From Escherichia phage vB_EcoM-UFV09: a DNA stretch of 64,000 nt. The notes beneath the pieces were generated by a model. The model had not been told where the DNA came from, ran no database searches, and was given only the letters and a program-made list of their open reading frames with translations. A program made the translations under genes and the position numbers. The stretch lies in the sequence record MZ291552.2. One strand, given 5' to 3'. This document shows, one piece after another, positions 1 through 64,000 of this stretch (the first letter of the stretch is position 1; every line of letters begins with the position of its first letter).

Positions 1-45
1 AGTCTAAGACCTTCATCTATACGTAACATTTCAAATATATTCATA
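1..45 (-). CDS. e: Endolysin (T4 lysozyme), N-terminal 15 codons; gene continues past the window edge
   Basis: Reverse complement of 1-45 reads MNIFEMLRIDEGLRL, the T4 lysozyme N-terminus; AGGAGG Shine-Dalgarno just upstream (46-56). Confidence 0.7.
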
Positions 46-81
46 ATACCTCCTAAGTATTTATAGAAGGTATTTATAAAA

Positions 82-537
82 TTAAAAGAGGTTGTTCATT
101 ATTCGGTAAAGTGAAGGACCCATCACATATTGCCACTGAGTACGAGGAATAAGAGCAAAAGCATCCATCTCTGGAATCATAACGCCATCTTTATTTTCAA
201 AATAAGACTCGCAATGGCAATTTCTGAACATCTCATGCTCTACTGGAATCGTATAATAAAATAACTGTAAGTCTTTATTACTAGAATATTTAAATACACC
301 TAGGTCTTCTAGAAGGTCTGGATTATAATTGCTAAAACCGGTCTCTTCTAAGCATTCTCTTTTTGCAGCTTCCAGTGCATTCAAATCAGAACTTTCTACA
401 CGTCCCTTTGGAATATCCCAGCGATGTGCCATCATTCCAGGCTTACGAGAACCAGTAACTCGTCCCATAAATAAATCTTTATCTTCTGTCATAAAGATAA
501 TACCAGCTGATAGTGTTTTCATTTTAATTTCCTGCAT
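82..537 (-). CDS. nudE: Nudix hydrolase NudE (e.1)
   Basis: Nudix box GRVESSDLNALEAAKRECLEETGF; position next to e. An internal ATG at 522 has a better SD (AGGAAA) and an ATGA overlap with the upstream ORF, so the true start may be 522. Confidence 0.85.
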   Translation of the reverse strand: MQEIKMKTLSAGIIFMTEDKDLFMGRVTGSRKPGMMAHRWDIPKGRVESSDLNALEAAKRECLEETGFSNYNPDLLEDLGVFKYSSNKDLQLFYYTIPVEHEMFRNCHCESYFENKDGVMIPEMDAFALIPRTQWQYVMGPSLYRIMNNLF

Positions 538-860
538 TCAGTGATAAAGTTATTTAAATTTTGAGTGTATTTCTTTTCATCAAAAATCTTTTGTTGTCTG
601 CGTAGCCGCCATGGCATTTCAATGAACGTGTACCATATCCCAGATAATATTGCTGCTGTAAAAATATTAACAAGTATGGTTAAAAGAATCCAATCTCCTA
701 TTCTGTCCATTGGATTTTTTATAAAAAAGTAAAATACGAATGATGTCACAGGACCTATTAATACATCAGTAGGAATTAGCTGACGCTTTAGTTCATACTT
801 CACAGGTTCACTTGGAAGGTATAGTGATGGCTTTGACATATTCTCTACATTCCTTAACAA
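519..860 (-). CDS. Small hydrophobic protein, probable membrane protein
   Basis: ORF with two hydrophobic segments (VTSFVFYFFI, WILLTILVNIFTAAILSGIWY); the real start may be the internal ATG near 839. Confidence 0.6.
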   Translation of the reverse strand: MLRNVENMSKPSLYLPSEPVKYELKRQLIPTDVLIGPVTSFVFYFFIKNPMDRIGDWILLTILVNIFTAAILSGIWYTFIEMPWRLRRQQKIFDEKKYTQNLNNFITECRKLK

Positions 861-1413
861 ATTTTTCTAATAATAAATCGCTTTCAAAATTGGGATTTTC
901 CACGAATTTATCAAAAAGATCATCAACAATAGTTAAGATATTCTTTTTACTAAGAATACACTTATTTTCATGCTTCGTTTCAGAATCAACTATAAGAGTA
1001 AAGAAATATTTCTTGCCCTGAAATTTTACAGTAGTATCAATATAGAATAAATTTGACTTTTGTAAATTACGTTTAAACCATGCATCACTTAAACTATAAA
1101 CGCCAAGATAATCATAATCGTCGTTTAAATAACAGACCGTCCATTCAGGAGAAACAAAATCAGTAAATTCAACGTCAAAATCGCATGTTAATGAATGAAT
1201 TGATTCAATACTGTTAATAAGTATTCCAGGACGTATTAAAGACTTTTTACCTTTATAAAATCCAGAAAGACTTTCATCAGTTTCATATGAAGAACCCCAA
1301 TAATAATTACGTCCTTCTGCCATACGTTTAAGAGCATTTAATAATTGATCTGGAACATCAACCTGTCTTTGGAACTCTTCAAACATTGAATTGAAATCAC
1401 TTTGCATTTTCAT
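808..1413 (-). CDS. Hypothetical early protein
   Basis: 201-aa ORF in the minus-strand early gene run; no recognisable motif. Confidence 0.6.
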   Translation of the reverse strand: MKMQSDFNSMFEEFQRQVDVPDQLLNALKRMAEGRNYYWGSSYETDESLSGFYKGKKSLIRPGILINSIESIHSLTCDFDVEFTDFVSPEWTVCYLNDDYDYLGVYSLSDAWFKRNLQKSNLFYIDTTVKFQGKKYFFTLIVDSETKHENKCILSKKNILTIVDDLFDKFVENPNFESDLLLEKFVKECREYVKAITIPSK

Positions 1414-1454
1414 TCCTACTTACTTCAAGTAATAGGGGCCGAAGCCCCTTATCA

Positions 1455-2048
1455 TTATTTCAGAGAATTAATATATTCCTGAACATCGGCAGAGGTAGTT
1501 TCAACCCCGGAAATATTACCGTTAAAGGTTTCAACTCGAGCAAGAGTATCTTCAATATCAACCTTAGTCAGTGCTGCAATTTCAACTACATCATCAGCAG
1601 TACTAATTCCGAGGGCATTCGCGGCGCGAGTTTCACGGATATATTCCAATTTAACTGCAAGTTCTTGGCGAGCATCATCCAATTCAACTACTTTCTTGGC
1701 GATTTCAATTCGCATTTCAGCATACCCATCAGCTTTAGTAGTTAACTGCTCAGCTGTTCGACGATATAGCAAGCCGAGTTTAGCATGCATTGTTACATCT
1801 TGACCTTCGGAAAGAAGCTTGCGAATTTCACGCTCTTTTGATTCGGCCTGTCGATTCTTTTCGATAACAAGTTCACGAATACGTTTTTCTTCATTAATAG
1901 ATTTAACAGAAGCAGTTTTTAAATCTTTAATTTTATCAAGTAGTTTTGCTGCTGCAGCAGTATACTGTTCTTCAACAGATAGATTTTTAGCCATAGCAGA
2001 ACCAAGTTTAGTGCGAATAAACTCAACAATTTTCTTCAGTGTGTTCAT
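1455..2048 (-). CDS. Hypothetical coiled-coil protein
   Basis: 197-aa ORF rich in charged heptad-like repeats; followed by the GGGGCCGAAGCCCC hairpin at 1431-1447. Confidence 0.6.
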
Positions 2049-2091
2049 AGTATTTCCTTAGGTTGATTAAGATTTAAAATCCGTGAGAGTA

Positions 2092-2268
2092 TTATACTCC
2101 GGATAGTTTGTAAACTATTTCAACATCGCCTTTTGCTGCTTTATAACCTTCAGCCCAAGATATAACCGAGTTTTTATCCGAAGATTCAAATTCTGGCATT
2201 GGGCTTTCGCCAATGTTCACGCAGTATGTTTCTTCATTTTCGTCAAACCAAATAATTAAAGTAGTCAT
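2092..2268 (-). CDS. Small hypothetical protein (58 aa), below the ORF-track cutoff
   Basis: ATG at 2268 preceded by GGAG Shine-Dalgarno; TAA stop at 2092-2094; fills an otherwise empty gap between early genes. Confidence 0.45.
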   Translation of the reverse strand: MTTLIIWFDENEETYCVNIGESPMPEFESSDKNSVISWAEGYKAAKGDVEIVYKLSGV

Positions 2269-2336
2269 TTATTTCTCCGTTTCTGTATTTGTTTTGATAA
2301 GTCTATAATAACACCGTCCTTGGTGTTTGTACACAA

Positions 2337-2612
2337 TTATTTCATATTATTGAAATATTCTTCTGCAATTTCGTCGTTATCATGGTAAACTTTAGAAGAC
2401 AGTTTAACATAACCTTCAGCAGTGAACATGTTAATCACAACCTTTACAGTATACCACTGACCATCTTCATTACCCATTACTGCGTAAGTTTCAAACATCG
2501 GATGATCAGGACCGATAACTTTAATATCATTCACTGTACGACCAAAATCTTCTGAAACACATTTCATAAAGAAGTTGAACAGTTCGCCGTAATTATCCAT
2601 TTCATTCTCCAA
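2337..2612 (-). CDS. Hypothetical early protein
   Basis: 91-aa ORF with a T4 early-type promoter upstream (2644-2673). Confidence 0.6.
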   Translation of the reverse strand: MENEMDNYGELFNFFMKCVSEDFGRTVNDIKVIGPDHPMFETYAVMGNEDGQWYTVKVVINMFTAEGYVKLSSKVYHDNDEIAEEYFNNMK

Positions 2613-2643
2613 GTTGTTTTCTGTATCAGTAGTTGATAGTTGT

Positions 2644-2673
2644 ATAGTACCATAGAAGAACAGGGATGTAAAC
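2644..2673 (-). promoter_or_regulatory. T4 early-type promoter
   Basis: On the minus strand: GTTTACA -35, 17-bp spacer, TACTAT -10; part of the recurring TGTAAACA(A/G)TTTTGTGAAA block seen on the + strand. Confidence 0.5.
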
Positions 2674-2806
2674 AGTTTTGTGAAAAATTTTTTAAAAAGT
2701 TTTGGGGAATTCTAGGGCAAGGAGGGGAAATTAAAGGATAGGATAATATATTATAAAGGGTAGAAACTAAATGATGCCTAGAGAGGCCTGGAAAGGCTTA
2801 GATACC

Positions 2807-2834
2807 AAAAAGCCCCAACCTTTTGGTCGGGACT
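2807..2834 (-). terminator. Rho-independent terminator downstream of the internal-protein-like gene
   Basis: Minus-strand hairpin AGTCCCGACC-AAAA-GGTTGGGGCT followed by a T run. Confidence 0.6.
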
Positions 2835-2841
2835 AAGAATG

Positions 2842-3315
2842 TTATTTGATTTGTTTAGCAGACCAAATGCGGTCTTTAATAATTTTTTGGATGTCTTCAA
2901 CATACTCAAGAGAATGAGCATGTGGGTTATCTTTAAAGCTATGAGCACGAGCTAGCTTTTGGCCTTCAGTTTTGATTACTAAAAGCTCTTTAAGGATAGC
3001 TTCATATTTGGAGATAATTCCTTTAACGATATTTTTTTCTTGTGCGACTTTAGGATCTGCTTTAGGAGCAGGTTTACCCGAAGCCTTTGCAAAAGCAGCG
3101 CCAGTAGCAACTAAACTTTTCCAGGCCATACTAACTGCATTTCCCGTAAATCCTTCCGCTTTCATGTCGCGTGCGAACTGGAATCGTGATTCATCAGAAG
3201 CATCTTTGTAAGAATATTTACCCGCTGCAATGGCTGCTTTTGCGACAGCTTGAATTTCGGTGCTAGATGCTTCATTTAACACCGCTTCATTTAAAAATTG
3301 AGTATATGATTTCAT
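2842..3315 (-). CDS. Internal-protein-like head protein with an N-terminal capsid-targeting sequence
   Basis: N-terminus MKSYTQFLNEAVLNE resembles the T4 internal-protein targeting sequence (MKTYQEF...), with LNE protease-type sites; basic, Lys/Ala-rich body; late promoter and AGGAAA Shine-Dalgarno upstream. Confidence 0.6.
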   Translation of the reverse strand: MKSYTQFLNEAVLNEASSTEIQAVAKAAIAAGKYSYKDASDESRFQFARDMKAEGFTGNAVSMAWKSLVATGAAFAKASGKPAPKADPKVAQEKNIVKGIISKYEAILKELLVIKTEGQKLARAHSFKDNPHAHSLEYVEDIQKIIKDRIWSAKQIK

Positions 3316-3351
3316 CTTATTTCCTGTTTTAATTCGTGGATTTAATATACT

Positions 3352-3359
3352 TATTTATA
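3352..3359 (-). promoter_or_regulatory. T4 late promoter (TATAAATA) for the internal-protein-like gene
   Basis: + strand TATTTATA is TATAAATA on the minus strand, about 35 nt upstream of the start at 3315. Confidence 0.55.
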
Positions 3360-3361
3360 CT

Positions 3362-3389
3362 AAAAAGCCCCAACCTTTTGGTCGGGGCT
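3362..3389 (-). terminator. Rho-independent terminator upstream of the internal-protein-like gene
   Basis: Minus-strand hairpin AGCCCCGACC-AAAA-GGTTGGGGCT followed by a T run; near-identical copy of the hairpin at 2807-2834. Confidence 0.6.
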
Positions 3390-3440
3390 AAGCCTTGCGG
3401 CAACCTTGTCGGGGTTCCACCTGCTAAGGCAAGTGTTTGT

Positions 3441-3532
3441 ACGAAACGCCGGGATTCGAACCCGGTTATTAAGCAGTTGACGCTACTCAATATTTTTAAA
3501 AGGCCATATCTCGACCATATCCGAACGTTCCG
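3441..3532 (-). ncRNA. tRNA-like element; possible stable small RNA or degenerate type II tRNA
   Basis: Intact T-arm (CCGGG-TTCGAAT-CCCGG) and a 7-bp acceptor helix (CGGAACG with CGTTTCG), but no canonical D or anticodon arm; no minus-strand ORF across 3390-3700. Confidence 0.3.
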
Positions 3533-3696
3533 TCAAAAACGCTACTCGGCTTACGGCAAAGATATTTCCTCGAATCGATAATTCGGTGCGCCGTTTCTGC
3601 TGTGATAGTAAAGAGCCAGAACACAGTAAAACTGTGGGAGGAAACTATACTCCAGGGAACATCAGTCCGACGACTTACCGGTAGCGACCCGGTTTC

Positions 3697-4047
3697 TTAG
3701 TATTCTTTTAAAGCATCAATTTGTTCACGGCGTTTACGCCATAAATCAATTGCTTCATAAGCAGATTCAGCATTTCGAATTAGCCGACATTTATATAAAG
3801 ACTTGTGATTTTGGTATTGCGTAGATAATGGAATTTTATCTAAAAGGTCTTTGCGTTCAAAGTATTCGTAACCATCTAAACCAAATGAACGATTTTTGAG
3901 AAATTGCCAATGACCATATTCGTTTTCGACATAAACATAATCTGCATGCTGATAAAGCAAATTAATTACACGTTCAGAAATAACAGTATCATTATGATTA
4001 AAATAGAATGTTAAATCATGAACTACTAAATAAACATTACCTTTCAT
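3697..4047 (-). CDS. Hypothetical protein next to the tRNA array
   Basis: 116-aa ORF immediately downstream (minus-strand sense) of tRNA-Arg. Confidence 0.55.
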   Translation of the reverse strand: MKGNVYLVVHDLTFYFNHNDTVISERVINLLYQHADYVYVENEYGHWQFLKNRSFGLDGYEYFERKDLLDKIPLSTQYQNHKSLYKCRLIRNAESAYEAIDLWRKRREQIDALKEY

Positions 4048-4065
4048 ATTTTCCTCACTTATAAT

Positions 4066-4141
4066 TGGTCGAGGCAGTAGGGATCGAACCTACGACCCAG
4101 GACTTAGAAGGTCCTTGCTCTTCCTTCTGAGCTATGCCCCG
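4066..4141 (-). tRNA. tRNA-Arg (anticodon TCT)
   Basis: Hand-folded cloverleaf: acceptor CGGGGCA with TGCCTCG, anticodon loop CTTCTAA, T-loop TTCGATC, encoded CCA. Confidence 0.8.
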
Positions 4142-4145
4142 TAAT

Positions 4146-4221
4146 TGGGGTGACCGATGGGAGTCGAACCCATGACTACGAGAATCACAATCTCGAGTTC
4201 TACCAACTGAACTACGGCCAC
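4146..4221 (-). tRNA. tRNA-His (anticodon GTG)
   Basis: Hand-folded: acceptor GTGGCCG with CGGTCAC, anticodon loop TTGTGAT, T-loop TTCGACT, CCA. Confidence 0.75.
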
Positions 4222-4335
4222 ATTAATACCTACTCCAACAATCATGATGTCTTCACACGAAATTAAGAGAAGAGTGATCAGTTCAACCCCTATAATCGCG
4301 TCAAGTAGATATTAATGTGACAGTTGTCACAAATT

Positions 4336-4410
4336 TGGCGGACGTGATAGGATTCGAACCTATAACCAATCGCTTAACAGGCGATCGCTCTGCCATTGAG
4401 CTACACATCC
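4336..4410 (-). tRNA. tRNA-Asn (anticodon GTT)
   Basis: Hand-folded: acceptor GGATGTG with CACGTCC, anticodon stem ATCGC/GCGAT with loop CTGTTAA, T-loop TTCGAAT, CCA. Confidence 0.8.
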
Positions 4411-4414
4411 AAAT

Positions 4415-4501
4415 TGGTGGGGAGTGATGGAGTCGAACCACCCGAGTCGCAATGACAATGAATTTACAGTCCACACCGCTACCTCTACGGGATAACTCCC
4501 C
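4415..4501 (-). tRNA. tRNA-Tyr (anticodon GTA), type II with long variable arm
   Basis: 87 nt; acceptor GGGGAGT with ACTCCCC; anticodon loop CTGTAAA; the anticodon stem relies on G-U pairs, so the isotype is less certain. Confidence 0.6.
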
Positions 4502-4507
4502 TTAATT

Positions 4508-4582
4508 TGGTGGCCCTGGGTGGAATTGAACCACCATCTGGCGATTATGAGTCGCTTGCTTGAACCTTCCAGCTACAGGGCC
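4508..4582 (-). tRNA. tRNA with CAT anticodon (Met, or Ile2 if lysidine-modified as in T4)
   Basis: Acceptor GGCCCTG with CAGGGCC, anticodon loop CTCATAA, T-loop TTCAATT; sits between Thr and the next tRNA where T4 has tRNA-Ile. Confidence 0.7.
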
Positions 4583-4583
4583 T

Positions 4584-4659
4584 TGGTGCTGATTGACGGA
4601 ATCGAACCGCCGACATCCTCATTACAAGTGAGGTGCTCTACCTACTGAGCTAAATCAGC
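4584..4659 (-). tRNA. tRNA-Thr (anticodon TGT)
   Basis: Acceptor GCTGATT with AATCAGC, anticodon stem CCTCA/TGAGG with loop CTTGTAA. Confidence 0.8.
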
Positions 4660-4664
4660 AAAGC

Positions 4665-4754
4665 TGGCGGAGGCGATAGGATTTGAACCTATGAATCGCC
4701 GGAGCGACTGCCGGTTTTCAAGACCGGTGCATTAAACCACTCTGCCACGCCTCC
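4665..4754 (-). tRNA. tRNA-Ser (anticodon TGA), type II
   Basis: 90 nt; acceptor GGAGGCG with CGCCTCC, anticodon stem CCGGT/ACCGG with loop CTTGAAA, long variable arm. Confidence 0.8.
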
Positions 4755-4756
4755 AG

Positions 4757-4830
4757 TCTCCATACAAGGATTTGAACCTTGGACCTCCTGATCCCAAATC
4801 AGGCGCTCTACCAAACTGAGCTACACGGAG
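4757..4830 (-). tRNA. tRNA-Pro (anticodon TGG)
   Basis: Acceptor CTCCGTG with TATGGAG (two G-U pairs), anticodon loop TTTGGGA; CCA not encoded. Confidence 0.75.
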
Positions 4831-4840
4831 TAAATTAAAT

Positions 4841-4914
<74 letters not shown>

Positions 4915-4919
4915 AAATT

Positions 4920-5006
4920 TGGTGCGAGAAGTGGGACTCGAACCCACAAGGAAATCATTCCGCAGCATTTTAAGTGCTGTGCCTTTACCAATTTGACCAT
5001 TCTCGC
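4920..5006 (-). tRNA. tRNA-Leu (anticodon TAA), type II
   Basis: 87 nt; acceptor GCGAGAA with TTCTCGC, anticodon stem CAGCA/TGCTG with loop CTTAAAA. Confidence 0.8.
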
Positions 5007-5007
5007 G

Positions 5008-5080
5008 CTGGGAATAAAGGATTCGAACCTTTGCATCTAGCAGTCAAAGTGCTATGCCTTACCAACTTGGCTAATTCCCA
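5008..5080 (-). tRNA. tRNA-Gln (anticodon TTG)
   Basis: Acceptor TGGGAAT with ATTCCCA, anticodon stem TAGCA/TGCTA with loop CTTTGAC; 1-nt gap to tRNA-Leu, as in the T4 Gln-Leu dimeric precursor. Confidence 0.75.
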
Positions 5081-5166
5081 ATTATTAACAAAGGCTCTTT
5101 AGCAAGAACCCTTGATGATAGAGGGTATTAATCAGTGCGGTATGAGTTAATAATAACAAATAATTC

Positions 5167-5691
5167 TTAAAGCAAATTAAACATTTTAACAGTCGGCAAA
5201 ACAATTTCTTTTTCTATATAAGAGTATTTAACACTCTCAACTACACGCAAAAAATCATAATCATAATACTCAGAAGCACTGCCTAAAATATTAATAAGTC
5301 CTTCAAGCACTTTATTACCATTCACAAAGAATAAGTCAAATACACGTTCTTCGTCTTCTTCGGATTTATTACCAAGGTCAACTTCTATGTCAAAGACCTT
5401 TTTAATGAATTCTGGATAAAGTTGTTCTGAGAACAGTCCTTCAACCAAGTATTCATAAATAAAAAGCGATTGCTCGCTGAACAAGCCATTACCACAATAA
5501 CGTTCAGCTTTAGTACTAGAATGTCTGCTTTTAAACTTCTTTAAAAGATATTGGAATTGTAAGATTTCATGCTCTTCTACGCCAAACAGTGTTTTAGTTT
5601 TATAGTTGTCACCATCATTTTCCCAGGTAGTGACATCAATTACGTAACCCTGTGGAATTGTAGTACCTAAACAAATATTCATTTTCACCAC
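5167..5691 (-). CDS. Hypothetical protein (variable tRNA-proximal block)
   Basis: 174-aa ORF, acidic; no recognisable motif. Confidence 0.55.
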   Translation of the reverse strand: MVKMNICLGTTIPQGYVIDVTTWENDGDNYKTKTLFGVEEHEILQFQYLLKKFKSRHSSTKAERYCGNGLFSEQSLFIYEYLVEGLFSEQLYPEFIKKVFDIEVDLGNKSEEDEERVFDLFFVNGNKVLEGLINILGSASEYYDYDFLRVVESVKYSYIEKEIVLPTVKMFNLL

Positions 5692-5975
5692 GCTGCATTA
5701 ATATACGTTTTCTGAATGCATTCAAGACCTAAAGGATTCTTGAAAATATCATATTCAAGAGGACCTTTTTCTGTTTCAATAAAGAAATCAAAATTTACTG
5801 TATTAAATTTACGGTCTTCCTTCACTAATTTAACTTGAGAAGATGAACGGTCAACATAAACCTTTTCAACTTCAAAACATGTTAAAACGCCATAATCATC
5901 AATCAAGGCTTTAGCCGCGTCTTGATCATATTTATATCCATTTTCAATGGATGATACTTTCGCATAAAGAATCAT
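5685..5975 (-). CDS. Hypothetical protein
   Basis: 96-aa ORF tightly packed with its neighbours. Confidence 0.55.
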   Translation of the reverse strand: MILYAKVSSIENGYKYDQDAAKALIDDYGVLTCFEVEKVYVDRSSSQVKLVKEDRKFNTVNFDFFIETEKGPLEYDIFKNPLGLECIQKTYINAAW

Positions 5976-5977
5976 TA

Positions 5978-6382
5978 TTAACCTTTATCAACAATAGTAT
6001 GTGTATGGGCATTTACGATTTGCCACCAGTCAAAACTATCGCCAAATCGTTTTGATTTATTGTCTTCAATAATTTGGCGTAATTCATCTTCTGTTTCAGC
6101 ATACGCAATCAAATCATCATATCCACCGCAAGGATAGTAATTATCGCCTGCGAACAAAAGAAAATTTACTTTAGATGGGTCTACATAATAATGCTCTTTA
6201 GGATATTTAGTTCCTTTCCAATCAGTTACTTCAACATAACGATAAGAAAATCCATTTTTACTTTCAACCCAACTCCACGCTTCAAAAGGAGTATTAAAAA
6301 CTCTATCAGGTATTAAATTACCTTCAAAATGAGAAGGATTTGCATAATCCCCAGCATAAACATAATATTCGTTAATATTCAT
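5978..6382 (-). CDS. Hypothetical protein
   Basis: 134-aa ORF rich in Tyr/Trp; no recognisable motif. Confidence 0.55.
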   Translation of the reverse strand: MNINEYYVYAGDYANPSHFEGNLIPDRVFNTPFEAWSWVESKNGFSYRYVEVTDWKGTKYPKEHYYVDPSKVNFLLFAGDNYYPCGGYDDLIAYAETEDELRQIIEDNKSKRFGDSFDWWQIVNAHTHTIVDKG

Positions 6383-6568
6383 TTATTCACCTTTAGAAAT
6401 TTTATCCATAACAATAGCGATTAAACCAATTAAAAATGCTACTACAAGTGAAAAAACATTTTCTGCTGTAGTCAATAATCCGCATATAAATCCAACAAAC
6501 ATTGAAAAACTAAAAGCGGAAGCAGAAATTGCAATAGCAACATTTCGAATTAATTCACAACGTTTCAT
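6383..6568 (-). CDS. Small membrane protein
   Basis: 61-aa ORF, almost entirely hydrophobic (two predicted transmembrane segments). Confidence 0.55.
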   Translation of the reverse strand: MKRCELIRNVAIAISASAFSFSMFVGFICGLLTTAENVFSLVVAFLIGLIAIVMDKISKGE

Positions 6569-6596
6569 TTTATTCTCCTCGGTAGTTGATAGGGTA

Positions 6597-6626
6597 ATAG
6601 TATCACAACTAAAACCCTATGTAAAC
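6597..6626 (-). promoter_or_regulatory. T4 early-type promoter
   Basis: Minus strand: GTTTACA -35, 17-bp spacer, TACTAT -10. Confidence 0.5.
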
Positions 6627-6644
6627 AACTTTGTGAAATATTTA

Positions 6645-6929
6645 TTACAAAAGATTTTTAGCAATAATTTTAAGCTGAGCTACTGAAATATGCTTGGCTT
6701 TAAACAAAGCAGTTTCTTCAGCAGGGGAGATAACGATTGTAGCACCATCTTTCTTAGCGGACCATCCATCACCCAGGTAAACAGTACCTTTGACTTCTTC
6801 GCCATCAACCAGGCTAATCATCGGTTTACCTTCACGTCCTTTGTTTGCTTTAATAACTTCAGAAGTAAGGGTCGCTTCAGTCAAAGTAGAAGCGTTAGTG
6901 GTTGAAGTGAATTCTTGATAAGTTTTCAT
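6645..6929 (-). CDS. ipI: Internal protein I precursor (head-packaged, injected anti-restriction protein)
   Basis: 94 aa with N-terminal targeting sequence MKTYQEF and LTE cleavage-type sites; sits next to 57B, the T4 ipI position. Confidence 0.85.
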   Translation of the reverse strand: MKTYQEFTSTTNASTLTEATLTSEVIKANKGREGKPMISLVDGEEVKGTVYLGDGWSAKKDGATIVISPAEETALFKAKHISVAQLKIIAKNLL

Positions 6930-6959
6930 TTTATTTTCCTAATTAATTTTGATGAGGTA

Positions 6960-6989
6960 ATAGTATCACTACCTCATCAGCATGTAAAC
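6960..6989 (-). promoter_or_regulatory. T4 early-type promoter for ipI
   Basis: Minus strand: GTTTACA -35, 17-bp spacer, TACTAT -10; the -10 lies in the loop of the 6951-6978 inverted repeat. Confidence 0.5.
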
Positions 6990-7001
6990 AACTTTGTGAA
7001 A

Positions 7002-7698
<697 letters not shown>

Positions 7699-7699
<1 letters not shown>

Positions 7700-8412
7700 T
7701 ATAGTACCTTTAGTGTATTTTTAATTTTAGAAAAAAGTTCTTCAAGAGAACCATCGTTTGTAATTACTAAATCGCCATCACGAATTGGCAATCCAGCTTC
7801 TGTAATATGTGTATCATTGGATTTTTGACCAGGACGAACTACATGAATTACTGTAGCACCCATCGCCCTAGCCGCATCCATTTCATGATCTTGACGAGTA
7901 TCAGGAACGATATAATAATCATAACCTGAGTTAAATTTATCAAGATAATCTAAAGCAAATAATTTTACCCAATACATGCGGTCGAAGTTATTAACAATCA
8001 AATCCGTACCTAGGGCTTGCATCAGACGACGGACTGACCATTGATCTTCAATATTATTTATAACGTCAGCAATCTTGTTAAATGCTACGAAATTAACTGC
8101 GTCATCAAAAACAAACACACCTTTAATTGGGCTTTTACCATTAAGATAGCAAAATGCTTGTTCCATAATCGTGATTACTTCTAATTTAGTCAGATTTAAA
8201 TTAGTCTCACGATCATAGTCAATTCCTTCAAACTCTTTACGAGTTAAGCAAGGATAGCCAGTGTTTGCTGCAAATACACCCCATGCATAAGCCAATGCAT
8301 CCTTAATAGGACCAGCAAGTTGGTATTTAACTGCAGAATAATTGCTCATGATAAAATCAGCAGTAGTATCTTTTCCACTACGCTTTACACCACTTAAAAA
8401 GATTAGTTTCAT
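7699..8412 (-). CDS. 1: gp1 deoxynucleoside monophosphate kinase
   Basis: Starts MKLIFLSGVKRSGKDTT (P-loop); start moved to the ATG at 8412 with a GAGGAG Shine-Dalgarno (the ORF-track start at 8451 is further upstream). Confidence 0.9.
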
Positions 8413-8461
8413 GTGTTTCTCCTCAAATTTAATTAAGATTATAACACACAAAACTGAAGCA

Positions 8462-8992
8462 TTAAACTTCTGCTATAATTTTTCCATCTTTTTCTACTTG
8501 AAAATAGGTGTAAGGAATCGTTGCAGTACATACTAAAGCCGGGTCTGAATCTTCCGTATAGCTAAATTCTACTTCAGATAGGTCAGAAACCCAAGGCTTA
8601 TAAAAATTTATTGACATCACGATTTCAGTTTTGCTATTATCTAAGATGTAAAGCGTAATGTACTCAGGACCTGTTTTTTGGGCAGTATTTTCACCTGTAA
8701 GATAGTTGCTAGTTCCTAGCATCCATTCATACATTCCTATCCATGACTTAAGTTCTTCATCAACTATAAATCTCACAATGAGTGGATCATACTCAAATGT
8801 AACACCTGGACGTTGTGCTCGGCCCAGTCCAAACGGCCCAGTCACGGTATCAGTAACAGGTATCCTAATTCCCGGAATAGGAACTGACTGAGCATTTAAA
8901 GTAAAAGCAGATGTAGTATTACTATGCGGTATTGATACTACAAAGTTAGTTGTATTTGCTTGGTTAAAAATTTGTTGTAGTGCTTGCGACAT
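8462..8992 (-). CDS. 3: gp3 tail tube terminator / sheath stabiliser
   Basis: Position between genes 1 and 2; start set to the ATG at 8992 with a GAGGAA Shine-Dalgarno, giving 176 aa as in T4. Confidence 0.85.
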   Translation of the reverse strand: MSQALQQIFNQANTTNFVVSIPHSNTTSAFTLNAQSVPIPGIRIPVTDTVTGPFGLGRAQRPGVTFEYDPLIVRFIVDEELKSWIGMYEWMLGTSNYLTGENTAQKTGPEYITLYILDNSKTEIVMSINFYKPWVSDLSEVEFSYTEDSDPALVCTATIPYTYFQVEKDGKIIAEV

Positions 8993-9098
8993 ATATTCCT
9001 CATAATGCTTCATAAATGTTGGTGGTATAATGGGTCTAAGTCCCTTCCATTCAATTCCAATTAGAACAAACAATAGAAAAGAATGGAAGATAATAGAA

Positions 9099-9923
9099 TT
9101 AAATATTTGACCAGACTTTGTTTGCAGAGAAACGTTTTCCTTTTGAAACGAACTGCTGAAGTGGCATCAACACAACGTTCGCCCAGTCTTTCGGGGCGAT
9201 TTCAACAAGGCTACCCATAATATTACCGGGTATATATGCCTTAATCATTTGGTCTGCACCCCTAAATCCTTTCACTTGACTCCAATCAATTTTTAATTTC
9301 GTTTTATTAGTAATAGTAGGTGTATTTGAGTATTGCTTTAAAAGCTCTTCTAGAAATTGCTGACGAGCTTTAGGTGGAATATAGTGCAAGTTTAATCCGT
9401 ACATTAAATTATGCTTACCTAAACCAAGGTAAATTATCAAAGGAAATTTATCCCAGTAAGGAAGAGTTTCCTTGTGTTTAGCATCATAAGCAAAAGCATA
9501 TATTCGTCCCGGCTGCGGGCGAACAACTTTATGTCCTTTTACTTGCTTAATAGTTTCAGCAAACCATTTTCTGGTTTTATTATTAATTGCTGCGCCTTCA
9601 TTACGAATTTTATCACGCAATGTTTGTCTGAATGAATTTATCATAAGCAGTTGTCTTTCTTGCTTATTGAGCTTATTCATTGGTTTTGATTCAAGCTTTT
9701 GAATCTTTTCAGCTGTTTTAATTCCTGAAGCATATTTTGACATTGCCGAAGTAAACGTAGAGTATTTGATTCCTCTTTCTTCAGCAAATTGTTTTCCTGT
9801 CATTCCTTTTGCTTTGGCCTTTTTATATTCAAGACCTATTTGAATCCATTTCTTTTCGTTTAATGATTGCTTAACCTTTGGAACTTGGGGAGTGCTTTCA
9901 TTAATTATTTGAAAAATAGCCAT
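9099..9923 (-). CDS. 2: gp2 DNA end protector
   Basis: 274 aa, basic; T4 gene order 3-2-4. Confidence 0.9.
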
Positions 9924-10375
9924 TATGCCCCCTTAAAGCCAAGAGCTCGTAATCCATCTTCTGTTAGAATTCTAAATTTTATTCCACGCTTTTCAGCTAA
10001 AGCTTGCGCTGCTTTCCATTTGTCAGTGTTCACAGACCAGGTATAAATTTCATTCATAAATCTTTTCTTCGCTGCGGTTGTTAGATGTGCTGGTTTAACT
10101 GGTGGTTGTGTTTCTTTTTTAGGCTTTATTTCAATAAAAAATTCTTGTCCAGAAGAATCTTTCATCCAAATATCCATGAAGTATCTACGTTTTTTCCCTT
10201 CGGCATTACAAAAATAAGGAATTACTGCTGTTTCACTACCCCATGCAATAATTTCTGGATTTTTATCTAACCATTCAAAAAAGAATTTTTCCCAATTTGA
10301 TCTATACGTAATTTTTTTAGGGTCACCTCTATACTTTGATATATTTTTAGGAACCCATTTTCCAGAATATGCCAT
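9923..10375 (-). CDS. 4: gp4 head completion protein
   Basis: 150 aa; overlaps the gene 2 start; T4 order. Confidence 0.9.
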
Positions 10376-10386
10376 TGGATTCTCCT

Positions 10387-10394
10387 TATAAATA
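10387..10394 (+). promoter_or_regulatory. T4 late promoter TATAAATA for gene 53
   Basis: Exact TATAAATA about 30 nt upstream of the gene 53 ATG. Confidence 0.6.
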
Positions 10395-10401
10395 GATAAT
10401 A

Positions 10402-10409
10402 TATTTATA
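10402..10409 (-). promoter_or_regulatory. T4 late promoter TATAAATA for gene 4 (divergent)
   Basis: TATTTATA on the + strand is TATAAATA on the minus strand, about 30 nt upstream of the gene 4 start. Confidence 0.55.
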
Positions 10410-10422
10410 AACAGGAGGGCCC

Positions 10423-11013
10423 ATGCTCTTTACATTTTTTGATCCGATTGAATATGCGGCCAAAACGGTGAATAAAAACGCGCCGACTATTCCTATGACA
10501 GATATTTTTAGAAACTATAAAGACTATTTCAAACGTGCTCTTGCGGGATACCGCTTACGTACTTATTATATTAAAGGTTCACCTCGTCCCGAAGAATTAG
10601 CAAATACTATATATGGAAATCCACAGTTGTATTGGGTTTTATTGATGTGTAATGATAATTATGATCCATATTATGGATGGATTACTTCACAAGAAGCTGC
10701 TTATCAAGCATCTATACAAAAATACAAAAACGTAGGTGGAGACCAAATAGTATATCATGTAAATGAGAACGGTGAAAAATTTTATAATTTAGTATCATAC
10801 GATGATAATCCATATGTTTGGTATGACAAAGGTGATAAAGCTAGAAAATATCCTCAATATGAAGGAGCACTTGCTGCTGTTAATACGTATGAAGCTGCTG
10901 TTCTTGAAAATGAAAAACTTCGTCAAATAAAAATAATAGCAAAATCAGACATCAATTCATTTATGAACGACCTTATACGTATAATGGAGAAATCTTATGG
11001 AAATGATAAGTAA
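10423..11013 (+). CDS. 53: gp53 baseplate wedge protein
   Basis: 196 aa; GGAGGG Shine-Dalgarno; T4 order. Confidence 0.95.
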   Translation: MLFTFFDPIEYAAKTVNKNAPTIPMTDIFRNYKDYFKRALAGYRLRTYYIKGSPRPEELANTIYGNPQLYWVLLMCNDNYDPYYGWITSQEAAYQASIQKYKNVGGDQIVYHVNENGEKFYNLVSYDDNPYVWYDKGDKARKYPQYEGALAAVNTYEAAVLENEKLRQIKIIAKSDINSFMNDLIRIMEKSYGNDK

Positions 11014-12724
11014 TAACCTTAATTGGTTTGTTGGTGTTGTTGAAGATAGAATGGACCCATTAAAATTAGGTCGTGTTCGTGTTCGTGTGGTTGGTCTGCA
11101 TCCACCACAAAGAGCACAAGGTGATGTAATGGGTATTCCAACTGAAAAATTGCCATGGATGTCAGTTATTCAGCCTATAACTTCGGCAGCTATGTCTGGA
11201 ATTGGAGGTTCCGTTACTGGACCGGTAGAAGGAACTAGAGTTTATGGTCATTTTTTGGACAAATGGAAAACTAATGGAATTGTTCTTGGCACGTATGGTG
11301 GAATAGTTCGCGAAAAACCGAATAGACTTGAAGGATTTTCTGACCCGACTGGGCAATATCCTAGACGTTTAGGAAATGATACTAACGTACTAAACCAAGG
11401 CGGAGAAGTAGGATATGATTCGTCTTCTAACATTATCCAAGATAGTAACTTAGACACTGCAATAAATCCTGATGATAGACCACTATCAGAGATTCCAACT
11501 GATGATAATCCAAATATGTCAATGGCTGAAATGCTTCGCCGTGATGAAGGATTAAGACTAAAAGTTTATTGGGATACCGAAGGATATCCGACAATTGGTA
11601 TTGGTCATCTTATCATGAAGCAGCCAGTTCGTGATATGGCTCAAATTAATAAAGTTTTATCGAAACAAGTTGGTCGTGAAATTACTGGAAACCCAGGTTC
11701 TATTACAATGGAAGAAGCGGTAACTTTATTTGAACGCGATTTGGCTGATATGCAACGTGACATTAAATCACATTCTAAAGTAGGACCAGTCTGGCAAGCT
11801 GTCAACCGTTCTCGTCAAATGGCATTAGAAAATATGGCATTTCAGATGGGTGTTGGCGGTGTAGCTAAATTTAACACAATGTTAACTGCTATGTTAGCAG
11901 GAGATTGGGAAAAAGCATATAAAGCTGGTCGTGATTCATTGTGGTATCAACAAACAAAAGGCCGTGCATCCCGTGTTACCATGATTATTCTTACGGGGAA
12001 TTTGGAATCATATGGTGTTGAAGTGAAAACTCCAGCTAGGTCTTTGTCGGCAATGGCTGCTACTGTGGCGAAGTCTTCTGATCCAGCTGACCCTCCTATT
12101 CCAAATGACTCAAGAATTTTATTCAAAGAACCAGTTTCTTCATATAAAGGCGAATATCCTTATGTGCATACAATGGAAACTGAAAGTGGACATATTCAGG
12201 AATTTGATGATACCCCTGGGCAAGAACGATATAGATTAGTTCATCCAACTGGAACTTATGAAGAAGTATCACCGTCAGGGAGAAGAACAAGAAAAACTGT
12301 TGATAATTTGTATGATATAACCAACGCTGATGGTAATTTTTTGGTAGCCGGTGATAAAAAGACTAACGTCGGTGGTTCAGAAATTTATTATAACATGGAT
12401 AATCGTCTTCACCAAATAGATGGAAGCAATACAATATTTGTACGTGGCGATGAAACTAAGACGGTTGAAGGTAATGGAACTATCCTAGTTAAAGGTAATG
12501 TTACTATTGTAGTTGAAGGTAATGCTGACATTACAGTTAAAGGAGATGCTACTACGTTAGTTGAAGGTAATCAAACTAATACAGTAAATGGAAATCTTTC
12601 TTGGAAAGTTGCTGGGACAGTTGATTGGGACGTTGGTGGTGATTGGACAGAAAAAATGGCATCTATGAGTTCTATTTCATCTGGTCAATACACAATTGAT
12701 GGATCGAGGATTGACATTGGCTAA
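10997..12724 (+). CDS. 5: gp5 baseplate hub with tail lysozyme and beta-helical needle
   Basis: 575 aa; N-terminus MEMISNNLNWFVGVVEDRMDP; central lysozyme segment (DTEGYPTIGIGH); C-terminal VEGN/VKGD octapeptide repeats. Confidence 0.97.
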   Translation: MEMISNNLNWFVGVVEDRMDPLKLGRVRVRVVGLHPPQRAQGDVMGIPTEKLPWMSVIQPITSAAMSGIGGSVTGPVEGTRVYGHFLDKWKTNGIVLGTYGGIVREKPNRLEGFSDPTGQYPRRLGNDTNVLNQGGEVGYDSSSNIIQDSNLDTAINPDDRPLSEIPTDDNPNMSMAEMLRRDEGLRLKVYWDTEGYPTIGIGHLIMKQPVRDMAQINKVLSKQVGREITGNPGSITMEEAVTLFERDLADMQRDIKSHSKVGPVWQAVNRSRQMALENMAFQMGVGGVAKFNTMLTAMLAGDWEKAYKAGRDSLWYQQTKGRASRVTMIILTGNLESYGVEVKTPARSLSAMAATVAKSSDPADPPIPNDSRILFKEPVSSYKGEYPYVHTMETESGHIQEFDDTPGQERYRLVHPTGTYEEVSPSGRRTRKTVDNLYDITNADGNFLVAGDKKTNVGGSEIYYNMDNRLHQIDGSNTIFVRGDETKTVEGNGTILVKGNVTIVVEGNADITVKGDATTLVEGNQTNTVNGNLSWKVAGTVDWDVGGDWTEKMASMSSISSGQYTIDGSRIDIG

Positions 12725-13253
12725 TATACTTCCAATGAGCGCTGATTTAGGAGAATCCATGGAAGGTTCTTCTATCGACGTCACCTTTACCGCTCAATTA
12801 GAAACAGGTGAAACGTTAGTATCTATAAATATAACTAGTTACGAAGAAACTCCTGGGGTTTTAGTAGAAGAAAGTCGCTTATATGGAACATATGAATCTG
12901 TATTTGGTTTCGGAAATGACGCGTTGAAATATCGTTTAGGTGATGAATTTAAAACTGCTGCTTCATGGGAAGAACTTCCTACTGATTCTGACACCCAGTT
13001 GTATTTGTGGAAAGCTCCTCAAAATCTCCAGAAGACATTCACTTACGAAGTAACATTAATATATGACTACCAAGAACAAAGTGAATCTGGAGGTTCTGGC
13101 AGTAATTCTAGGTCATCTTCTGATACTACTGAACCGACAGATCCTCCTGCTCCGGTAAGAAAAACTCTAGTTAAAAATTATACTAAAACTATAGTTGGAA
13201 ATTGGAGTCGTTGGGCTAATAAATTAAGAAGCTATGTGTATGAGAGGTCATAG
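12699..13253 (+). CDS. 5.1: gp5.1-like protein
   Basis: ORF between gene 5 and the PAAR gene; the start is uncertain (12699 or 12735; the ORF-track start 12696 is TTG). Confidence 0.7.
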   Translation: MDRGLTLANILPMSADLGESMEGSSIDVTFTAQLETGETLVSINITSYEETPGVLVEESRLYGTYESVFGFGNDALKYRLGDEFKTAASWEELPTDSDTQLYLWKAPQNLQKTFTYEVTLIYDYQEQSESGGSGSNSRSSSDTTEPTDPPAPVRKTLVKNYTKTIVGNWSRWANKLRSYVYERS

Positions 13254-13547
13254 ATGTCAGGATTAAGTTATGATAAATGTGTTACTGCTGGTCATGAAGC
13301 ATGGCCTCCAACAGTTGTGAATGCTACACAAAGTAAAGTATTCACTGGAGGAATTGCTGTTCTAATAGCAGGCGATCCAATTACAGAACATACAGAAATC
13401 AAAAAGCCATATGAAACACATGGCGGAGTGACACAACCTAGAACTTCTAAGGTATATGTCACAGGAAAGAAAGCTGTTCAAATGGCTGATCCAATATCAT
13501 GCGGTGATACTGTGGCTCAGGCATCATCTAAAGTATTCATTAAATAG
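13254..13547 (+). CDS. 5.4: gp5.4 PAAR-repeat spike tip protein
   Basis: 97 aa; sits directly upstream of gene 6. Confidence 0.9.
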
Positions 13548-13555
13548 GATTTAAA

Positions 13556-15538
13556 ATGGCAAATACCCCTGTAAATTATCAATTAACAAGAACAGCAAAT
13601 GCTATTCCCGAGATATTCGTCGGGGGTACGTTTGCTGAAATAAAACAAAACCTCATTGAATGGCTTAATGGCCAAAATGAATTTTTGGATTACGATTTTG
13701 AAGGCTCAAGATTAAACGTTCTGTGCGACCTTTTAGCTTATAATACATTGTACATTCAGCAGTTTGGTAATGCTGCTGTGTATGAAAGCTTTATGCGTAC
13801 TGCTAACTTACGAAGTTCAGTTGTTCAGGCTGCACAAGATAATGGATATTTACCTACTTCAAAATCCGCTGCACAGACCGAAATTATGTTAACGTGTACA
13901 GATGCATTGAATAGAAATTACATTACTATTCCTCGCGGTACTCGCTTTTTAGCATATGCAAAGGATACTTCTGTTAATCCATATAACTTCGTTTCTACCG
14001 AAGACGTTATTGCTATTCGTGATAAAAATAACCAATATTTTCCACGATTAAAATTAGCCCAGGGACGTATAGTAAGAACTGAAATCATTTATGATAAATT
14101 AACACCTATTATCATTTATGACAAAAACATAGATAGAAACCAAGTTAAACTATACGTTGATGGAGCAGAATGGATTAACTGGACAAGAAAGTCAATGGTT
14201 CATGCTGGTTCTACATCAACAATTTACTACATGCGTGAAACTATTGATGGAAACACTGAATTCTATTTTGGCGAAGGTGAAATTTCTGTTAATGCGGCAG
14301 AAGGAGCTCTAACTGCTAACTATATTGGAGGTCTTAAACCTACCCAGAACTCTACTATTGTTATTGAGTACATCAGTACTAACGGTGCAGATGCGAATGG
14401 TGCAGTCGGATTTTCATACGCAGATACATTAACAAATATAACTGTCATCAATATTAACGAAAATCCAAATGATGACCCAGATTTTGTTGGGGCAGATGGC
14501 GGTGGCGATCCAGAAGATATTGAGCGTATTCGCGAATTGGGTACTATTAAACGCGAAACCCAGCAACGCTGCGTAACTGCGACCGACTATGATACATTCG
14601 TCTCAGAAAGATTCGGTTCTATTATTCAAGCTGTTCAGACTTTCACTGATTCTACTAAACCTGGTTATGCATTTATTGCTGCTAAACCTAAATCAGGACT
14701 ATATTTAACTACTGTGCAACGTGAAGATATTAAAAATTATCTCAAAGACTATAATTTAGCGCCTATTACACCGTCAATTATTTCTCCTAATTATCTTTTT
14801 ATTAAGACTAATTTAAAAGTCACATATGCTTTAAATAAACTACAAGAATCCGAACAGTGGCTTGAAGGTCAAATAATTGATAAAATTGATCGCTATTATA
14901 CCGAAGATGTAGAAATTTTTAACTCATCTTTTGCCAAGTCTAAGATGTTAACTTACGTAGATGATGCAGATCATTCTATCATTGGTTCATCAGCGACTAT
15001 TCAAATTGTTCGTGAAGTACAAAACTTCTATAAAACGCCTGAAGCAGGTATTAAATACAATAATCAAATAAAAGATCGTTCTATGGAATCTAATACGTTT
15101 TCATTTAATTCTGGACGAAAGGTTGTAAATCCTGATACCGGTTTAGAAGAAGATGTATTATATGACGTTCGTATAGTATCAACAGACCGAGATTCTAAAG
15201 GAATTGGTAAAGTTATTATTGGTCCATTTGCTTCTGGCGATGTTACAGAAAATGAAAACATTCAGCCGTATACAGGCAACGATTTTAACAAATTAGCAAA
15301 TTCTGATGGACGCGACAAATACTATGTTATCGGTGAAATAAATTATCCAGCTGACATGATTTATTGGAATATCGCTAAAATTAATTTAACATCTGAAAAA
15401 TTTGAAGTTCAGACTATTGAATTATATTCTGACCCAACCGATGATGTTATCTTTACTCGCGATGGTTCACTGATTGTATTTGAAAATGACTTACGTCCAC
15501 AATACTTAACTATCGATTTGGAGCCTATATCACAATGA
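13556..15538 (+). CDS. 6: gp6 baseplate wedge protein
   Basis: 660 aa; T4 order and length. Confidence 0.97.
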   Translation: MANTPVNYQLTRTANAIPEIFVGGTFAEIKQNLIEWLNGQNEFLDYDFEGSRLNVLCDLLAYNTLYIQQFGNAAVYESFMRTANLRSSVVQAAQDNGYLPTSKSAAQTEIMLTCTDALNRNYITIPRGTRFLAYAKDTSVNPYNFVSTEDVIAIRDKNNQYFPRLKLAQGRIVRTEIIYDKLTPIIIYDKNIDRNQVKLYVDGAEWINWTRKSMVHAGSTSTIYYMRETIDGNTEFYFGEGEISVNAAEGALTANYIGGLKPTQNSTIVIEYISTNGADANGAVGFSYADTLTNITVININENPNDDPDFVGADGGGDPEDIERIRELGTIKRETQQRCVTATDYDTFVSERFGSIIQAVQTFTDSTKPGYAFIAAKPKSGLYLTTVQREDIKNYLKDYNLAPITPSIISPNYLFIKTNLKVTYALNKLQESEQWLEGQIIDKIDRYYTEDVEIFNSSFAKSKMLTYVDDADHSIIGSSATIQIVREVQNFYKTPEAGIKYNNQIKDRSMESNTFSFNSGRKVVNPDTGLEEDVLYDVRIVSTDRDSKGIGKVIIGPFASGDVTENENIQPYTGNDFNKLANSDGRDKYYVIGEINYPADMIYWNIAKINLTSEKFEVQTIELYSDPTDDVIFTRDGSLIVFENDLRPQYLTIDLEPISQ

Positions 15539-18500
15539 CAGTAAAAGCACCTTCAGTCACTAGTCTCAGAATTTCCAAGTTATCCGCTAATCAGGTGCAA
15601 GTACGCTGGGATGACGTTGGTGCTAATTTCTACTATTTTGTAGAAATCGCTGAGACAAAATCAAACTCGGGAAAAAATCTCCCGAGTAATCAATATCGTT
15701 GGATTAATTTAGGATATACAGCAAATAATAGTTTCTTTTTTGATGATGCTGATCCATTGACATCATATGTTATTAGAGTAGCTACAGCTGCGCAAGATTT
15801 TGAGCAGTCTGATTGGATTTATACCGAAGAGTTTGAAACTTTTGCTACAAATGCTTATACATTTCAAAACATGATTGAAATGCAATTAGCCAATAAATTC
15901 ATTCAGGAAAAATTTACTCTTAATAATTCTGATTATGTTAATTTCAATAATGACACAATAATGGCTGCGTTGATGAATGAATCATTTCAGTTCAGCCCAT
16001 CGTATGCTGATGTCTCATCAATCAGTAATTTTATTATTGGTGAAAATGAGTATCATGAAATACAAGGTTCTATTCAGCAAGTATGTAAGGATATTAACCG
16101 AGTTTATTTGATGGAATCAGAAGGAATTCTATATCTTTTTGAGCGCTATCAACCTGTAGTTAAAGTATCCAATGATAAAGGACAAACCTGGAAAGCTGTA
16201 AAGCTCTTCAATGACCGTGTAGGATATCCTTTATCTAAGACTGTATATTACCAATCTGCAAACACAACATACGTTCTAGGATATGATAAGATTTTCTATG
16301 GCCGTAAATCGACTGACGTTAGATGGTCAGCAGATGATGTCAGATTCAGTTCGCAGGATATAACATTTGCTAAATTAGGAGACCAACTTCATTTAGGATT
16401 CGATGTTGAAATCTTCGCTACTTATGCGACTTTACCAGCGAATGTATATCGTATAGCTGAAGCCATCACTTGTACGGATGATTATATCTATGTTGTTGCC
16501 AGAGATAAAGTTAGATATATAAAAACGAGTAATGCACCTATAGATTCTGACCCGTTATCACCAACATACTCGGAAAGACTTTTTGAACCTGATACAATGA
16601 CTATAACTGGAAATCCTAAAGCTGTATGCTATAAAATGGATTCTATCGGTGATAAAGTTTTTGCTCTTATTATTGGTGAAGTTGAAACATTAAATGCTAA
16701 TCCTAGAACATCAAAAATAATTGATTCTGCTGATAAAGGAATATATGTTTTAAATCACGACACAAAAACGTGGAAAAGAGTTTTTGGCAACACCGAAGAA
16801 GAAAGAAGACGTATTCAACCTGGATACGCAAACATGTCAACTGATGGTAAATTAGTTTCTCTGTCTTCGAGTAATTTTAAATTTTTAAGTGATAACATTG
16901 TTAATGACCCTGAAACTGCTGTAAAATACCAGTTAATCGATGCTGTTAAATATGAATTTCCTCGCGAATGGTTAGCTGATAAACATTATCATATGATGGC
17001 GTTTATAGCGGATGAAAAATCTGATTGGGAGACTTTTACTCCTCAACCGATGAAATACTACGCAGAACCGTTCTTTAATTGGTCTAAAAAATCTAACACT
17101 CGTTGTTGGATAAACAACTCTGATAAAGCTGTTGTAGTTTATGCAGATTTGAAATACACCAAAGTTATTGAAAATATTCCAGAAACGTCACCAGATAGAT
17201 TAGTACATGAATACTGGGATGATGGCGATTGCACTATAGTAATGCCAAATGTTAAATTCACTGGATTTAAAAAATACGCATCAGGAATGCTTTTTTATAA
17301 ATCTTCTGGTGAAATAATTTCTTATTATGATTTTAACTATCGTGTGAGAGATACAGTAGAAATTATTTGGAAGCCGACTGAAGTATTTTTAAAAGCATTT
17401 TTACAAAACCAAGAGCGTGAAACTCCTTGGTCACCAGAAGAAGAACGTGGATTAGCTGACCCTGATTTAAGACCATTAATTGGCACAATGATGCCTGATT
17501 CTTATTTGTTACAAGATTCTAATTTTGAGGCATTTTGTGAAGCATATATTCAATATCTTTCTGACGGATATGGAACTCAGTATAACAATTTACGAAATTT
17601 AATTCGTAACCAATATCCACGAGAAGAGCATGCGTGGGAATATTTATGGTCAGAAATATATAAAAGAAACATTTATTTAAATGCTGACAAACGCGATGCT
17701 GTTGCAAGATTTTTTGAATCACGTAGCTATGATTTTTATTCTACTAAAGGAATTGAAGCATCATATAAATTTCTTTTTAAAGTTCTTTATAATGAAGAAG
17801 TTGAAATTGAAATTGAATCGGGAGCAGGTACTGAATATGATGTAATCATTCAATCTGATTCTCTTACAGAAGATTTAGTAGGACAAACTATCTATACTGC
17901 AACTGGAAGATGTAATGTTACTTATATAGAAAGAAGTTATTCTAACGGTAAATTGCAATGGACCGTGACTATACATAATCTTTTGGGGCGGTTAATAGCA
18001 GGACAAGAAGTTAAAGCAGAAAGACTTCCGGGCTTTGAAGGCGAAATTATTCGTGGGGTTAAAGGAAAAGATTTGCTTCAAAATAATATAGACTATATTA
18101 ATAGAAGTAGATCATATTATGTAATGAAAATTAAATCCAATTTACCTTCTTCCCGCTGGAAATCTGACGTTATTCGTTTTGTTCACCCAGTAGGATTTGG
18201 ATTTATAGCAATCACGCTTTTAACTATGTTTATTAATGTCGGTTTAACTCTTAAACACACAGAGACAATAATTAATAAATATAAAAACTACAAATGGGAT
18301 TCTGGATTACCTACTGAATACGCAGACCGTGTAGCTAAATTGACTCCTACCGGTGAAATTGAACATGATTCAGTAACGGGTGAAGCAATTTATGAACCTG
18401 GTCCAATGTCCGGTATAGAATATCCTCTTCCTGGCGACTATAATACCGAAAATAATAATTCAGTATTTCAAGGTCAATTGCCGTCTGAACGACGTAAATT

Positions 18501-18633
18501 AATGAGTCCTTTATTTGATGCATCTGGAACAACATTTGCACAATTTAGAGATTTAGTTAATAAACGTCTAAAAGATAATATAGGAAATCCAAGAGACCCT
18601 GAAAATCCAACACAGGTTAAAATAGATGAATGA
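15535..18633 (+). CDS. 7: gp7 baseplate wedge initiator
   Basis: 1032 aa; ATGA overlap with gene 6. Confidence 0.97.
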   Translation: MTVKAPSVTSLRISKLSANQVQVRWDDVGANFYYFVEIAETKSNSGKNLPSNQYRWINLGYTANNSFFFDDADPLTSYVIRVATAAQDFEQSDWIYTEEFETFATNAYTFQNMIEMQLANKFIQEKFTLNNSDYVNFNNDTIMAALMNESFQFSPSYADVSSISNFIIGENEYHEIQGSIQQVCKDINRVYLMESEGILYLFERYQPVVKVSNDKGQTWKAVKLFNDRVGYPLSKTVYYQSANTTYVLGYDKIFYGRKSTDVRWSADDVRFSSQDITFAKLGDQLHLGFDVEIFATYATLPANVYRIAEAITCTDDYIYVVARDKVRYIKTSNAPIDSDPLSPTYSERLFEPDTMTITGNPKAVCYKMDSIGDKVFALIIGEVETLNANPRTSKIIDSADKGIYVLNHDTKTWKRVFGNTEEERRRIQPGYANMSTDGKLVSLSSSNFKFLSDNIVNDPETAVKYQLIDAVKYEFPREWLADKHYHMMAFIADEKSDWETFTPQPMKYYAEPFFNWSKKSNTRCWINNSDKAVVVYADLKYTKVIENIPETSPDRLVHEYWDDGDCTIVMPNVKFTGFKKYASGMLFYKSSGEIISYYDFNYRVRDTVEIIWKPTEVFLKAFLQNQERETPWSPEEERGLADPDLRPLIGTMMPDSYLLQDSNFEAFCEAYIQYLSDGYGTQYNNLRNLIRNQYPREEHAWEYLWSEIYKRNIYLNADKRDAVARFFESRSYDFYSTKGIEASYKFLFKVLYNEEVEIEIESGAGTEYDVIIQSDSLTEDLVGQTIYTATGRCNVTYIERSYSNGKLQWTVTIHNLLGRLIAGQEVKAERLPGFEGEIIRGVKGKDLLQNNIDYINRSRSYYVMKIKSNLPSSRWKSDVIRFVHPVGFGFIAITLLTMFINVGLTLKHTETIINKYKNYKWDSGLPTEYADRVAKLTPTGEIEHDSVTGEAIYEPGPMSGIEYPLPGDYNTENNNSVFQGQLPSERRKLMSPLFDASGTTFAQFRDLVNKRLKDNIGNPRDPENPTQVKIDE

Positions 18634-19630
18634 TTCAAGTGTTATCTATCGTGCGATAGTTACTTCAAAATTTAGAACAGAAAAAATGTTGAATTTTTAT
18701 AATTCAATTGGAAGTGGTCCGGATAAAAACACTATCTTTATCACATTTGGAAGATCAGAACCGTGGTCATCAAATGAAAATGAGGTGGGCTTTGCCCCAC
18801 CTTATCCTACCGATTCTGTATTAGGTGTAACTGACATGTGGACTCATATGATGGGAACAGTAAAAGTTCTTCCATCAATGCTTGATGCTGTTATTCCTCG
18901 CAGAGATTGGGGAGATACTAGATATCCGGATCCATACACATTTAGAATTAATGATATTGTAGTGTGCAACTCAGCTCCTTACAACGCTACTGAATCAGGC
19001 GCAGGCTGGTTAGTATATCGTTGTTTAGATGTTCCTGATACCGGAATGTGTTCAATAGCATCTTTAACTAATAAGGATGAATGTCTTAAATTAGGTGGAA
19101 AATGGACTCCTTCTGCTAGGTCAATGACTCCTCCTGAAGGCCGAGGAGATGCTGAAGGAACAATTGAACCTGGCGATGGATATGTATGGGAATATCTTTT
19201 TGAGATTCCGCCTGATGTATCTATAAATAGATGCACGAATGAGTATATTGTAGTTCCTTGGCCTGAGGAATTAAAAGAAGACCCGACTAGATGGGGGTAT
19301 GAAGATAATCTCACTTGGCAGCAAGATGATTTTGGATTAATTTACCGTGTTAAGGCAAATACTATCCGTTTTAAAGCATATTTAGATTCAGTTTATTTTC
19401 CTGAAGCTGCATTGCCGGGAAATAAAGGATTTAGACAAATATCAATAATTACGAATCCTCTTGAAGCTAAAGCTCATCCAAATGACCCAAATGTTAAAGC
19501 TGAAAAGGATTATTATGATCCGGAAGATTTAATGAGGCATTCGGGCGAAATGATTTATATGGAAAATAGGCCACCTATTATTATGGCAATGGATCAGACA
19601 GAAGAAATCAATATTCTGTTTACATTTTAA
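18626..19630 (+). CDS. 8: gp8 baseplate wedge protein
   Basis: 334 aa; T4 order. Confidence 0.97.
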   Translation: MNDSSVIYRAIVTSKFRTEKMLNFYNSIGSGPDKNTIFITFGRSEPWSSNENEVGFAPPYPTDSVLGVTDMWTHMMGTVKVLPSMLDAVIPRRDWGDTRYPDPYTFRINDIVVCNSAPYNATESGAGWLVYRCLDVPDTGMCSIASLTNKDECLKLGGKWTPSARSMTPPEGRGDAEGTIEPGDGYVWEYLFEIPPDVSINRCTNEYIVVPWPEELKEDPTRWGYEDNLTWQQDDFGLIYRVKANTIRFKAYLDSVYFPEAALPGNKGFRQISIITNPLEAKAHPNDPNVKAEKDYYDPEDLMRHSGEMIYMENRPPIIMAMDQTEEINILFTF

Positions 19631-19634
19631 ATTA

Positions 19635-19661
19635 AGGGAGCCCATGGGCTCCCTTTTTCTT
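19635..19661 (+). terminator. Rho-independent terminator after gene 8
   Basis: Hairpin AGGGAGCCC-ATG-GGCTCCCT followed by a T run. Confidence 0.6.
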
Positions 19662-19669
19662 TATAAATA
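19662..19669 (+). promoter_or_regulatory. T4 late promoter TATAAATA for gene 9
   Basis: Exact TATAAATA 25 nt upstream of the gene 9 ATG. Confidence 0.65.
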
Positions 19670-19693
19670 CTATAAACTCATAAGGAAACCGCT

Positions 19694-20560
19694 ATGTTCA
19701 TTCAAGAACCAAAGAAATTGATTGATACCGGCGAAATTGGTAACGCTTCTACTGGTGATATCTTATTCGACGGTGGTAATAAAATTAATAGTGATTTTAA
19801 CGCAATTTATAACGCGTTTGGCGATCAACGTAAAATGGCAGTAGCAAATGGCACTGGAGCAGATGGTCAAATTATCCATGCTACTGGATATTATCAAAAA
19901 CACTCTATTGCAGAGTATGCAACTCCAGTAAAAGTTGGCACTAGGCATGATATTGATACCTCTACTGTAGGTGTTAAAGTTATCATTGAAAGAGGCGAAC
20001 TTGGCGACTGCGTTGAATTTATTAACTCAAATGGATCAATATCAGTTACTAATCCTTTAACGATTCAAGCTATTGATTCAATTAAAGGCGTTTCAGGTAA
20101 TTTAGTAGTAACTAGTCCATATAGTAAAGTTACCTTACGTTGTATTTCATCTGATAATTCTACGTCGGTTTGGAATTATTCTATTGAAAGTATGTTTGGT
20201 CAAAAGGAATCACCTGCTGAAGGTACATGGAATATTTCTACATCTGGATCAGTTGACATTCCACTATTTCATCGCACTGAATACAATATGGCTAAATTGC
20301 TAGTTACGTGCCAATCAGTAGATGGAAGAAAAATTAAAACAGCAGAAATAAATATTCTTGTGGATACTGTTAATTCAGAAGTTATTTCTTCTGAGTATGC
20401 TGTCATGCGAGTTGGAAATGAAACAGAAGAAGACGAAATCGCTAATATTGCATTTAGTATTAAAGAAAATTACGTAACGGCGACTATAAGTTCTTCAACT
20501 GTCGGTATGAGAGCAGCAGTTAAAGTTATCGCTACGCAGAAAATCGGGGTGGCTCAATAA
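19694..20560 (+). CDS. 9: gp9 baseplate wedge / long tail fibre socket
   Basis: 288 aa; T4 order. Confidence 0.97.
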   Translation: MFIQEPKKLIDTGEIGNASTGDILFDGGNKINSDFNAIYNAFGDQRKMAVANGTGADGQIIHATGYYQKHSIAEYATPVKVGTRHDIDTSTVGVKVIIERGELGDCVEFINSNGSISVTNPLTIQAIDSIKGVSGNLVVTSPYSKVTLRCISSDNSTSVWNYSIESMFGQKESPAEGTWNISTSGSVDIPLFHRTEYNMAKLLVTCQSVDGRKIKTAEINILVDTVNSEVISSEYAVMRVGNETEEDEIANIAFSIKENYVTATISSSTVGMRAAVKVIATQKIGVAQ

Positions 20561-22365
20561 TGAAACAAAATATTAATATCGGTAATGTTGTAGATGATGG
20601 TACCGGTGACTACCTGCGTAAAGGTGGTATAAAAATAAATGAAAACTTTGATGAGCTTTATTATGAACTCGGTGATGGTAATGTTCCATATTCAGCCGGT
20701 GCCTGGAAAACTTATAATGCTTCATCTGGGCAAACATTAAAAGCTGAATGGGGAAAATCATACGCTATTAATACTTCGTCTGGAAGAGTAACACTGCAAC
20801 TTCCTAAAGGAACTGTTAATGATTATAATAAAGTAATTAGAGCTAGGGATGTATTTGCAACATGGAATGTTAATCCAGTTACTTTAGTAGCCTCTTCTGG
20901 TGATACTATCAAAGGATCATCGTCATCGGTTGAAATTAACGTTCAATTTAGTGATTTAGAGCTAGTTTATTGCGCTCCGGGTCGTTGGGAATATGTCAAA
21001 AATAAACAAATTGACAAAATTATTAGTTCAGACATTAGCAATGTAGCTCGTAAAGAATTTTTAGTCGAAGTTCAAGGACAAACAGACTTTTTAGATATTT
21101 TCCGTGGAACTAGTTATAATGTTAATAACATCAGAGTAAAACACCGCGGTAACGAATTGTATTACGGCGATGTTTTTAGCGAAAACAGTGACTTTGGCTC
21201 TCCAGGGGAAAATGAAGGAGAATTGGTTCCTCTTGATGGATTTAATATTAGATTAAGACAGCCTTGTAATATTGGTGACACTGTTCAAATTGAAACATTT
21301 ATGGATGGTGTATCGCAGTGGAGAAGTTCATACACAAGACGTCAAATAAAAGTATTAGATTCAAAATTAACATCAAAAACTTCTTTGGAAGGAAGTATTT
21401 ACGTTACTGATTTATCGACAATGAAATCAATTCCATTCTCCGCATTTGGATTAATTCCAGGAGAACCTATTAATCCTAATTCTCTTGAAGTTCGTTTTAA
21501 TGGAATTTTACAACAACAAGCTGGAACAGCAGGATATCCTCTGTTTTTATGTGAAGGCGCTAATTCAGATACACAAGAAGGATGTATATCTCTTGGTGGT
21601 GAATGGAAAGAATCAAACACAGATTATTCTATAGAATATGAAGATGGAAAACCGATCAGTCTTTTATTTGATAGAAAATTTGAATCAGGTGATATAATCG
21701 TTATAACATGGTTCAATAATGATTTAGGAACTCTTTTGGAAAAAGATGACATTATTGAATTAACTGATGAACGCTATGTTAGCAAAGGATCATCTACTGA
21801 AGTTACTGGTGATGTAGCCTTAACTGATTTTGATAAAATCGGTTGGCCAAATGTTGAAAAAGTTGATTCTTATACTAGAACATATAATTCAATATCATCT
21901 ATTTTCGATAGCATTTATCCCATTGGTTCAATTTATGAAAATGCTATAAACCCAAATAATCCGGTGACTTATATGGGATTTGGTTCATGGAAATTATTTG
22001 GTAAAGGACAAGTTTTAGTAGGATGGAATGATGATGTTACGGATCCAAACTTTGCATTAAATAACAATGATTTAGATTCTAGCGGAAATCCTTCGCATAC
22101 TGCCGGTGGAACAGTTGGAACAACATCAGTGACACTTGAGAACGCAAATCTTCCTGCGACTAAAACTGATGAAAAAGTTTTAATTGAAGATGAAAACGGA
22201 TCAGTTATTATTGGAGGTTGCCAATATGACCCAGATGAAACTGGTCCTATATATACAAAATATCGTGAAGACTACGCAACAACAAACTCTTCACATACTC
22301 CTCCTGCTAATATTAGTAATATTCAACCGTCTATTACTGTATACCGTTGGATAAGGATTGCATAA
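20560..22365 (+). CDS. 10: gp10 baseplate wedge and tail pin
   Basis: 601 aa; TAATG overlap with gene 11. Confidence 0.97.
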
Positions 22366-23024
22366 TGAGTTTACTTAATAATAAAGCGGGAGTTATTTCC
22401 CGCTTAGCAGATTTTCTTGGTTTTAGAACTAAGAAAAATGATATTTCGGTTATGAATAATCAGCCGGTAGGTGCTGTAACAATTTCACAAATAGCAAAAG
22501 GTTTTTATGACCCAAATGTAGAATCTGCTATCAATGATGTTAGAAATATGGCAGAGCAACAGGTTGGAGCTGTATTAGTTAATATAAGTGGCGTATCTCC
22601 TACCGGCGTGCAGCAAACAGACTATTGGTCATTTGAAGGAACTGTTACTGATACTTCAGCCAAACCAGGTGACCCAGTTATTGTTAATATGTTTGGCATT
22701 CCTGTTAAAGCTACTAATGGAATGACTTCAATCGAATTTACCAGTGCCGTTAGAACAGCTCTGCAGGAAATGGTTGCAAAATTTATTGCAATTGATTCAT
22801 TTGAAGACCATCCTACCATAGGAAATAAAATACAAGTTAAGTATTTAGATAACCAAGAACATATCTTAGAACAATACTCTGATAAAGGAATTACTTTCAA
22901 ACAGGAAATAATTTCTCCTTCTAAACCTGGGTATGGAACTTGGCAATTATTAGGTGCGCAAACTGTTACGCTAGATAGTCACACCCAACCTACAGTATTT
23001 TATTATTTTGAGAGAATAGCATGA
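22365..23024 (+). CDS. 11: gp11 baseplate wedge / short tail fibre attachment
   Basis: Start set at the ATG at 22365 ([13 protein letters not shown]...), 219 aa; the ORF-track start at 22347 lies inside gene 10. Confidence 0.95.
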
Positions 23025-24571
23025 GTAACAATACATATCAGCACGTATCAAATGAATCAAAATACGTTAAATTCGATCCTGCAGGATCGAATTTTCCTGA
23101 CACTGTCACGACAGTGCAGTCAGCATTATCAAAAATAAGTAATATCGGCGTAAATGGTATTCCTGATGCAACTATGGAAGTTAAAGGAATAGCAATGATT
23201 GCATCGGAGCAAGAGGTTTTAGATGGAACTAATAATTCTAAAATCGTTACACCAGCTACATTAGCAACAAGATTATTGTATCCAAATGCTACTGAAACTA
23301 AATATGGATTAACGCGCTATTCAACAAATGAAGAAACTTTAGAAGGCTCAGATAATAATTCATCAATAACGCCGCAAAAACTGAAATACCATACTGACGA
23401 TGTATTCCAAAATAGGTATTCATCTGAATCATCAAATGGAGTTATTAAAATATCATCTACTCCTGCGGCTTTGGCTGGTATAGATGATACTACGGCGATG
23501 ACTCCGTTGAAAACCCAAAAACTCGCAATAAAATTAATTTCGCAAATAGCTCCTTCAGAAGACACAGCATCAGAATCTGTTAGAGGTGTAGTTCAGTTAT
23601 CAACTGTCGCTCAAACTCGTCAAGGAACTCTCCGCGAAGGATATGCAATTTCTCCGTATACCTTTATGAATTCTGTTGCAACACAAGAATATAAGGGTGT
23701 TATACGTTTAGGAACACAATCAGAAATTAACAGTAATTTGGGAGATGTTGCAGTAACAGGTGAAACATTAAATGGTCGAGGAGCTACCGGTTCTATGCGT
23801 GGGGTAGTAAAATTAACGACGCAAGCCGGTATTGCCCCTGAAGGTGATAGCTCTGGAGCATTAGCATGGAACGCAGATGTAATTAATACTCGCGGTGGAC
23901 AAACTATTAATGGTTCTTTAAATTTAGATCATTTAACAGCAAATGGAATTTGGTCGCGCGGCGGAATGTGGAAAAATGGCGATCAACCTGTTGCCACTGA
24001 AAGATATGCGTCCGAAAGGGTTCCAGTTGGAACTATTATGATGTTTGCTGGAGATTCAGCTCCTCCTGGTTGGATTATGTGTCATGGTGGAACCGTGTCA
24101 GGAGATCAATATCCTGATTATAGAAACACAGTTGGAACGAGATTTGGTGGCGATTGGAATAATCCTGGCATTCCTGATATGCGAGGTCTTTTCGTCAGAG
24201 GAGCTGGTACTGGTGGTCATATTTTAAATCAACGAGGGCAAGATGGTTACGGGAAGGATAGACTTGGTGTAGGATGTGACGGAATGCATGTTGGCGGTGT
24301 TCAAGCACAACAGATGTCATACCATAAACATGCTGGTGGTTGGGGAGAATACCAAAGACATGAAGCTCCATTTGGCGCGTCCGTTTATCAAGGATATCTT
24401 GGAACTGGAAAACATGCCGACTGGGATAATGCTTCATACTTCACTAATGATGGATTTGAATTAGGTGGACCGAGAGATGCCCTTGGTACACTTAATCGTG
24501 AAGGATTAATTGGTTATGAAACTAGACCATGGAATATATCATTAAACTATATTATTAAAATTCATTACTAA
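23021..24571 (+). CDS. 12: gp12 short tail fibre
   Basis: 516 aa; T4 order. Confidence 0.97.
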
Positions 24572-24580
24572 GGATTACAA

Positions 24581-26038
24581 ATGATTGAATTAAAAGATTT
24601 ACCTTTTGTTGATAGCGTTCCTGACGAAGGTCAGGAGCGTATTTCATGGATTAAAAATGGTGAAGAAATACTAGGAGCTAGTACTAAGTATGGAAACGAT
24701 GGATCAATGAATAGACCAACTGTGTCCGTATTTAAAAATGTTGAGGTTCTTGATGAAAATATAGGAATTCTTAAAACTGCCGTTGAAACATCACAGGAAG
24801 ATATTAAAACAATTCAAGGCATTTTGGATGTATCTGGAGATATCGAAGCACTATCACAGATTAGCGTTAATAAAAATGACATATCAAATTTAAAGACGCT
24901 TACGAATGAACACACTGATATATTAAATGGTACAAATGCCACTGTTGACCGCATTCTTTCTGATATAGGTCCATTTAATGAACACGCAAATTCAGTTTAT
25001 AGAACAGTTCGAAATGATTTGTTATGGATTAAAAGAGAATTAGGGCAATATGCTGGACAAGATATTAATGGTCTTCCTGTTGTAGGAAATAGCAGCACGG
25101 GTATGAAGCACCGTATCATTAATAATACAGATGCTATAACTTCCCAAGGAATACGTCTAAGTGATTTGGAAGAAAAATTTATTGAATCTGATGTAGGTTC
25201 ACTGACAATTGAAGTTGGAAATCTTAGACAAGAACTTGGACAAAGACCATCTTCATTTAGTGAAAGCATATATTCACGTGTGCATAATTTAGATCAATCG
25301 CAGATTAATCTTAGTTCCGAAATTAAATCTATCAAAACTTCTATTGGATATCCAGGAAATACTTCAATAATCACAGATGTCAATGTCAATAGTCAAGAAA
25401 TTTCAGCTTTAAATGATGAACTAAATAAAAGTGGCGGCGTTAAACAGCGATTAACTGTTATTGAAACATCGATTGGTTCAGATGATATTCCTTCTAGTAT
25501 TAAAGGTCAAATTAAAGATAATACAACTTCTATTGAATCTTTAAATGGAATTGTAGGTGAAAACACCTCGTCCGGTTTAAGAGCTAACGTTTCATGGCTA
25601 AATCAGATAGTTGGAACTGATTCTAGCGGAGGTCAACCTTCTCCTCCGGGGTCTCTTTTAAATAGAGTTTCAACAGTTGAAACCTCTGTTAATAGACTTA
25701 ACAATGATGTTCAAAACTTACAGGTTGAAATTGGTAATAACAATTCCGGAATTAAAGGGCAAGTTGTAACACTAAATAAATTAGTAAATGGAACAAATCC
25801 GAATGGTTCAACTGTCGAAGAACGCGGATTGACTAATTCAATAAAAGCTAATGAGACTAACATTTCTTCAATTAATCAAGAGATTCGTAGTATTAAAGGT
25901 AATGTGTCCTCATTACAGAGGGATGTCCAGACTTTACAAGAAGCTGGTTATATTCCTGAAGCTCCAAAAGATGGTCAAGCTTACGTTCGTAAAGACGGCG
26001 AATGGGTATTGCTTTCTACCTTTTTATCACCAGCATAA
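24581..26038 (+). CDS. wac: Fibritin (whisker) Wac
   Basis: 485 aa coiled-coil protein with C-terminal foldon [27 protein letters not shown]. Confidence 0.97.
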
Positions 26039-26069
26039 CATGGGGCCGCAAGGCCCTAAAGGATTTTAA

Positions 26070-27771
<1,702 letters not shown>

Positions 27772-27812
27772 TAAATATTATAAACTAATTAAAGCCCAGA
27801 TTAGGAGAAATC

Positions 27813-30953
<3,141 letters not shown>

Positions 30954-30981
30954 TATTAAAGCATATTAAAGAGGATTAAAA

Positions 30982-32961
30982 ATGACTTTATTATCTCCGG
31001 GCATTGAGCTCAAAGAAACTACGGTTCAAAGCACCGTGGTTAATAACTCTACTGGTACAGCAGCTTTGGCCGGTAAATTCCAGTGGGGTCCTGCTTTTCA
31101 GATTAAACAGGTTACAAATGAAGTAGATTTAGTTAATACTTTTGGTCAACCAACCGCTGAAACTGCTGACTATTTTATGTCTGCGATGAATTTCTTGCAG
31201 TACGGAAATGACTTACGAGTAGTTCGTGCTGTTGATAGAGATACCGCTAAAAACTCATCTCCGATTGCTGGTAATATTGAATACACAATTTCTACCCCAG
31301 GTAGTAACTATGCAGTTGGAGATAAAATCACGGTCAAATATGTTTCAGATGATATTGAAACTGAAGGTAAAATTACTGAAGTAGACGCAGATGGAAAAAT
31401 TAAGAAAATTAATATTCCTACTGCAAAAATTATCGCTAAAGCAAAAGAAGTCGGTGAATATCCAACACTAGGTTCTAACTGGACTGCAGAAATTTCTTCA
31501 TCTTCTTCCGGTTTAGCTGCAGTAATAACTCTTGGAAAAATTATTACTGATTCCGGTATTTTATTAGCTGAAATCGAGAGCGCTGAAACTGCTATGACAG
31601 CAGTTGATTTTCAGGCAAATCTTGAAAAATATGGAATTCCAGGAGTAGTAGCTCTCTATCCAGGCGAATTAGGCGATAAAATTGAAATTGAAATCGTATC
31701 TAAAGCTGACTATGCGAAAGGCGCTTCTGCATTACTCCCAATTTATCCAGGTGGTGGTACTCGTGCATCTACTGCTAAAGCGGTGTTTGGATATGGACCA
31801 CAAACTGATTCACAGTACGCTATTATAGTTCGTCGAAATGATGCTATTGTTCAAAGCGTTGTTCTTTCAACTAAGCGTGGTGAAAAAGATATTTACGATA
31901 GTAACATCTATATCGATGACTTTTTCGCAAAAGGTGGTTCAGAATATATTTTTGCAACTGCACAAAACTGGCCAGAAGGCTTCTCTGGAATTTTAACTCT
32001 GTCTGGTGGATTATCATCAAATGCTGAAGTAACAGCAGGAGATTTGATGGAAGCTTGGGACTTCTTTGCTGACCGTGAATCTGTTGACGTTCAACTGTTT
32101 ATTGCGGGTTCTTGTGCTGGTGAATCTTTAGAAACAGCATCTACTGTCCAAAAACACGTCGTTTCAATTGGTGATGCTCGCCAGGATTGCTTAGTATTGT
32201 GCTCACCACCGCGTGAAACTGTAGTTGGAATTCCTGTAACCCGTGCTGTTGATAACTTAGTCAATTGGAGAACTGCAGCAGGTTCATACACTGATAATAA
32301 CTTTAATATCAGTTCAACCTACGCAGCAATTGATGGCAACTACAAATATCAGTATGACAAATATAATGATGTGAATCGTTGGGTCCCATTAGCAGCTGAT
32401 ATTGCTGGATTGTGTGCAAGAACTGATAACGTATCTCAGACTTGGATGTCTCCAGCTGGTTATAATCGTGGCCAGATTCTTAACGTTATTAAACTTGCTA
32501 TTGAAACTCGCCAGGCTCAGCGCGACCGTTTATACCAAGAAGCTATCAACCCGGTAACTGGTACAGGTGGTGATGGTTACGTATTGTATGGTGATAAAAC
32601 AGCTACTTCTGTTCCTTCTCCATTTGATCGTATTAACGTTCGTCGTCTGTTTAATATGTTGAAAACGAATATCGGACGTAGTTCAAAATATCGTTTGTTC
32701 GAATTAAACAATGCGTTTACTCGTTCATCATTCCGCACAGAAACTGCCCAGTACTTACAGGGAATTAAAGCTCTCGGTGGAATTTATGAATATCGTGTAG
32801 TTTGCGATACAACAAATAACACTCCGTCAGTAATTGATAGAAATGAGTTTGTTGCAACATTCTACATCCAACCGGCTAGAAGCATTAACTACATTACCTT
32901 AAACTTCGTAGCAACTGCTACCGGTGCAGATTTCGATGAGTTAACTGGTCTTGCAGGTTAA
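30982..32961 (+). CDS. 18: gp18 tail sheath protein
   Basis: 659 aa; T4 order. Confidence 0.97.
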   Translation: MTLLSPGIELKETTVQSTVVNNSTGTAALAGKFQWGPAFQIKQVTNEVDLVNTFGQPTAETADYFMSAMNFLQYGNDLRVVRAVDRDTAKNSSPIAGNIEYTISTPGSNYAVGDKITVKYVSDDIETEGKITEVDADGKIKKINIPTAKIIAKAKEVGEYPTLGSNWTAEISSSSSGLAAVITLGKIITDSGILLAEIESAETAMTAVDFQANLEKYGIPGVVALYPGELGDKIEIEIVSKADYAKGASALLPIYPGGGTRASTAKAVFGYGPQTDSQYAIIVRRNDAIVQSVVLSTKRGEKDIYDSNIYIDDFFAKGGSEYIFATAQNWPEGFSGILTLSGGLSSNAEVTAGDLMEAWDFFADRESVDVQLFIAGSCAGESLETASTVQKHVVSIGDARQDCLVLCSPPRETVVGIPVTRAVDNLVNWRTAAGSYTDNNFNISSTYAAIDGNYKYQYDKYNDVNRWVPLAADIAGLCARTDNVSQTWMSPAGYNRGQILNVIKLAIETRQAQRDRLYQEAINPVTGTGGDGYVLYGDKTATSVPSPFDRINVRRLFNMLKTNIGRSSKYRLFELNNAFTRSSFRTETAQYLQGIKALGGIYEYRVVCDTTNNTPSVIDRNEFVATFYIQPARSINYITLNFVATATGADFDELTGLAG

Positions 32962-33055
32962 TACAGTGCATTCTAAAGGCCTGTTTCGACAGGCCATATA
33001 AATACACTATATCCTTAATTCTTTAATTCTATATGCCCTAGGTTAAACATAGGGA

Positions 33056-33063
33056 TATAAATA
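33056..33063 (+). promoter_or_regulatory. T4 late promoter TATAAATA for gene 19
   Basis: Exact TATAAATA 15 nt upstream of the gene 19 ATG; a second copy at 32997-33004. Confidence 0.6.
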
Positions 33064-33077
33064 CTACAGAGGCTAAT

Positions 33078-33569
33078 ATGTTTGTAGATGATGTAACACG
33101 AGCGTTTGAATCTGGTGATTTTGCTCGACCTAACTTATTCCAAGTAGAAATTTCTTATCTTGGACAAAATTTTACGTTCCAATGTAAAGCCACTGCTTTA
33201 CCAGCTGGTATTGTAGAAAAAATTCCAGTCGGATTTATGAACCGTAAAATTAACGTGGCAGGCGATCGTACATTCGATGACTGGACTGTTACAGTAATGA
33301 ACGATGAAGCTCATGATGCTCGCCAGAAGTTTGTTGATTGGCAAAGCATTGCCGCAGGACAAGGAAACGAAATTACTGGTGGAAAACCTGCAGAGTATAA
33401 AAAGAGCGCTATTGTTCGCCAATATGCTCGTGACGCTAAAACAGTAACAAAAGAAATTGAAATTAAAGGTCTATGGCCTACTAACGTGGGTGAACTTCAA
33501 TTAGATTGGGATTCAAACAATGAAATCCAAACATTTGAAGTAACTCTTGCTCTCGATTATTGGGAATAA
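33078..33569 (+). CDS. 19: gp19 tail tube protein
   Basis: 163 aa; T4 order. Confidence 0.97.
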   Translation: MFVDDVTRAFESGDFARPNLFQVEISYLGQNFTFQCKATALPAGIVEKIPVGFMNRKINVAGDRTFDDWTVTVMNDEAHDARQKFVDWQSIAAGQGNEITGGKPAEYKKSAIVRQYARDAKTVTKEIEIKGLWPTNVGELQLDWDSNNEIQTFEVTLALDYWE

Positions 33570-33601
33570 AATGAATGGGGAGAAATCCCCATCCTGCTTA
33601 A

Positions 33602-35226
<1,625 letters not shown>

Positions 35227-35227
<1 letters not shown>

Positions 35228-35472
35228 TGGAAGGTTTAATTGAAGCTATTAAATCAAACGACCTCGTAGCCGCTCGTAAATTATTTGCTGAAGCCATGGC
35301 TGCAAGAACGACTGATTTAATTAAAGAAGAAAAAATCACTATCGCTCGTAATTTCTTAATCGAGGGTGAAGAACCTGAAGACGAGGATGAAGATGAAGAT
35401 GATGACGAAGATAGCGATGATAAAGACGACAAAAAAGACAAAGACTCTGACGAAGACGAGGATGATGAATAA
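35227..35472 (+). CDS. 67: gp67 prohead core protein
   Basis: 81 aa with acidic Asp/Glu-rich C-terminus; between genes 20 and 68. Confidence 0.9.
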
Positions 35473-35897
35473 TGATTCTAATCCCTGAAACTCATGAATT
35501 AGTTCTCGAGAATGTCGAAGCACTTATTCCTGAAGCACAGGGTCGCTTTGACGAGTTGTCTTCTGCTTTAAATAAAGACGATATAAATAAAATTATCGAG
35601 AATATGCTTGATGATGAAACTGATTTAGCGGTTGCATTAGCTTCTATTAATGAAAATATGCCGTTAAATGAATTTATCGTTAAACATGTTTCTGCCCGTG
35701 GTGAAATTACTCGCACTAAAGATCGCAAAACCCGCGAACGTAATGCATTTCAAACTACCGGGTTGTCTAAAGCAAAACGTAGACAAATTGCTCGTAAAGC
35801 TACCAAAACGAAGATTGCCAATCCAGCAGGTCAATCTCGTGCTCAGCGTAAGCGTAAAAAAGCTCTCAAACGCCGTAAAGCATTAGGATTAAGCTAA
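35472..35897 (+). CDS. 68: gp68 prohead core protein
   Basis: 141 aa; T4 order. Confidence 0.9.
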
Positions 35898-36535
35898 TGA
35901 ATGAACCCCAATTACTAATTGAAACTTGGGGTCAACCTGGCGAAATTATTGATGGCGTACCAATGCTTGAATCCCATGATGGAAAAGACTTAGGTTTAAA
36001 ACCTGGTTTATACATCGAAGGAATATTCATGCAAGCGGAAGTCGTCAATAGAAATAAACGTCTTTATCCAAAACGTATATTAGAAAAAGCGGTAAAAGAC
36101 TATATCAATGAGCAAGTTTTAACTAAACAAGCTCTCGGAGAATTAAATCATCCTCCACGCGCTAATGTTGACCCGATGCAAGCCGCTATCATTATAGAAG
36201 ATATGTGGTGGAAAGGAAATGACGTATACGGACGAGCTCGTGTTATTGAAGGTGACCATGGTCCTGGAGATAAATTAGCAGCTAATATTCGTGCCGGATG
36301 GATTCCAGGAGTTTCTTCTCGTGGATTAGGTTCATTGACTGACACAAATAAAGGTTATCGTATCGTAAACGAAGGATTCAAATTAACTGTAGGTGTTGAT
36401 GCAGTATGGGGTCCAAGTGCTCCAGATGCATGGGTAACTCCTAAGGAAATTACAGAATCACAGACGGCGGAAGCCGATACAAGTGCCGATGACGCCTATA
36501 TGGCTCTCGCAGAGGCCATGAAAAAAGCGTTATAA
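35897..36535 (+). CDS. 21: gp21 prohead core protein and maturation protease
   Basis: 212 aa; T4 order. Confidence 0.95.
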   Translation: MNEPQLLIETWGQPGEIIDGVPMLESHDGKDLGLKPGLYIEGIFMQAEVVNRNKRLYPKRILEKAVKDYINEQVLTKQALGELNHPPRANVDPMQAAIIIEDMWWKGNDVYGRARVIEGDHGPGDKLAANIRAGWIPGVSSRGLGSLTDTNKGYRIVNEGFKLTVGVDAVWGPSAPDAWVTPKEITESQTAEADTSADDAYMALAEAMKKAL

Positions 36536-36538
36536 ATA
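36531..36538 (+). promoter_or_regulatory. T4 late promoter TATAAATA for gene 22
   Basis: Exact TATAAATA 28 nt upstream of the gene 22 ATG. Confidence 0.6.
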
Positions 36539-36565
36539 TTATTATCTAAACAACAGGACTACAAA

Positions 36566-37375
36566 ATGCTTAAAGAACAACTGATTGCCGAAGCGCAGAA
36601 AATTGATGCTTCCGTTGCTCTTGATAGTATTTTCGAATCAGTTAATATTTCTCCGGAAGCAAAAGAAACTTTCGGCACTGTATTCGAAGCTACCGTCAAG
36701 CAGCACGCCGTTAAATTAGCTGAATCTCATATCGCTAAAATTGCTGAAAAAGCAGAAGAAGAAGTAGAAAAAAATAAAGAAGAAGCAGAAGAAAAAGCTG
36801 AGAAGAAAATCGCTGAGCAAGCTTCTAAATTCCTTGACCATCTTGCAAAAGAATGGCTCACTGAAAATAAATTAGCAGTAGATAAAGGTATCAAAGCCGA
36901 ACTGTTTGAATCCATGCTTGGTGGATTGAAAGAGCTCTTCGTTGAACACAACGTTGTTGTTCCAGAAGAATCAGTTGATGTTGTAGCTGAAATGGAAGAA
37001 GAACTGCAAGAACATAAAGAAGAATCAGCTCGTCTGTTCGAAGAACTCAATAAGCGTGACGCATATATCAATTATGTGCAGCGTGAAGTGGCATTGAGCG
37101 AAAGTACTAAAGATCTGACTGAGTCTCAAAAAGAAAAAGTCTCTGCTCTGGTCGAAGGTATTGATTATTCAGATGCATTCTCAAGCAAATTGAGTGCCAT
37201 CGTAGAAATGGTGAAGAAATCTAATAAAGATGAAAGCACTATTACTGAGAGTATAAATACTCCTGATACTGAAGCAGCCGGACTGAATTTCGTCACTGAA
37301 GCTGTAGAAGATAAATCTGCGCAAGGTGCAGAAGATATTGTAAGTGTATATGCGAAAGTCGCATCTCGTTTCTAA
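36566..37375 (+). CDS. 22: gp22 major prohead scaffolding core protein
   Basis: 269 aa, Glu/Lys-rich coiled coil. Confidence 0.95.
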   Translation: MLKEQLIAEAQKIDASVALDSIFESVNISPEAKETFGTVFEATVKQHAVKLAESHIAKIAEKAEEEVEKNKEEAEEKAEKKIAEQASKFLDHLAKEWLTENKLAVDKGIKAELFESMLGGLKELFVEHNVVVPEESVDVVAEMEEELQEHKEESARLFEELNKRDAYINYVQREVALSESTKDLTESQKEKVSALVEGIDYSDAFSSKLSAIVEMVKKSNKDESTITESINTPDTEAAGLNFVTEAVEDKSAQGAEDIVSVYAKVASRF

Positions 37376-37393
37376 TTTTAAAGGTTAACACAA

Positions 37394-38959
37394 ATGACTA
37401 TCAAAACTAAAGCTGAACTTTTGAACAAATGGAAGCCATTACTGGAAGGTGAAGGTTTACCGGAAATTGCTAATAGCAAACAAGCGATTATCGCTAAAAT
37501 CTTTGAAAACCAGGAAAAAGATTTCCAGACAGCTCCGGAATATAAAGACGAAAAAATTGCTCAGGCATTCGGTTCTTTCTTAACAGAAGCTGAAATCGGT
37601 GGTGACCACGGTTACAATGCTACCAACATCGCTGCAGGTCAGACTTCTGGCGCAGTAACCCAGATTGGCCCGGCTGTTATGGGTATGGTACGTCGTGCTA
37701 TTCCTAACCTGATTGCTTTCGATATTTGTGGTGTTCAGCCAATGAACAGCCCGACTGGTCAGGTATTCGCACTGCGCGCAGTATATGGTAAAGATCCAAT
37801 CGCTTCCGGCGCTAAAGAAGCATTCCACCCAATGTATGGTCCAGATGCAATGTTCTCTGGTCAGGGTGCTGCTAAGAAATTCGCTGCTTTGAAAGCAAGT
37901 GATACTCTTGAAGTTGGAACTATTTACACCCACTTCTTCCAGGACACTGGTACAGTATATCTGCAAGCTACAGAAGCTAAACAAATTGATTCAGGCGCAT
38001 CTGACGCAGCTAAATTAGATGCTGAAATTAAGAAACAAATGGAAGCAGGTGTACTGGTAGAAATCGCTGAAGGTATGGCTACTTCTATCGCTGAACTTCA
38101 GGAAGGTTTTAACGGTTCTACCGATAACCCATGGAATGAAATGGGCTTCCGTATCGATAAGCAAGTTATCGAAGCTAAATCTCGTCAGCTGAAAGCTGCT
38201 TACTCTATTGAATTAGCACAAGACCTCCGCGCTGTTCACGGTATGGATGCTGATGCTGAACTGTCTGGTATTCTGGCTACAGAAATTATGCTGGAAATCA
38301 ACCGTGAAGTTGTTGATTGGATTAACTACTCCGCTCAGGTTGGTAAATCTGGTATGACCCTGACTCCGGGTTCTAAAGCTGGTGTATTCGACTTCCAGGA
38401 CCCAATCGATATTCGTGGTGCTCGCTGGGCGGGTGAATCCTTTAAAGCTCTGTTGTTCCAGATTGACAAAGAAGCAGTTGAAATTGCTCGTCAGACCGGT
38501 CGTGGTGAAGGTAACTTCATTATTGCTTCCCGTAACGTAGTTAACGTTCTGGCTTCAGTTGATACCGGCATTTCTTATGCTGCACAGGGTCTGGCTACCG
38601 GCTTTAACACTGATACTACCAAGTCAGTATTTGCTGGTGTTCTGGGTGGTAAATACCGTGTATATATCGACCAGTATGCTAAACAGGATTATTTCACTGT
38701 AGGTTATAAAGGTCCGAACGAAATGGATGCTGGTATTTACTACGCTCCATATGTAGCTCTGACTCCACTGCGTGGTTCTGATCCGAAGAACTTCCAACCG
38801 GTAATGGGGTTCAAAACTCGTTACGGTATCGGTATCAACCCATTTGCAGAATCCGCTGCTCAGGCTCCGGCTTCTCGCATTCAGAGTGGTATGCCTTCTA
38901 TCCTGAACAGCCTTGGTAAGAACGCTTACTTCCGCCGTGTATATGTTAAAGGTATCTAA
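37394..38959 (+). CDS. 23: gp23 major capsid protein
   Basis: 521 aa starting MTIKTKAELLNKWKPLLEGEGLPEIANSKQ. Confidence 0.98.
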   Translation: MTIKTKAELLNKWKPLLEGEGLPEIANSKQAIIAKIFENQEKDFQTAPEYKDEKIAQAFGSFLTEAEIGGDHGYNATNIAAGQTSGAVTQIGPAVMGMVRRAIPNLIAFDICGVQPMNSPTGQVFALRAVYGKDPIASGAKEAFHPMYGPDAMFSGQGAAKKFAALKASDTLEVGTIYTHFFQDTGTVYLQATEAKQIDSGASDAAKLDAEIKKQMEAGVLVEIAEGMATSIAELQEGFNGSTDNPWNEMGFRIDKQVIEAKSRQLKAAYSIELAQDLRAVHGMDADAELSGILATEIMLEINREVVDWINYSAQVGKSGMTLTPGSKAGVFDFQDPIDIRGARWAGESFKALLFQIDKEAVEIARQTGRGEGNFIIASRNVVNVLASVDTGISYAAQGLATGFNTDTTKSVFAGVLGGKYRVYIDQYAKQDYFTVGYKGPNEMDAGIYYAPYVALTPLRGSDPKNFQPVMGFKTRYGIGINPFAESAAQAPASRIQSGMPSILNSLGKNAYFRRVYVKGI

Positions 38960-38973
38960 TCTTTGACGATTTA

Positions 38974-38996
38974 AGGGACCTTCGGGTCCCTTTAGT
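38974..38996 (+). terminator. Rho-independent terminator after gene 23
   Basis: Hairpin GGGACC-TTCG-GGTCCC followed by a T run. Confidence 0.6.
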
Positions 38997-39007
38997 TGTT
39001 TTTATGG

Positions 39008-39015
39008 TATAAATA
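39008..39015 (+). promoter_or_regulatory. T4 late promoter TATAAATA for gene 24
   Basis: Exact TATAAATA 27 nt upstream of the gene 24 ATG. Confidence 0.6.
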
Positions 39016-39042
39016 AATCATATAAACTGAAAGGAAAGCGCA

Positions 39043-40326
39043 ATGGCTAAAATCAACGAACTTCTGCGCGAATCAACCACAACGAATAGCAACTCAATCG
39101 GTCGCCCAAATCTCGTTGCTTTGACTCGCGCTACCACTAAATTAATATATTCTGACATTGTAGCAACGCAAAGAACTAATCAACCTGTTGCTGCTTTTTA
39201 TGGTATCAAATACCTTAACCCAGACAACGAATTTACATTTAAAACTGGTGCTACTTATGCTGGCGAAGCTGGATATGTAGACCGAGAACAAATCACAGAA
39301 TTAACAGAAGAGTCTAAATTAACTCTCAATAAAGGCGATTTATTCAAATATAATAATATCGTTTATAAAGTATTAGAAGATACACCATTTGCTGATATTG
39401 AAGAAAGTGATTTAGAATTAGCTCTTCAGATTGCAATTGTTCTTTTAAAGGTTCGTCTATTTTCTGACGCAGCGTCAACAAGCAAATTTGAAAGCTCTGA
39501 TAGTGAAATTGCGGATGCTAGATTCCAGATTAATAAATGGCAAACCGCAGTTAAATCTCGCAAACTTAAAACTGGTATCACAGTTGAATTAGCACAAGAT
39601 TTAGAAGCAAACGGATTCGATGCTCCTAATTTCTTAGAAGATTTGCTTGCAACCGAAATGGCAGATGAAATCAATAAAGATATTCTGCAGTCTTTGATTA
39701 CAGTATCAAAACGTTATAAAGTTACAGGAATTACTGATACTGGATTCATTGATTTGAGTTATGCATCTGCACCTGAAGCTGGTCGTTCATTATACCGAAT
39801 GGTATGCGAAATGGTTTCACATATCCAGAAAGAATCAACTTATACTGCAACGTTCTGTGTTGCTTCAGCTCGTGCTGCTGCGATTCTTGCTGCATCAGGT
39901 TGGTTAAAACATAAACCAGAAGATGATAAATATCTTTCACAAAATGCCTATGGGTTCTTAGCTAATGGTTTGCCGCTTTATTGCGATACTAACAGCCCAT
40001 TAGATTATGTAATCGTTGGCGTAGTAGAAAATATCGGTGAAAAAGAAATTGTTGGATCAATTTTCTATGCTCCATATACAGAAGGTCTCGACTTAGATGA
40101 CCCTGAACATGTAGGTGCATTTAAAGTTGTGGTTGATCCAGAAAGCTTACAACCGTCTATCGGTTTATTAGTTAGATATGCTTTATCTGCAAATCCTTAC
40201 ACCGTAGCAAAAGATGAAAAAGAAGCAAGAGTAATTGATGGTGGAGACATGGATAAAATGGCGGGTCGTTCAGATTTGTCTGTTTTATTAGGTGTTAAGC
40301 TACCGAAAATTATCATTGATGAATAA
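39043..40326 (+). CDS. 24: gp24 capsid vertex protein
   Basis: 427 aa; a paralog-like relative of gp23; T4 order. Confidence 0.97.
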   Translation: MAKINELLRESTTTNSNSIGRPNLVALTRATTKLIYSDIVATQRTNQPVAAFYGIKYLNPDNEFTFKTGATYAGEAGYVDREQITELTEESKLTLNKGDLFKYNNIVYKVLEDTPFADIEESDLELALQIAIVLLKVRLFSDAASTSKFESSDSEIADARFQINKWQTAVKSRKLKTGITVELAQDLEANGFDAPNFLEDLLATEMADEINKDILQSLITVSKRYKVTGITDTGFIDLSYASAPEAGRSLYRMVCEMVSHIQKESTYTATFCVASARAAAILAASGWLKHKPEDDKYLSQNAYGFLANGLPLYCDTNSPLDYVIVGVVENIGEKEIVGSIFYAPYTEGLDLDDPEHVGAFKVVVDPESLQPSIGLLVRYALSANPYTVAKDEKEARVIDGGDMDKMAGRSDLSVLLGVKLPKIIIDE

Positions 40327-40330
40327 AACA

Positions 40331-40356
40331 AAGGGACCGAAAGGTCCCTTTTTATT
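40331..40356. terminator. Bidirectional terminator between gene 24 and rnlB
   Basis: Hairpin GGGACC-GAAA-GGTCCC with A run on one side and T run on the other. Confidence 0.55.
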
Positions 40357-41360
40357 TAGCTCACCAACTCAATCCAAGCCGGACGAAGTACATCTTGTAC
40401 CATTTTAACTAATTCCTTTTTAACCAAAGAAGGATTATCCGCTTGAGTTAGAGTAATACCTTCACGAGAAGTTTCTTCCAAAATATCTTGAACAGTTAAT
40501 CCCATCACCTTTCCAAAATCTTTTGGACCAATTTCGCCAATTTTGGAAATAACGTTATTTACTCGGTTCAATGTAACATAACAAGCTAAAATTCCAACCA
40601 ATTTATTATCAGCTTCTGACAATTCAACTTTAGCTTTAATAGGCTTATCAGACTTTTTCTTTTCACTAAATTTAGAGTTCTTGCATTTGATGGCCACACG
40701 ATTGCGATTAGGCAGCCAAGAAGGATAACAAGGTTTCAATACATATCCTTCAGCAGTAAATACTTCGCCTTTTGCTTCGGCATTCCAAACGCATTTATTT
40801 GCATCAACTAATCCAGCATGGTCTACTGTAAAATTATAATCTTGGACGACAGAATCTAAATCATTTGGCAATTTAATAAGCTCTTCAAATTTACCGCGAC
40901 CTAAAAGTGGAGCCATTTTAAATTTAAATGTATTACAGAATGATTCCATCATATAATCATCGACATAAGTCACATCACCACTTTCTGTAGTGACAATAAT
41001 GTCAAATACATAAAAATCTTTATCACCATAATCAACATTCTTCTGAATGCCAGGACCAGCGAATTCGCCAAATACCTGATAAGTCACAACAGCTGAAGTT
41101 TCCATAATATCTTGTACTGCTTTAATGGAATCAGCGTAATTCTTTAGAATAATTTCATACCCAAAGAAATCTTCAGCAGGAAGAATCGGTCCAGTACGTT
41201 TAGCGCAAGTTAATTTATCACGCTCAATAATCAATGAGAAATTTGTGCCGTGAATCTTTTCACGAGCTACCCATTCGCCGCCAGTCAATCCCAAGCTATA
41301 AAGTTTTTCAATAAATTTAGAGTTGTAATGATTTTCAAGACTGCTATACTTTTTAAACAT
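40356..41360 (-). CDS. rnlB: RNA ligase 2
   Basis: 334 aa; nucleotidyltransferase motif I KIHGTN; position next to gene 24. Confidence 0.95.
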
Positions 41361-41369
41361 AATTAATCC

Positions 41370-41648
41370 TCAAAATGTAATTTCTAACCAATCACCATCA
41401 CGCTGATCACTATTGACTTTAAAATTAAATCCTTCTTTTCTCAACCAATCACCAATTTCTTCAGTAATCAATTTATCGCGAGCAGTACAATAATAACTAA
41501 AATATGTTTTACCTTGTTCAGCTGCTTTATTAGCAAGTTCTGAAAAATCTTTAATAAAGCACTCTAGCTTAAACTGTTTGCTTTTTAATGCTTTTTCGCG
41601 TAATTGATTAGCAAAAGATTCATTTTCATAAAGATCATACTGTTCCAT
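41370..41648 (-). CDS. Hypothetical protein (T4 24.2-region ORF)
   Basis: 92-aa ORF between rnlB and hoc. Confidence 0.6.
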   Translation of the reverse strand: MEQYDLYENESFANQLREKALKSKQFKLECFIKDFSELANKAAEQGKTYFSYYCTARDKLITEEIGDWLRKEGFNFKVNSDQRDGDWLEITF

Positions 41649-41850
41649 TTTTCACCTTTTTATTGATATGTCTTTTTCTATAGACAACTTTTTCTCGAGT
41701 TTCAAATTTATTCTTAGCAGTCATAGCTCGAGCCCATAATACAGCCACTTCTTTTGCCTGTAAGTTCAATTCACGAGCAATTTCAATGAATGACTTTCCA
41801 GACTCATGAAGAGTAAACACCACAACCTCAGTTCTCATAATCAATCTCAT
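41635..41850 (-). CDS. Hypothetical small basic protein with a helix-turn-helix-like segment
   Basis: 71 aa; segment SGKSFIEIARELNLQAKEV resembles a helix-turn-helix. Confidence 0.5.
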   Translation of the reverse strand: MRLIMRTEVVVFTLHESGKSFIEIARELNLQAKEVAVLWARAMTAKNKFETREKVVYRKRHINKKVKNGTV

Positions 41851-41939
41851 GTTATTGAGTTGGTGCCATTATATACATCGTTTTCTGATTGTGTTTTGTG
41901 TGCTTTCAAAATGAAGAAAGGGGCCGAAGCCCCTTACGA

Positions 41940-43358
41940 TTATGGATAGGTATAGATGATACCAGTTTCTAAAGCTGTTTTGTGAATGATGTATCCATTA
42001 CGCGATTCTTGGACATCAACTTCTGGATAGTCTTTCATCATCTTCTGAAGCGTATAACGATGCAAGTAGTACTTACTATCTGGGTCGTCAGTTTTCCAAT
42101 CTTTACCTTCTTCAGTCATTTTTTGGATTTCATCCATAACCCACCAACCGCACCAGATATAAGCTGAAGTACGGTGCGGAAGAGGATGAACATAAGGCAA
42201 TTCACCTTCTGGTTCTGGAGCAACTTTATCAGTCACTTGAACTTGACCTGTTGTTTTAACTGTTTTGCTATCATAATCAGTTGCTGTAACGACAGCAGTA
42301 ACTTCAATAGTTTGACTTCCAACAGATGAGGTATCGACAGTATATACGTTAGTTGACCCTTCTACAGGAGAAGAATCTTTCTTCCACGAGTAAGTAATTT
42401 GTGCTTCTTCTGGAGCATCCGTAACATTAGCAGTAAATGTAGCCGAAGCATCTTGCTGAACGTTAATAGAAGGAGGAGTCAATGTAACCTGTGGATTCAT
42501 TGTCTTCTTATTAACTGTCAATGATACTTCATTAGAAGTAACTTCCTTTTCATTGTAATTTTCTGCTGTTACTTGGGCTACGCATTTAATTCTTTTTACT
42601 CCACTTGTAGTTGGAGTATAGCTAAATGTAGAGTTAGTTTCTCCACCAACTTGTGAATCATCTACATACCATTTATATGTAGCAGACGCTCCATCAGGTT
42701 GAGAAGCTAAGGCAGCAGTAAATTGAACTGGGGTTCCAATTACTCCAGCTGAAGGACTAGCAGGAGTTACTGCCAATGTAGTTGTCTGTGTCTTTTTATT
42801 AACAGTCAGTGATACTTCATTCGAAGTAACGGTTTTTTCATCATAATTTGTCGCGGTTACTTGAGCTACACACTTGATTTTTTTAACTCCGCTTGCGGCA
42901 GGAGTGTAATTGAATGTAGCAGAAGTCGCTTCGTCTACAGGAGAACTGTCAACGTACCATTGATACGTAGCAGATGCACCTGATGGCTGCGAAGCTAAAG
43001 CAGCGGTAAATTTAACAGCTGTTCCAATTACTCCTGCTGGAGGACTATTGGGAGTTACGGCTAAGGTAGTCGTCTGAGTTTTGTTTTTGACTGTGATAGT
43101 TGTAGTAGCTTCTGCTGTTTCAGCTTCAGATTCTGGAACTGTATTTGTTGCAACAACTTTAATAGTCTTTTAACCAGCAGGACCTTTTAATACATAATCA
43201 AAAGTTGCTTCAGACCCATCTTGTGGAGCATTATCTACACTCCAAGCATAAGTAATAGTTCCACCTCCAGTTTCACCACTGGGTGCAGCAGTAAACTGCT
43301 TGGTTTCATCAATAACTCCTGACGGTGCTTTAGGAGTTATATCAACTGTAAAAGCCAT
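41940..43358 (-). pseudogene. hoc: hoc outer capsid decoration protein, interrupted by an in-frame TAA at codon 63 and carrying an extra Ig-like domain
   Basis: One continuous minus-strand frame from the ATG at 43358 to the stop at 41940, with a TAA at 43170-43172 where the T4 sequence as I recall it has Gln; translation on both sides is Hoc (MAFTVDITPK... and ...LAVTPASPSAGVIG...YTYP). Confidence 0.85.
42504..43079 (-). repeat. Diverged 2 x 288-bp tandem duplication inside hoc (duplicated Ig-like domain)
   Basis: Two consecutive 96-codon units both start TQTTTLAVTP and end EVSLTVNKK; the T4 Hoc sequence I recall has this unit once. Confidence 0.8.
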
Positions 43359-43367
43359 AAGTTATCC

Positions 43368-44048
43368 TTATTTTAATGTTACGAAAGAAGAATTGCGTGT
43401 TTCACGAATTAAAACTGATCCGTCGCGATTAATGTAATAAATTAAGCTAAACAAAGTTTGGTGTGCTGACGCGTGTTCAAAACTAGTTGGATGAGATTTC
43501 CAATCAGGAGTTTCAGCGATCCATTGATAAATCCACCAAGGAACCGTACAGAATCCTGGATTTTTCCCCAATAATTGAAGATTCGGGCTAAAGTTTTCCG
43601 GAAGAGTAAATACAGACGGCTTTTCAGATTCAATAATCTCAGCTACAGCTTGTTCAAACTTTTCTTCAACAAAAGGAGTGTCTTCAATCAAAACATCAGT
43701 ATTTTCAGGAATTTTATCCGTTTCTACAACTTCAATTTTAATATCAGATTTAACTGGAGAATCAATCAGAAGCGCTGCTTCTGGATTAACTTCTTCATCG
43801 TCATATTTTAATCCCTCTGCAGCATCAGCAGCATCAATTAAGTCTTTAATAGATAACCCATCAGTCTCTGGCATAGGTTCACTAGCGAGCTTCTGGAGGG
43901 CTTCTTCAATATCAACAACGATATTATCAAAAGATTTATTCTTTTTGACCTTTATACCAAACTGTTCAGCATATTCAGCTAATTTAGCTTTAGCTTCTTT
44001 ATTATCATCAAGAGCCTTCAGCTCTGCAATATAATCTTTATCTATCAT
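43368..44048 (-). CDS. inh: Inh, inhibitor of the prohead protease gp21
   Basis: 226 aa, acidic; position between hoc and uvsW. Confidence 0.85.
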   Translation of the reverse strand: MIDKDYIAELKALDDNKEAKAKLAEYAEQFGIKVKKNKSFDNIVVDIEEALQKLASEPMPETDGLSIKDLIDAADAAEGLKYDDEEVNPEAALLIDSPVKSDIKIEVVETDKIPENTDVLIEDTPFVEEKFEQAVAEIIESEKPSVFTLPENFSPNLQLLGKNPGFCTVPWWIYQWIAETPDWKSHPTSFEHASAHQTLFSLIYYINRDGSVLIRETRNSSFVTLK

Positions 44049-44061
44049 AATATTTCCTCAG

Positions 44062-44069
44062 TATAAATA
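44062..44069 (+). promoter_or_regulatory. T4 late promoter TATAAATA for uvsW
   Basis: Exact TATAAATA about 30 nt upstream of the uvsW ATG. Confidence 0.55.
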
Positions 44070-44098
44070 TAGATATATTTATTACATGGTATTTAGAC

Positions 44099-45610
44099 AT
44101 GACTGACATTAAAGTACATTTTTATGATTTTAGTCACGTGAGAATTGATTGTGAAGAAAGTACATTTCATGAACTCCGTGATTTCTTTTCGTTTGAGGCC
44201 GATGGATATAGATTTAACCCTCGCTTCAGATATGGCAACTGGGATGGACGAATCCGTCTTTTAGATTATAATCGCCTTCTTCCATTCGGCTTAGTCGGGC
44301 AAATTAAAAAGTTCTGTGATAACTTTGGCTATAAAGCCTGGATTGACCCACAAATTAACGAAAAAGAAGAATTATCAAGAAAAGATTTTGATGAATGGCT
44401 TTCTAAATTAGAAATCTATTCAGGAAATAAAAGAATTGAACCACACTGGTATCAAAAAGATGCAGTGTTCGAAGGATTAGTTAATCGTCGTAGAATTCTT
44501 AATCTTCCAACATCTGCAGGTAAATCTTTAATTCAAGCTTTGCTTGCACGTTATTATTTGGAAAATTATGAAGGTAAAATTCTTATCATTGTTCCAACAA
44601 CTGCTCTGACAACTCAGATGGCTGATGACTTTGTTGACTATCGTTTATTCAGTCATGCAATGATAAAGAAAATTGGTGGCGGAGCATCAAAAGATGATAA
44701 ATATAAAAATGATGCACCAGTCGTTGTTGGTACATGGCAAACTGTAGTAAAACAACCAAAAGAATGGTTCTCACAATTTGGAATGATGATGAATGATGAA
44801 TGTCATCTTGCTACAGGAAAAAGTATTTCATCTATCATATCAGGTTTAAATAACTGCATGTTCAAATTTGGTCTATCAGGTTCATTACGTGATGGCAAAG
44901 CCAATATCATGCAGTATGTTGGAATGTTCGGTGAAATATTTAAGCCAGTAACGACTTCTAAATTAATGGAAGATGGGCAAGTAACTGAGCTAAAAATTAA
45001 TAGTATTTTTCTTCGTTATCCTGATGAGTTCACTACTAAATTAAAGGGAAAAACTTACCAAGAAGAAATAAAAATTATTACTGGGCTCAGTAAAAGAAAT
45101 AAATGGATCGCTAAATTAGCTATTAAGCTTGCGCAAAAAGATGAAAACGCTTTTGTCATGTTTAAACATGTATCGCACGGTAAAGCTATTTTCGATTTAA
45201 TTAAAAATGAATACGATAAAGTTTATTACGTATCAGGGGAAGTTGATACCGAAACCCGCAATATAATGAAAACCTTAGCTGAAAATGGTAAAGGAATAAT
45301 TATAGTAGCTAGTTATGGTGTATTTTCTACTGGTATTTCAGTTAAAAATCTGCATCACGTTGTTTTAGCGCACGGTGTTAAATCAAAAATCATTGTATTA
45401 CAAACAATCGGTCGTGTATTACGTAAGCATGGTTCTAAAACAATCGCAACTGTCTGGGACCTCATAGATGATTGTGGTGTTAAGCCAAAATCTGCTAATA
45501 CGAAAAAGAAATATGTTCATTTGAACTATCTTTTAAAACACGGCATTGATCGTATTCAGCGCTACGCAGATGAAAAATTCAATTACGTAATGAAAACAGT
45601 TAATTTATAA
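44099..45610 (+). CDS. uvsW: UvsW recombination/repair helicase
   Basis: 503 aa; Walker A PTSAGKS and DECH box (MMMNDECH). Confidence 0.95.
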   Translation: MTDIKVHFYDFSHVRIDCEESTFHELRDFFSFEADGYRFNPRFRYGNWDGRIRLLDYNRLLPFGLVGQIKKFCDNFGYKAWIDPQINEKEELSRKDFDEWLSKLEIYSGNKRIEPHWYQKDAVFEGLVNRRRILNLPTSAGKSLIQALLARYYLENYEGKILIIVPTTALTTQMADDFVDYRLFSHAMIKKIGGGASKDDKYKNDAPVVVGTWQTVVKQPKEWFSQFGMMMNDECHLATGKSISSIISGLNNCMFKFGLSGSLRDGKANIMQYVGMFGEIFKPVTTSKLMEDGQVTELKINSIFLRYPDEFTTKLKGKTYQEEIKIITGLSKRNKWIAKLAIKLAQKDENAFVMFKHVSHGKAIFDLIKNEYDKVYYVSGEVDTETRNIMKTLAENGKGIIIVASYGVFSTGISVKNLHHVVLAHGVKSKIIVLQTIGRVLRKHGSKTIATVWDLIDDCGVKPKSANTKKKYVHLNYLLKHGIDRIQRYADEKFNYVMKTVNL

Positions 45611-45635
45611 GGGCTTCGGCCCTTTGGAGAAAAAG

Positions 45636-45869
45636 ATGTTACTAGAATTTAAACAATTTCTTTATGAAGCTTCTATTGATGAATTTATGGGTAAAATTGC
45701 CTCTTGTCAAACATTAGAAGGTTTAGAAGAACTTGAAGCTTATTATAAGAAAAGAGTCAAAGAAACTGAATTAAAAGATACTGATGACATCTCTGTGAGA
45801 GATGCTTTGGCAGGAAAAAGAGCTGAATTAGAAGATTCAGACGATGATGAAGTAGAAGAAAGTTTTTAA
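45636..45869 (+). CDS. uvsW.1: UvsW.1 small acidic protein
   Basis: ATG at 45636 with GGAGA Shine-Dalgarno (the ORF-track start at 45624 is TTG); follows the terminator hairpin GGGCTTCGGCCC at 45611-45622. Confidence 0.8.
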   Translation: MLLEFKQFLYEASIDEFMGKIASCQTLEGLEELEAYYKKRVKETELKDTDDISVRDALAGKRAELEDSDDDEVEESF

Positions 45870-45924
45870 ATAAAAAAGGCCCAACCAAAAAAGGAAGGGC
45901 CAAAACTATAGACTAAAGGTCACA

Positions 45925-46155
45925 CTATAGCAAAAGTTGTGTTTCATTTAATTGTTCTTCCGAACTTTCTGAAACTGGTAGTTCTTTAATGTAATTATAG
46001 CAAGGCCCAGGATGTACAGGACCTTTGTCTGTTTCAACAACCAATGCAGAATCGATTGGAGTTTTACAGACAACACAAATCTTATCTGACATGATTGTCT
46101 CCTTTTGAATATAGTAATATTTATAAACCCATTTTAATCCGCATTTCTTGTACAC
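45925..46155 (-). CDS. Hypothetical protein with CxxC and Cys pair (possible zinc ribbon)
   Basis: 76 aa with CVVC...PCYNY; upstream of uvsY. Confidence 0.6.
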   Translation of the reverse strand: MYKKCGLKWVYKYYYIQKETIMSDKICVVCKTPIDSALVVETDKGPVHPGPCYNYIKELPVSESSEEQLNETQLLL

Positions 46156-46215
46156 GGATTAAGCAAGCTTCCATCTCTGCTAATAGTCGAAATACTTCTT
46201 TATAATCTGTCATAT

Positions 46216-46443
46216 TTACCCCATATCTCTCATATGCATATCAATGCCCATATCTTTAGAATAAAAATATTCATCAAGATATCCGGCAAATTTTCCTTTA
46301 ATATAAAGAACATCTTCACCACATGGGTGGTCGGCCAGGATACGAATATCCTGACGCTTAAGATTATGCTTTTTCATTAAGAATTGAATTTCCGTTTCAA
46401 ATTCTTCTTCATAATTAAAAGCATCATCAATGCTATATCTCAT
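46216..46443 (-). CDS. Hypothetical protein (uvsY-proximal ORF)
   Basis: 75 aa; ATGA-type overlap with uvsY. Confidence 0.6.
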   Translation of the reverse strand: MRYSIDDAFNYEEEFETEIQFLMKKHNLKRQDIRILADHPCGEDVLYIKGKFAGYLDEYFYSKDMGIDMHMRDMG

Positions 46444-46856
46444 TATTTTCCAGCCTCAAATGCTCGCATGTCTTGAATATGCTTAATAGCAAATCCACGT
46501 GATTTAATAGCATCAAGAGCTCCGCTACAGAAATCTAATAAAATTCCCCAATATTGTAATGAAGTATCAACCTTTAAAACATCCTTATCAGCTGATAGGA
46601 CTGTCTTCATTTCTGATTTCTCGTAACGATCCATACTAAATTCATCACCATCTCCTCGTCCCGAGTAGTAATCTAATTTAGCTTTAAGAGCAACTTTTTT
46701 CTGTGCTTCAATTCTAAGCATTTCCTTTTTAATACTTGAATGCTTATTAAGCCATTTACTATATAACATCACATTATTAGCTGCTTCATACTGTAATTTA
46801 GTCGAATCTATAAACACATCTTTCTTCAATTCTTCTTGAAGATCTTCTAATCTCAT
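46443..46856 (-). CDS. uvsY: UvsY recombination mediator
   Basis: 137 aa starting MRLEDLQEELKKDVFIDSTKLQYEAANN. Confidence 0.95.
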   Translation of the reverse strand: MRLEDLQEELKKDVFIDSTKLQYEAANNVMLYSKWLNKHSSIKKEMLRIEAQKKVALKAKLDYYSGRGDGDEFSMDRYEKSEMKTVLSADKDVLKVDTSLQYWGILLDFCSGALDAIKSRGFAIKHIQDMRAFEAGK

Positions 46857-46922
46857 ATTGTTCTCTATTCAATTGTTATTGGATGGACTTAGATTCATTA
46901 TACCACGTTTTAACGTGAAGCA

Positions 46923-47321
46923 TTATACCCTATTACTGGAAGCCAGTTGCAGTTTTATCTGCTCAATATCATCAGGATTATCGATGACCGAAAAGCGTAT
47001 TTCTACTATCAGAGTATAATCATCATAAACCGGTATTACATTAACTGCTAATTTATCAATACGTGGCTCATAGTTTCTTACTGCGCTTTCGATATTGCGC
47101 TCAACCGTGTCAGCAGTAAGAGGAGTCATATTCTCAAAAAGCTGGTCAGATAAATCACATCCAAATTCAGGGTCAAACGGTCTTGAACCTTTTCTTGTTG
47201 TAATAATTCCTAAAAGACTATTTTTAATTGACCTTAATCCAAGTGATCTTGAAACGTCTTTGTTCCAATCCATTTTCATCTCTGGGTCAATATCAGAATA
47301 AAGCTTATTAATATTTGCCAT
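46923..47321 (-). CDS. 25: gp25 baseplate wedge protein (lysozyme-fold)
   Basis: 132 aa; overlaps gene 26. Confidence 0.95.
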   Translation of the reverse strand: MANINKLYSDIDPEMKMDWNKDVSRSLGLRSIKNSLLGIITTRKGSRPFDPEFGCDLSDQLFENMTPLTADTVERNIESAVRNYEPRIDKLAVNVIPVYDDYTLIVEIRFSVIDNPDDIEQIKLQLASSNRV

Positions 47322-47947
47322 TACAATAGCTCAAAGAATTCTTTGAGTCCTCTTATTACATGAGCGTGAGTTTTTCCACACTCTGGACATTTAATTGGAA
47401 CAGCCAAATAAACAGTAGGCTTTAAAAGAATATCTTTTATAGCTACAATATCTGACTCTGTGATGATAGAATATAAATCTTCCAACTCTTTTTCATTCAA
47501 GTCTTCAACTGGAATGCTTTCCCCGTTAGCGTGAATCGTTTCTATACATGATACTATCATGTGGGCTATATTTTTATCATCAAAAATTTTAGGGTAATGG
47601 AATTTAATTTTAATGTCACCCAGTGTATACCAGAGGTCTTCTGGTGCATCTATTTGTGTATGTAATAGATTTATATGGGTTGGTATTTCAGTTCCGCAGG
47701 TGCACTTCCAGGAGTTTTCGTGATTAACTTCGCCAAGAGAATGTGCCCATAAATGAATCAACAATAGTTCTGATTCTTGACGATTTAAATCTTTTGCATT
47801 TGTGCAGTCTTTGATTAGCTTTTTAACAATTACTTCTACGGAACCATTATTTTTGGCAGTAATAAGTTCTAGATATTCTTTAAGCGTGAATGCGCGACAA
47901 TTGATTATTTTAGAACCAACTCTCACATCAAATTTGTATTCATACAT
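47321..47947 (-). CDS. 26: gp26 baseplate hub protein
   Basis: 208 aa; T4 order. Confidence 0.93.
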
Positions 47948-47968
47948 ATTTAGCTCCTTTATTTATCA

Positions 47969-47976
47969 TATTTATA
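47969..47976 (-). promoter_or_regulatory. T4 late promoter TATAAATA for gene 26 (divergent)
   Basis: TATTTATA on the + strand; overlaps the + strand promoter at 47973-47980 in the palindromic ATATTTATAAATA. Confidence 0.55.
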
Positions 47977-47980
47977 AATA
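47973..47980 (+). promoter_or_regulatory. T4 late promoter TATAAATA for gene 51
   Basis: Exact TATAAATA 18 nt upstream of the gene 51 ATG, followed by AAAGGAG Shine-Dalgarno. Confidence 0.6.
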
Positions 47981-47997
47981 GAATAAAAGGAGCATCT

Positions 47998-48750
47998 ATG
48001 GCAAACATTATTCGTTGTAAATTACCAGATGGTGTTCATCGTTTTAAACCATTTACGGTAGAAGATTATCGAGATTTTTTGTTAGTTCGAAACGATATAG
48101 AACATCGGTCACCACAAGAACAAAAAGAAGTAATTGCTGATTTAATTGCTGATTATTTTGGAGACTATCCAAAGACTTGGCAACCATTTATATTTTTGCA
48201 GGTATTTGTAGGTTCAATAGGTAAAACTAAAGTACCAGTCACATTTGTATGTCCAAAATGTAAAAAAGAAAAGACAGTTCCATTTGAAATATATCAAAAA
48301 GAATTAAAGGAACCTATTTTTGATGTAGCTAATGTTAAAATTAAATTAAATTTTCCTTCTGAGTTTTATGAAAATAAAGCAAAGATGATTACTGAAAATA
48401 TTCATTCTGTTCAAGTAGATGAAATGTGGTATGATTGGAAGGAAATTAGTGAATCAAGTCAAATAGAACTTGTTGACGCCATCGAGATAGAAACATTAGA
48501 AAAAATTCTCGATGCAATGAATCCTATTAATTTAACATTGCACATGTCGTGTTGCGATAAGTACATTAAAAAATACACTGATATAGTAGATGTGTTTAAG
48601 CTATTAGTTAATCCAGATGAGATATTTACTTTTTATCAAATCAATCACACGCTTGTAAAAAGTAATTATAGCTTAAATTCAATAATGAAAATGATTCCTG
48701 CCGAGCGCGGATTCGTATTAAAACTGATTGAGAAGGATAAACATCAATGA
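47998..48750 (+). CDS. 51: gp51 baseplate hub assembly catalyst
   Basis: 250 aa; T4 order. Confidence 0.93.
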
Positions 48751-49919
48751 GTATGTTACAACGTCCTGGATATCCAAATCTCAGCGTTAAATTATTTGAG
48801 AGTTATGACGCTTGGAGTAATAATAGATTTGTTGAATTAGCTGCTACTATTACCACATTAACTATGCGTGACTCTCTTTATGGTCGAAATGAAGGAATGC
48901 TGCAGTTTTATGATTCTAAAAACATCCATACAAAAATGGATGGAAATGAAATAATTCAGATTTCTGTAGCTAATGCAAACGATATTAATAATGTTAAAAC
49001 ACGAATTTATGGATGCAAGCATTTTTCCGTGTCAGTAGATTCAAAAGGCGATAACATCATTGCTATTGAATTGGGAACTATTCATTCTATAGAAAATCTT
49101 AAATTTGGTAGACCATTTTTCCCTGATGCCGGTGAATCTATAAAGGAAATGCTTGGCGTAATTTATCAAGATCGTACATTATTAACTCCAGCGATAAATG
49201 CTATTAATGCTTATGTTCCTGATATTCCATGGACTAGCACATTTGAAAACTATTTGTCATATGTAAGAGAAGTTGCTCTAGCGGTAGGAAGCGATAAGTT
49301 CGTGTTTGTATGGCAAGACATCATGGGAGTTAACATGATGGACTATGATATGATGATAAATCAAGAACCATATCCAATGATTGTCGGTGAGCCAACTTTA
49401 ATAGGTCAATTCGTCCAAGAATTGAAATATCCATTAGCATATGATTTTGTTTGGTTGACTAAATCAAACCCGCATAAACGCGATCCAATGAAAAATGCTA
49501 CTATCTATGCTCATTCATTTTTAGATTCTTCATTACCAATGATTACTACAGGAAAGGGTGAAAACTCTATTGTAGTGTCAAGGTCAGGTGCTTATTCTGA
49601 AATGACTTATAGAAATGGATATGAAGAAGCTATTCGTCTTCAGACTATGGCGCAGTATGATGGTTACGCTAAATGTTCTACTGTCGGTAATTTTAACTTG
49701 ACTCCTGGCGTTAAAATTATTTTTAATGATAGTAAAAACCAATTTAAAACAGAATTTTACGTTGATGAAGTTATTCACGAATTATCAAATAATAATTCCG
49801 TAACTCATCTTTATATGTTCACTAATGCAACGAAACTGGAAACAATCGACCCAGTTAAGGTTAAAAATGAATTTAAAACTGATACTACCACTGAAGAAAG
49901 TAGTTCTTCCGATAAGTAA
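48747..49919 (+). CDS. 27: gp27 baseplate hub protein
   Basis: 390 aa; T4 order. Confidence 0.95.
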
Positions 49920-50400
49920 TAAAGAAGTTTCTATTCCTAAGATGGGTCTTAAACATTATAACATTTTAAAAGATGTTAAAGGTCCTGATGAAAATTTAAA
50001 GCTTCTTATTGATTCTATTTGTCCAAATTTATCACCGGCAGAAGTTGATTTCGTTTCTATTCATTTGCTAGAATTTAATGGAAAGATTAAATCTCGTAAA
50101 GAAATAGATGGTTATACTTATGATATTAATGACGTTTATGTATGTCAAAGATTGGAATTTCAATACCAAGGAAATACATTTTATTTTAGACCTCCTGGAA
50201 AATTTGAACAATTTTTAACTGTAAGCGATATGTTATCCAAATGCTTGCTTAAGGTCAATGATGAAGTTAAAGAAATTAATTTTCTTGAGATGCCAGCATT
50301 TGTTTTAAAATGGGCAAATGATATTTCTACAACTTTAGCAATTCCTGGCCCTAATGGTCCAATAACCGGAATTGGCAATATTATTGGATTATTTGAATGA
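49867..50400 (+). CDS. 28: gp28 baseplate hub distal subunit
   Basis: Start set at MNLKLILP (177 aa), overlapping the end of gene 27. Confidence 0.85.
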
Positions 50401-52169
50401 AAAAGCCACAAGAAATGCAAACGATGCGTAGAAAAGTTATTTCAGATAATAAACCAACACAGGAAGCGGCTAAATCCGCTTCTAATACTTTATCTGGTCT
50501 TAATGACATTTCTACAAAATTAGATGATGCTCAAGCTGCCTCTGAATTAATAGCTCAAACTGTCGAAGAAAAATCGAATGAAATAGTTGGAGCAATTGAT
50601 AACGTTGAAAGCGCAGTAAGTGATACTACTGCCGGTTCTGAGTTAATTGCTGAAACTGTTGAAATTGGCAACAATATTAATAAAGAAATCGGTGAATCGC
50701 TCGGAAGCAAATTAGATAAATTAACAAGTTTACTGGAACAAAAAATTCAGACAGCTGGAATTCAGCAAACTGGAACGAGTTTAGCAGTAGTCGAAAATGC
50801 TATTCCTGTTAAAGTCGTCGAGGATGATACAGCTGAATCTGTGGGTCCTTTATTACCGGCTCCTGAAGCAGTTAATAATGATCCTGATGCTGATTTTTTC
50901 CCTACTCCTCAGCCAATTGAACAAAAACAAGAGTCTCCAGAAGAGAAGCAAAAAAGAGACGCATTTAACTTAAAAATATCTAATGCATTAGATAAATTAA
51001 CAAAGACAGTTGATTTCGGATTTAAGAAATCTATTTCAATTACTGATAAAATATCTAGTATGCTATTTAAGTATACCGTCAGTGCTGCTATTGAAGCTGC
51101 TAAAATGGTTGCATTGATAATGGCTGTTGTTATTGGAATAGACCTGCTGATGGTTCATTTTAAATACTGGTCAGATAAATTTTCAAAAGCCTGGGATTTA
51201 TTTGGTACTGATTTTACTAAATTCTCTAGCGAAACCGGAACATGGGGTCCTTTATTACAGAGCATCTTTGATTCTATTGATAAAATTAAACAACTTTGGG
51301 AAGCTGGAGATTGGGGCGGATTAACAGTAGCTATTGTTGAAGGGCTTGGAAGTGTTCTTTATAATTTAGGAGAGCTTATTCAATTAGGTATGGCTAAATT
51401 ATCTGCAGCAATTCTTCGAGTCATTCCTGGCATGAAGGATACTGCTGATGAAGTAGAAGGAAGAGCATTAGAAAATTTCCAAAATTCTACTGGAGCATCT
51501 CTTAATAAAGAAGACCAAGAAAAAGTAGCAAATTATCAAGATAAACGAATGAATGACGATCTTGGCCCAATAGCAAAAGGATTAGACAAAATTGCGAACT
51601 GGAAAACTCGTGCATCTAACTGGATTCGTGGTGTAGATAATAAAGAAGCATTGACTACTGACGAAGAACGTGCAGCAGAAGAAGAAAAATTAAAACAACT
51701 TTCACCGGAAGAAAGAAAAAATGCTTTAATGAAAGCTAATGAAGCTCGTGCTGCGATGATTCGTTTTGAAAAATACGCTGATTCAGCTGATATGAGCAAA
51801 GACTCGACAGTTAAATCAATTGAAGCTGCTCATGAAGACCTTAAAAAACGAATGAATGATCCGGATTTAAATAATTCACCAGCGGTTAAAAAAGAACTTG
51901 CTTCTAGATTTGCTAAAATTGATGCCACTTATCAAGAGCTCAAGAAAAATCAACCTGAAGCAAAACCTGAAACTTCTGCTAAATCACCAGAAGCAAAACA
52001 GGTCCAGGTGATTGAAAAGAACAAAGCACAACAAGCTCCTGTTCAACAAGCATCTCCTTCAATCAATAATACTAATAATGTTATTAAGAAAAATACTGTC
52101 GTTCATAACATGACACCTGTCACAAGCACAACTGCTCCTGGTGTATTTGGCGCGACGGGAGTTAATTAA
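50397..52169 (+). CDS. 29: gp29 baseplate hub / tail length determinant
   Basis: 590 aa; ATGA overlap with gene 28. Confidence 0.95.
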   Translation: MKKPQEMQTMRRKVISDNKPTQEAAKSASNTLSGLNDISTKLDDAQAASELIAQTVEEKSNEIVGAIDNVESAVSDTTAGSELIAETVEIGNNINKEIGESLGSKLDKLTSLLEQKIQTAGIQQTGTSLAVVENAIPVKVVEDDTAESVGPLLPAPEAVNNDPDADFFPTPQPIEQKQESPEEKQKRDAFNLKISNALDKLTKTVDFGFKKSISITDKISSMLFKYTVSAAIEAAKMVALIMAVVIGIDLLMVHFKYWSDKFSKAWDLFGTDFTKFSSETGTWGPLLQSIFDSIDKIKQLWEAGDWGGLTVAIVEGLGSVLYNLGELIQLGMAKLSAAILRVIPGMKDTADEVEGRALENFQNSTGASLNKEDQEKVANYQDKRMNDDLGPIAKGLDKIANWKTRASNWIRGVDNKEALTTDEERAAEEEKLKQLSPEERKNALMKANEARAAMIRFEKYADSADMSKDSTVKSIEAAHEDLKKRMNDPDLNNSPAVKKELASRFAKIDATYQELKKNQPEAKPETSAKSPEAKQVQVIEKNKAQQAPVQQASPSINNTNNVIKKNTVVHNMTPVTSTTAPGVFGATGVN

Positions 52170-52177
52170 GGAATAAT

Positions 52178-53272
52178 ATGGCAATTGTTAAAGAAATAAC
52201 TGCTGATTTAATTAAAAAGTCCGGTGAAACAATTTCAGCCGGACAGAGTACTAAATCAGAAGTAGGAACTAAAACATACACAGCCCAGTTTCCAACTGGG
52301 CGTGCTAGTGGTAATGACACTACAGGGGACTTCCAGGTAACAGATCTATATAAGAATGGATTATTATTTACTGCATACAATATGTCATCTAGGGATTCTG
52401 GAAGTCTTAGAACGATGAGATCTAACTACTCTTCTTCATCTTCGAGTATTTTACGTACAGCCAGAAACACTATCAGTAATACAGTATCAAAACTATCAAA
52501 TGGACTAATATCAGATAATAATTCAGGAACAATAAGTAAAGTTCCTGTTGCAAATATTCTTTTACCTAGATCTAAATCTGACGTCGATACGTCATCACAT
52601 AGATTTAATGATGTTCAAGATAGTCTTATTACAAAAGGCGGAGGTACTGCTACTGGTGTGCTAAGCAATATGGCTTCAACCGCAGTATTTGGAGCGTTGG
52701 AAAGTATAACACAAGGTATAATGGCTGATAATAATGAACAGATCTATACAACAGCCAGAAGCATGTACGGCGGTGCTGAAAATAGAACAAAAGTGTTCAC
52801 TTGGGATTTGACTCCACGCTCAACAGAAGATTTAATGGCTATTATTAATATCTATCAGTATTTTAACTATTTTTCTTACGGTGAAACTGGTAAATCTCAA
52901 TATGCTGCTGAAATAAAAGGATATTTAGATGAGTGGTATCGTTCTACATTTATTGAACCATTAACGCCAGAAGACGCGATTAAAAACAAGACGTTATTTG
53001 AAAAAATGACATCGAGTTTAACGAACGTTCTTGTAGTTTCAAACCCGACAATTTGGATGGTGAAAAACTTTGGTGCAACTTCTAAATTTGATGGAAAGAC
53101 TGAAGTATTCGGTCCATGCCAAATACAGAGTATTAGATTTGATAAAACACCAAATGGTAACTTTAATGGATTAGCTATTGCTCCTAACCTTCCAAGTTCT
53201 TTTACACTCGAGATTACTATGAGAGAGATTATTACGTTAAACCGTGCTTCTTTATATACGGGGACTTTCTAA
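52178..53272 (+). CDS. 48: gp48 baseplate tail tube cap
   Basis: 364 aa; T4 order. Confidence 0.95.
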   Translation: MAIVKEITADLIKKSGETISAGQSTKSEVGTKTYTAQFPTGRASGNDTTGDFQVTDLYKNGLLFTAYNMSSRDSGSLRTMRSNYSSSSSSILRTARNTISNTVSKLSNGLISDNNSGTISKVPVANILLPRSKSDVDTSSHRFNDVQDSLITKGGGTATGVLSNMASTAVFGALESITQGIMADNNEQIYTTARSMYGGAENRTKVFTWDLTPRSTEDLMAIINIYQYFNYFSYGETGKSQYAAEIKGYLDEWYRSTFIEPLTPEDAIKNKTLFEKMTSSLTNVLVVSNPTIWMVKNFGATSKFDGKTEVFGPCQIQSIRFDKTPNGNFNGLAIAPNLPSSFTLEITMREIITLNRASLYTGTF

Positions 53273-54237
53273 TGTATTCTTTAGAGGAATTTAATAATCA
53301 AGCAATAAACGCAGACTTCCAACGTAATAATATGTTCAGCTGTGTTTTTGCTACAACTCCATCAACTAAAAGCTCATCGTTAATAAGCTCAATTAGTAAC
53401 TTTGCTTATAATAACTTGGGTCTAAATTCAGATTGGTTGGGATTAACTCAAGGTGATATTAATCAGGGAATTACCACGCTAATTACTGCTGGCACACAAA
53501 AACTAATAAGAAAATCGGGAGTCAGTAAATATCTTATTGGCGCTATGAGTCAGCGTACTGTTCAGAGTTTATTAGGCTCATTTACAGTTGGTACATATTT
53601 AATTGACTTCTTTAACATGGCATATAACTCATCTGGATTGATGATATACTCTGTAAAAATGCCAGAGAATAGATTATCCTATGAAACTGACTGGAACTAT
53701 AATTCTCCTAATATTCGTATAACTGGAAGAGAATTAGACCCTTTGGTTATTTCATTCAGAATGGATTCAGAAGCTTGTAACTATCGTGCAATGCAAGACT
53801 GGGTTAACGCTGTTCAAGACCCAGTAACTGGATTGCGTGCTTTGCCGCAAGATGTCGAGGCAGATATTCAGGTTAATCTTCATTCTCGCAATGGATTACC
53901 TCATACTGCGGTGATGTTCACTGGATGCATTCCAATATCAGTGAGCGCTCCTGAGTTATCATATGATGGAGATAACCAAATAACTACATTTGACGTTACT
54001 TTTGCGTATAGAGTGATGCAGGCTGGAGCAGTTGATAGACAAGCTGCCCTTGAATGGCTTGAATCTGCTACTATAAATGGTATTCAAAGCGTTCTCGGAA
54101 ATAGTGGAGGTGTTACTGGACTATCTAATTCGCTTTCACGACTTAGTAGATTAGGGGGAACTGCAGGAAGCATTTCAAATATTAATACTATGACAGGAAT
54201 TGTCAATTCGCAAAGTAAAATATTAGGAGCAATATAA
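53272..54237 (+). CDS. 54: gp54 baseplate tail tube initiator
   Basis: 321 aa; overlaps gene 48 stop. Confidence 0.95.
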   Translation: MYSLEEFNNQAINADFQRNNMFSCVFATTPSTKSSSLISSISNFAYNNLGLNSDWLGLTQGDINQGITTLITAGTQKLIRKSGVSKYLIGAMSQRTVQSLLGSFTVGTYLIDFFNMAYNSSGLMIYSVKMPENRLSYETDWNYNSPNIRITGRELDPLVISFRMDSEACNYRAMQDWVNAVQDPVTGLRALPQDVEADIQVNLHSRNGLPHTAVMFTGCIPISVSAPELSYDGDNQITTFDVTFAYRVMQAGAVDRQAALEWLESATINGIQSVLGNSGGVTGLSNSLSRLSRLGGTAGSISNINTMTGIVNSQSKILGAI

Positions 54238-54240
54238 CAA

Positions 54241-54265
54241 TGGGGACCGAAAGGTCCCCATATTT
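54241..54265. terminator. Bidirectional terminator between gene 54 and the alt region
   Basis: Hairpin GGGGACC-GAAA-GGTCCCC flanked by A/T runs. Confidence 0.55.
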
Positions 54266-54556
54266 TTATTTACGGAATGAAATAAAAGCAGCAACTGAAG
54301 CAACAGAGGTTTCTTCAATATAAACCTCAATTTTTACCGGAGCTTCTGACTCAAATTTACCTGTTACTACACCTTGGAAAATACTTTCAGTCTGTTCTGG
54401 CTTTGAAAAATTTTCAGAAGGAAAAATTCCAAACTTTTTATCGGTTCCGAAAATTTTAATAAATTCATCATAAACTGCTTCATTGAAAGCGTTATCAGCG
54501 GGAATAACGCCTTCAACGACGAGTTCTTGACCTAAAAAGCGCAAAGAAGATTTCAT
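54266..54556 (-). CDS. Hypothetical protein downstream of alt
   Basis: 96-aa ORF with an early-type promoter upstream (54588-54617). Confidence 0.6.
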   Translation of the reverse strand: MKSSLRFLGQELVVEGVIPADNAFNEAVYDEFIKIFGTDKKFGIFPSENFSKPEQTESIFQGVVTGKFESEAPVKIEVYIEETSVASVAAFISFRK

Positions 54557-54587
54557 TTTGTGTTCCTCATGTTATGTCAGTAAGATT

Positions 54588-54617
54588 ATTATAACACAAC
54601 ACGAGGGACTTGTAAAC
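54588..54617 (-). promoter_or_regulatory. T4 early-type promoter
   Basis: Minus strand: GTTTACA -35, 17-bp spacer, TATAAT -10. Confidence 0.5.
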
Positions 54618-56674
54618 TACATTTTGAACTTTTTAGACATTCCGTTGATGTTAACCAAAGAAGCTAAGATTTGAGAAACTTCGTTTTCCTCTTCTTTTGA
54701 TTCTTCTACAAGGAATTGATTAAATCCAGCCATTGGACGAACTTCACCAGTTTCCATCAGATGGTCGCCATCATATACTGATTCTTCTAATTGTTCAGAA
54801 GGAGGAACGATTGTACCTTCGATTAGATACTTGTTATAAGCAGTTTCTTTCATCATGTACGTACTTACTTTATTAATCTTCAGTAAAATTCCACGCGGCA
54901 AAATAACTTCAGCTTCGGATGGAAATCCTGATAAATGACCTGGAACGATAACTTTAACTCGTTCAGCTCCTTTAATTACCATACCTACATTAGTTTCAGC
55001 GTCTTCATTCGCATATGTAGAATGACTACCCATATGCATTAAATCTTCAGCATCAACTGAACCTTCTCCTTCACCAGAAAATACTGCTCCGGAATCATCT
55101 AAGGCCATATAATTTTTACCATATTCACCGAAGATATTTGGCTTGAGTGAAGTAGATACAAAGTTCTTGAAATAGAACATTTTATTTTCTATATTATGAC
55201 GTAAAGTTTTAAAGGTAACTTCTTGCCCACGATAAAGAGTAGTTCCTGGAGGAAGAACTGAACCTTTAGAAAATGCAGAATCCAGCGTCTCAATATGTTT
55301 AATAGCTCGTTCCATATATTCTTCACGGGTAGAATCAGGTTTACCTAGAAGGAACGAGTTCATTTCAACATATGAATCTGCGCAATAATCTTCAATTACA
55401 TCAGACTCAGCCTGAGTTAATCCTTTTGGAGTTACTTCAGTGCTTGCATATTCATATGCCTGAGCAGCAGATTCATCAATTAATTTATAAATTCCATTCA
55501 TTACAAATTGAATAATAGCTGTCTTTTCATCTGGTGTAGCTTTAGAACCTTTAACTAAATCATTGACAATTTTCTTAATAACATCAAAGCTATTAGAAAT
55601 ATTAATGTCAGCAAGATCGCTTAAAATTTTATCAGTTTTATAATCAAAGAATTCTTTATTCTTTAAATATTCTTGAGAACCTTGATATGTTATATCGCTC
55701 TGCAGCTTGATAGATGGATCGCGTAAACGTGCATGGGCCAATGCAATATGATTTCGGAAGCTTTCGAGTTCATAATCACTAGATTTAAAACGAGAAGCAC
55801 TTCTCATACCACCGATAGCTCCTTTGCTAAAGTTTGAACCAACCTGAATAACGCCAGAGTTCATTGGTCCTTCTGCTTTATATACCGGAACTTTAGATTC
55901 AAACTCTTGATATTTCTTAGCAGCGAAGCTATCACCCTGAAGTGAAGCATCAACAGTAGAATATTGAGCTTGTGCTGCTAATCGACGACTAATTTTAGTT
56001 TTCTGAATAACAGCTTGATCCGTGCGCTTATCATTTTCTAAAGCAATAGAAGCAGCAACAGCAACAGCTTTAGGAACAGCATTACCTGTTTTAACGTCTA
56101 CATAAACATCACCAACCTTTGATTCAACTTTTGTGAATAACTCGGTTGAAATAGGAGGTACACCTGGAATGTCTTCTAAATTGGCATTTTTACGGTAAAC
56201 CATAATATATGCGTACTTTTTATCATAATCCCAGATTTCCTTTAAAAGAACATATCGACCTGCTCCTTTAGTACGTACTAAACGGTCAGCAATAACTTGC
56301 ATTTGCCGAGCAGCGCCATTTGTTTTACTTTTTAGTACGCGGAATAAGCATGCATCAATTTTATACTGTTTCATTGTTTGAAGAGCAGTATCAAAAACAG
56401 CATTAATGACGCCAATTGGATTTCCACCCAAGTTTTTAAGCTTAACTAATGATAGTTTCTCATTAACGCCTATCATTACGATATGCATCATTTTGTCGCC
56501 TGGCTTAACGTTTTTATTCGTATCACCGCCAGAGGTGTATGTACAAAATCTAAATCCAGGAAGCACGCTTTCTTCACCTGCTTGAATAGCAAAAATTTGA
56601 GGTATTTTATGCTTAGGATTTAAGTTAACAACCGGCGCCGAAGCGCCGTCAAATAATTCTGTAATAAGTTCCAT
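54617..56674 (-). CDS. alt: Alt-like ADP-ribosyltransferase, copy A (head-packaged)
   Basis: 685 aa; N-terminus MELITELFDG; R-S-E signature of ADP-ribosyltransferases (TLYRGQ, FVSTSLKP, SEAEVILPRG). Confidence 0.85.
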   Translation of the reverse strand: MELITELFDGASAPVVNLNPKHKIPQIFAIQAGEESVLPGFRFCTYTSGGDTNKNVKPGDKMMHIVMIGVNEKLSLVKLKNLGGNPIGVINAVFDTALQTMKQYKIDACLFRVLKSKTNGAARQMQVIADRLVRTKGAGRYVLLKEIWDYDKKYAYIMVYRKNANLEDIPGVPPISTELFTKVESKVGDVYVDVKTGNAVPKAVAVAASIALENDKRTDQAVIQKTKISRRLAAQAQYSTVDASLQGDSFAAKKYQEFESKVPVYKAEGPMNSGVIQVGSNFSKGAIGGMRSASRFKSSDYELESFRNHIALAHARLRDPSIKLQSDITYQGSQEYLKNKEFFDYKTDKILSDLADINISNSFDVIKKIVNDLVKGSKATPDEKTAIIQFVMNGIYKLIDESAAQAYEYASTEVTPKGLTQAESDVIEDYCADSYVEMNSFLLGKPDSTREEYMERAIKHIETLDSAFSKGSVLPPGTTLYRGQEVTFKTLRHNIENKMFYFKNFVSTSLKPNIFGEYGKNYMALDDSGAVFSGEGEGSVDAEDLMHMGSHSTYANEDAETNVGMVIKGAERVKVIVPGHLSGFPSEAEVILPRGILLKINKVSTYMMKETAYNKYLIEGTIVPPSEQLEESVYDGDHLMETGEVRPMAGFNQFLVEESKEEENEVSQILASLVNINGMSKKFKM

Positions 56675-56677
56675 GAT

Positions 56678-58771
56678 TTATCCTTGAACGAACTTGTAAG
56701 GCATGTTTGTAATATCTATGCAAGACGCAATAATTCCAAGAGATGATTCTACTTTCTGTTTAATATTTGATGAAACAAATGATGCAAAGTCAACTCTGTC
56801 TTCTATTTCAATATCACCTGTCATTGCAACCAATTCACCAGTTTCCATTAAATGGTCTCCATCATAGATTACCGATTCGGTGAGCTCTTCCGTGGTCATA
56901 ACTTCAGCTTGAATGAGTTTTGTATTATTAGATGTTGTTCCGTCATTATTAGAAGCATCGATTATTTTATTAACTTTGACCATCAATCCACGCGGTAGAA
57001 TAACTTCAGCTTCTGTTGCTATTCCGAGACTTCCTGGATATACAACATTAACTTTATGAGCTCCATCAATTGCCCATCCTATTTGAACTTTAACATATTC
57101 AGGATTTTCTTTATACGCTCTTATTTCGTTTGGATTAATAGTTATTCCTTCTTCATTTTTATCAACTGTTAATTCATTGCGAGCTTCTGGTTCTAAAAGA
57201 CCAATACCAGCATGTGTGATTCCAAAACGTCCAAAAATGATAGGAGTTAAAGAAGTAGATACAAAATTTCTGAAGTAGAACACTTTATTTTTAACTAACG
57301 CTTCATATATAGGAGCAGTCATACTTTGAGCACGATAAACTGTAATGCCTTCTGGTATACGGTCACCATTTTCAAAAGCTGAATCTAAGTTATTTATAGC
57401 AGATTCAATTTCTTTTTCACTCATTACATCGTATCGTTCTGGATTGTAACGACCTAAAAGAAGATTATTGATGTCAGTATATCCTGAACCGCAATATTCT
57501 CTAATGCCACGCTTTTGTGATGGAGTATATTTAGAACCATCGCGGGCAATAGTAATATCAATCATTGGACCAGCACCAATTCCAGAAAAACTGTAAATCA
57601 TTCGTTTGAGGAATTTAGTTTTTGCTGCGTTCCAGGAATTTTTAGTTATTTCTTCCCAGACTTCATCTGGTTGTCCTTTACGATTTTTATTATGATTAGC
57701 AAGCCATTTATCTTTATAATCTTCAAAGAATTGATTTACAGCTGCTGCGTATTTCTCTAAACATTTTATTGAAGTAGTTGGTTCATTTTTAATTGCATTA
57801 AAAATTACTTCTTTAATTTTTTCTGAAACTTCACCGACTTGACTCATTGGAAAGAATTTATAATCATAGTGAAGTTCATCTGCCGTTCCTTCAGCAATAA
57901 TTTTTGCTGCCTTTGTTTTAGAAGCTAATGAATTAATTCCAATTTTCATTTCTTCTGCTTCGGGAATTAAAGGTGCAGTAGCTGGTTTATTAAAATTAGC
58001 TGCTGTAGATTCATACTTCTGGAATAATTCACTTTCAAATCTAGAAGATTCCAATGACTGACTTTGTGCAATTGCTCTACGGGAAATTTTAACTTTAACG
58101 ATTACAGCTTGGTCAGAACGTTTATCATTTTCTTGCGCAATAGATGCTGCAATTGCTTCATTTTTAGTTACTTGAGCTCCAGTATCTTTATTGATATAAA
58201 CATCACCGACCTTCGATTCAACTTTAGTAAAGAGTTCAGTGCTAATTTCTGGAACTCCTGGAATGTCTTCTAATGATACATTTTTGCGATGTATAAGAAT
58301 ATATGCATACTTTTTATCGTAATCCCAGAGTTCCTTAAGAAGGACGTATCTGCCACCTGAACGACTACGGATAAGTCTATCAGCAATAACTTGAATTTGT
58401 CGAGCTTGGCCAGCAGTTTTAGACTTAAGAATACGAAGCATGCAGGCATCAATTTTATATTGACGCATCGTTTGCATTGCAACAGTAAAAACTGAATTGA
58501 TATAATTAATTGGGCTTGGACCAAGACCTTTTAATTTAGCAATTGAGCCTTTAGCAGTTAATGTAAAAGGAACAATATGCATCATTTTATCGCCCATCTT
58601 TAAATCGCGATTAGTATCACCTCCAGATGTATAGGTACATAAACGAAAGCCTGGTTGTTCAATTGCATCATCAACATGAACTGAAAAAATTTGTGGTATT
58701 TTCTTCTTTGGATTTAAGTTTGTAATCGGAAGAGTAGTATCTTCGTCAAATAATTCTGTAATAAGTTCCAT
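56678..58771 (-). CDS. alt: Alt-like ADP-ribosyltransferase, copy B (head-packaged)
   Basis: 697 aa; N-terminus MELITELFDE; same signature (TVYRAQ, FVSTSLTP, TEAEVILPRG); diverged middle region. Confidence 0.85.
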   Translation of the reverse strand: MELITELFDEDTTLPITNLNPKKKIPQIFSVHVDDAIEQPGFRLCTYTSGGDTNRDLKMGDKMMHIVPFTLTAKGSIAKLKGLGPSPINYINSVFTVAMQTMRQYKIDACMLRILKSKTAGQARQIQVIADRLIRSRSGGRYVLLKELWDYDKKYAYILIHRKNVSLEDIPGVPEISTELFTKVESKVGDVYINKDTGAQVTKNEAIAASIAQENDKRSDQAVIVKVKISRRAIAQSQSLESSRFESELFQKYESTAANFNKPATAPLIPEAEEMKIGINSLASKTKAAKIIAEGTADELHYDYKFFPMSQVGEVSEKIKEVIFNAIKNEPTTSIKCLEKYAAAVNQFFEDYKDKWLANHNKNRKGQPDEVWEEITKNSWNAAKTKFLKRMIYSFSGIGAGPMIDITIARDGSKYTPSQKRGIREYCGSGYTDINNLLLGRYNPERYDVMSEKEIESAINNLDSAFENGDRIPEGITVYRAQSMTAPIYEALVKNKVFYFRNFVSTSLTPIIFGRFGITHAGIGLLEPEARNELTVDKNEEGITINPNEIRAYKENPEYVKVQIGWAIDGAHKVNVVYPGSLGIATEAEVILPRGLMVKVNKIIDASNNDGTTSNNTKLIQAEVMTTEELTESVIYDGDHLMETGELVAMTGDIEIEDRVDFASFVSSNIKQKVESSLGIIASCIDITNMPYKFVQG

Positions 58772-58827
58772 GTTATCCTCTCTAGTGTTTATTCTATTTA
58801 TAAAATTAAAGGCCCGAAGGCCTTTAA

Positions 58828-59013
58828 TTAATAGAGAGCTAAAAGAGTACGATATACTTCAAACTTTGGACCTTTTTCATATGGATCAAATCTTTCCGTG
58901 AATTCATCATATGCTAGTTTATCTGGGAATTCAAGAATAACCTGCGATACCGCAGTGGAAACATCTCCACCTTCTTTTTGAGCCACGACAATTGTTTCTA
59001 AGTAAGCTTTCAT
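58828..59013 (-). CDS. Hypothetical small protein between ligase and alt
   Basis: 61-aa ORF overlapping the ligase stop; terminator-like hairpin AAAGGCC-CGAA-GGCCTTT at 58809-58826. Confidence 0.5.
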   Translation of the reverse strand: MKAYLETIVVAQKEGGDVSTAVSQVILEFPDKLAYDEFTERFDPYEKGPKFEVYRTLLALY

Positions 59014-60473
59014 AAACCAGTTACCTCATGAAAATCGCCAAATACATCTTCGAACGTATTAGCTTTAGTTTTATCTTCACGTAAACGAATTGCAATTGGA
59101 AGAAATAGCTTAACGTAATCAGTACGTCCATCTAATTTTACCCAGCCGTTGCATTCGCACTCTAGAATTTTTCCAATATAATAATTTTGGTTTTCCATAA
59201 TGCGAGTACGATCAAGTTCATGCGATTTTATACCGGCTTTATCTTTTAAGCCTGAACCAGCATTTACTTTAATTTTTCCACACTCTGATTCAAGAATGAA
59301 ACCACCTGCTTTAGTAGGGTCTTTACGGTGAGGATAAATTCCTACAATTTTTAAATCAACATCAATTACTTCTTTAAATTTATAAAGATTTTTTGAACGA
59401 GCATTTTCCCATAATCCATCGATATTTTTGAGAATAATACCTTCAAGACCTTGGTCAATATACTTTTTATAAATTACCTTAGCTTCATCTAGGTTATTTA
59501 CTATCTGGTTTTCAATTAAAATTACTTTATCATAGCCTGATGTCATTTGTTCTAGTTTAGAAAAACGTACATCATATTTTAAACGAAATGCTGGAAGACC
59601 ATATATTTCTACTAATGGAACATAGTCCCAGACCTGAAACTTCATGCATTGTGCTTCTTTTTCCGAAATGGTTCCCTTTAAAGATTTATTAGCGATTCCA
59701 TTAGAAGTAGTACGTGATTCAGCTACTTCGGCGAATTCTTTAGCTTTACTAATTTCAGGATAAGCATCAAAAAGAAAATCTAGGCCTTCTGGCTCCTTTT
59801 TAACCTGCTCATGGTATACCAATTCGCCATCAATTAACACACCTTCTGGATGAATCTGGCGAGCTTCTGCAGTCATTTTGATTAACTCTTCTTTAAGAAG
59901 ATCTAATCCTAGATATTCATTGCCAGCTCGTGATAAAAGACGAACATCATCTAATTCATCACCTCTGACTTCAGCAAAACAGCGAGCTCCATCAGCTTTT
60001 AGCTGTGCAAAGGCTGGAAATTTGATATTCTTATTAATGCCTTTTTCGTCATAAGAACTTGCTAGCATTTGAGGTTGTTCAGGAATTAAACCTGGCCAAA
60101 CTTTGTTTGCAATAGATACTGATGCACCGCATTCAAGGTCTCGCATCATCACCCGACGCAAAACTTCAACATCATCTTTTTTACCATCGGTGATATATCC
60201 GATTAATTCCTCAATTGCCGCATTTCCAGTCAATTTCCGAGTAGCTAACGTGAATTCAATGAAGTCAAGCATATCGGTAAGAGTCAACATTCCAAAACTC
60301 TGGGTAGTAATACCCGGTTTAGGCCATTTCTTGATATAATACTGTAACCCACGAGAATAAGTCAGACGATATACTCGTTTAAGCAATTCATTATCTTTAT
60401 TCTTTTCAAGAATTGCTTGCTTCTGCTTAGTTGAACCAATAGATGCTATTTCGTTCAGAATTTTAAGAATCAT
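59010..60473 (-). CDS. 30: DNA ligase (ATP-dependent)
   Basis: 487 aa starting MILKILNEIASIGSTKQKQAILEKNKDNELLKRVYRLTY; adenylation site KADGAR. Confidence 0.97.
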   Translation of the reverse strand: MILKILNEIASIGSTKQKQAILEKNKDNELLKRVYRLTYSRGLQYYIKKWPKPGITTQSFGMLTLTDMLDFIEFTLATRKLTGNAAIEELIGYITDGKKDDVEVLRRVMMRDLECGASVSIANKVWPGLIPEQPQMLASSYDEKGINKNIKFPAFAQLKADGARCFAEVRGDELDDVRLLSRAGNEYLGLDLLKEELIKMTAEARQIHPEGVLIDGELVYHEQVKKEPEGLDFLFDAYPEISKAKEFAEVAESRTTSNGIANKSLKGTISEKEAQCMKFQVWDYVPLVEIYGLPAFRLKYDVRFSKLEQMTSGYDKVILIENQIVNNLDEAKVIYKKYIDQGLEGIILKNIDGLWENARSKNLYKFKEVIDVDLKIVGIYPHRKDPTKAGGFILESECGKIKVNAGSGLKDKAGIKSHELDRTRIMENQNYYIGKILECECNGWVKLDGRTDYVKLFLPIAIRLREDKTKANTFEDVFGDFHEVTGL

Positions 60474-60739
60474 TGTTCATCCTTTAGAGTTTGGTTTACA
60501 GCTCTATTATAAATCAATTCATCATTAAGCTCAGTCAAAGACCTGTGGTACGTGGTTCTAACTTTATTTCCTTGCATCCAGTGCTTGACGTAAATGAAAC
60601 CTTGCTCTACACATTTTTTAAAAATTCGTTCGTCTTTTTGAGCTCGGAATTCTGGATTGCATCTAAAAAATTGATTTACGTGACCGTAATCACGTGTAGT
60701 ATTACCTTCATTTTCATAAATAGTATGAACAACAAACAT
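60470..60739 (-). CDS. Hypothetical protein (T4 30.1-position ORF)
   Basis: 89-aa ORF with ATGA overlap to the ligase gene. Confidence 0.6.
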   Translation of the reverse strand: MFVVHTIYENEGNTTRDYGHVNQFFRCNPEFRAQKDERIFKKCVEQGFIYVKHWMQGNKVRTTYHRSLTELNDELIYNRAVNQTLKDEQ

Positions 60740-61581
60740 TAGAATGCTCCTTGTAAAATATTATCACCACTAGTAGGTCTATTATACAAATACTCTATGC
60801 CACCGGGTTTAATATAATTCCATGTCTGAAACGGATACACATGATATGGATGTGTATAATATGGATGGTATGGATTTAATCCAGGAGTTCTCCAGGTAGT
60901 GTTCCAAGGAAAAGAATCGTTTTTAATCATCTTTTCAATTACATCTTTTATAGCTTTTTCACTATCAAAACTTTCTTTATTTTCCTTCGATGGAAAAAGC
61001 TTATTCTCTACATCATTCCATGTATAAACTCGCTGTGCAGTTTTTGGAATACTGTCACGCTCCCCTCGAGCCATCCAATAAACAGGAACATTTAATATTT
61101 CACTCGCATGATCGCAGTGGTGAGCGAGATCGTCAATATAACAAATTACGTTATATTTCTCTTTTGCCTTTTTGAATAACTCTTCTTTTGAAGAATCATG
61201 ACCACACATCAATACTTCTGAGAAGGCACCAGGAAAAAGAGCATTCAAATTAAATTGACGATTCAGCAGAGCGTCAATAGAATCACCCAGTGCTGTAACA
61301 GCTACAAAATTATAATCTTCTTTTAATTTGTTAATTACACACAGGGCATCTTTATATGGAGACAAATAGCGAATAAAATCTGAACGATTATACTTTTCGA
61401 TTAATTTAACACCAAGTTCTTCATCGCAATTAAAGAGCTTACCAGGAGAAATAAATTTTTCATCCTGAATCATTTTTAAAATATGTTCTAACGGAAGATT
61501 ATATTTTTGGGCAAAATAAGGAAGGCCTGATTGCCAGCTTAAACACACCCCGTCAATATCAGTCAAAATAGTAGGCTTCAT
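60739..61581 (-). CDS. HAD-superfamily phosphatase-like protein (T4 30.2-position ORF)
   Basis: 280 aa; N-terminal DIDGV (HAD motif I DxDG). Confidence 0.6.
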   Translation of the reverse strand: MKPTILTDIDGVCLSWQSGLPYFAQKYNLPLEHILKMIQDEKFISPGKLFNCDEELGVKLIEKYNRSDFIRYLSPYKDALCVINKLKEDYNFVAVTALGDSIDALLNRQFNLNALFPGAFSEVLMCGHDSSKEELFKKAKEKYNVICYIDDLAHHCDHASEILNVPVYWMARGERDSIPKTAQRVYTWNDVENKLFPSKENKESFDSEKAIKDVIEKMIKNDSFPWNTTWRTPGLNPYHPYYTHPYHVYPFQTWNYIKPGGIEYLYNRPTSGDNILQGAF

Positions 61582-62042
61582 AGAGAGTCTCTTAATAGGT
61601 TTAACACATCAATAAATTCAGCTTCGGTTAGTATTGTATCATCTTTTGTTAGACCACTAGCCATGCTGTGCTTCAAAACTTTTCCTTTTGAGGCTTGTAA
61701 GGCATCACGAAACCCCTTGTTTTGAATCGCTGCTTCAAAATATGCATTTGTATACAACTCTTTCCATGCTGCAGAGTATCTTGAAAAGGGAATTCCAAGC
61801 CAGAAAAGCGTCCCACGGTCCGCAGCTCTTGCATAAGCTCTTCCACTTTGCTGGGCGGCCAAGCCGGAGAGCCTAAATATACGACGTTGTTGTTCAACAT
61901 TTTTCACCTTGCATCCTTGGAGGAATCCTTCAAGACCTCCGAATTGAATACCATCCATGACGAAAGGCCATTGGGCGAAATTACTTAATGCACACGATGG
62001 CCATCTAAAATTGCTTCTAATCTCTAACTCAGACATTTTCAA
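61578..62042 (-). CDS. Hypothetical protein (T4 30.3-position ORF)
   Basis: 154-aa ORF. Confidence 0.6.
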   Translation of the reverse strand: MKMSELEIRSNFRWPSCALSNFAQWPFVMDGIQFGGLEGFLQGCKVKNVEQQRRIFRLSGLAAQQSGRAYARAADRGTLFWLGIPFSRYSAAWKELYTNAYFEAAIQNKGFRDALQASKGKVLKHSMASGLTKDDTILTEAEFIDVLNLLRDSL

Positions 62043-62235
62043 TACTTATAATTTCAACATCAGCCCAATGACCATAGCAAGGAAGACGAAATTCAACTGG
62101 CCAGTTAGGGTCCTTTTCTAATATAATAGACTTAACTTGTGGTTCTTCATGTTCATCAGTATATGGATTTTTATCTGTTACTTTATATGTGACCTTAATG
62201 TATTGAATTCCAAAAATCTTATTAATTATATTCAT
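62029..62235 (-). CDS. Hypothetical small protein
   Basis: 68-aa ORF in an overlapping early gene array. Confidence 0.5.
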   Translation of the reverse strand: MNIINKIFGIQYIKVTYKVTDKNPYTDEHEEPQVKSIILEKDPNWPVEFRLPCYGHWADVEIISIENV

Positions 62236-62429
62236 ACTAATTCCTTTAATCCGTAAATAGGAGACAATTCATCACCCATACGAAGGTCTTCATTTCCATC
62301 TACCCAGGAAACAATATAAGCCTCTTTTATTTGAACACCACTCCATTTAAACGGAGGTAGAACCTTAGAAATTAATCCAGGTATACCAACTCCCTTTAAT
62401 TCAACAGTTTGACCTAAAAAGAATTTCAT
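62232..62429 (-). CDS. Hypothetical small protein
   Basis: 65-aa ORF. Confidence 0.5.
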   Translation of the reverse strand: MKFFLGQTVELKGVGIPGLISKVLPPFKWSGVQIKEAYIVSWVDGNEDLRMGDELSPIYGLKELV

Positions 62430-62716
62430 TAGAACCTCATCTGAAAACCATGCGATTTAACATTACCGCCGCCAATATCAGAAATATTAATTTCACGCGC
62501 AATCGAAGGATCGATGTCAATTTCACGATTAAGTTTAGCGATAGCTAAAGTATCACGCCCATTTACAGTACGGAACTCTAAAGGACAAACCACATCAACG
62601 TAATTTTTAATCGATTCACTGGTAGGTTGCAAATGAGCAGGAAGGTCTTTGGGCGCCTTTGAGAAAACCACTTCACAGAAATTTTTGCGGGTGTCAAAAT
62701 AAGTAGTCATAAACAT
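62429..62716 (-). CDS. Hypothetical protein
   Basis: 95-aa ORF; hairpin GGGGCC-GAAG-CCCC at 62735-62750 upstream. Confidence 0.55.
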   Translation of the reverse strand: MFMTTYFDTRKNFCEVVFSKAPKDLPAHLQPTSESIKNYVDVVCPLEFRTVNGRDTLAIAKLNREIDIDPSIAREINISDIGGGNVKSHGFQMRF

Positions 62717-62757
62717 AATATTTTCCTCAGTAAGGGGCCGAAGCCCCTCATTTATTT

Positions 62758-63123
62758 TTAAATATCAAATTCGTTAAGAACTACATCAAAGATTGCTTCA
62801 AGATGCTCAGGTTTAGCTCTGTTACTCAGAATATGACGAATCCAAGTTTTAACCAAAAGCTTACGATTATCACCATTCCAGCAAGGATGAGTCCCTAAAT
62901 CGCGTTGACGAAAATCATCATCCAAAGCGATTTTGAAGTTGGAACCTTCCATTGTGATTGAAACCGTGATGCCATTTTCAAATCGCATATAAACATAATT
63001 AGGAGTCATATACTGTTCAATTTCGCATACTGATCCATTTTGATGTTTCCAAAGGCAAATAGTATCAATAGAACCTGCAATACCATTAGAAACATATTTA
63101 CGTTCAAAGTTGATGTAGTTCAT
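62758..63123 (-). CDS. Hypothetical protein
   Basis: 121-aa ORF. Confidence 0.55.
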   Translation of the reverse strand: MNYINFERKYVSNGIAGSIDTICLWKHQNGSVCEIEQYMTPNYVYMRFENGITVSITMEGSNFKIALDDDFRQRDLGTHPCWNGDNRKLLVKTWIRHILSNRAKPEHLEAIFDVVLNEFDI

Positions 63124-63191
63124 TTTTGTTCTCCGAGATGTTTAATTGCGGTACAGGTATATAATATCATATCCTGTACCAAAGTAAACAA

Positions 63192-63524
63192 TTATTTTAC
63201 TACTTTCCAGTGCTGCATGTCAAGTTTACCGACTTTTTTCATCTTCTCAATTAAGCGTTCGGCACGTTGGCGAGCTGTAACATAATACCATTCACCTAAT
63301 TCATTTTGTTCAATTTTTCCAACGATTACTGTATTCAATTCATAAATCCAACCAGTAAAGAAATTATGAACTTGAATTGTAAAGGTGAAATCTGTTCCCA
63401 TACCTTCTGTTGTTTCTACTTCAATAATATCACCTTCAACTGCCATTAAGAACCACATAGTTTCGTTATATTCACCATTGAAGCATTTAGCTTTAACTGA
63501 AGCGTTCAGATTAATCGTTTTCAT
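63192..63524 (-). CDS. Hypothetical protein
   Basis: 110-aa ORF; early-type TGTAAACAACTTT element upstream at 63575-63590. Confidence 0.55.
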   Translation of the reverse strand: MKTINLNASVKAKCFNGEYNETMWFLMAVEGDIIEVETTEGMGTDFTFTIQVHNFFTGWIYELNTVIVGKIEQNELGEWYYVTARQRAERLIEKMKKVGKLDMQHWKVVK

Positions 63525-63634
63525 TTTATTCTCCTTTGTTTGTGTAAGATAATACTATCACAAAGGAACCATACTGTAAACAACTTTATGCAATCGTTGG
63601 AAAATAAAAAAGGACTCCCGAAGGAGTCCTCAAC

Positions 63635-63811
63635 TTATGCTTTCTGCTTACCAAAACGAGAAGCATCATCTCGAAGAACCGCACGTGCTCGGCGCATGAT
63701 CTTCTCAACAGTTTGATTGATACGAGAGTTCGACCCACGCTTGTAGCCAGCGCGTTTAGAATCACCAACTTTCTTTTCAACTGCTTTCTTTGCTTTAACT
63801 TGTTTTGCCAT
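63635..63811 (-). CDS. Small highly basic protein
   Basis: Start set at MAKQVKAKK with AAGAGA Shine-Dalgarno (the ORF-track start at 63853 has none); Lys/Arg-rich. Confidence 0.5.
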   Translation of the reverse strand: MAKQVKAKKAVEKKVGDSKRAGYKRGSNSRINQTVEKIMRRARAVLRDDASRFGKQKA

Positions 63812-64000
63812 TATAAATTCTCTTTTAAATGAAAATGCAGGACTTATTGGCATTGCCTGCGCAAGCCCTCAAGGGGAACATAGGTTTTTGGGTATTTAAC
63901 GACCAGGATAACCATAAACCCGTCATCATTCACATTCAAGAGGTACACCATAAAACTGCCGGGGTCTTAAAACTATAATGATTCGCAAATCATTAATCAG

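Follow-up and report, generated by a model that had tools for sequence, protein, structure and literature searches.

A candidate internal head protein of the T4 class in a hairpin-bounded, predicted late unit of Escherichia phage vB_EcoM-UFV09

We analyzed a 64,000-nt stretch of Escherichia phage vB_EcoM-UFV09 (record MZ291552.2; hereafter the window) and find that ORF157, a 157-aa reading frame on its minus strand, is probably an accessory internal head protein of the T4 Ip class, carried in a self-contained late unit and acting by the mechanism proposed below. That the protein is targeted to the head and processed is likely. An anti-restriction or anti-defence role, argued by analogy, is possible at somewhat less than even confidence.

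The window is 100% identical to Escherichia phages vB_EcoM-UFV05, UFV06, UFV10 and UFV11 and belongs to Tequatrovirus; hundreds of other Tequatrovirus genomes match this region at 95-98% identity. The minus-strand gene order is as in T4, with gene 1, 57A, 57B, ipI and ORFs resembling trna.4, trna.3 and trna.2, and it continues with eleven tRNAs, a 116-aa ORF, rnaD- and rnaC-like stable RNAs, the ORF157 unit and e.8 to nudE. The homolog of rnaC (species 1) lies at approximately 3440-3578 (minus strand), as placed by alignment with T4. On the other side of the slot, e.8 occupies 2612-2337 and its early-type promoter, TTTACA-17-TACTAT with a TG, lies at 2644-2672 (minus strand).

Direct reading of positions 2842-3315 on the minus strand gives the 157-aa frame with the N-terminus MKSYTQFLNEAVLNE described in the original prediction, which had been made from the sequence alone. 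The Shine-Dalgarno also described there, AGGAA, can be read straight from the sequence at 3325-3321 (minus strand), 5 nt before the ATG. The precursor of 17.2 kDa falls in PHROG 2280, labelled 'unknown function'. ORF157 is present in 511 phage records, truncated or frameshifted alleles occur, and every database name examined is 'hypothetical protein', with none saying Ip. A chance ORF is ruled out by the 511 homologous records, the conserved length and the detected peptides. Pfam and NCBIfam contain no family for ORF157 (Pfam gave one noise-level match only), the IPI_T4 profile (PF11634) does not match it, compared with 1.3e-51 for the window's own ipI, and a PDB sequence search returned no match. 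The AlphaFold2 model is all-helical with a mean pLDDT of 75. It consists of a four-helix N-terminal domain (residues 18-71), a Pro/Lys/Ala-rich linker (residues ~78-90, with pLDDT <50 at 81-86) and a long helical hairpin (residues 88-154). Foldseek matches of this fold in BFVD and PDB were uninformative and included no similarity to a known inhibitor, and no structural or sequence similarity to IPI* was found. The profile search and structure prediction proposed with the original prediction delivered an all-helical model and no informative family or fold match. The predicted mature protein has 142-147 residues and ~15.5 kDa and is basic, with a pI of 9.5-9.6 that compares with 9.0 for IPI* and 9.65 for IPIII*.

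Codons 1-15 (3271-3315, minus strand) encode a capsid-targeting-like propeptide, MKSYTQFLNE/AVLNE/A, and codons 1-10 (3286-3315) match the 10-residue targeting sequence of T4 IPIII. Truncation and suppressor work on IPIII found that its first 10 residues, MKTYQEFIAE, are enough for head targeting, with positions 4 and 7 determining targeting and positions 8 and 10 determining processing (PMC9026906). The ORF157 leader carries Y4, F7, L8 and E10, followed by A. We scored 547 Met-start ORF candidates in the window against MKTYQEFIAE with BLOSUM62 (mean -6.3, sd 7.0), and ORF157 ranked second with 25; only the window's IPI was higher, at 32. That IPI is encoded by the true ipI of the window (6645-6929, minus strand; PHROG 'internal virion protein') and served as the reference for the comparison. 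The third-ranked start (score 24) is without F7, L8 and E10 and is probably an in-frame upstream extension of gene 3, not a true start. A stricter pattern search of the window returned only ORF157 and the prohead core protein gp67. With the key residues matching and a rank behind IPI alone, the T4 internal-protein style ascribed to this leader is borne out.

Processing sites are present as well. Cleavage by the prohead protease gp21 occurs C-terminal to Glu, as at ITE-6 and LTE-619 in Alt; LIE-9 in gp21 itself is a candidate site, and several sites per propeptide are common (PMC5694885). ORF157 has LNE/A twice, at residues 8-10 and 13-15, which at the motif level agrees with the gp21-type L-x-E sites that had been proposed. 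In Tequatrovirus a 5-residue duplication in the leader gives the two LNE/A sites, and relatives without the duplication have a single site, aligned to E15. The E15 column is invariant in the family, and the residue after it is A, Q or G, with S next; because of this invariance, A16 is the expected mature N-terminus (ASSTEIQ...). The N-terminal peptide would be ASSTEIQAVAK from A16 and AVLNEASSTEIQAVAK from A11. Residues 4-15 of the AlphaFold2 model have pLDDT <50, as expected of a flexible propeptide.

The leader is also conserved in distant relatives that have little else in common with ORF157. A word-indexed search together with an exhaustive HMM search of 1.8 billion representatives yielded ~20 distinct relatives, the HMM search finding only 13 proteins. 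No identifiable cellular homolog was among them, and those with an identifiable source come from T4-like phages. All full-length relatives start M-x-x-[YF]-x-x-F-[LV]-..-E, even at 25-50% identity or with another C-terminal half; M1 and F7 are invariant like E15, and nearly all relatives have Y or F at position 4. Examples of these starts include MKTYNEFLMTE/A, MKSYAEFLTE/Q, MLKFNEFLAE/G, MINFSDFLNE/G and MISFNEFV..ITE/S, as well as MLEYSEFLKE..CE/A in Yersinia phage fHe-Yen9-01, MKFKEFLAE/A in Klebsiella Jiaodavirus and MKSFSSFLNE/G in Cronobacter Muldoonvirus VP8. The Klebsiella and Yersinia homologs share only residues ~16-95 with ORF157 and differ in the C-terminal half. By this comparison, the leader outlasts both divergence and domain replacement of the mature part. 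A hand count gives ~67% DNA identity between the ORF157 leader and that of T4 ipIII, with no long common run. Since the peptide is kept in relatives of 25-50% identity while the DNA is only this similar, selection appears to act on the leader peptide, and the leader does not appear to be a recombination relic. In an all-against-all BLASTP of ORF157, ORF187 (a neighbouring ORF of some phages, described below), fD1 g129/DUF7412, IPI, IPIII and VP8 ORF72, likeness covered only about the first 12 residues; for ORF157 against ORF187, DUF7412, IPI and IPIII, similarity was confined to stretches from residues 1-12 up to 1-24, or was absent. Ip1-3 are likewise characterized by a shared leader and unrelated mature parts (PMC12373910; PMC3012670).

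ORF157 is bounded by a 36-nt direct repeat at 2802-2837 and 3357-3392 (34/36 identical, 94%; start-to-start distance 555 nt). The original prediction had placed near-identical elements on both sides of the gene, ending at 2834 and 3389; the bracketing is real and only these ends are trivially off, being 3 nt short of those of its 31-nt string, which spans 2807-2837 and 3362-3392. Read on the minus strand, both copies form a hairpin (10-bp stem, 4-nt loop) with TTTTT behind it, at centroid energies of -19.5 and -16.8 kcal/mol (z ~ -3.3 vs shuffles), and a terminator scan called both copies terminator-like, in agreement with the strong minus-strand terminators that had been proposed. On the plus strand the repeat folds more weakly and has no T-run after it. 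The upstream copy, hairpin A (3357-3392, minus strand; stem 3389-3366, then TTTTT), aligns with the single hairpin downstream of rnaC in T4 and is a predicted intrinsic terminator that closes the tRNA/rnaD/rnaC unit and shields ORF157 from upstream transcription. The downstream copy, hairpin B (2802-2837, minus strand; stem 2834-2811, then TTTTT), begins 5 nt past the ORF157 stop codon and is the putative terminator of the predicted ORF157 transcript. We rejected the hairpin as a dispersed mobile repeat: its 20-nt core has exactly two copies in the 64-kb window, and its IMG/VR matches are nearly all at the ORF157 locus.

Immediately beyond the T-run of hairpin A comes TATAAATA (3352-3359, minus strand), a T4-type late promoter motif located 36 nt ahead of the ATG. 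The motif that had been read as the gene's late promoter is confirmed at 3359-3352, and its position is kept in other phages. The window contains 24 copies of TATAAATA against 9.6 +/- 3.0 expected, which makes the motif enriched as a class; since one copy alone is not significant, the weight of the copy at ORF157 comes from its conservation in other phages. The exact motif occurs at the same position in fD1, KarlGJung, Klebsiella phage phiKp_22, Cronobacter phage VP8, a metagenome contig and IMG/VR loci, and Mosigvirus phiC120 has AATAAATA in its place. In fD1, KarlGJung and the IMG/VR relatives it follows the same hairpin as in the window. Klebsiella phage phiKp_22 (Jiaodavirus) has a different stem, GCCCCGTCTTCGGACGGGGC, then TTTTTAGTATAAATA and the ORF157 homolog. 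In Cronobacter phage VP8 (Muldoonvirus) the stem GGGACCTTCGGGTCCC and TATAAATA are followed by a two-gene unit of a 72-aa ORF (MKSFTEFLTE|SADLTLTE|A) and the ORF157 homolog, and in the metagenome contig a related hairpin and TATAAATA are followed by a small membrane ORF and then the homolog. The stems are non-homologous outside Tequatrovirus and Mosigvirus. In these phages the ORF157-type units come after a tRNA/stable-RNA cluster and have a terminator at the end, with an early promoter next in the complete genomes. Because the arrangement of hairpin and late motif is conserved across genera, the contrary expectation that homologs lie in ordinary early operons does not hold: the units follow the tRNA cluster behind a hairpin and a late motif. 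The ipI, ipII and ipIII genes of T4 are behind early-type promoters and not behind TATAAATA, so the ORF157 cassette does not reproduce the T4 ip arrangement. By this contrast, ORF157 would show Ip expression restricted to the late phase, which fits packaging because proheads are assembled late in infection.

Occupancy of the slot between rnaC and e.8 differs among close relatives. Alignment of T4 with the window leaves a single gap of exactly one 555-bp repeat unit. The T4 slot contains rnaC, one hairpin and the e.8 promoter, and its hairpin combines the left flank of copy A with the right flank of copy B; in the window, hairpin B and the e.8 promoter have the arrangement of this single T4 hairpin-to-e.8 intergenic region. 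The T6 slot is also empty, without the 555-bp unit. One ORF is found in the window, Yersinia phage fD1 and G4507, and two in KarlGJung (BASEL Bas37) and Mosigvirus phiC120, where ORF157 is followed by the unrelated 187-aa ORF187, which starts MKTYAEFLTE/AAK and is found in 165 phage records. The same hairpin recurs between ORF157 and ORF187, and the pair is closed by a different hairpin with the same GGGCTTTTTGGTATCT tail. A comparison of the locus across T4-like genomes had been proposed to see whether the repeats bracket different genes, and other phages indeed have this second leader-bearing ORF in the slot, with the same hairpin between the two. The idea of a swappable cassette like those of the T4 internal-protein genes stands insofar as T4 and T6 are without exactly one unit and other phages have a second ORF, but not for the promoters, which are early-type in the T4 ip genes. 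An occupancy of 0, 1 or 2 ORFs is the pattern expected if recombination in a ~25-nt shared core adds or removes units, and the T4 state may reflect loss in T4 or gain elsewhere. Repeat-mediated excision and integration was shown experimentally for PeSL elements and proposed for Ip loci (PMC4122927). Other indels near the slot, in e.7, ORF116 and segB, confound a survey of insert sizes by a flank-only query. Judged from these genomes, ORF157 is a dispensable gene in a locus that is polymorphic among close relatives: T4 and T6 are without it, the slot contains 0, 1 or 2 ORFs, and truncated alleles occur.

Evidence from virions comes from Yersinia phage fD1. Its g140 (67942-68415, 157 aa, 17.3 kDa, 'not in T4') shares 98% identity with ORF157, and the hairpins and TATAAATA of the window recur around it. 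In the fD1 proteome, ultracentrifuge-purified virions were digested and six-frame translations were searched (PMC8309999; PXD026812). g140 was marked PPAP (virion-associated) at the strict threshold, and the neighbouring e.8 (g139) was not (PMC8309999 Table S3). This proteome is of low specificity: it picked up 113-137 of the 277 phage proteins, with DenV, NudE, lysozyme and thymidine kinase among them (PMC8309999). Because so many non-structural proteins are present, the detection of g140 raises the odds of packaging only modestly; it establishes that the protein is expressed and co-purifies with virions, and not that it lies within the head. The expected presence in virions is accordingly supported by the virion-associated score of this 98%-identical homolog and tempered by the low specificity of the proteome. 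The proteomics in the UFV13 paper covered four gel bands only and is uninformative for ORF157. Literature searches for further Tequatrovirus proteomes gave nothing usable, and the fPS-2/65/90 paper has no proteomics.

We propose the following mechanism. As read from the sequence and its conservation, RNA polymerase with the phage late sigma factor would start at TATAAATA (3359-3352), transcribe ORF157 alone and stop at hairpin B, while hairpin A would block read-through from the tRNA/rnaC unit. The leader suggests that the 17-kDa precursor would bind the prohead scaffolding core through its targeting sequence, with Y4 and F7. Cleavage by gp21 after E10 and/or E15 would then leave a basic (pI ~9.6), all-helical head protein of ~15.5 kDa. 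By analogy only, this protein would be injected with the DNA and neutralize a first-line host defence, the likeliest target being a GmrSD type IV variant. The comparison of empty, single and double slots suggests that the ~25-nt core common to the repeats would be the site at which units are gained and lost by homologous recombination.

Several other explanations of these observations can be weighed against this mechanism. ORF157 could be packaged and have no role after injection, as a basic DNA-condensing protein or a helper of the scaffold or core that is trimmed like gp67, gp68 and the Ips. The leader pattern fits gp67 too, ORF157 encodes a basic protein whose helices include a long hairpin, and no likeness to any known inhibitor was found. 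We nevertheless consider this improbable. T4 and T6 do without the gene and several phages have it truncated, so head assembly cannot depend on it; all three T4 Ips with the leader signature proved to be restriction inhibitors (PMC12373910); and genes of an arms race typically occupy such a presence/absence slot next to unrelated leader-bearing ORFs. Still less probable, and in our judgement very unlikely, is a cytoplasmic late protein that is never packaged, which would require the leader to be alike by chance or by shared ancestry of the start region and the virion detection to be carry-over. The many non-structural proteins in the fD1 preparation and the difference from MKTYQEFIAE at 5/10 leader positions agree with such a protein, but the differing positions are not those reported as critical (PMC9026906). 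The leader is moreover kept as protein at 25-50% identity with DNA ~67% identical to the T4 ipIII leader, an L-x-E|A/S/G site is retained even where indels have reshaped the leader, and the product of e.8, encoded next door, went undetected in the fD1 proteome.

A separate alternative concerns the repeats, which could be the scar of one event, either an insertion or a single deletion in the T4/T6 lineage, and not a device for repeated shuffling. In the window and in the few IMG/VR matches, the hairpin sequence is confined to the ORF157 locus, and the T4 hairpin is a simple A-left/B-right chimera, as would result from one deletion between direct repeats. Against a single event stand the three occupancy states (0, 1 or 2 leader-bearing ORFs), the return of the same hairpin at the ORF157/ORF187 boundary, the different combinations of genes in the slot of other genera, and the experimental demonstration of PeSL excision and integration via repeats (PMC4122927). 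We regard the single-event explanation as unlikely, but as a substantial minority possibility.

For an injected Ip-class protein, the known examples suggest a function. Ip1 inhibits the GmrSD of strain CT596, Ip2 and Ip3 inhibit two other GmrSD variants, and the authors of that work proposed that all genes in 'the two Ip loci' target GmrSD variants (PMC12373910). When the seven genes ip4-10 were set against eight active GmrSD systems, there was no reproducible hit (PMC12373910), so being an Ip does not by itself make a protein a GmrSD inhibitor. IPIII is active from the cytoplasm without its leader (PMC9391042). On this analogy, the most likely role of ORF157 may be to enter with the DNA and inhibit a first-line defence directed at glucosyl-hmC DNA, which we rate as not quite an even chance. 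More speculatively, the rnaC-e.8 slot could be a third Ip locus, driven by late promoters and conserved in position in several Straboviridae genera, whose products (ORF157, ORF187, VP8 ORF72 and others) are injected inhibitors of defences outside the coverage of Ip1-10, with ORF157 being modular; this larger proposal is doubtful at present. Candidate targets under it are the GmrSD clusters that restrict T-even phages and have no known inhibitor. The modularity would consist of residues 16-80, conserved in Escherichia, Klebsiella, Yersinia and Cronobacter phages, and interchangeable C-terminal helical domains that set specificity.

Several GmrSD variants active on T-even phages have no known inhibitor, and Ip1-3 each disarm a different GmrSD (PMC12373910). 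ORF157 is carried by about 500 sequenced phages, many of them therapy candidates, in which it is labelled only 'hypothetical'. Because the gene is naturally absent from both T4 and T6, these can be used as test phages. Recognizing the slot between rnaC and e.8 as a further Ip locus would improve annotation, and a hairpin, then TATAAATA, then an M-K-x-Y-x-x-F-L-x-E leader gives a search rule for injected-effector candidates in Straboviridae. To a specialist ORF157 would be no surprise, yet it is immediately testable, as panels of orphan GmrSD systems exist.

Repoila et al. reportedly described leader-bearing Ip genes in shuffled, polymorphic loci in 1994, and the class is said to have been known since then. 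References for IPI-III and the 'IP-like' T-even genes Ip4-Ip10 are Repoila 1994, Mullaney & Black 1996 and Silas et al. 2025. Like T4 IPI, IPII and IPIII and Ip4-Ip10, ORF157 starts with an M-K-x-Y-x-x-F-[IL]-x-E leader that contains a Glu site. The mature part that follows is a small, basic protein without sequence kinship to the others, and the gene is dispensable and in a polymorphic locus of shuffled units; a homolog was scored as virion-associated in a low-specificity proteome. Unlike them, its mature sequence makes up a separate family (PHROG 2280, no Pfam) that was never named Ip in the records examined, it is at rnaC-e.8 and not at the two Ip loci described (ipI; ipII-ipIII), and it has a late promoter behind a terminator where the T4 ip genes have early-type promoters. 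The T-even protein of Pfam DUF7412 (fD1 g129, 'head protein', 5.7e-96) is similar in being 157 aa long with the leader MKTYQEFITE/AA; its slot upstream of denV and e corresponds to the T4 ipII/ipIII locus, and it was detected in fD1 virions. ORF157 has no similarity to it past the first 12 residues.

The bracket of ORF157 resembles the PeSL/PmSL elements, the promoter-early and promoter-middle stem-loops of T4-like phages (Arbiol 2010; Comeau 2014, PMC4122927), in which short stem-loops flank an accessory ORF and indels map to the stem-loops, the proposed mechanism being homologous recombination or mini-circle excision and integration (PMC4122927). At ORF157 the stem-loop copies flank the indel exactly; hairpin A is before the late promoter motif and hairpin B is ~139 nt upstream of the e.8 early promoter. 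PeSL/PmSL elements have a sigma-70-like early or a Mot-box middle promoter and PeSLs are dispersed in the genome, whereas the ORF157 stem-loop is coupled to a late promoter and its repeat is locus-specific, making the bracket a late-promoter variant of the PeSL idea and not a canonical PeSL. Altogether, each sequence-level feature of the known T4 internal-protein class that we could examine is found in ORF157, which supports its placement as an unannotated member. What appears to be new is a family unannotated as Ip (it may equal one of Ip4-10), a third locus absent in T4, and the coupling of a terminator to a late promoter.

In some phages, ORF157 is directly followed downstream by a second leader-bearing ORF of 187 aa (phage loci L003:841-1404 in KarlGJung and L004:3091-3654 in phiC120), which is absent from the window. 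This ORF is unrelated to ORF157; it starts MKTYAEFLTE/AAKLPSE (slashes mark predicted gp21 cleavage after Glu), has a mature pI of 9.5, and is preceded by AATAAATA instead of TATAAATA. We found it in 165 phage records, among them HP3, RB14, ime09, and Shfl2, annotated as hypothetical in every case, and consider it a candidate for a further internal protein. Cronobacter phage VP8 has a 72-aa ORF (locus L007:2786-3004) with its own leader, MKSFTEFLTE/SADLTLTE/A; an ATGA junction forms the overlap between this ORF and the beginning of the ORF157 homolog. One late unit of VP8 thus holds two leader-bearing genes.

In ORF157 relatives from phages of Klebsiella, Yersinia, and Cronobacter (proteins P0009, P0010, P0015, and P0017-P0019; locus L005:2495-3028), the leader is retained together with the N-terminal domain (residues ~16-80, motif AGKYSYKD..ESRFQFARDMKAEGF), but the C-terminal helical half differs from that of ORF157, which points to modularity of the family at the domain level. 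Additionally, several phages carry alleles that are frameshifted or truncated to 93-111 aa, or split into two BLAST pieces (proteins P0006, P0008, P0014, and P0026; BLAST matches H70, H72, and H73), a pattern that fits a dispensable gene on which selection fluctuates.

Leaders of this type are also found on other proteins. Yersinia phage fD1 g129 (locus L009:2786-3259; Pfam DUF7412, 5.7e-96) starts MKTYQEFITE/AA, occupies a slot upstream of denV and e that is equivalent to the T4 ipII/ipIII locus, and has been detected in fD1 virions. Taken together, the leader, the slot, and the virion detection make it very likely that DUF7412 is an internal protein (Ip) family. The IPI of the window has a weak DUF7412 match over residues 1-50, a stretch spanning the common leader, which probably accounts for the match. 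When the ORFs of the window were searched with the leader pattern, the sole match besides ORF157 was a gp67-like prohead core protein (45636-45869, plus strand; start MLLEFKQFLYE/AS), illustrating that the motif marks prohead-core-targeted proteins generally, with Ips being one part of these. The exact hairpin and T-run sequence occurs as a single copy, in a different sequence context, on a 251-kb IMG/VR viral contig (L014:8610-8634), with no leader-bearing ORF downstream of it there.

Rfam gave no match for the rnaC/rnaD-like stable RNA region of the window (3400-3700, minus strand), even at E<=1. The annotation of phage G4507 places a 'tRNA-Lys(ttt)' in part of this region; ARAGORN did not call this tRNA in the window, and the rnaD-like part is markedly different from T4 rnaD. 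An inserted 116-aa ORF of PHROG 3355, unknown function (3697-4047, minus strand), separates tRNA-Arg from the rnaD-like RNA, whereas these two genes adjoin directly in T4; it represents one more small indel of the tRNA region. The tRNA cluster (4066-5080, minus strand) contains no segB homing-endonuclease gene and encodes eleven tRNAs (Arg, His, Asn, Tyr, Met, Thr, Ser, Pro, Gly, Leu, and Gln), compared with eight in T4.

Follow-up and report, generated by a model that had tools for sequence, protein, structure and literature searches.

By its sequence, the element flagged on the minus strand at positions 3441 to 3532 is the 3′ two-thirds of an ortholog of phage T4 rnaC (species 1 RNA), an RNA that is already known. 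The feature is real; the earlier note, which had described it as a tRNA-like element with these boundaries, saw nt 47 to 138 of a stable RNA of 139 nt that is known from T4-type phages, so that the 5′ 46 nt were missed and the limits have to be redrawn to 3440-3578. Its suggestion that this could be one of the stable small RNAs that T4 makes beside its tRNA genes was borne out, as T4 annotates rnaC at the homologous position, and the copy in the window (the whole 64,000-nt stretch of DNA analysed, which is a segment of a T-even-type phage genome) is identical over 139/139 nt (100%) to the annotated rnaC of phages RB3 (“rnaC: species I RNA”), RB10, and Aplg8. Taken together, the identity, the fold, and the processing logic of rnaC described below are very probably correct, a judgment from which our guess about its role is excluded. 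In what follows, nt n of the RNA is window position 3579-n, and the locus contains the following features:

3440..3578, minus strand: complete rnaC (species 1 RNA) ortholog, 139 nt, placed by end-to-end alignment with the T4 misc_RNA rnaC

3585..3700, minus strand: rnaD (species 2 RNA) ortholog, in the same transcript and immediately upstream, with approximate ends from alignment to T4 rnaD

3366..3439, minus strand: structured 3′ trailer ending in the intrinsic terminator of the operon, placed by terminator scan, fold, and conservation

3697-4047, minus strand: 116-aa ORF between tRNA-Arg and rnaD, from the ORF list

4066..5080, minus strand: upstream tRNA cluster with 11 tRNAs called by ARAGORN, ten of which Rfam confirms

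Species 1 RNA was discovered about fifty years ago and sequenced in the 1970s. In the T4 reference genome (NC_000866), rnaC is annotated as a misc_RNA, “species 1 RNA” (T4s001), at 70908-71046, and rnaD as the misc_RNA “species 2 RNA” at 71053-71171, the two following directly after tRNA-Arg; since the RNA is already annotated there, its recognition in the window has little importance as a discovery. The window rnaC starts with TCGATTCGAGG and ends with CGTTTCGTA in a three-way alignment that includes T4 and is collinear throughout, and its 139 nt match a T4 record with 98.6% identity. A blastn search with window positions 3340-3720 matched 813 phage records (T4 at 91%), and the 139-nt rnaC sequence itself is carried by 745 phage records. 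We built a custom covariance model of the rnaC family, which gave a sole match in the window (157 bits, E ~9e-41) and one rnaC copy per phage locus; with this single match, rnaD was rejected as an rnaC paralog or second rnaC copy.

The operon reads, on the minus strand, tRNAs, small ORF, rnaD, rnaC, structured trailer, terminator, and rnaC lies, as T4 rnaC does, on the tRNA strand, 3′ of rnaD and 5′ of the operon terminator. The T4 locus has the same strand and the same order of rnaD, rnaC, trailer, and terminator, but tRNA-Arg abuts rnaD in T4 whereas the 116-aa ORF separates them in the window, and the window phage has 11 tRNAs compared with 8 in T4. The window RNA is a member of the T4 rnaC family and shows every defining feature that could be tested.

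We found that rnaC is a four-way junction with the topology of a tRNA cloverleaf, consisting of P1, P2, P3, and a T arm. P1 takes the position of the acceptor, P2 that of the D arm, and P3 that of the anticodon/variable arm, while the T arm is in its usual place, and at the junction the helices are joined by spacers of 0, 8, 1, and 0 nt. The parts of the RNA are:

3571..3577, minus strand: 5′ strand of P1, CGAUUCG, nt 2-8, identified by covariation as the true partner of the 3′ acceptor strand

3442..3448, minus strand: 3′ strand of P1, CGUUUCG, nt 131-137, followed by U138 and A139, placed by sequence and covariation

3501..3570, minus strand: P2, an interrupted long arm of 70 nt, nt 9-78, in the D-arm position, placed by covariation

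3531..3536, minus strand: apical loop of P2, UUGACG, nt 43-48, proposed kissing-loop partner as the complement of the P3 loop

3493..3500, minus strand: single-stranded linker UUUAAAAA, nt 79-86, between P2 and P3, unpaired in the MFE and consensus folds

3467..3492, minus strand: P3 hairpin, nt 87-112, with a 10-bp stem and the 6-nt loop CGUCAA (3477-3482), placed by covariation

3449..3465, minus strand: T arm CCGGG-UUCGAAU-CCCGG, nt 114-130, read directly from the sequence

The complete 139-mer folded with an MFE of -50.2 kcal/mol (z -4.55), and 0/200 shuffles were as good. We aligned 24 distinct homologs from GenBank phage records, IMG/VR, and metagenomes, which represent about 10 genera (Tequatro-, Mosig-, Gapriver-, Dhaka-, Kanagawa-, Karam-, Moon-, Gelderland-, Mosuguk-, and Marfavirus). 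The RNAalifold consensus of these homologs reproduced the MFE architecture with compensatory changes in 27/40 pairs, and the window sequence forms every one of these 40 pairs. Across the 24 homologs, 96.8% of cells were paired under the consensus model, compared with 40-52% for slid controls, and in a shuffle test of this model 0/500 reached the observed value on each of the five measures.

P1 is an acceptor-like helix of 7 positions made from the 5′ and 3′ ends of the RNA, which includes a conserved tandem U.U and abuts the T arm. It was paired in 100% of cells across the 24 homologs, with pair 4:135 being G-C in 13, A-U in 10, and G-U in 1, and pair 2:137 being C-G in 23 and A-U in 1. Pectobacterium phage PM2 has U-A/U-A in place of the tandem U.U (nt 5,6 x 133,134), and from these two U-A pairs we conclude that P1 is one continuous helix. 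The earlier note had drawn a 7-bp acceptor-type helix between CGGAACG and CGTTTCG; its 3′ strand, CGTTTCG, is real, but covariation assigns this strand to the 5′ end of the RNA (nt 2-8) and not to CGGAACG, which (nt 47-53, window 3526-3532) forms the 3′ strand of the P2 tip helix. This tip helix (38-43:48-53) was 98.6% paired, with 5 of its 6 pairs compensatory. P2 as a whole has five helical segments, which were 93.8-100% paired and showed compensatory changes in 16/20 pairs, and 8/10 stem pairs of P3 were compensatory while C97, G98, C100, and A102 of its loop were invariant. Within the linker, A83, A84, and A86 were invariant among the homologs.

The T arm, which had been described as perfect (CCGGG-TTCGAAT-CCCGG), is indeed present on the minus strand at 3465-3449. 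In the full-length fold its base-pair probability was at least 0.99, and across the 24 homologs its stem was paired in 99.2% of cells, with one covarying pair; the third pair of the stem is U-A in 12 homologs and G-C in 10, and the loop is non-canonical in two (IME523 and PM2). The T-loop core GGTTCGAATCC occurs at 3 sites in the 64 kb, all of them on the minus strand (tRNA-Asn, tRNA-Gln, and rnaC), and given that 0.01 sites were expected by chance, the motif in rnaC is not a chance occurrence.

The two apical loops suggested a further contact within the RNA. The P2 loop UUGACG (nt 43-48) is the exact reverse complement of the P3 loop CGUCAA (nt 97-102), a match with a probability of ~0.025% for two composition-matched random hexamers. 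Both loops are nearly invariant while their stems vary freely, the six inter-loop pairs could form in 99.3% of cells compared with 17-51% for slid controls, and in the Klebsiella Marfavirus clade A46-U99 is changed to G46-C99. Because the loops are exactly complementary and show this one compensatory change, P2 and P3 may be joined by a 6-bp kissing-loop lock, possibly a new observation, which we consider about as likely to be right as not. One compensatory event in one clade makes the support suggestive only, and the invariance of the loops could equally mean protein binding. The geometry would be plausible: with 10 bp from P3, 6 bp from the kiss, and 5 bp from the P2 tip, the contact would make up ~21 bp, which could run antiparallel to the ~20-22 bp base of P2 by turning at the 3-nt bulge at nt 34-36. 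The covariation-backed fold with its invariant complementary loops offers concrete mutants that can be tested.

A minihelix of acceptor and T arm is recognized by RNase P, by 3′-trimming exonucleases, and by T-loop modification enzymes, and in the 1970s-80s the Abelson, McClain, and Apirion laboratories reportedly studied the RNase P/RNase III processing of species 1 RNA and its T/pseudouridine content. By analogy with tRNA biology, stacked P1 and T arm would provide rnaC with such a minihelix. Transcription would place the RNA at the end of the transcript of the phage tRNA operon, and because the P1/T-arm minihelix would be the substrate module of these tRNA enzymes, it would be excised from the polycistronic precursor as a tRNA is and then accumulate as a stable species. 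In Karamvirus, rnaC is found inside the array between tRNA-Trp and tRNA-Gly with tRNA-like spacers of 5-6 nt, a position which fits excision of this kind. For T4-type phages, species I RNA is described as co-transcribed with the tRNAs, with termination after the species I gene (PMC2330249), and T4 RNAC, which a Northern blot with an RNAC probe showed to accumulate in infected cells as a stable transcript of ~139-140 nt, was classed as a late RNA (PMC9697503).

The tRNA-like end would then serve as a processing and stability handle, and the functional part would most likely be the P2/P3 domain, probably locked by the kissing loop, together with the conserved A/U-rich linker. Deletions of the T4 tRNA region are viable in laboratory hosts, so any role of rnaC would be conditional. 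Our guess, which we hold with low confidence, is that a tRNA-shaped RNA might bind or titrate a host or phage protein that recognizes tRNAs, and candidate targets for such a decoy would be a defense nuclease that attacks tRNAs or an enzyme that processes or modifies them. That rnaC is both a compact tRNA mimic, with its two non-tRNA arms locked side by side by the kissing loop, and, by virtue of this shape, a decoy or sponge for a host tRNA-recognizing factor during infection we consider unlikely as a combined proposal. If the decoy reading were true, an RNA orphaned since the 1970s would gain a function; few T4 genes besides rnaC and rnaD combine abundant products with no assigned function.

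The roles of RNAC and RNAD were stated to be unknown in papers from 2010, 2022 (PMC9697503), and 2025 (PMC12685909), and recent papers term them small regulatory RNAs without giving evidence (PMC9697503). We weighed whether rnaC could be a base-pairing regulatory sRNA in which the linker GGCCUUUUAAAAAUAU or an invariant loop pairs with host or phage mRNAs and the tRNA-like end is a mere handle. The linker is conserved and unpaired among the homologs, and an A/U-rich single strand beside hairpins resembles Hfq-binding modules, both of which would suit such an sRNA. On the other hand, a search of the 64-kb window for the complement of the linker with up to 3 mismatches found no site but the gene itself (1 found compared with 2.15 expected), and the mutual complementarity of the two invariant loops suggests that they are used intramolecularly. 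We regard a regulatory sRNA as distinctly unlikely.

We compared the distribution of rnaC with what would be expected if it were purely a cis-acting 3′ structural cap or processing platform of the tRNA operon that lacked an independent function. Its place in T4-type genomes, at the operon's 3′ end and shortly ahead of the terminator, would suit a cap, but in Karamvirus, Gelderlandvirus, and Mosugukvirus rnaC is found in mid-array between tRNAs, at differing sites. Phage JS98 (NC_010105; locus excerpt ~595-830) has no rnaC detectable by the covariance model and yet keeps rnaD, the trailer, and the terminator, whereas Dhakavirus LHE83 does have rnaC. Furthermore, a cap has no need of invariant loops beside stems that covary in 10 genera, and we consider it very improbable that rnaC is only that. 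Because it is precisely absent from JS98 and takes varied positions in the arrays, rnaC acts as a movable cassette in the manner of a single tRNA gene. At the sensitivity of blastn and pattern searches, no member of the family was found beyond phages of Enterobacterales, and the matches from two pattern scans of IMG/VR and one metagenome scan were confined to T4-like phages of enterobacteria and variants of the Marfavirus type. One candidate distant homolog (L032) was discarded as a chance match in a GC-rich coding region.

The reading in the earlier note, of an independent tRNA-like unit of ~92 nt at 3441-3532 closed by an acceptor CGGAACG:CGUUUCG, possibly a degenerate or decayed class II-type tRNA, is highly improbable. 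Its helix can be drawn between CGGAACG (3532-3526) and CGTTTCG (3448-3442) as 6 Watson-Crick pairs plus 1 G-U, and in phage PG7 it has 7 perfect Watson-Crick pairs; the isolated 92-mer adopts this fold, if weakly (z -2.4), and in 3 orthologs ARAGORN builds a tRNA of 94-96 nt on a CGGAACG-type helix. Conservation of the helices in related phages, on which that reading depended, held for the T arm but not for this helix, which was 85.7% paired across the homologs, a value that exceeds slid controls, and broken in many of them: pair 3 (49:135) in 11/24, pair 4 (50:134) in 6/24, and pair 7 (53:131) in 4/24, with 3 mismatches per 7 positions in the Gelderlandvirus, KLB31, and fGh-Ecl01 homologs. 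Its lone compensatory pair, 50:134, occurs in a single homolog, and the D-like helix of the same model was 76% paired with no compensatory changes. Forcing the helix in the 139-nt RNA gave -36.9 compared with -50.2, a cost of 13.3 kcal/mol, with pair probabilities of ~0, and both of its strands have better-supported, covarying partners elsewhere. In addition, the T4 annotation gives the mature RNA a length of 139 nt and a start 46 nt upstream of the 5′ end of this unit.

The proposal of a degenerate tRNA was not supported, as numerous compensatory changes have preserved the non-tRNA arms P2 and P3, the body is unlike the phage tRNAs, and the anticodon that ARAGORN assigns varies among orthologs. 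A decayed copy of one of the phage's own tRNAs was likewise rejected: the body (nt 54-113) scored z ~0 against all 11 tRNAs, with the signal coming from the T arm alone. The statement that the element has no standard D or anticodon arm was correct, and ARAGORN and Rfam at gathering thresholds call nothing at 3441-3532. Infernal covariance models also called no standard tRNA there, although short of calling nothing at all they gave a best clan match, to tRNA-Sec, at 16.6 bits (compared with a threshold of 47; E=2.6), and this weak alignment uses the CGGAACG:CGUUUCG helix.

The full-length rnaC is not a decoding tRNA, because it has no encoded CCA, no 7-nt anticodon loop, and no conserved anticodon. 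As had been noted from the sequence, no CCA is encoded: past CGTTTCGTA, whose last nucleotide is A139, the sequence reads CAAACA. A genuine decoding tRNA, as implied by the GenBank labels tRNA-Lys (G4507) and tRNA-Met (PG7) and by ARAGORN calls in 3 orthologs, deserves next to no credence: the ARAGORN anticodons differ by ortholog (Lys-UUU, Phe-GAA, and Met-CAU) and fall in the linker, which has no conserved anticodon stem, and ARAGORN calls no tRNA at rnaC in the window, T4, RB69, or most homologs. In 3300-4100, RF00005 had no match even at E up to 10, and cmscan of this interval against 4227 Rfam families at E up to 10 gave noise-level matches only and no tRNA-like sRNA family. The ARAGORN tmRNA search was negative as well, with no Rfam tmRNA match and no conserved ORF at rnaC.

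What rnaC shares with a canonical tRNA (RF00005) is the cloverleaf four-way junction, the acceptor-like helix formed by the ends, the 5-bp T stem with its UUCGAAU loop, the location in a tRNA array, and presumably the same processing enzymes; its T arm, with a GTTCGAATC-type loop, adjoins the terminal acceptor helix just as in a tRNA. It differs in having a 70-nt helix for the D arm and a 10-bp hairpin with a 6-nt loop for the anticodon arm, in lacking an anticodon and an encoded CCA, in the tandem U.U of its acceptor, and in scoring below all tRNA-model thresholds. With tmRNA it shares the character of a stable non-decoding RNA and, in the tRNA-like domain, an acceptor helix of both ends beside the T arm and the replacement of the anticodon arm by a long helix. 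Unlike tmRNA, it has no G3.U70-type alanine identity pair (the equivalent pair is A4-U135 or G4-C135), no encoded CCA, no tag reading frame, and no tmRNA-type pseudoknots, and it is 139 nt long compared with ~360 nt.

Several other non-decoding RNAs, namely YrlA, mascRNA, the vtRNAs of gammaherpesvirus 68, and the TLS of plant viruses, borrow the module of T arm and acceptor, which lets tRNA enzymes process, modify, or stabilize them. In borrowing this module rnaC would resemble these RNAs by analogy. The bacterial Y-RNA-like YrlA carries its tRNA-like module internally and uses its termini for the Ro-binding stem, a permuted topology relative to rnaC, and mascRNA and the vtRNAs are near-full cloverleaves that receive CCA.

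That the locus instead encodes small proteins, as overlapping “hypothetical protein” annotations over the rnaC region in many GenBank records and the overlapping ORFs (53 aa and 42 aa on the minus strand, 81 aa on the plus strand) would have it, is scarcely conceivable, as every frame of both strands meets a stop in one or more of the 24 homologs, indels shift the frames, the ORF starts over rnaC are non-ATG, and the substitutions in rnaC are pairwise compensatory within RNA helices. The earlier observation of no minus-strand ORF is sound as regards any substantial one, the two just named starting with TTG (53 aa) and GTG (42 aa).

The 3′ ~94 nt of rnaC are labeled tRNA-Met or tRNA-Lys in PG7 (NC_023561; locus excerpt 646-740), G4507 (NC_054919; 646-739), and also OQ599310, and ARAGORN reproduces these labels and adds a tRNA-Phe in Pet-CM3-4. 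Such tRNA labels and the hypothetical-protein CDSs over rnaC appear to be systematic mis-annotations, and the mislabeling inflates phage tRNA counts. Most of the 745 carrier records leave rnaC unannotated, which gives its recognition practical value for annotation. The RNA itself appears to be without an Rfam family, and because no Rfam family matches, the 24-sequence alignment and its structure could seed one.

The neighboring elements of the transcript showed features of their own. The ends of rnaD are strongly conserved while its middle (~3610-3650) is wholly different among the window phage, T4, and RB69, and the window rnaD had no unusual fold stability (z -0.28). In a 2025 evolution study of a T4-like phage, rnaD was the site of a SNP that was both adaptive and convergent (PMC12685909). 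When the precursor context was folded (3440-3618, minus strand, 40-nt flanks), the MFE structure paired CGUUUC of the rnaC 3′ strand with GAAACG of the rnaD 3′ end in place of the rnaC 5′ end, possibly an alternative pairing that the unprocessed rnaD-rnaC precursor might adopt. Further upstream, the 116-aa ORF is also present in RB69 (ORF150c) and G4507, and in the window it ends with a stop codon that overlaps rnaD at its predicted 5′ end.

On the other side of rnaC, the 3′ trailer (fold z -4.49) is highly conserved in T4, RB69, and JS98, and this conservation exceeds the needs of a plain terminator. It consists of a CACUUGCC...GGCAGGUG hairpin, small hairpins, and the intrinsic terminator (stem 3389-3366, minus strand, followed by a T run), and it contains an internal direct repeat, CCCCGAC-AAGGUUG / CCCCGACCAAAAGGUUGGGG.

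Within the tRNA cluster, a SegB homing-endonuclease target has been described in the tRNA-Asn of T2L, RB1, and RB3 (PMC2330249). In the window, a gap of 114 nt with no called gene (4222-4335, minus strand) lies between tRNA-His and tRNA-Asn, the other tRNA spacings being 0-10 nt.

Follow-up and report, generated by a model that had tools for sequence, protein, structure and literature searches.

Promoter-early stem-loop (PeSL) elements, credited to Arbiol et al. in 2010 and Comeau et al. in 2014, are reportedly mobile regulatory cassettes of T4-type phages. Both ipI, whose product inhibits the GmrSD restriction enzyme, and 57B (acb1), which encodes the anti-CBASS protein Acb1, are proven counter-defence genes. 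Between ipI and the tRNA genes of T4 lie trna.4, trna.3 and trna.2, and Escherichia phage vB_EcoM-UFV09 (UFV09; sequence record MZ291552.2), of which one stretch of 64,000 nucleotides (the window) was analysed, shares with T4 the order, strand and place of these genes as well as the type of the promoter upstream. The wider neighbourhood is likewise the T4 gene set, in which gp1 (dNMP kinase), 57A, 57B (Pfam Acb1, PF23474, E = 1.1e-59) and ipI are followed by a block of four ORFs and by the tRNA genes; an earlier sequence-only reading of the window had given ipI and the tRNAs as the flanks of this block, and both are confirmed (Table 1). UFV09 differs from T4 in its tRNA array, which is of the T2 type rather than the T4 type, and in an extra fourth gene that T4 does not have, and it differs from many Tequatroviruses in its trna.3 allele. 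The 1.56-kb region is 100% identical at the DNA level to that of Escherichia phages vB_EcoM-UFV05, UFV06, UFV10 and UFV11 (Tequatrovirus) and 88-97% identical to that of many other Tequatrovirus genomes, with DNA-level matches in 831 phage records. The four genes are part of the uncharacterised majority in the best-studied phage group, and an assigned function would fill a gap beside the two counter-defence genes.

Organisation of the block and its promoter cassette

Table 1. Features of the block and its flanks in the UFV09 window
Feature	Position	Strand	Evidence
trna.4 orthologue, 61 aa	6383-6568	-	ORF list, T4 identity, phrog_1692, synteny
trna.3 orthologue, 134 aa	5978-6382	-	ORF list, T4 identity, phrog_1411
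trna.3 N-terminal domain, residues 1-70	6173-6382	-	allele and DNA divergence, hhalign
trna.3 C-terminal domain, residues 71-134 and stop	5978-6172	-	phrog_1411, invariant columns, stand-alone homologues
trna.2 orthologue, 96 aa	5685-5975	-	T4 identity, phrog_2023
171-aa phrog_2290 protein (ATG start)	5167-5682	-	phrog_2290, RB32 annotation
W20-E-N-D-G-D-N-Y27 codons, phrog_2290 signature loop	5602-5625	-	alignment of 132 members, AF2 model
Promoter and stem-loop cassette, PeSL type	6586-6639	-	promoter scan, repeat, hairpin fold
ipI, internal protein I, flank between both PeSL repeats	6645-6929	-	Pfam IPI_T4, E = 1.3e-51
11 tRNA genes, downstream flank	4066-5080	-	ARAGORN, Rfam

The block consists of four small, tightly packed ORFs that run head to tail on the (-) strand within 5167-6568 behind an early promoter, as the sequence-only reading had described, and the sizes given there for three of them (96, 134 and 61 aa) stand. 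The remaining ORF (5167-5691) encodes the stated 174 aa if translation begins at a GTG codon and 171 aa if it begins at the ATG at 5682; the ATG is most likely the true start, since it is the start annotated in GenBank for identical and related phages and the family alignments begin at this Met. With this start the genes do not overlap at all: the stop of trna.4 abuts the start of trna.3 (TAA-ATG, gap 0), the next two gaps are 2 nt each, and the overlapping stops and starts claimed earlier arise only with the GTG codon.

The early-type promoter proposed at 6597-6626 was recovered by a promoter scan: its sequence, GTTTACA-N-GTGATACTAT, fits TTTACA-17-TACTAT with an upstream TG and matches the published T4/PST PeSL consensus, TTTACW-N17-TAYWAT (PMC4122927). 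Across the whole 64,000-nt window, the pattern GTTTAC-N14-GTGATACTAT was observed 4 times, with 0.05 occurrences expected. A 54-nt direct repeat, the copies of which (6586-6639 and 6949-7002) are 81% identical, flanks ipI on both sides, and TTTACA-17-TACTAT is present in both copies. The hairpin ATAGGGT/ACCCTAT encloses the -10 region of the 6597-6626 promoter (folding energy, -16.9 kcal/mol; z, -3.9), and a hairpin is found in both copies, the arms of which differ in sequence and keep their complementarity (z, -3.9 and -5.8). An early promoter, a stem-loop and repeats around a variable gene, which characterise a PeSL cassette, are all present at this site. The (-) strand revealed no terminator-like site from 5167 to 5080, and the four-gene block and the tRNA array probably share one transcript. 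The cassette would drive trna.4, trna.3, trna.2 and the phrog_2290 gene in this order, with transcription probably running on into the tRNA array; in this early transcription unit of a Tequatrovirus phage, the block would form the front, protein-coding portion.

Genuine genes under purifying selection

The identities of the four genes are near certain, namely orthologues of T4 trna.4, trna.3 and trna.2 and a member of phrog_2290. The block re-identifies annotated hypothetical genes and is in this respect already known; the description of all four as ORFs of unknown function was right insofar as no motif or fold match was obtained, but three of them are long-annotated T4 genes. Pairwise Nei-Gojobori dN/dS ratios of all four ORFs against their orthologues range from 0 to 0.46, which together with the PHROG matches shows that they are genuine genes under purifying selection. 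It can be argued that short ORFs in an AT-rich genome, situated directly upstream of a tRNA array on a common strand, are chance ORFs or an RNA-only leader for expression of the tRNA operon. This explanation is highly improbable, and indeed effectively refuted, because of (i) the dN/dS values, which coexist with many synonymous changes, and (ii) the detection of T4 Trna.2 and Trna.3 as proteins (PMC9697503); further points against it are the conservation of the block proteins, still recognisable at 27-40% identity in distant phages, a Shine-Dalgarno-like sequence before all four ATGs (GAGGAG for trna.4), and an Rfam search in which no family was found inside the block.

The interval had been regarded as a hot spot for variable accessory genes, a view that does not hold for the block. 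The four-gene block is conserved and not itself hypervariable, because trna.4, trna.3 and trna.2 gave tblastn matches in 790, 763 and 803 of 50,697 phage records, respectively (PVP-SE1-type phages included in the case of trna.2); the family of the 171-aa protein was matched in 583 of the same records. Plasticity resides in the ip cassette and in the N-terminal half of trna.3, and also in whether trna.2 and the 171-aa gene are carried, each of them being missing from some related phages (many Tequatroviruses are without the 171-aa gene). Presence/absence mapping, which had been suggested as a check, revealed variability for these last two genes, whereas the trna.4-trna.3 pair is kept in most of the T4-like loci examined.

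The T4 orthologues have been shown to be expressed early and to be dispensable on laboratory hosts. In the supplement of PMC9697503, trna.2 and trna.3 are assigned to both early RNA and early protein classes, and trna.4 to an early RNA class with no protein class given. A transposon-insertion study of T4 (bioRxiv 10.1101/2025.11.20.689424) reports insertions at 23 of 25 TA sites in trna.2, 39 of 40 in trna.3 and 16 of 17 in trna.4, classing all three as non-essential; the Bas37 orthologues, 0257-0259, are likewise non-essential there, with log2 fold changes of approximately 0 in one comparison. In its main text and the table parts covered here, neither the T4 nor the Bas37 orthologues are named among the conditional hits of HIDEN-SEQ across defence systems and clinical strains.

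The trna.4, trna.3 and trna.2 orthologues

The 61-aa protein belongs to the Trna.4 family, with 100% amino acid identity to T4 Trna.4 (T4p135, UniProt P13322) and a full-length match to phrog_1692 (E = 6e-35, 1-61/61). Its hydrophobic character, remarked upon in the sequence-only reading, is borne out by a GRAVY score of 1.22 and two hydrophobic segments, and it is predicted to be a helical-hairpin membrane protein with two transmembrane helices. Within Tequatrovirus, synonymous differences of 7-14% in trna.4 are accompanied by not a single non-synonymous change, and the 100% conservation of the protein across the genus does not suggest an arms race. In most T4-like loci examined, trna.3 follows directly after trna.4 with a gap of 0-8 nt (approximately 190 nt in two loci), and the pairing persists in loci that lack trna.2 and the 171-aa gene. 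In the mechanism that we propose, Trna.4 would act at the inner membrane, always paired with Trna.3.

A sub-case of this proposal is that the pair constitutes a membrane or superinfection module, in which Trna.4 serves as membrane anchor and Trna.3 as its soluble partner, acting, for example, in superinfection exclusion, in protection from membrane-acting abortive-infection effectors, or in lysis timing. T4 possesses small early membrane proteins, Imm and Sp, that fulfil such roles. The size and the two hydrophobic segments of Trna.4, the constancy of the pair, and the TAA-ATG abutment, which suggests translational coupling, all fit such a module; however, none of the Pfam, PHROG and profile searches revealed a homologue among characterised membrane proteins, Imm and Sp included, and T4 proteomics failed to detect the Trna.4 protein (PMC9697503). 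We consider this module unlikely.

The 134-aa protein is 85% identical to T4 Trna.3 (T4p134, UniProt P13323) and matches phrog_1411 (E = 2.7e-50, 2-127/129), and it belongs to the Trna.3 family, whose members are defined by a length of approximately 125-136 aa and a conserved C-terminal FAGDNYYPxGG...DWWQIV domain; all Trna.3 database homologues bear the precomputed Pfam assignment PF26894. The invariant columns concentrate in the C-terminal 64 residues, which contain these motifs, whereas the N-terminal 70 residues occur in at least four types that are only 21-50% identical to one another, even though the C-terminal halves partnered with them are 70-100% identical. At the DNA level, identity between trna.3 and its counterparts in near-identical phages drops to 49-58% over the 5' half and 72-79% over the 3' half, between flanks that are 96-100% identical; the second divergence island in the sliding comparison, likewise amid 96-100% identical DNA, is the ip cassette between both PeSLs. 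Dozens of unrelated viral contigs encode the C-terminal domain on its own, as a stand-alone protein of 57-124 aa, and the eight such proteins that were scanned match phrog_1411 at positions 61-129 only.

Trna.3 may be a tandem duplication of a small domain, the first copy of which swaps fast, a view that has moderate support: hhalign aligned the N-terminal and C-terminal domains in register (probability 74%, E = 2.7e-5), BLASTP of the two halves gave no significant match, and an HMM of the stand-alone domains reached at most 4 bits, without significance, against the N-terminal half. Trna.3 would combine a conserved C-terminal module with an exchangeable N-terminal one, and a swap-prone module of this kind is the pattern expected of a specificity determinant. 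Signatures of an arms race are suggested by the trna.3 divergence island, by the shuffling of its N-terminal domain, and by the patchy occurrence of trna.2 and the 171-aa gene in related phages.

The 96-aa protein, with 90% amino acid identity to T4 Trna.2 (T4p133, UniProt P13324) and a match to phrog_2023 (E = 1.3e-47, 1-94/95), is a member of the Trna.2 family, the homologues of which bear the precomputed Pfam assignment PF27001. It is acidic (pI 4.8), and pairwise dN/dS ratios of its gene are 0.11-0.46. In a published DRT1 pulldown, Inh and Trna.2 were the sole T4 proteins significantly enriched with wild-type versus reverse-transcriptase-dead DRT1, and the enrichment of Trna.2 was left without follow-up by the study authors (PMC13275509). 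In a CRISPRi-ART screen, T4 trna.2 was scored 'Semi-Fit' (bioRxiv 10.1101/2023.09.18.558157 supplement). The enrichment is the sole direct lead to an anti-defence role, which is plausible; Trna.2 would be an unexplored candidate for a partner of DRT1, the reverse-transcriptase defence system.

The phrog_2290 protein and possible roles of the block

The 171-aa protein matches phrog_2290 (E = 2e-68) and is 99% identical to RB32ORF135c, which the RB32 annotation describes as 'similar to RB69ORF151c, 44RRORF127c' and the gene of which shares its site, between trna.2 and tRNA-Gln, without substantial difference. Its gene has pairwise dN/dS ratios of 0.07-0.31. T4 most likely lost the gene by deletion, since approximately 22 nt past the T4 trna.2 stop still align with its 3' end and the spacer to tRNA-Gln is nearly identical in T4 and UFV09.

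The family is very large: an exhaustive profile search of 1.84 billion representative proteins yielded at least 1006 clusters (defined at 50% identity) at E <= 1e-3, of which 482 pass E <= 1e-10, and the best 150 of the 1006 are all 118-200 aa long and free of fused domains. Its signature comprises a single domain of 118-200 aa with GY-x-[ILV]-x-[VI]-T-[ST]-W-E-N-D-G-D-N-Y, a central G-N and a C-terminal R-V-x-E-S, and all three motifs are found in the UFV09 protein (G12, Y13, W20-Y27, G64, N65, R146 and V147). Among 132 diverse members, no variation is seen at E21, D23 and D25 (the E-x-D-x-D hairpin within WENDGDNY) and almost none at G12, W20, N22, G34, F50, G64, N65, R146 and V147; all 132 are assigned to phrog_2290, a family without function label, none of these members has a consistent Pfam match (the copies used hold no Pfam entry for the family), and the phrog_2290 profile had zero matches among PDB sequences. 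The family looks almost confined to phages: of two motif scans across 185,579 bacterial and archaeal genomes, one turned up no relative that could be confirmed and the other a lone MAG contig, probably from a phage. The phages that carry it have very different hosts, among them Aeromonas, Stenotrophomonas and Vibrio, and include a Synechococcus phage and jumbo phages. In an AlphaFold2 model built from a shallow alignment (pLDDT 63, pTM 0.54), the protein is predicted to form a beta-hairpin that carries the WENDGDNY loop between strands 12-20 and 28-35, followed by several helices and a closing strand, and it may act through this invariant acidic hairpin.

These properties can be explained by a function intrinsic to the phage, in which the phrog_2290 protein, and possibly other products of the block, would serve the phage's own nucleic-acid or tRNA metabolism as a small metal-dependent enzyme or regulator working via the E-x-D-x-D loop. 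Several observations are in line with this explanation: (i) the clusters are spread across phages of many hosts, while the family is virtually absent from cellular genomes; (ii) E21, D23 and D25 are invariant and N65 and R146 nearly so; (iii) in distant phages the neighbours are replication, nucleotide-metabolism and NAD-salvage genes (DNA ligase, DNA polymerase, topoisomerase II subunits, ThyX, dUTPase); and (iv) in enterobacterial T4-like phages the gene lies immediately upstream of the tRNA array. Host breadth, such neighbours and a possible catalytic or metal-binding E/D/D set are more readily reconciled with a phage-intrinsic function than with a host-specific inhibitor. On the other hand, T4 grows normally after what was most likely a deletion of the gene, which many Tequatroviruses also do without; the family resembles no enzyme family or solved structure; the linkage to tRNA genes is missing outside T4-like phages, where none were found within 4 kb of phrog_2290; and the genomic context is weak evidence, because early regions hold most phage accessory genes. 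This is the main rival, especially for phrog_2290, and we treat it as a tentative alternative.

Searches for function were uniformly negative, in agreement with the earlier statement that none of the ORFs shows a recognisable motif. Pfam, NCBIfam, PADLOC and PDB sequence-profile searches with all four proteins gave no significant match and no enzyme family, profiles from deep and diverse alignments found nothing in PDB or Pfam, and the best hit among the PADLOC-DB defence profiles reached only E = 0.03 (12 bits). The AlphaFold and Foldseek check that had been proposed was carried through for the 171-aa protein and Trna.2 (for the latter, pLDDT 57 and pTM 0.41 from a shallow alignment), with low-confidence models and BFVD matches to uncharacterised family members only; models with pLDDT 63 and 57 neither support nor exclude a fold and justify no fold assignment. 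As a lead, phrog_2290 offers the great size of this phage family and an invariant acidic loop; its low-confidence model found no convincing structural match.

We favour, with a probability of about 0.5, the explanation that the products of the block are early accessory proteins that bind or modulate host or host-defence components. This reading is based on their timing, their dispensability, the small, acidic and non-enzymatic nature of the products (the three soluble ones have pI values of 4.6-4.8, that of the 171-aa protein being 4.6), the ipI and Acb1 neighbours, the shuffling of trna.3 alleles and the DRT1 pulldown. Each product would be a small non-enzymatic protein that binds and modulates a host or defence component in the first minutes of infection. 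The earlier proposal of host-takeover or anti-defence candidates remains plausible in light of the counter-defence neighbours and the pulldown, although no conditional HIDEN-SEQ phenotype is named in the main text and the table parts covered of bioRxiv 10.1101/2025.11.20.689424. A bolder version, which is doubtful, is that one or more block proteins represent a new class of counter-defence, either because Trna.2 inhibits or triggers the DRT1 reverse-transcriptase/nitrilase filament or because the phrog_2290 E-x-D-x-D hairpin neutralises a widely conserved bacterial target.

Comparison with known proteins sets limits to what the products can be. The identity of packaged internal head proteins (IPI/IPII/IPIII) was rejected because the four ORFs lack the MKTYQEF...-type targeting sequence, which in those proteins ends in an L-x-E prohead-protease site: their N-termini read MKRCELIRN, MNINEYYVY, MILYAKVSS and MNICLGTTI, and only the ipI ORF (6645-6929) has the capsid-targeting sequence and matches Pfam IPI_T4. 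Membership in the Acb1/2H phosphoesterases, tested with PF23474 and the H-x-T/S motifs, was rejected with zero Pfam matches among the four ORFs. A weak match of the pLDDT 63 model to phi29 p56, an inhibitor of uracil-DNA glycosylase that mimics DNA, may serve as a lead only; the two proteins share no sequence similarity, and the 171-aa protein is three times larger.

To conclude, the four ORFs have their neighbourhood, strand, small size and dispensability in common with ipI and 57B/Acb1, but differ from both in sequence and in any detectable structural feature, having neither the N-terminal capsid-targeting sequence of the internal proteins nor the 2H-phosphoesterase motifs of Acb1. As in the PeSL cassettes of T4-type phages, an early promoter with an embedded hairpin stands on both sides of a variable gene, here ipI; the UFV09 arrangement differs from the published one in that no copy lies downstream of the block and one copy doubles as the promoter for a conserved set of genes.

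Probable loss of the 171-aa gene in T4, and its signature elsewhere

The gene that sets this block apart from T4 is the 171-aa phrog_2290 gene, and a trace of it persists in T4 itself: approximately 22 nt lying just past the trna.2 stop codon (T4 locus 4607-4631) are homologous to its 3' end (window 5167-5190), and this remnant indicates a putative deletion in the T4 lineage. Among 185,579 bacterial and archaeal genomes, only one exact coding match to its W-E-N-D-G-D-N-Y signature was found, in a contig assigned to a Bacilli metagenome-assembled genome. With ten tRNA genes located in the 5.5 kb upstream of the match, the contig is probably of phage origin and came to be part of that genome through binning. 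Within the 171-aa coding sequence, two hairpins that resemble terminators, with T-runs after them, overlap each other; such hairpins are no more numerous here than chance would predict for the region.

Positions of features in the window and in the matching contig
Feature	Location	Strand	Basis
T4-type early promoter motif copies	2644-2673, 6597-6626, 6960-6989, 63552-63581	(-)	motif scan
57B, anti-CBASS nuclease Acb1	7002-7457	(-)	Pfam Acb1, E 1.1e-59
Terminator-like hairpins	5465-5486	(-)	
tRNA array, 11 genes	4066-5080	(-)	
116-aa ORF, phrog_3355	3697-4047	(-)	
Exact W-E-N-D-G-D-N-Y coding match	JBOFGC010000083.1, 6935-6958		

Reach and naming of the Trna.2 and Trna.3 families

The Trna.2 family appears to extend beyond the relatives of T4, because homologues with 38-41% identity are encoded by Salmonella phage PVP-SE1 (NC_016071) and Klebsiella phage Seu621 (MT939253), neither of which is T4-like, as judged from name and size. 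In the T4-like Salmonella phage STML-198-like locus (L048 4007-4219), all that is left of trna.3 is its C-terminal domain of 70 aa, which shows that this domain is able to function when the N-terminal copy is missing. The name "trna.2" itself is in conflict, possibly misleading annotation: the "T2L trna.2" of the SegB paper is the 116-aa ORF of the window, its primer #24 encoding MKGNVYLVVHD (PMC2330249), and this ORF has no relation to the T4 trna.2 family.

Promoter motif copies and upstream neighbors

GTTTAC-N14-GTGATACTAT, a motif of T4-type early promoters, occurs four times in the window when up to two mismatches are allowed, against a chance expectation of 0.05. Immediately upstream of the four-gene block lie two validated counter-defence genes, 57B/Acb1 and ipI.

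The tRNA array

The array comprises tRNAs for Gln, Leu, Gly, Pro, Ser, and Thr, a Met-type CAT tRNA that T4 and RB32 annotations call tRNA-Ile, and tRNAs for Tyr, Asn, His, and Arg. Between tRNA-His and tRNA-Asn, a 114-nt stretch (4222-4335) carries no tRNA genes and has no match in Rfam; a 24-nt inverted repeat (4211-4234 and 4304-4327; 83% complementary) spans this gap. The homing endonuclease gene segB is absent from the array. The arrangement is of the T2L type, which is converted by T4 SegB during mixed infections (PMC2330249).

Follow-up and report, generated by a model that had tools for sequence, protein, structure and literature searches.

A private ochre codon in hoc and the predicted loss of Hoc from the virion of a wastewater Tequatrovirus

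The hoc gene and its interruption

The window analyzed here is a stretch of 64 kb that corresponds, with 0 differences, to positions 64089–128088 of Escherichia phage vB_EcoM-UFV10 (OP555981.1), a Brazilian wastewater isolate of the genus Tequatrovirus. Its minus strand carries a hoc reading frame of 473 codons (41940–43358), which runs from an ATG at 43358–43356 to the natural TAA stop at 41942–41940 and comprises 472 sense-codon positions with one interruption, at codon 63. As in T4 and phage ECP52, the frame lies between inh and the DUF2774 gene/RNA ligase 2 gene; inh, which encodes the prohead protease inhibitor, is located immediately upstream of hoc in UFV10, ECP52 and T4. The product of hoc is the highly immunogenic outer capsid protein.

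The signals flanking the frame are in place. The Shine-Dalgarno sequence of hoc (AAGGA; 43365–43369, minus strand) is intact and overlaps the stop codon of inh, and its duplex with the anti-Shine-Dalgarno sequence, at −6.0 kcal/mol, is the best among all in-frame starts. Directly after the natural hoc stop there is an intrinsic terminator hairpin (41918–41935, minus strand) with a 7-bp stem, 5 GC pairs and a T-rich tail. Because hoc thus ends its transcription unit, no polar effect on downstream genes is expected, and nonsense polarity was discounted on these grounds. The late-promoter core TATAAATA occurs 24 times in the whole window versus 9.6 times expected, a count reached by 0 of 100 shuffles; such an excess is as expected for a T4-like late-gene region. 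Directly ahead of inh-hoc, the minus strand showed no exact copy of this core; a one-mismatch version, AATAAATA, is present there, near 44076–44083.

Alignment to T4 Hoc supports the assignment of the gene as hoc in the first-pass annotation: the two proteins are 91% identical in amino-acid sequence over shared columns, and their C-terminal 72 residues are the same. The capsid-binding domain of T4 Hoc comprises residues 281–376 (PMC10385173). Codons 377–472 of the present gene (41943–42230, minus strand) align to this segment with near-identity; they lie downstream of the premature stop and would hence be lost. The gene is longer than its T4 counterpart (472 versus 376 codons), with a 96-residue insertion relative to T4 and four Ig-like domains versus three in T4. 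The extra domain stems from a 288-nt tandem duplication (42501–43076, minus strand), whose two copies, 75% identical to one another, correspond to two adjacent Ig-like domains. This long form of hoc is also found in ECP52 and SfPhi01, and probably in other full-length one-piece matches such as ECO4 and Sf23; T4/RB-type phages have a single copy. In a Pfam search of Hoc, a PKD match passed its cutoff (E = 4e-10), and the weaker Ig_2/Ig_3 matches fell below theirs. Every defining feature of hoc that was tested, namely the binding domain, the Ig-like/PKD string and the inh neighbor, is encoded in the complete frame or lies next to it.

The interruption is an ochre codon, TAA, at codon 63 (43170–43172, minus strand), and the ancestral state is CAA (Gln). 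This TAA is the sole internal stop of the frame, which bears out the earlier description of the frame from 43358 to 41940 as continuous except for one TAA at 43170–43172. The Gln residue given in the first-pass annotation for codon 63 of T4 Hoc is indeed found there, in the context GPAGQKTIKVV, in both T4 (NC_000866.4) and ECP52. A single C-to-T change from CAA suffices to create the stop, as had been proposed, and CAA is the codon read in UFV05, UFV06 and ECP52. The lesion is therefore a C-to-T transition at Gln63, and it lies outside any homopolymer run.

The sole open reading frame expected from the hoc start (43170–43358, minus strand) encodes a 62-residue N-terminal fragment, which covers about two thirds of Ig-like domain 1 and lacks the capsid-binding domain. 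The predicted truncation after 62 residues matches the deposited proteins: a look-up in ∼15 billion proteins returned the exact 62-residue product for UFV10, UFV11 and UFV09. Apart from this stop, which precedes the capsid-binding domain, the gene is intact. Codons 64–472 (41943–43169, minus strand), which ribosomes entering at the hoc start would no longer reach, form a fully open and conserved frame; all 409 codons 3' of the premature stop are open, a state seen in 0 of 5000 shuffles of that stretch and expected at random with a probability of ∼3e-9. Since the post-stop frame is still open and conserved, the pseudogene is young.

In the deposited UFV10 annotation, the broken gene appears as two 'capsid and scaffold protein' open reading frames together with spurious small ones. 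The latter include 'hypothetical protein' frames at window positions 42861–42983 (plus strand) and 43061–43156 (minus strand), which arose when the gene caller filled the space that the premature stop had opened in the annotation. Automated annotation thus hid the loss of hoc.

Distribution of the ochre allele and the translation of its message

A 61-mer centered on the stop and containing the TAA was found exactly in only two of 50,697 phage records, those of UFV10 and UFV11. Another 36 records match this stretch at lower identity, and the ten of them that are listed differ by one base. Codon 63 is CAA in T4, in UFV05 and UFV06, and in ECP52, the closest intact relative. Comparison with the closest relatives, which the first-pass annotation had proposed, thus indicates that the stop is a derived and recent change, private to one clone.

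The phage collection holds three near-identical siblings of UFV10, namely UFV11, UFV05 and UFV06. The four sibling genomes were assembled from the collection and compared genome-wide. Three of them contain an exact 99-bp tandem duplication, each at a different site (record positions 11793–11990 in UFV10, 55601 in UFV11 and 83384 in UFV06); there is none in UFV05. The duplications artificially add 33 codons to an ADP-ribosyltransferase gene, a small open reading frame and a gp8-like baseplate gene; the UFV10 copy lies outside the window. Most likely, they are assembler end-overlaps kept after re-orientation of the contig. As exact tandem duplications placed differently in each assembly, they were rejected as real indels. 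The gp8-like baseplate wedge gene shows one further difference, at window position 19478, where an in-frame duplication of 9 bp (CCAAATGAC) in UFV05 falls exactly into the stretch that is 99-bp-duplicated in UFV06; it may be real or related to the assembly artefact.

The presence of such artefacts lends some substance to the idea that the TAA stems from faulty sequencing, an option named in the first-pass annotation, or from faulty assembly, and that the real phage reads CAA and has an intact hoc. We consider this highly unlikely. The lesion is a substitution outside homopolymers, and the same TAA occurs in UFV10 and UFV11 and also in UFV09. Because the 99-bp artefact sits at a different site in each, the UFV assemblies were made separately, so that UFV10 and UFV11 document the base in assemblies with different artefacts. 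The sister assemblies of UFV05 and UFV06, which come from the same submitters, read CAA and carry a different hoc lesion; a systematic platform error is therefore excluded. Moreover, every long essential structural gene of the window has its normal length in the annotation, as judged against the lengths of the T4 genes. One clone may have been isolated repeatedly as UFV09, UFV10 and UFV11, and the shared TAA therefore confirms the base call and is no proof of independent origin. A phase-variable (contingency) locus was also considered and rejected, given that the UFV10 lesion is a substitution and that UFV05/UFV06 have lost a single A between C and G.

A genuine stop codon could still be bypassed. 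T4-type phages bear tRNA genes, from which the classical T4 suppressor mutants arise, and a gene for a 'modifier of suppressor tRNAs' is annotated in the record, outside the window; an ochre suppressor tRNA or programmed read-through might thus yield useful amounts of full-length Hoc. The sole tRNA cluster (4066–5080, minus strand) comprises 11 genes (Arg, His, Asn, Tyr, Met, Thr, Ser, Pro, Gly, Leu and Gln), more than the 8 tRNA genes of T4. All 11 have ordinary anticodons, and none of them, in the window or in the whole UFV10 genome, has an ochre-reading anticodon (TTA); that of tRNA-Gln is TTG. UAA is the stop that is read most efficiently in E. coli. No stimulatory RNA structure was seen 3' of the stop, where the 96 nt counted from the stop gave z = −1.04, with 26 of 200 shuffles folding at least as well. 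The stop is private to one clone and not conserved, which rules out recoding, and the sister clade knocks out hoc by a frameshift that is beyond rescue by read-through. The proviso of suppression or read-through attached to the first-pass annotation accordingly finds no support, and we regard this route to full-length Hoc as extremely unlikely.

Translation might also restart within the gene. This would give an N-terminally truncated 'mini-Hoc' that places the capsid-binding domain at the hexamer centers and lacks the Ig-like fiber; short natural Hoc-like proteins with few Ig domains are known from other phages (PMC10385173). For all in-frame ATG, GTG and TTG codons beyond the stop, pairing with the anti-Shine-Dalgarno sequence was scored. 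The first in-frame start, TTG at codon 195, has no Shine-Dalgarno sequence and is 132 codons away, which is too far for termination-coupled re-initiation. Weak Shine-Dalgarno-like sequences precede TTG at codon 387 (−4.0 kcal/mol), located at the beginning of the capsid-binding domain, and ATG at codon 408 (−4.9 kcal/mol), as compared to −6.0 kcal/mol for the native start; none of the in-frame candidates after the stop equals the native site. The candidate starts are equally present in intact hoc genes, where they are not known to be starts, and initiation at codon 408 would drop conserved aromatic residues of the binding domain. A mini-Hoc on the capsid is therefore very unlikely.

Parallel lesions in the sister clade

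UFV05 and UFV06 have kept CAA at codon 63 and have lost hoc in another way. A 1-bp deletion at codon 27 results in a 40-residue product; the deleted base, an A on the coding strand, corresponds to position 43280 (minus strand) and is intact in this window. The lesion of the sister clade is hence a −1 frameshift at codon 27, that of UFV10 a substitution at codon 63. Because the undeleted state at codon 27 is found exactly in 21 other records, the deletion is derived. This independent knockout is the new element of the present comparison.

Genome-wide, UFV10 and UFV11 are separated from UFV05 and UFV06 by 9 fixed differences, including the 2 alternative hoc lesions; between UFV10 and UFV11 there are 2 SNPs. 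Changes were assigned to branches by short-query polarization. Derived on the UFV10/UFV11 branch are the change of hoc Gln63 to a stop, two changes in mrh, one in motA, one synonymous change in an alt-like gene and probably also one synonymous change in the alpha-glucosyltransferase gene. The hoc frameshift and two gp12 changes are derived on the UFV05/UFV06 branch. Since both hoc lesions are derived, hoc was intact in the common ancestor and was broken separately on each branch. At codon 51 of the motA-like gene (UFV10 record position 159936, outside the window), UFV10/UFV11 have Asn and UFV05/UFV06 have Ser. The Asn51 allele was found exactly in 0 of 468 other records with that stretch; by this comparison, the middle-transcription activator changed on the branch that also acquired the hoc stop.

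Under uniform placement, the probability that at least two of nine differences fall into a gene that makes up 0.86% of the genome is P = 0.0025. A more conservative null model, in which knockouts fall only in the non-essential half or so of the genome, gives by rough estimate a P of a few percent; it counts three knockouts, the two in hoc and one in rIIA (a 7-bp duplication frameshift in UFV05). The rIIA lesion is found in UFV05 alone, where duplication of ACAATCC shifts the frame near record position 1484, outside the window; rIIA is a classic target of rapid-lysis mutations, and the frameshift suggests selection for plaque morphology during handling. Among the siblings, 12 of 15 SNPs are non-synonymous, and seven are located in the receptor-binding fibers gp12 and gp37. 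The gp12-like short tail fiber gene (plus strand) differs between siblings at 24407, 24413 and 24416, which give G463R, H465Y and A466T near the C-terminal end of the protein; gp37 contains four further non-synonymous sibling differences, outside the window. These fiber SNPs resemble the changes in T4 test-tube evolution, in which gp37 was altered in every replicate and no hoc knockouts arose (PMC9271167).

These numbers bear on whether the loss of Hoc was selected. The allele could be real and neutral, fixed through relaxed selection and plaque-purification bottlenecks, with the sister lesion a coincidence. Hoc is dispensable in the laboratory (PMC10385173), and deletion of hoc leaves burst size and latent period unchanged (PMC9271167). 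Nonsense changes make up 4.6% of the possible single substitutions in hoc, and hoc is broken in about 5% of the T4-like records sampled, as expected for a large non-essential mutational target. No documented laboratory advantage of Hoc loss was found in the literature. Against neutrality stand the two independent knockouts of one 1.4-kb gene among the nine fixed differences between the clades (P as given above for the uniform and conservative models), and the remaining differences: they are for the most part non-synonymous, cluster in adsorption genes and thus indicate that selection acted on the clone family. On balance, we rate neutrality at somewhat below even odds. Positive selection for Hoc loss in this clone family is plausible, and the evidence for it is at most suggestive. 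A broader proposal, that isolation and propagation of T4-like phages on certain hosts select positively for Hoc loss and that hoc is a recurrent knockout target like rII, is put forward tentatively as the less probable side of the question. The host behind such selection may have been a biofilm-forming mastitis E. coli, if the phages were grown on the same strain as UFV09 and UFV13.

Broken hoc genes are not confined to the UFV phages. Of the 679 matching records, 60 were sampled at even spacing, and hoc was broken in 3 of them (∼5%). Inspection of records whose annotation splits hoc revealed further lesions: a +1 frameshift near codon 253 in SfPhi01; a −1 frameshift at codon 161 in UPWr_E2, the sole listed lesion in an A7 run; a stop in place of Trp307, within the capsid-binding domain, in ECML-134; and two frameshifts in the Mosigvirus a20. 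Some of these lesions, especially those in homopolymers, may be sequencing errors. Disruption of hoc is an ordinary, recurrent state of cultured T4-like phages.

Consequence for the virion and comparison with known hoc mutants

The mechanism that we propose starts with the C-to-T transition that turned Gln63 (CAA) into an ochre codon (TAA) in hoc, a non-essential head-decoration gene. Ribosomes entering at the intact hoc start would stop after 62 residues, within the first Ig-like domain, so that the capsid-binding domain (codons 377–472) would not be made and virions would be assembled without Hoc. Hoc is predicted to be absent from the particle because the product has 62 residues and because neither a suppressor tRNA nor a convincing restart site nor a read-through structure was found. 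In the recent history of the clone family, loss of Hoc would have been favored or at least unopposed, most plausibly during isolation and propagation on a laboratory host. Taken together, a genuine and recently arisen hoc loss-of-function allele, of natural or laboratory origin, with a predicted Hoc-less virion is the best explanation of the locus, and we hold it to be very likely correct.

Phages carrying this allele are viable: UFV09, UFV10 and UFV11 have all been cultured, and their genomes are complete. For UFV09, a published study dealt with the optimization of phage production on E. coli 30 (PMC8468216). A literature search on UFV05, UFV06, UFV10 and UFV11 returned nothing; only UFV09 and UFV13 are described.

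Hoc lets the capsid adhere to mucus as well as to surfaces of bacteria and mammals. It is also the main target of antibodies raised against T4-type particles and the standard anchor used in T4 phage display. Capsids in this phage family are very probably bare, which would matter for any use of the family in biocontrol; the same laboratory studies the relatives UFV09 and UFV13 for the control of biofilms and mastitis. A Hoc-less phage put forward for that purpose would not match its relatives in mucosal retention, immunogenicity or clumping. The parallel knockouts in the sister phages suggest that a check of hoc integrity should be routine for cultured T4-like phages. If positive selection is true, many 'natural' isolates used in therapy or biocontrol would have bare capsids and would no longer reflect the adhesion phenotype of the environmental phage. 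The codon-63 stop, the codon-27 frameshift and the CAA state, to which the stop can revert in one step, form a natural isogenic set with which a possible cost of Hoc in laboratory propagation can be addressed. The allele is new and the kind of knockout is known, so that the basic understanding of Hoc is unchanged; hoc null mutants have been known for decades.

Among intact relatives, the Hoc protein of ECP52 has the same length (472 residues) and the same number of domains as that of UFV10, but is uninterrupted at codon 63. In SfPhi01, UPWr_E2, ECML-134, a20 and UFV05/UFV06, hoc is likewise broken in otherwise intact cultured phages, each by a different lesion; the one in UFV10 is distinguished by being a clean substitution that is confirmed in three genomes (UFV09, UFV10 and UFV11).

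The closest precedent is the T4 mutant HAP1, in which a spontaneous C496T change in hoc converted Gln166 from CAA to TAA; the end of Hoc incorporation was confirmed, and the phage is viable (PMC3127757; PMC10580926). The two alleles share the gene, the CAA-to-TAA transition and the predicted effect, and in both the stop lies upstream of the capsid-binding domain. At the level of sequence, the UFV10 lesion thus corresponds to the definition of a HAP1-type hoc-null nonsense allele, and by analogy we infer a capsid without Hoc in this phage family. The differences concern the position of the stop (codon 166 in HAP1, codon 63 here) and the phage, HAP1 being a laboratory T4 and UFV10 a wastewater Tequatrovirus isolate with a 472-residue, four-Ig-domain Hoc. 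Furthermore, HAP1 came out of a deliberate selection, and no such step is on record for UFV10; the absence of Hoc that was seen experimentally in HAP1 is, in UFV10, predicted from sequence.

Follow-up and report, generated by a model that had tools for sequence, protein, structure and literature searches.

A common two-unit hoc allele carrying an early ochre codon in a Tequatrovirus genome sequence

A tandem repeat within the hoc gene of a Tequatrovirus genome raises the question of whether the phage carries a new form of Hoc and whether that form is made at all. Hoc is a highly immunogenic outer capsid protein that sits, like a fibre, as a decoration in the middle of every capsid hexamer. An earlier note on the DNA analysed here (the window, a stretch of 64,000 nt) described one Ig-like domain encoded twice in succession, and speculated that the changed number of domains may alter what the capsid binds. 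We describe here the locus, its repeat and its relatives, together with a premature stop codon that lies ahead of both repeat units.

The hoc region (1.5 kb) is 100% identical to those of Escherichia phages vB_EcoM-UFV10 and UFV11 and 99.9% identical to those of UFV05 and UFV06. These four Tequatrovirus phages were isolated from Brazilian wastewater, and their genomes come from a single laboratory and pipeline. Window ORFs were compared with the T4 and ECP52 annotations; inh lies upstream and homologues of 24.3, 24.2 and rnlB lie downstream, on the same strand. The C-terminal domain is homologous to T4 Hoc residues 281 to 376, and the N-terminal part is a string of Ig-like domains by Pfam PKD, AF2 and Foldseek. 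The definition of the C-terminal domain, its role in capsid binding and the fibre architecture have been described (PMC10385173). With its capsid-binding domain, Ig string and synteny, the locus is identified by sequence as the hoc gene (Table 1). The frame runs on the minus strand from an ATG at 43358 to a TAA at 41942-41940 and is colinear, without gaps, with the 1,419-nt hoc of RB30 and the intact 472-aa hoc of ECP52. It is not open over its full length, being interrupted by a TAA at codon 63. A scan of the hoc strand from 41900 to 44120 gave no T4 late-promoter motif (TATAAATA).

T4 Hoc (NP_049793.1; PDB 5vf3 chain Z) is encoded at the same locus, between inh and 24.3. Common to both are domains 1 and 3, one unit and a near-identical C-terminal capsid-binding domain; T4 Hoc differs in having a single copy of the 96-residue unit. 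T4 also has the homing-endonuclease gene segE beside inh, between inh and uvsW. This gene is absent from the window, where inh (43368-44048, minus) and a uvsW-like helicase gene (44099-45610, plus) are 50 nt apart (44049-44098). The UvsW-like ORF is 503 aa long, and the UFV05 annotation adds a separate 77-aa "DNA helicase" ORF downstream; T4 RefSeq gives uvsW as one 587-aa CDS, with sequence discrepancies remarked for that section.

Table 1. Features of the hoc locus and mutational events separating the window from UFV05 (window coordinates)
Feature	Position	Strand	Remarks
hoc reading frame	41940..43358	-	472 codon positions, then the terminal TAA; codon 63 breaks the frame
Ig-like domain 1, codons 1-93	43080..43358	-	Holds the stop; 86.4% nt identity to T4 domain 1
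Premature ochre TAA, codon 63	43170..43172	-	C187T; CAA (Gln) in relatives; 'GPAG*KTIKVV'
Repeat unit 1, codons 94-189, extra Ig-like/PKD-type domain	42792..43079	-	Absent in T4; 89.6% nt identity to RB30 unit 1
A7 run in unit 1 ('GVKKIK')	42878..42884	-	Intact in the window
Repeat unit 2, codons 190-285, orthologous to Ig-like domain 2 of T4 Hoc	42504..42791	-	90.6% nt identity to the T4 unit
Ig-like domain matching T4 Hoc domain 3, codons 286-376	42231..42503	-	88.8% nt identity to T4 over the 285-nt segment 42219-42503, which overshoots the domain boundary by 12 nt
Capsid-binding domain at the C terminus (counterpart of residues 281-376 in T4 Hoc)	41943..42230	-	94.9% nt identity to T4 and dN 0.004, from the last 276 nt (41943-42218)
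Terminator-like GC hairpin and T-run (AAGGGGCTTCGGCCCCTT, then TCTTCATTTT)	41918..41935	-	5 nt past the hoc stop; consensus match only
Event: 9-nt repeat-copy change, gp8-like gene	19477	+	UFV05 comparison
Event: three clustered nonsynonymous changes, gp12-like short tail fibre gene	24407, 24413, 24416	+	UFV05 comparison
Event: hoc nonsense, codon 63	43172	-	Window side
Event: hoc frameshift, codon 27	43280	-	UFV05/UFV06 side
Event: one synonymous SNP			Window versus UFV05

Tandem Repeats Finder reported one strong array at 42501-43076 (288-nt period, 2.0 copies, 76% matches, score 663). Together with an in-register alignment, it bears out the two consecutive 96-codon units that the earlier note had placed at 43079-42792 and 42791-42504 on the minus strand. 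Both units encode TQTTTLAVTP...EVSLTVNKK, with many substitutions as claimed: they are identical at 215/288 nt (74.7%) and 76/96 aa (79.2%), and third codon positions hold 46 of the 73 nucleotide differences. Because of these identities, the common motif and the third-position differences, the repeat is real, in frame and well past chance level.

The statement that T4 has the domain once also stood when the two sequences were aligned. T4 hoc (1,131 nt, 376 aa) lacks exactly 288 nt, one unit, in a DNA alignment to the window. The T4 unit shares 90.6% nucleotide identity with unit 2, its orthologue, and 77% with unit 1, the extra copy. In a phmmer search of the PDB, residues 189-472 of the 472-aa ECP52 homologue matched T4 Hoc (5vf3_Z) at its residues 93-376 (E = 8e-224). 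By these comparisons the allele belongs to a five-module class, with four Ig-like domains and the capsid-binding domain, against four modules in T4, as had been proposed. The proposed frame of about 472 aa is right as to length (472 codons plus stop) and wrong as to product: with TAA at codon 63, no 472-aa Hoc is encoded.

The fold of the repeated domain was assessed on intact homologues. On the 472-aa ECP52 protein, the Pfam PKD family (PF00801) scored 38.2 bits, above the gathering cut-off of 23.5, with its best stretch at residues 195-267 in unit 2; T4 Hoc scored 24.0 bits. Stretches matching Pfam Ig_3 and I-set at residues 289-356 (domain 3) fell below gathering scores. An AF2 model of an intact 472-aa homologue that is 94% identical (P0009) had a mean pLDDT of 82.8. 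It contains four beta-sandwiches (residues 1-92, 94-188, 190-284 and 286-376), each at about 90 (domain 1 at about 85-93), and the strand pattern is shared by both units; the capsid-binding domain at the C terminus was modelled poorly (pLDDT 35-65). The top Foldseek matches in the PDB were strings of four Ig domains (Sidekick Ig1-4, Dscam Ig1-4 and ICAM-5 D1-D4), with probability 1.0. These results support the view of the repeat as one Ig-like (PKD-type) domain that was duplicated in tandem and has diverged.

The two-unit hoc allele is already known and common, and is not new. The hoc gene of RB30 (GenBank accession number AY101183.1, protein AAM52483.1) is a CDS of the same 1,419 nt, colinear with the window frame at 91% nucleotide and 91% amino acid identity. 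Its two Ig-like units, each of 288 nt, occupy matching positions and are 76% identical between themselves; they share 89.6% (unit 1) and 93.8% (unit 2) nucleotide identity with their orthologues in the window. A repeat_region note in AY101183.1 states that an additional immunoglobulin-like domain arose by intragenic repeat. The window allele falls in this RB30-type class, having two 288-nt tandem units between domains 1 and 3 and a frame of 1,419 nt. The two genes differ in that RB30 hoc is open, with CAA at codon 63, and in their divergence of about 9%, which lies mostly in unit 1 and in domains 1 and 3. Other genomes with two-unit hoc include RB27, PP01, AR1 and ECP52.

Unit numbers were counted with tblastn, using unit 2 alone as the query (E <= 1e-20) and taking each copy as a separate place. 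This count was chosen because megablast coverage, which joins non-colinear pieces and gives 100% coverage for one-unit genomes also, could not separate unit numbers and was dropped. The search found 922 units in 646 phage records (1.43 per record). Of 60 records sampled at even spacing, 36 had one unit, 22 had two and 2 had three, with a mean equal to the overall 1.43. The two-unit allele is accordingly present in roughly 37% of Tequatrovirus records, a frequency that comes from this sample and the overall mean and is not a full census. The rarity implied by the earlier note did not hold, and with more than 200 independent genomes concerned, assembly artefacts are an implausible source of the two-unit records.

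The survey of Hoc lengths that the note had recommended gave a regular series. Among the best 120 clusters in a large protein collection, 78 were 376 aa, 29 were 472 aa and 7 were 568 aa long, with a few near-variants. These lengths rise in 96-residue steps, and the two-unit form is the intermediate. Hoc homologues are known to carry variable Ig-like strings of 1 to 10 domains (PMC10385173), and the variation in Ig-domain number has been noted elsewhere (PMC11853027; PMC13435897). The pattern in such length variants is a conserved capsid-binding domain with a variable Ig string, as here, and the number and identity of the domains differ. A two-unit T4-type hoc, 90% identical to the window unit, was also found in MG010123.1 ("Staphylococcus phage SAJK-IND", 32 kb), a record that is probably mislabelled or contaminated.

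The divergence between the units was compared with that between phages. By the Nei-Gojobori method, unit 1 and unit 2 differ with a dS of 1.44, a dN of 0.138 and an omega of 0.10, against a dS of 0.25-0.41 for the other hoc segments between the window and T4. By these values the two copies split well before T4 and the phage of the window diverged, and both have been under purifying selection. Contraction of the array was traced by scoring the 73 sites that differ between window units 1 and 2. In NBEco003, whose hoc has a single unit, variants of unit 1 give way to those of unit 2 at about nt 81-89, and the single unit of Ec_O157kw switches from unit-1 to unit-2 variants at about nt 183-188; each has only 1-2 private changes. 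Chimeras of this kind are what a crossover between the two units, with loss of exactly 288 nt, is expected to leave, and such a loss took place at least twice independently. Because the chimeric single units have different breakpoints, unit number also falls by recombination between the repeats. These clean chimeric units, showing repeated contraction of the array, are a mildly new point. The unit of T4 resembles unit 2 over most of its length and unit 1 at sites within roughly its first 20 nt, and gives a weak hint of the same process. A sorting of all one-unit Hocs into chimeras at the protein level was abandoned. Across phages the units are so mosaic that one residue is strictly diagnostic (P versus Q at unit position 47), and breakpoints were for that reason mapped at the DNA level in close relatives only.

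How the array arose is a separate matter: it may have formed by duplication in situ, or two alleles that had diverged may have been joined through unequal recombination. Under the second proposal, one unit would be ancestral, and unequal recombination in a mixed infection would have joined diverged alleles of domain 2. One-unit Hocs exist in both states at position 47 in the central segment (unit-1-like in 42 clusters, unit-2-like in 34), the units are highly mosaic with their single diagnostic residue, and the hoc of YUEEL01 has three units that are themselves mosaic. Against this, the one-unit forms of close relatives are chimeras, unit 1 at the 5' side and unit 2 at the 3' side, near-identical to a two-unit parent, which is the signature of deletion. 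We regard joining as a minority possibility; it touches the origin alone and otherwise fits our main explanation. A quite different proposal, that the duplication is a recent, lineage-specific novelty creating a new five-module architecture, can be given next to no credence. That T4 itself has one unit speaks for it, but the dS between the units is several-fold deeper than the split between T4 and the window, orthologous arrays occur in RB30, RB27, PP01, AR1 and ECP52 and in about 37% of the sampled records, and the feature is annotated in AY101183.1. On the dS, the widespread arrays and that annotation, any description of the duplication as recent or unique was dropped.

The premature TAA at codon 63 lies outside any homopolymer and is present in the window and in UFV10 and UFV11, which are two separate deposits. 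The codon is CAA in T4, ECP52, UFV05, UFV06, NBEco003, Ec_O157kw, YUEEL01 and RB30, and also in SfPhi01, UPWr_E2, vb_GEC_SH_GT, FN and ACG-C40; no other relative examined has TAA. Because of this codon, the ORF listing for hoc gives just a 62-aa ORF (43170-43358) and a TTG-started 278-aa ORF (41940-42776). The UFV10 GenBank annotation splits hoc likewise, with the 278-aa TTG ORF called as a CDS by PHANOTATE. Downstream of the stop, that TTG, at codon 195, is the first start in frame and has no Shine-Dalgarno sequence; the next ATG is codon 287. None of the 11 tRNAs found by ARAGORN in the 64-kb window has a suppressor (UAA-reading) anticodon, and the sequence leaves room for low-level ochre read-through of codon 63. 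By prediction, the product is a 62-residue fragment that has no capsid-binding domain and the virions carry no Hoc. Since the stop truncates hoc, the extra Ig domain is probably never made in this phage. The suggestion that domain number alters capsid binding is inapplicable here, barring sequence error or suppression, because the ochre codon precedes both units.

A precedent exists in T4 HAP1 (T4 delta-Hoc), in which a spontaneous C496T ochre mutation in hoc leaves a viable phage whose capsid is without functional Hoc (PMC10580926). As in the window, a C-to-T change makes a TAA in hoc. The HAP1 stop lies at 44% of the 376-aa gene and that of the window (C187T) at 13% of the 472-codon gene; HAP1 is a selected laboratory mutant, whereas the UFV phages are natural wastewater isolates. 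An exact-pattern scan of IMG/VR found the nonsense allele in 0 contigs and the wild-type control in 1, so its power is very low. A literature search for UFV10 gave no match, and the one paper that mentions vB_EcoM-UFV phages covers neither these isolates nor Hoc.

Two readings would restore some form of Hoc to the particle. In one, the TAA is an error of sequencing or of the consensus, and an intact 472-aa Hoc with five modules is made. The stop is a single base of a deposited consensus in which all other relatives examined differ, the four UFV genomes share one laboratory and pipeline, and other deposits with a split hoc are often broken at A-runs typical of homopolymer errors. This base is, however, a substitution away from any homopolymer and recurs in both the UFV10 and the UFV11 deposit; the consensus looks clean, with just five mutational events between the window and UFV05 over 64 kb; the siblings inactivate hoc by a different lesion; and a spontaneous ochre mutant of hoc is documented in T4. 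We judge an error improbable. The other reading keeps the stop and has translation re-initiate downstream, for example at ATG codon 287, leaving domain 3 and the capsid-binding domain as a stub on the capsid. The in-frame starts at codons 195 (TTG) and 287 (ATG), the purine-rich AAGAAG before ATG 287 and the PHANOTATE call would allow it, but a good, properly spaced Shine-Dalgarno sequence is missing at both starts, and HAP1, with its stop at 44% of the length, has no functional Hoc on its capsid. The chance of such a stub is slight.

Hoc is also interrupted, by another lesion, in the siblings. UFV05 and UFV06 have a 1-nt deletion at codon 27, outside any homopolymer, in which one A is lost from CCCAGTGG to give CCCGTGG, and the frame shifts. 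The hoc gene makes up 2.2% of the window and received 2/5 of the events between the window and UFV05 (binomial probability 0.005). Both hoc events are inactivating and lie on different lineages.

The other differences from UFV05 were located as follows. In the short tail fibre CDS (about 23021-24571, plus strand), G463R, H465Y and A466T lie within a 10-nt stretch of the C-terminal part, a cluster that looks like receptor-binding adaptation between near-identical isolates. The gp8-like baseplate wedge CDS (about 18626-19630, plus strand) has a 9-nt copy difference of CCAAATGAC, reading HPNDPNV in the window and HPNDPNDPNV in UFV05.

In five other deposited Tequatrovirus genomes, hoc is split by frameshifts. 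The A7 run encoding 'GVKKIK' in the unit-1-type domain is the frameshift site in three of the five (UPWr_E2, vB_EcoM_FN and ACG-C40); these may be real slippage or mutation, or homopolymer sequencing errors. The independent knock-outs in sibling isolates and the recurrent A7-run frameshifts are mildly new points. They can be taken further, into a picture of hoc as a switchable, contingency-like decoration locus that is recurrently lost under selection and whose presence and length are tuned to the environment. That picture draws on the sibling knock-outs, the gain and loss of units by repeat recombination and the A7 run frameshifted in other genomes, and also on the fact that two of the other three UFV events fall in virion proteins (short tail fibre and baseplate). 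Selection may favour loss of hoc when, for example, phages are propagated without mucus or animal surfaces. We offer this view as speculation that is rather unlikely to hold as a whole.

Our main explanation, held with high confidence, is that the region is a Tequatrovirus hoc gene of a common, described two-unit class, with ancient copies and a unit number varied by recombination, and that in this phage it is null by an ochre codon at Gln63. In outline, the second Ig-like (PKD-type) domain is present as two tandem 96-residue copies, both kept by purifying selection, and homologous recombination between the units generates one-, two- or three-unit forms in the population. A C-to-T change has converted Gln63 (CAA) to TAA upstream of both units, and the resulting null allele would yield the short fragment and a Hoc-less virion. 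Intact alleles of this class would be expected to form a longer fibre.

The duplication itself adds little, as Hoc length variants, with this very two-unit form among them, are already on record in GenBank annotation and the literature. The speculation on altered binding fits the intact alleles of other phages, not this phage. Hoc mediates adherence to mucus and cell surfaces and, in T4-type capsids, serves as the main site for display and for immunogenicity. If the particles of UFV10 and UFV11 are Hoc-less, their mucosal persistence, immunogenicity and pharmacokinetics would be expected to differ, which matters for any use of these two isolates in biocontrol. That sibling isolates carry parallel knock-outs suggests a Hoc that was dispensable or costly under the conditions that those phages met.

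Follow-up and report, generated by a model that had tools for sequence, protein, structure and literature searches.

About 40 copies of the T4 ADP-ribosyltransferase (ART) gpAlt occupy the scaffolding core, and gp21 cuts a small peptide from its N terminus (PMC9958956). The targets of T4 Alt, at least 27 host proteins, include R265 of RNA polymerase alpha, EF-Tu and MazF (PMC8120803). Many phages related to T4 carry two Alt-like genes side by side. This tandem pair was flagged in 2006 by Nolan et al. (PMC1524935), and a 2026 paper describes it in Tequatrovirus 6phi13/SHFML-11, where the paralogues are 43% identical and the same speculation on function is raised (PMC13600099). T6, RB14, RB51, RB68, wV7, UFV-AREG1, the Dhakavirus phages IME341 and JS10 and Aeromonas phage 44RR (ORF187c) have a like pair in the same order and context, with nothing essential differing.

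We analysed a 64,000-nucleotide stretch of Escherichia phage vB_EcoM-UFV09 (MZ291552.2; hereafter the window), whose alt region is 100% identical to that of Escherichia phage vB_EcoM-UFV10/UFV11. The original prediction set its two alt genes against the single alt of T4. The pair is already known and is the usual state in most relatives, with T4 the exception. The segment specific to the downstream copy is present, at a coverage of at least 80%, in 401 phage records including T6, RB14, RB51 and RB68, versus 91 records (T4 and 90 others) with the T4-type deletion junction. The existence of a second alt gene itself adds nothing new, as two Alt-like genes are annotated at this locus in GenBank and RefSeq, in hundreds of genomes, and the pair is in print. 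We therefore focus on how the two copies differ, how they are maintained and what they may do.

Results

Both genes lie on the minus strand. The upstream gene (697 aa; 56678-58771), the positional orthologue of T4 alt, is followed after 3 nt by the downstream gene (685 aa; 54617-56674), named 'alt.-2' in the RB14, RB51 and T6 records. Each encodes an N domain (58058-58771 upstream; 55961-56674 downstream), a middle region (57536-58057; 55430-55960, helical), an ART domain (56885-57535; 54809-55429) and a C tail (56681-56884; 54620-54808, disordered). BLASTP aligns the two proteins over 719 columns at 42% identity (E 1e-164). They are a true tandem paralogous pair, with similarity far above chance, and the prediction of two full-length alt-like ART genes of these lengths holds. 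Every sequence block on which it drew occurs in both copies: MELITELFD, KIPQIF, YTSGGDTN, KYAYI, LEDIPGVP, ISTELFTKVESKVGDVY, YR, STS and EAEVILPRG. The pair adjoins the baseplate genes (54, 48 and 29), which lie on the opposite strand, and DNA ligase, in the gene order of T4 and UFV-AREG1.

Expression signals frame the pair as a unit. A putative T4-type late promoter box, TATAAATA (58795-58802, minus strand), matches the consensus 24 nt before the upstream alt ATG, with a GAGAGGA Shine-Dalgarno sequence in between. Just before this promoter and 3' of alt.1, we read a terminator-like hairpin from the sequence (AAAGGCC-TTCG-GGCCTTT, then AATTTT; 58808-58825, minus strand), and vB_EcoM_OE5505 has an annotated terminator at the equivalent place. 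A search of the 3-nt gap between the two ORFs yielded no late promoter box, and the sole TATAAATA box is the one preceding upstream alt; a separate AGGA ribosome-binding site serves the downstream ORF. The single late promoter, the narrow gap and this second ribosome-binding site suggest that the genes are co-transcribed and that both products are most likely made together, late. Directly 3' of the downstream stop codon is an early-type sigma-70 promoter-like site (TTTACA-17 nt-TATAAT with TG; 54588-54616, minus strand) matching the consensus at 11 of 12 positions. This putative site, at which the alt late unit ends, would serve alt.-3. The alt.-3 gene (96 aa, Pfam DUF5498; 54266-54556, minus strand), whose product is 97% identical to T4 Alt.-3, is a neighbour of the pair and not a member, and a bidirectional terminator hairpin (54240-54261) occupies the interval between alt.-3 and gene 54.

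Both proteins belong to the ART family. They score 73.5 bits (downstream) and 126.9 bits (upstream) against Pfam PF03496 (ADPrib_exo_Tox), for which the gathering score is 23.4, and PHROG 802, 'Alt-like RNA polymerase ADP-ribosyltransferase', matches residues 1-685 (E 4.5e-257) and 1-696 (E 2.4e-272), respectively. The downstream catalytic residues are R482 within LYRGQ (aa 480-484; 55223-55237), S507-T508-S509 within FVSTSL (aa 505-510; 55145-55162) and E587-A-E589 within GFPSEAEVILPRG (aa 583-595; 54890-54928). Their upstream counterparts are R480 within VYRAQ (aa 478-482), STS 505-507 within FVSTSL (aa 503-508) and EAE 587-589 within GIATEAEVILPRG (aa 583-595). R482, S507, S509, E587 and E589 (downstream numbering) are invariant across 14 diverse homologues (alignment A1). 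The predicted C-terminal R-S-E signature is thus confirmed, and careful alignment leaves neither copy without catalytic residues. The upstream sequence aligns with the catalytic Arg (YR) and E-x-E of CDTa and iota Ia. In the AF2 model of the downstream copy (pLDDT 75), Foldseek matches the ART domain to the Vis, C3, CDTa, VIP2 and iota toxins (E 3e-7 to 1e-4). The intact R / S-T-S / E-x-E site points to arginine-specific mono-ADP-ribosylation, making both proteins putative arginine mono-ADP-ribosyltransferases with a C3/VIP2-type ART domain.

Outside the catalytic site, the C tail bears a YDGDHLMETGE motif within predicted disorder (54743-54775 downstream, 56834-56866 upstream, minus strand; downstream tail pLDDT <50). 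The motif includes an L-x-E tripeptide, and alignment A1 shows no variation at Y634, D635, G636, D637, E641, G643 and E644. The N domain (~230 residues) returned no fold relative. We also considered other protein architectures. A stand-alone or adaptor-fused C3-like or binary toxin was ruled out, as only the ART domain matches and the context is a phage late operon. A MuF-fused or polyvalent head-packaged effector was likewise rejected, with Pfam finding neither MuF nor a second effector domain; Iyer et al. place Alt outside genuine polyvalent proteins (PMC5512222).

Divergence between the copies is concentrated in specific segments. The N-terminal 238 residues are common to both and 56-75% identical, and the ART domains are ~35-38% identical. 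As originally described, the middle diverges substantially: pairwise alignment columns 241-440 are 7-24% identical, and profile-profile comparison of the middle domains detects no similarity (hhalign probability 0.9%). The copies also differ in a variable insert between S-T-S and E-x-E and in the ARTT loop, where the position three before E-x-E is F downstream, I upstream and P in T4 Alt. It was suggested earlier that the second copy acts on another or an extra host target, a reasonable idea in keeping with the divergence of the middle domain and the ARTT-loop residues.

We consider it probable that an old tandem duplication of alt has been kept functional in both copies, supplying two arginine ARTs that would be packaged in the head and injected and whose targets would differ or overlap in part. 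The late promoter TATAAATA would drive both genes together late in infection. Both proteins start with MELITE, an I-x-E site such as the prohead protease gp21 cleaves, and the common ~238-residue N module would place both in the prohead scaffolding core, by analogy with T4 gpAlt. Both proteins would then be trimmed, retained in the head and delivered with the DNA into the next host cell. Each copy has its own effector part, comprising a helical middle domain and an ART domain. Given the differing middle domain, variable insert and ARTT-loop residue, the host proteins that the two enzymes would modify in the first minutes of infection most likely differ or overlap only in part. T4 Alt modifies at least 27 host proteins (PMC8120803), a breadth that could allow extensive overlap between the targets of the two copies in spite of their divergence. 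Our literature search found no virion proteomics of two-copy phages, and packaging has been demonstrated for T4 gpAlt only (PMC9958956), which leaves room for the downstream protein to stay unpackaged and act late inside the producing cell as a counterpart of ModA/ModB. We regard this as very unlikely, since the entire N module, including MELITE, is conserved between the copies, and the retention of chimeric genes in PST and P0003-P0007 suggests that N modules are interchangeable.

The pair is old, because Dhakavirus has the same pair in the same order. Comparing IME341 with the window, the upstream copies are 66% identical and the downstream copies 48% identical, versus 32-33% in the cross-comparisons; in the effector part, cross-identity of the copies is 34-36%. 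Both copies are under strong purifying selection. Across orthologues, which are 98-99% identical, dN/dS for the downstream copy is 0.03-0.08 at dS up to 0.26, and within its own allele class the upstream copy has a dN/dS of 0.02-0.06. These patterns bear on whether the copies are redundant dosage duplicates that both do the job of T4 Alt, with two genes raising the packaged amount or robustness. The copies do share catalytic residues, an N module and an operon, T4 Alt specificity is already broad, with at least 27 targets (PMC8120803), and phages with a single effector of either kind exist. However, the copies have long been separate, as positional orthologues in another genus with such low effector cross-identity attest, their middle domains cannot be aligned, selection acts strongly on each copy's own sequence, and redundant genes of this kind are usually homogenised or lost. 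Simple redundancy is therefore improbable.

The T4 genome retains the remains of the downstream gene. T4 alt.-1 (NP_049810) and alt.-2 (NP_049809) are 95% and 98% identical to downstream residues 1-56 and 62-116, respectively, versus 56-62% identical to T4 Alt itself. They are the wreck of a downstream alt gene that has suffered a -1 frameshift, located in an A5 run, and the out-of-frame loss of 1,699 bp between 9-bp repeats, CTAAAAAGT. Both repeats are present in the intact gene of the window, on the minus strand: the first (56327-56335; nt 340 of the gene) corresponds to the left breakpoint of the T4 deletion and the second (54628-54636; nt 2039) to the right, and the distance between them is also 1,699 bp. 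According to the T4 record, the first part of alt was duplicated long ago to give alt.-1 and alt.-2, and the T6 record assumes the reverse of a deletion, an 'apparent insertion in alt.-2'. Together, the repeats, the frameshift, purifying selection and the Dhakavirus pair favour deletion in T4 over insertion. The statement that T4 has a single alt is right in that only one alt is intact there, but T4 does not represent a one-copy ancestor. We note that T4 and the phages of the 90 other records with this junction exist without the downstream gene, which is thus dispensable on at least some hosts.

Breakage in T4 and ~90 other records might be taken to mean that the downstream ORF of the window, too, is a decaying or non-functional duplicate. 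This is scarcely credible: in the window all 685 codons are intact with every catalytic residue present, and the gene is conserved in 401 records with the low dN/dS given above. The selection and catalytic-residue results have already effectively refuted it.

The upstream copy also departs from T4 Alt. T4 Alt (NP_049811, 682 aa) shares with the pair its locus (alt.1/gene 30 to alt.-3/gene 54), late promoter position, four-part layout and R / S-T-S / E-x-E residues, and BLASTP aligns it with both copies over their whole length, with the caveat that the downstream middle has no detectable similarity to that of T4 Alt or of the upstream copy. The upstream copy is 70.6% identical to it overall. 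The N-terminal 238 residues are the same but for one substitution (97-100% per 40-column block), and identity is 88-95% in the C tail, only 16-35% in the middle and ~60% in the ART domain, indicating a different effector cassette. Between the downstream copy and T4 Alt, overall identity is 41% and the middle domains cannot be aligned. The RNA polymerase function is therefore a prediction by homology for either copy, as neither effector cassette of the window is that of the T4 Alt that has been studied.

Across Tequatrovirus we found three alt effector cassettes, in 335, 175 and 401 records, the last being the downstream cassette, which also shows the strongest conservation (97-100% amino-acid identity over ~400 records). 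Phages of the T4 type have an upstream effector only. Yersinia phage PST has only the downstream effector, joined to an upstream-type N terminus, and such chimeras (PST, P0003-P0007) have several different crossover points. We tentatively propose, stopping short of calling it probable, that alt is a polymorphic injected-effector locus in which a constant ~238-residue delivery domain is combined with recombined middle/ART cassettes, at least three of them in Tequatrovirus. In this view the downstream cassette, which occurs in more records than the others, is the best conserved and has orthologues in Dhakavirus, would act on a host target of its own, and T4 would be atypical.

A special case of different targets, compatible with the two-effector explanation we favour, is that the downstream copy serves mainly as an injected counter-defence effector that ADP-ribosylates a host anti-phage protein, rather than reprogramming transcription. 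The alt locus, with its constant N module, exchangeable cassettes and multi-crossover chimeras, would then resemble the polymorphic internal-protein locus; T-even internal proteins are injected to counter host defences and are diverse, with only a packaging signal in common (PMC3012670). T4 Alt ADP-ribosylates and blocks MazF (PMC8120803), and loss of the downstream gene is seen in T4, a phage long grown in the laboratory. Yet the downstream copy is not known to counter any defence system, and its near invariance is atypical for an arms-race gene. We consider a mainly counter-defence role unlikely.

Discussion

The only Alt studied biochemically, that of T4, bears a minority effector cassette. 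If the proposal of a polymorphic effector locus is true, textbook 'Alt biology' describes an atypical member of the genus, one that lost the downstream cassette and whose upstream gene carries a minority one. It may be useful to phage biologists to re-read T4 alt.-1 and alt.-2 as the stump of a conserved, selected gene kept by most relatives, T6 among them. Natural genotypes with both effectors (T6, RB51, UFV09), an upstream effector only (T4) or a downstream effector only (PST) make the targets of each injected ART directly testable with existing phages.

Other known systems share parts of this design. ModA and ModB of T4 belong to the same R-S-E clade and modify host transcription and translation proteins, but according to reviews they are synthesised once infection has begun rather than injected from the head (PMC5512222, PMC8120803). 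The C3 exoenzyme, VIP2, iota Ia, CDTa and Vis toxins have an ART fold and catalytic motifs like those of Alt at an identity of only 15-20%. They are without the phage N-terminal or middle domain, leaving the N-terminal 415 residues unmatched, and, unlike them, Alt has a variable insert separating S-T-S from E-x-E. Delivery of these bacterial toxins, moreover, relies on secretion or a binding component, not on a phage head. A parallel in logic is with the T-even internal proteins IPI, IPII and IPIII, which also combine a conserved, gp21-cut N-terminal packaging element with variable injected cargo (PMC3012670, PMC7697877). Their common element spans ~10 residues, in contrast to the folded domain of ~230 residues in Alt, and the two have no sequence relationship.

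The alt pair and its distribution

The original prediction described two alt-like ADP-ribosyltransferase (ART) genes in tandem, and each of the sequence blocks quoted for them was found. The upstream gene (56678-58771, minus strand) encodes 697 residues and the downstream gene (54617-56674, minus strand) 685, with a 3-nt gap between the ORFs. Pairwise comparison of the two proteins gave 42% identity over the whole length (E 1e-164). Both score well over the gathering threshold for Pfam PF03496 (ADPrib_exo_Tox) and align end to end with PHROG 802, 'Alt-like RNA polymerase ADP-ribosyltransferase'; an NCBIfam search matched no family with either. Sequence searches of PDB chains returned no match for the downstream copy and, for the upstream copy, only weak matches to ART toxins; no chain matching at E 0.01 or better was an Alt sequence. 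A second Pfam family, PF26846.1, is listed in the precomputed column for nearly all full-length Alt homologues in our protein set (P0001-P0120) and was unreported in a local Pfam-A scan of the window proteins. This family presumably covers Alt's N-terminal or middle region.

We found that region 54200-59100 is 100% identical to Escherichia phages vB_EcoM-UFV10 and UFV11 (genus Tequatrovirus). In a nucleotide search with this region, at least 80% of the two-gene query was covered in 356 of 543 matching phage records. We then typed the alt locus by four separate queries, counting a record if at least 80% of the query was covered. The downstream-unique segment (window 54617-56320) was present in 401 records, all at 90% nucleotide identity or more and including T6, RB14, RB51 and RB68, versus 91 records for the contiguous T4-type junction. 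The effector part of the upstream gene was of the window type in 335 records and of the T4 type in 175. In many of the 401 records, two genes are already annotated as 'Alt-like RNA polymerase ADP-ribosyltransferase'. A 2026 paper on a Tequatrovirus describes 'two paralogous Alt-like proteins sharing 43.29% identity' and likewise speculates that the pair may reach a wider set of targets (PMC13600099). Nolan et al. (2006), the sole find of a literature search for 'alt.-1 / alt.-2', listed these T4 ORFs, along with ORF187c of phage 44RR, as paralogues that arose by duplication of alt (PMC1524935). The suggestion that the pair is something unusual therefore falls away: tandem alt is what most of the genus carries, and it has been described before.

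Naming of the downstream gene across the genus is inconsistent. It is called 'alt.-2' in the RB14 and RB51 records and hypothetical in several others, such as phiD1, the UFV phages and bov9_1. The T6 record (MH550421; positions 3001-5058 of our extracted locus L012), in which the downstream gene is intact, calls its product hypothetical and notes an 'apparent insertion in alt.-2'.

Shared N module, divergent effector parts

We delineated the anatomy of the downstream protein from an AF2 model (pLDDT 75), which comprises an alpha/beta N domain (residues 12-215), an all-helical middle domain (250-415), an ART domain (421-622) and a tail predicted to be disordered (629-685). Between the paralogues, identity is 56-75% in the N module (the first ~238 residues), 7-24% in the middle domain and about 35-38% overall in the ART domain, hypervariable insert included. 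Profile-profile comparison of the two middle domains detected no similarity (probability 0.9%); the profiles are shallow (Neff about 2), so very remote homology could have escaped detection. Three positions before the catalytic E-x-E, the downstream copy has F, the upstream copy I and T4 Alt P. We take this position to be that of the ARTT turn-1 aromatic that contacts substrate in C3 and iota toxins.

The C tail is otherwise divergent but holds a motif, YDGDHLMETGE (54743-54775 in the downstream and 56834-56866 in the upstream gene, minus strand), that is invariant in all 14 aligned Alt homologues and lies within the predicted disordered tail of the downstream model. This motif may mark another point of processing, or act as a signal for ejection or packaging. 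The L-M-E inside it is a tripeptide of the type cut by the T4 prohead protease.

Constraint and age of the two copies

Pairwise comparison with the window across ten loci gave dN/dS of 0.03-0.08 for the downstream gene, with dS up to 0.26, and 0.02-0.06 for the upstream gene within its own allele class. In an alignment of 14 sequences from diverse homologues, R482, S507, S509, E587 and E589 (downstream numbering) are invariant; on alignment, the upstream copy matches CDTa and iota Ia at the catalytic Arg and E-x-E. We considered that the downstream copy might be a decaying duplicate and rejected this, because its dN/dS is low and its catalytic residues are intact. Judged by their sequences, both alt copies are functional genes.

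Dhakavirus IME341 also has this pair in tandem, with an unchanged genomic context. Its upstream protein is 66% identical to the window upstream protein over the full length and 77% in the effector part (residue 240 to the end); the downstream proteins share 48% and 51%, versus 32-33% and 34-36% in cross-comparisons. The copies are thus orthologous by position, so the duplication is older than the split of the two genera.

Expression signals and neighbouring genes

Following alt.1, a hairpin terminator, a consensus-matching T4 late promoter box (TATAAATA, 58802-58795, minus strand) and a Shine-Dalgarno sequence lead to the first ATG of the upstream gene. The downstream gene begins 3 nt after the upstream stop codon and is preceded by an AGGA; the intergenic gap contains no late-promoter box. 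These consensus matches fit a single late transcript for both alt genes. A second exact TATAAATA (57398-57391, minus strand) lies inside the upstream gene, some 720 nt ahead of the downstream one. Use of this box would provide the downstream gene with a late transcript of its own. Chance alone predicts about one such 8-mer in a stretch this rich in AT, so we did not count it as a promoter.

Directly after the downstream stop codon is an early-type promoter-like site for alt.-3 (TTTACA, 17 nt, TATAAT; 54588-54616, minus strand), with a bidirectional terminator beyond it. The alt.-3 gene (54266-54556, minus strand) encodes 96 aa with Pfam DUF5498, 97% identical to T4 Alt.-3. In T4, mutants with a C-terminal extension of Alt.-3 evade CmdTAC defence by preventing the degradation of CmdA (PMC11618068). 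On the other side, alt.1 (58828-59013, minus strand) begins with a start codon that overlaps the end of the DNA ligase gene; its 61-aa product matches Pfam PF24647 'Phage_blade' along the entire length (E 6.8e-28).

Loss of the second gene in T4

The T4 gene order is 54 / alt.-3 / alt.-2 / alt.-1 / alt / alt.1 / 30. T4 Alt.-1 (61 aa) is 95% identical to residues 1-56 of the downstream protein and Alt.-2 (67 aa) 98% identical to residues 62-116, versus only 56-62% for either against T4 Alt or the window upstream protein. They are therefore a remnant of the second gene rather than a partial copy of T4's own alt. Comparison with T4 revealed that 1,699 bp of window DNA is absent there, exactly between two 9-bp direct repeats, CTAAAAAGT (56335-56327 and 54636-54628, minus strand). 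Both repeats, 1,699 nt apart, occur in 8 of the 11 intact downstream genes examined. The T4 junction shifts the reading frame, which accounts for the unusual end of Alt.-2, and the alt.-1/alt.-2 split is a -1 frameshift in an A5 run.

The wording of the T6 record, an insertion in alt.-2, would place the change in the opposite direction. We prefer a deletion in T4 because the repeats flank exactly the missing segment in intact genes, because T4 has an out-of-frame junction and an additional frameshift, and because Dhakavirus shares the intact pair. The evidence points to decay of the second alt gene in the T4 lineage.

Proposed function

About 40 copies of T4 gpAlt reside in the scaffolding core, and gp21 removes a small N-terminal peptide (PMC9958956). 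The protein enters the host with the DNA and ADP-ribosylates RNA polymerase alpha at R265, EF-Tu, MazF and others (PMC9958956, PMC8120803). By homology, both window proteins are most likely made late, packaged in the head and injected as arginine mono-ARTs. No published virion proteomics of two-copy Tequatrovirus phages turned up in a literature search. The two proteins would have different target sets by virtue of their distinct middle domains and ARTT regions, and the original prediction of a distinct or additional host target is plausible.

Cassette exchange and comparison with known phages

The only alt gene of Yersinia phage PST (NC_027404; extracted locus L006, 3001-5061) is a naturally occurring chimera, upstream-type from residue 1 to about 102 and downstream-type for the remainder. 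It looks like a recombination product of tandem copies that crossed over within the conserved stretch TM(K/R)QYKIDAC. Four metagenomic proteins, P0003, P0004, P0005 and P0007, are similar-looking chimeras with other crossover points. Compared with T4 Alt, the window upstream protein differs at one residue of the N module (97-100% identity per block) and is 88-95% identical in the tail, but identity falls to just 16-35% in the middle and 36-74% across the ART region. We conclude that the conserved N module serves as a recombination substrate and that effector parts are reassorted.

At least one further upstream-position variant was observed, in Shigella phage sb3 (PQ666541) and phage MX01 (KU878969; matches H128, H129 and H208). 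Its effector part is about 78-83% identical in nucleotide sequence to both the window-type and T4-type cassettes, suggesting that Tequatrovirus cassettes probably number more than three. Beyond the known tandem pair, the modest value added here lies in the direction and mechanism of the deletion in T4, the cassette-like organisation of the alt locus, and the atypical position of T4 within its own genus at this locus.
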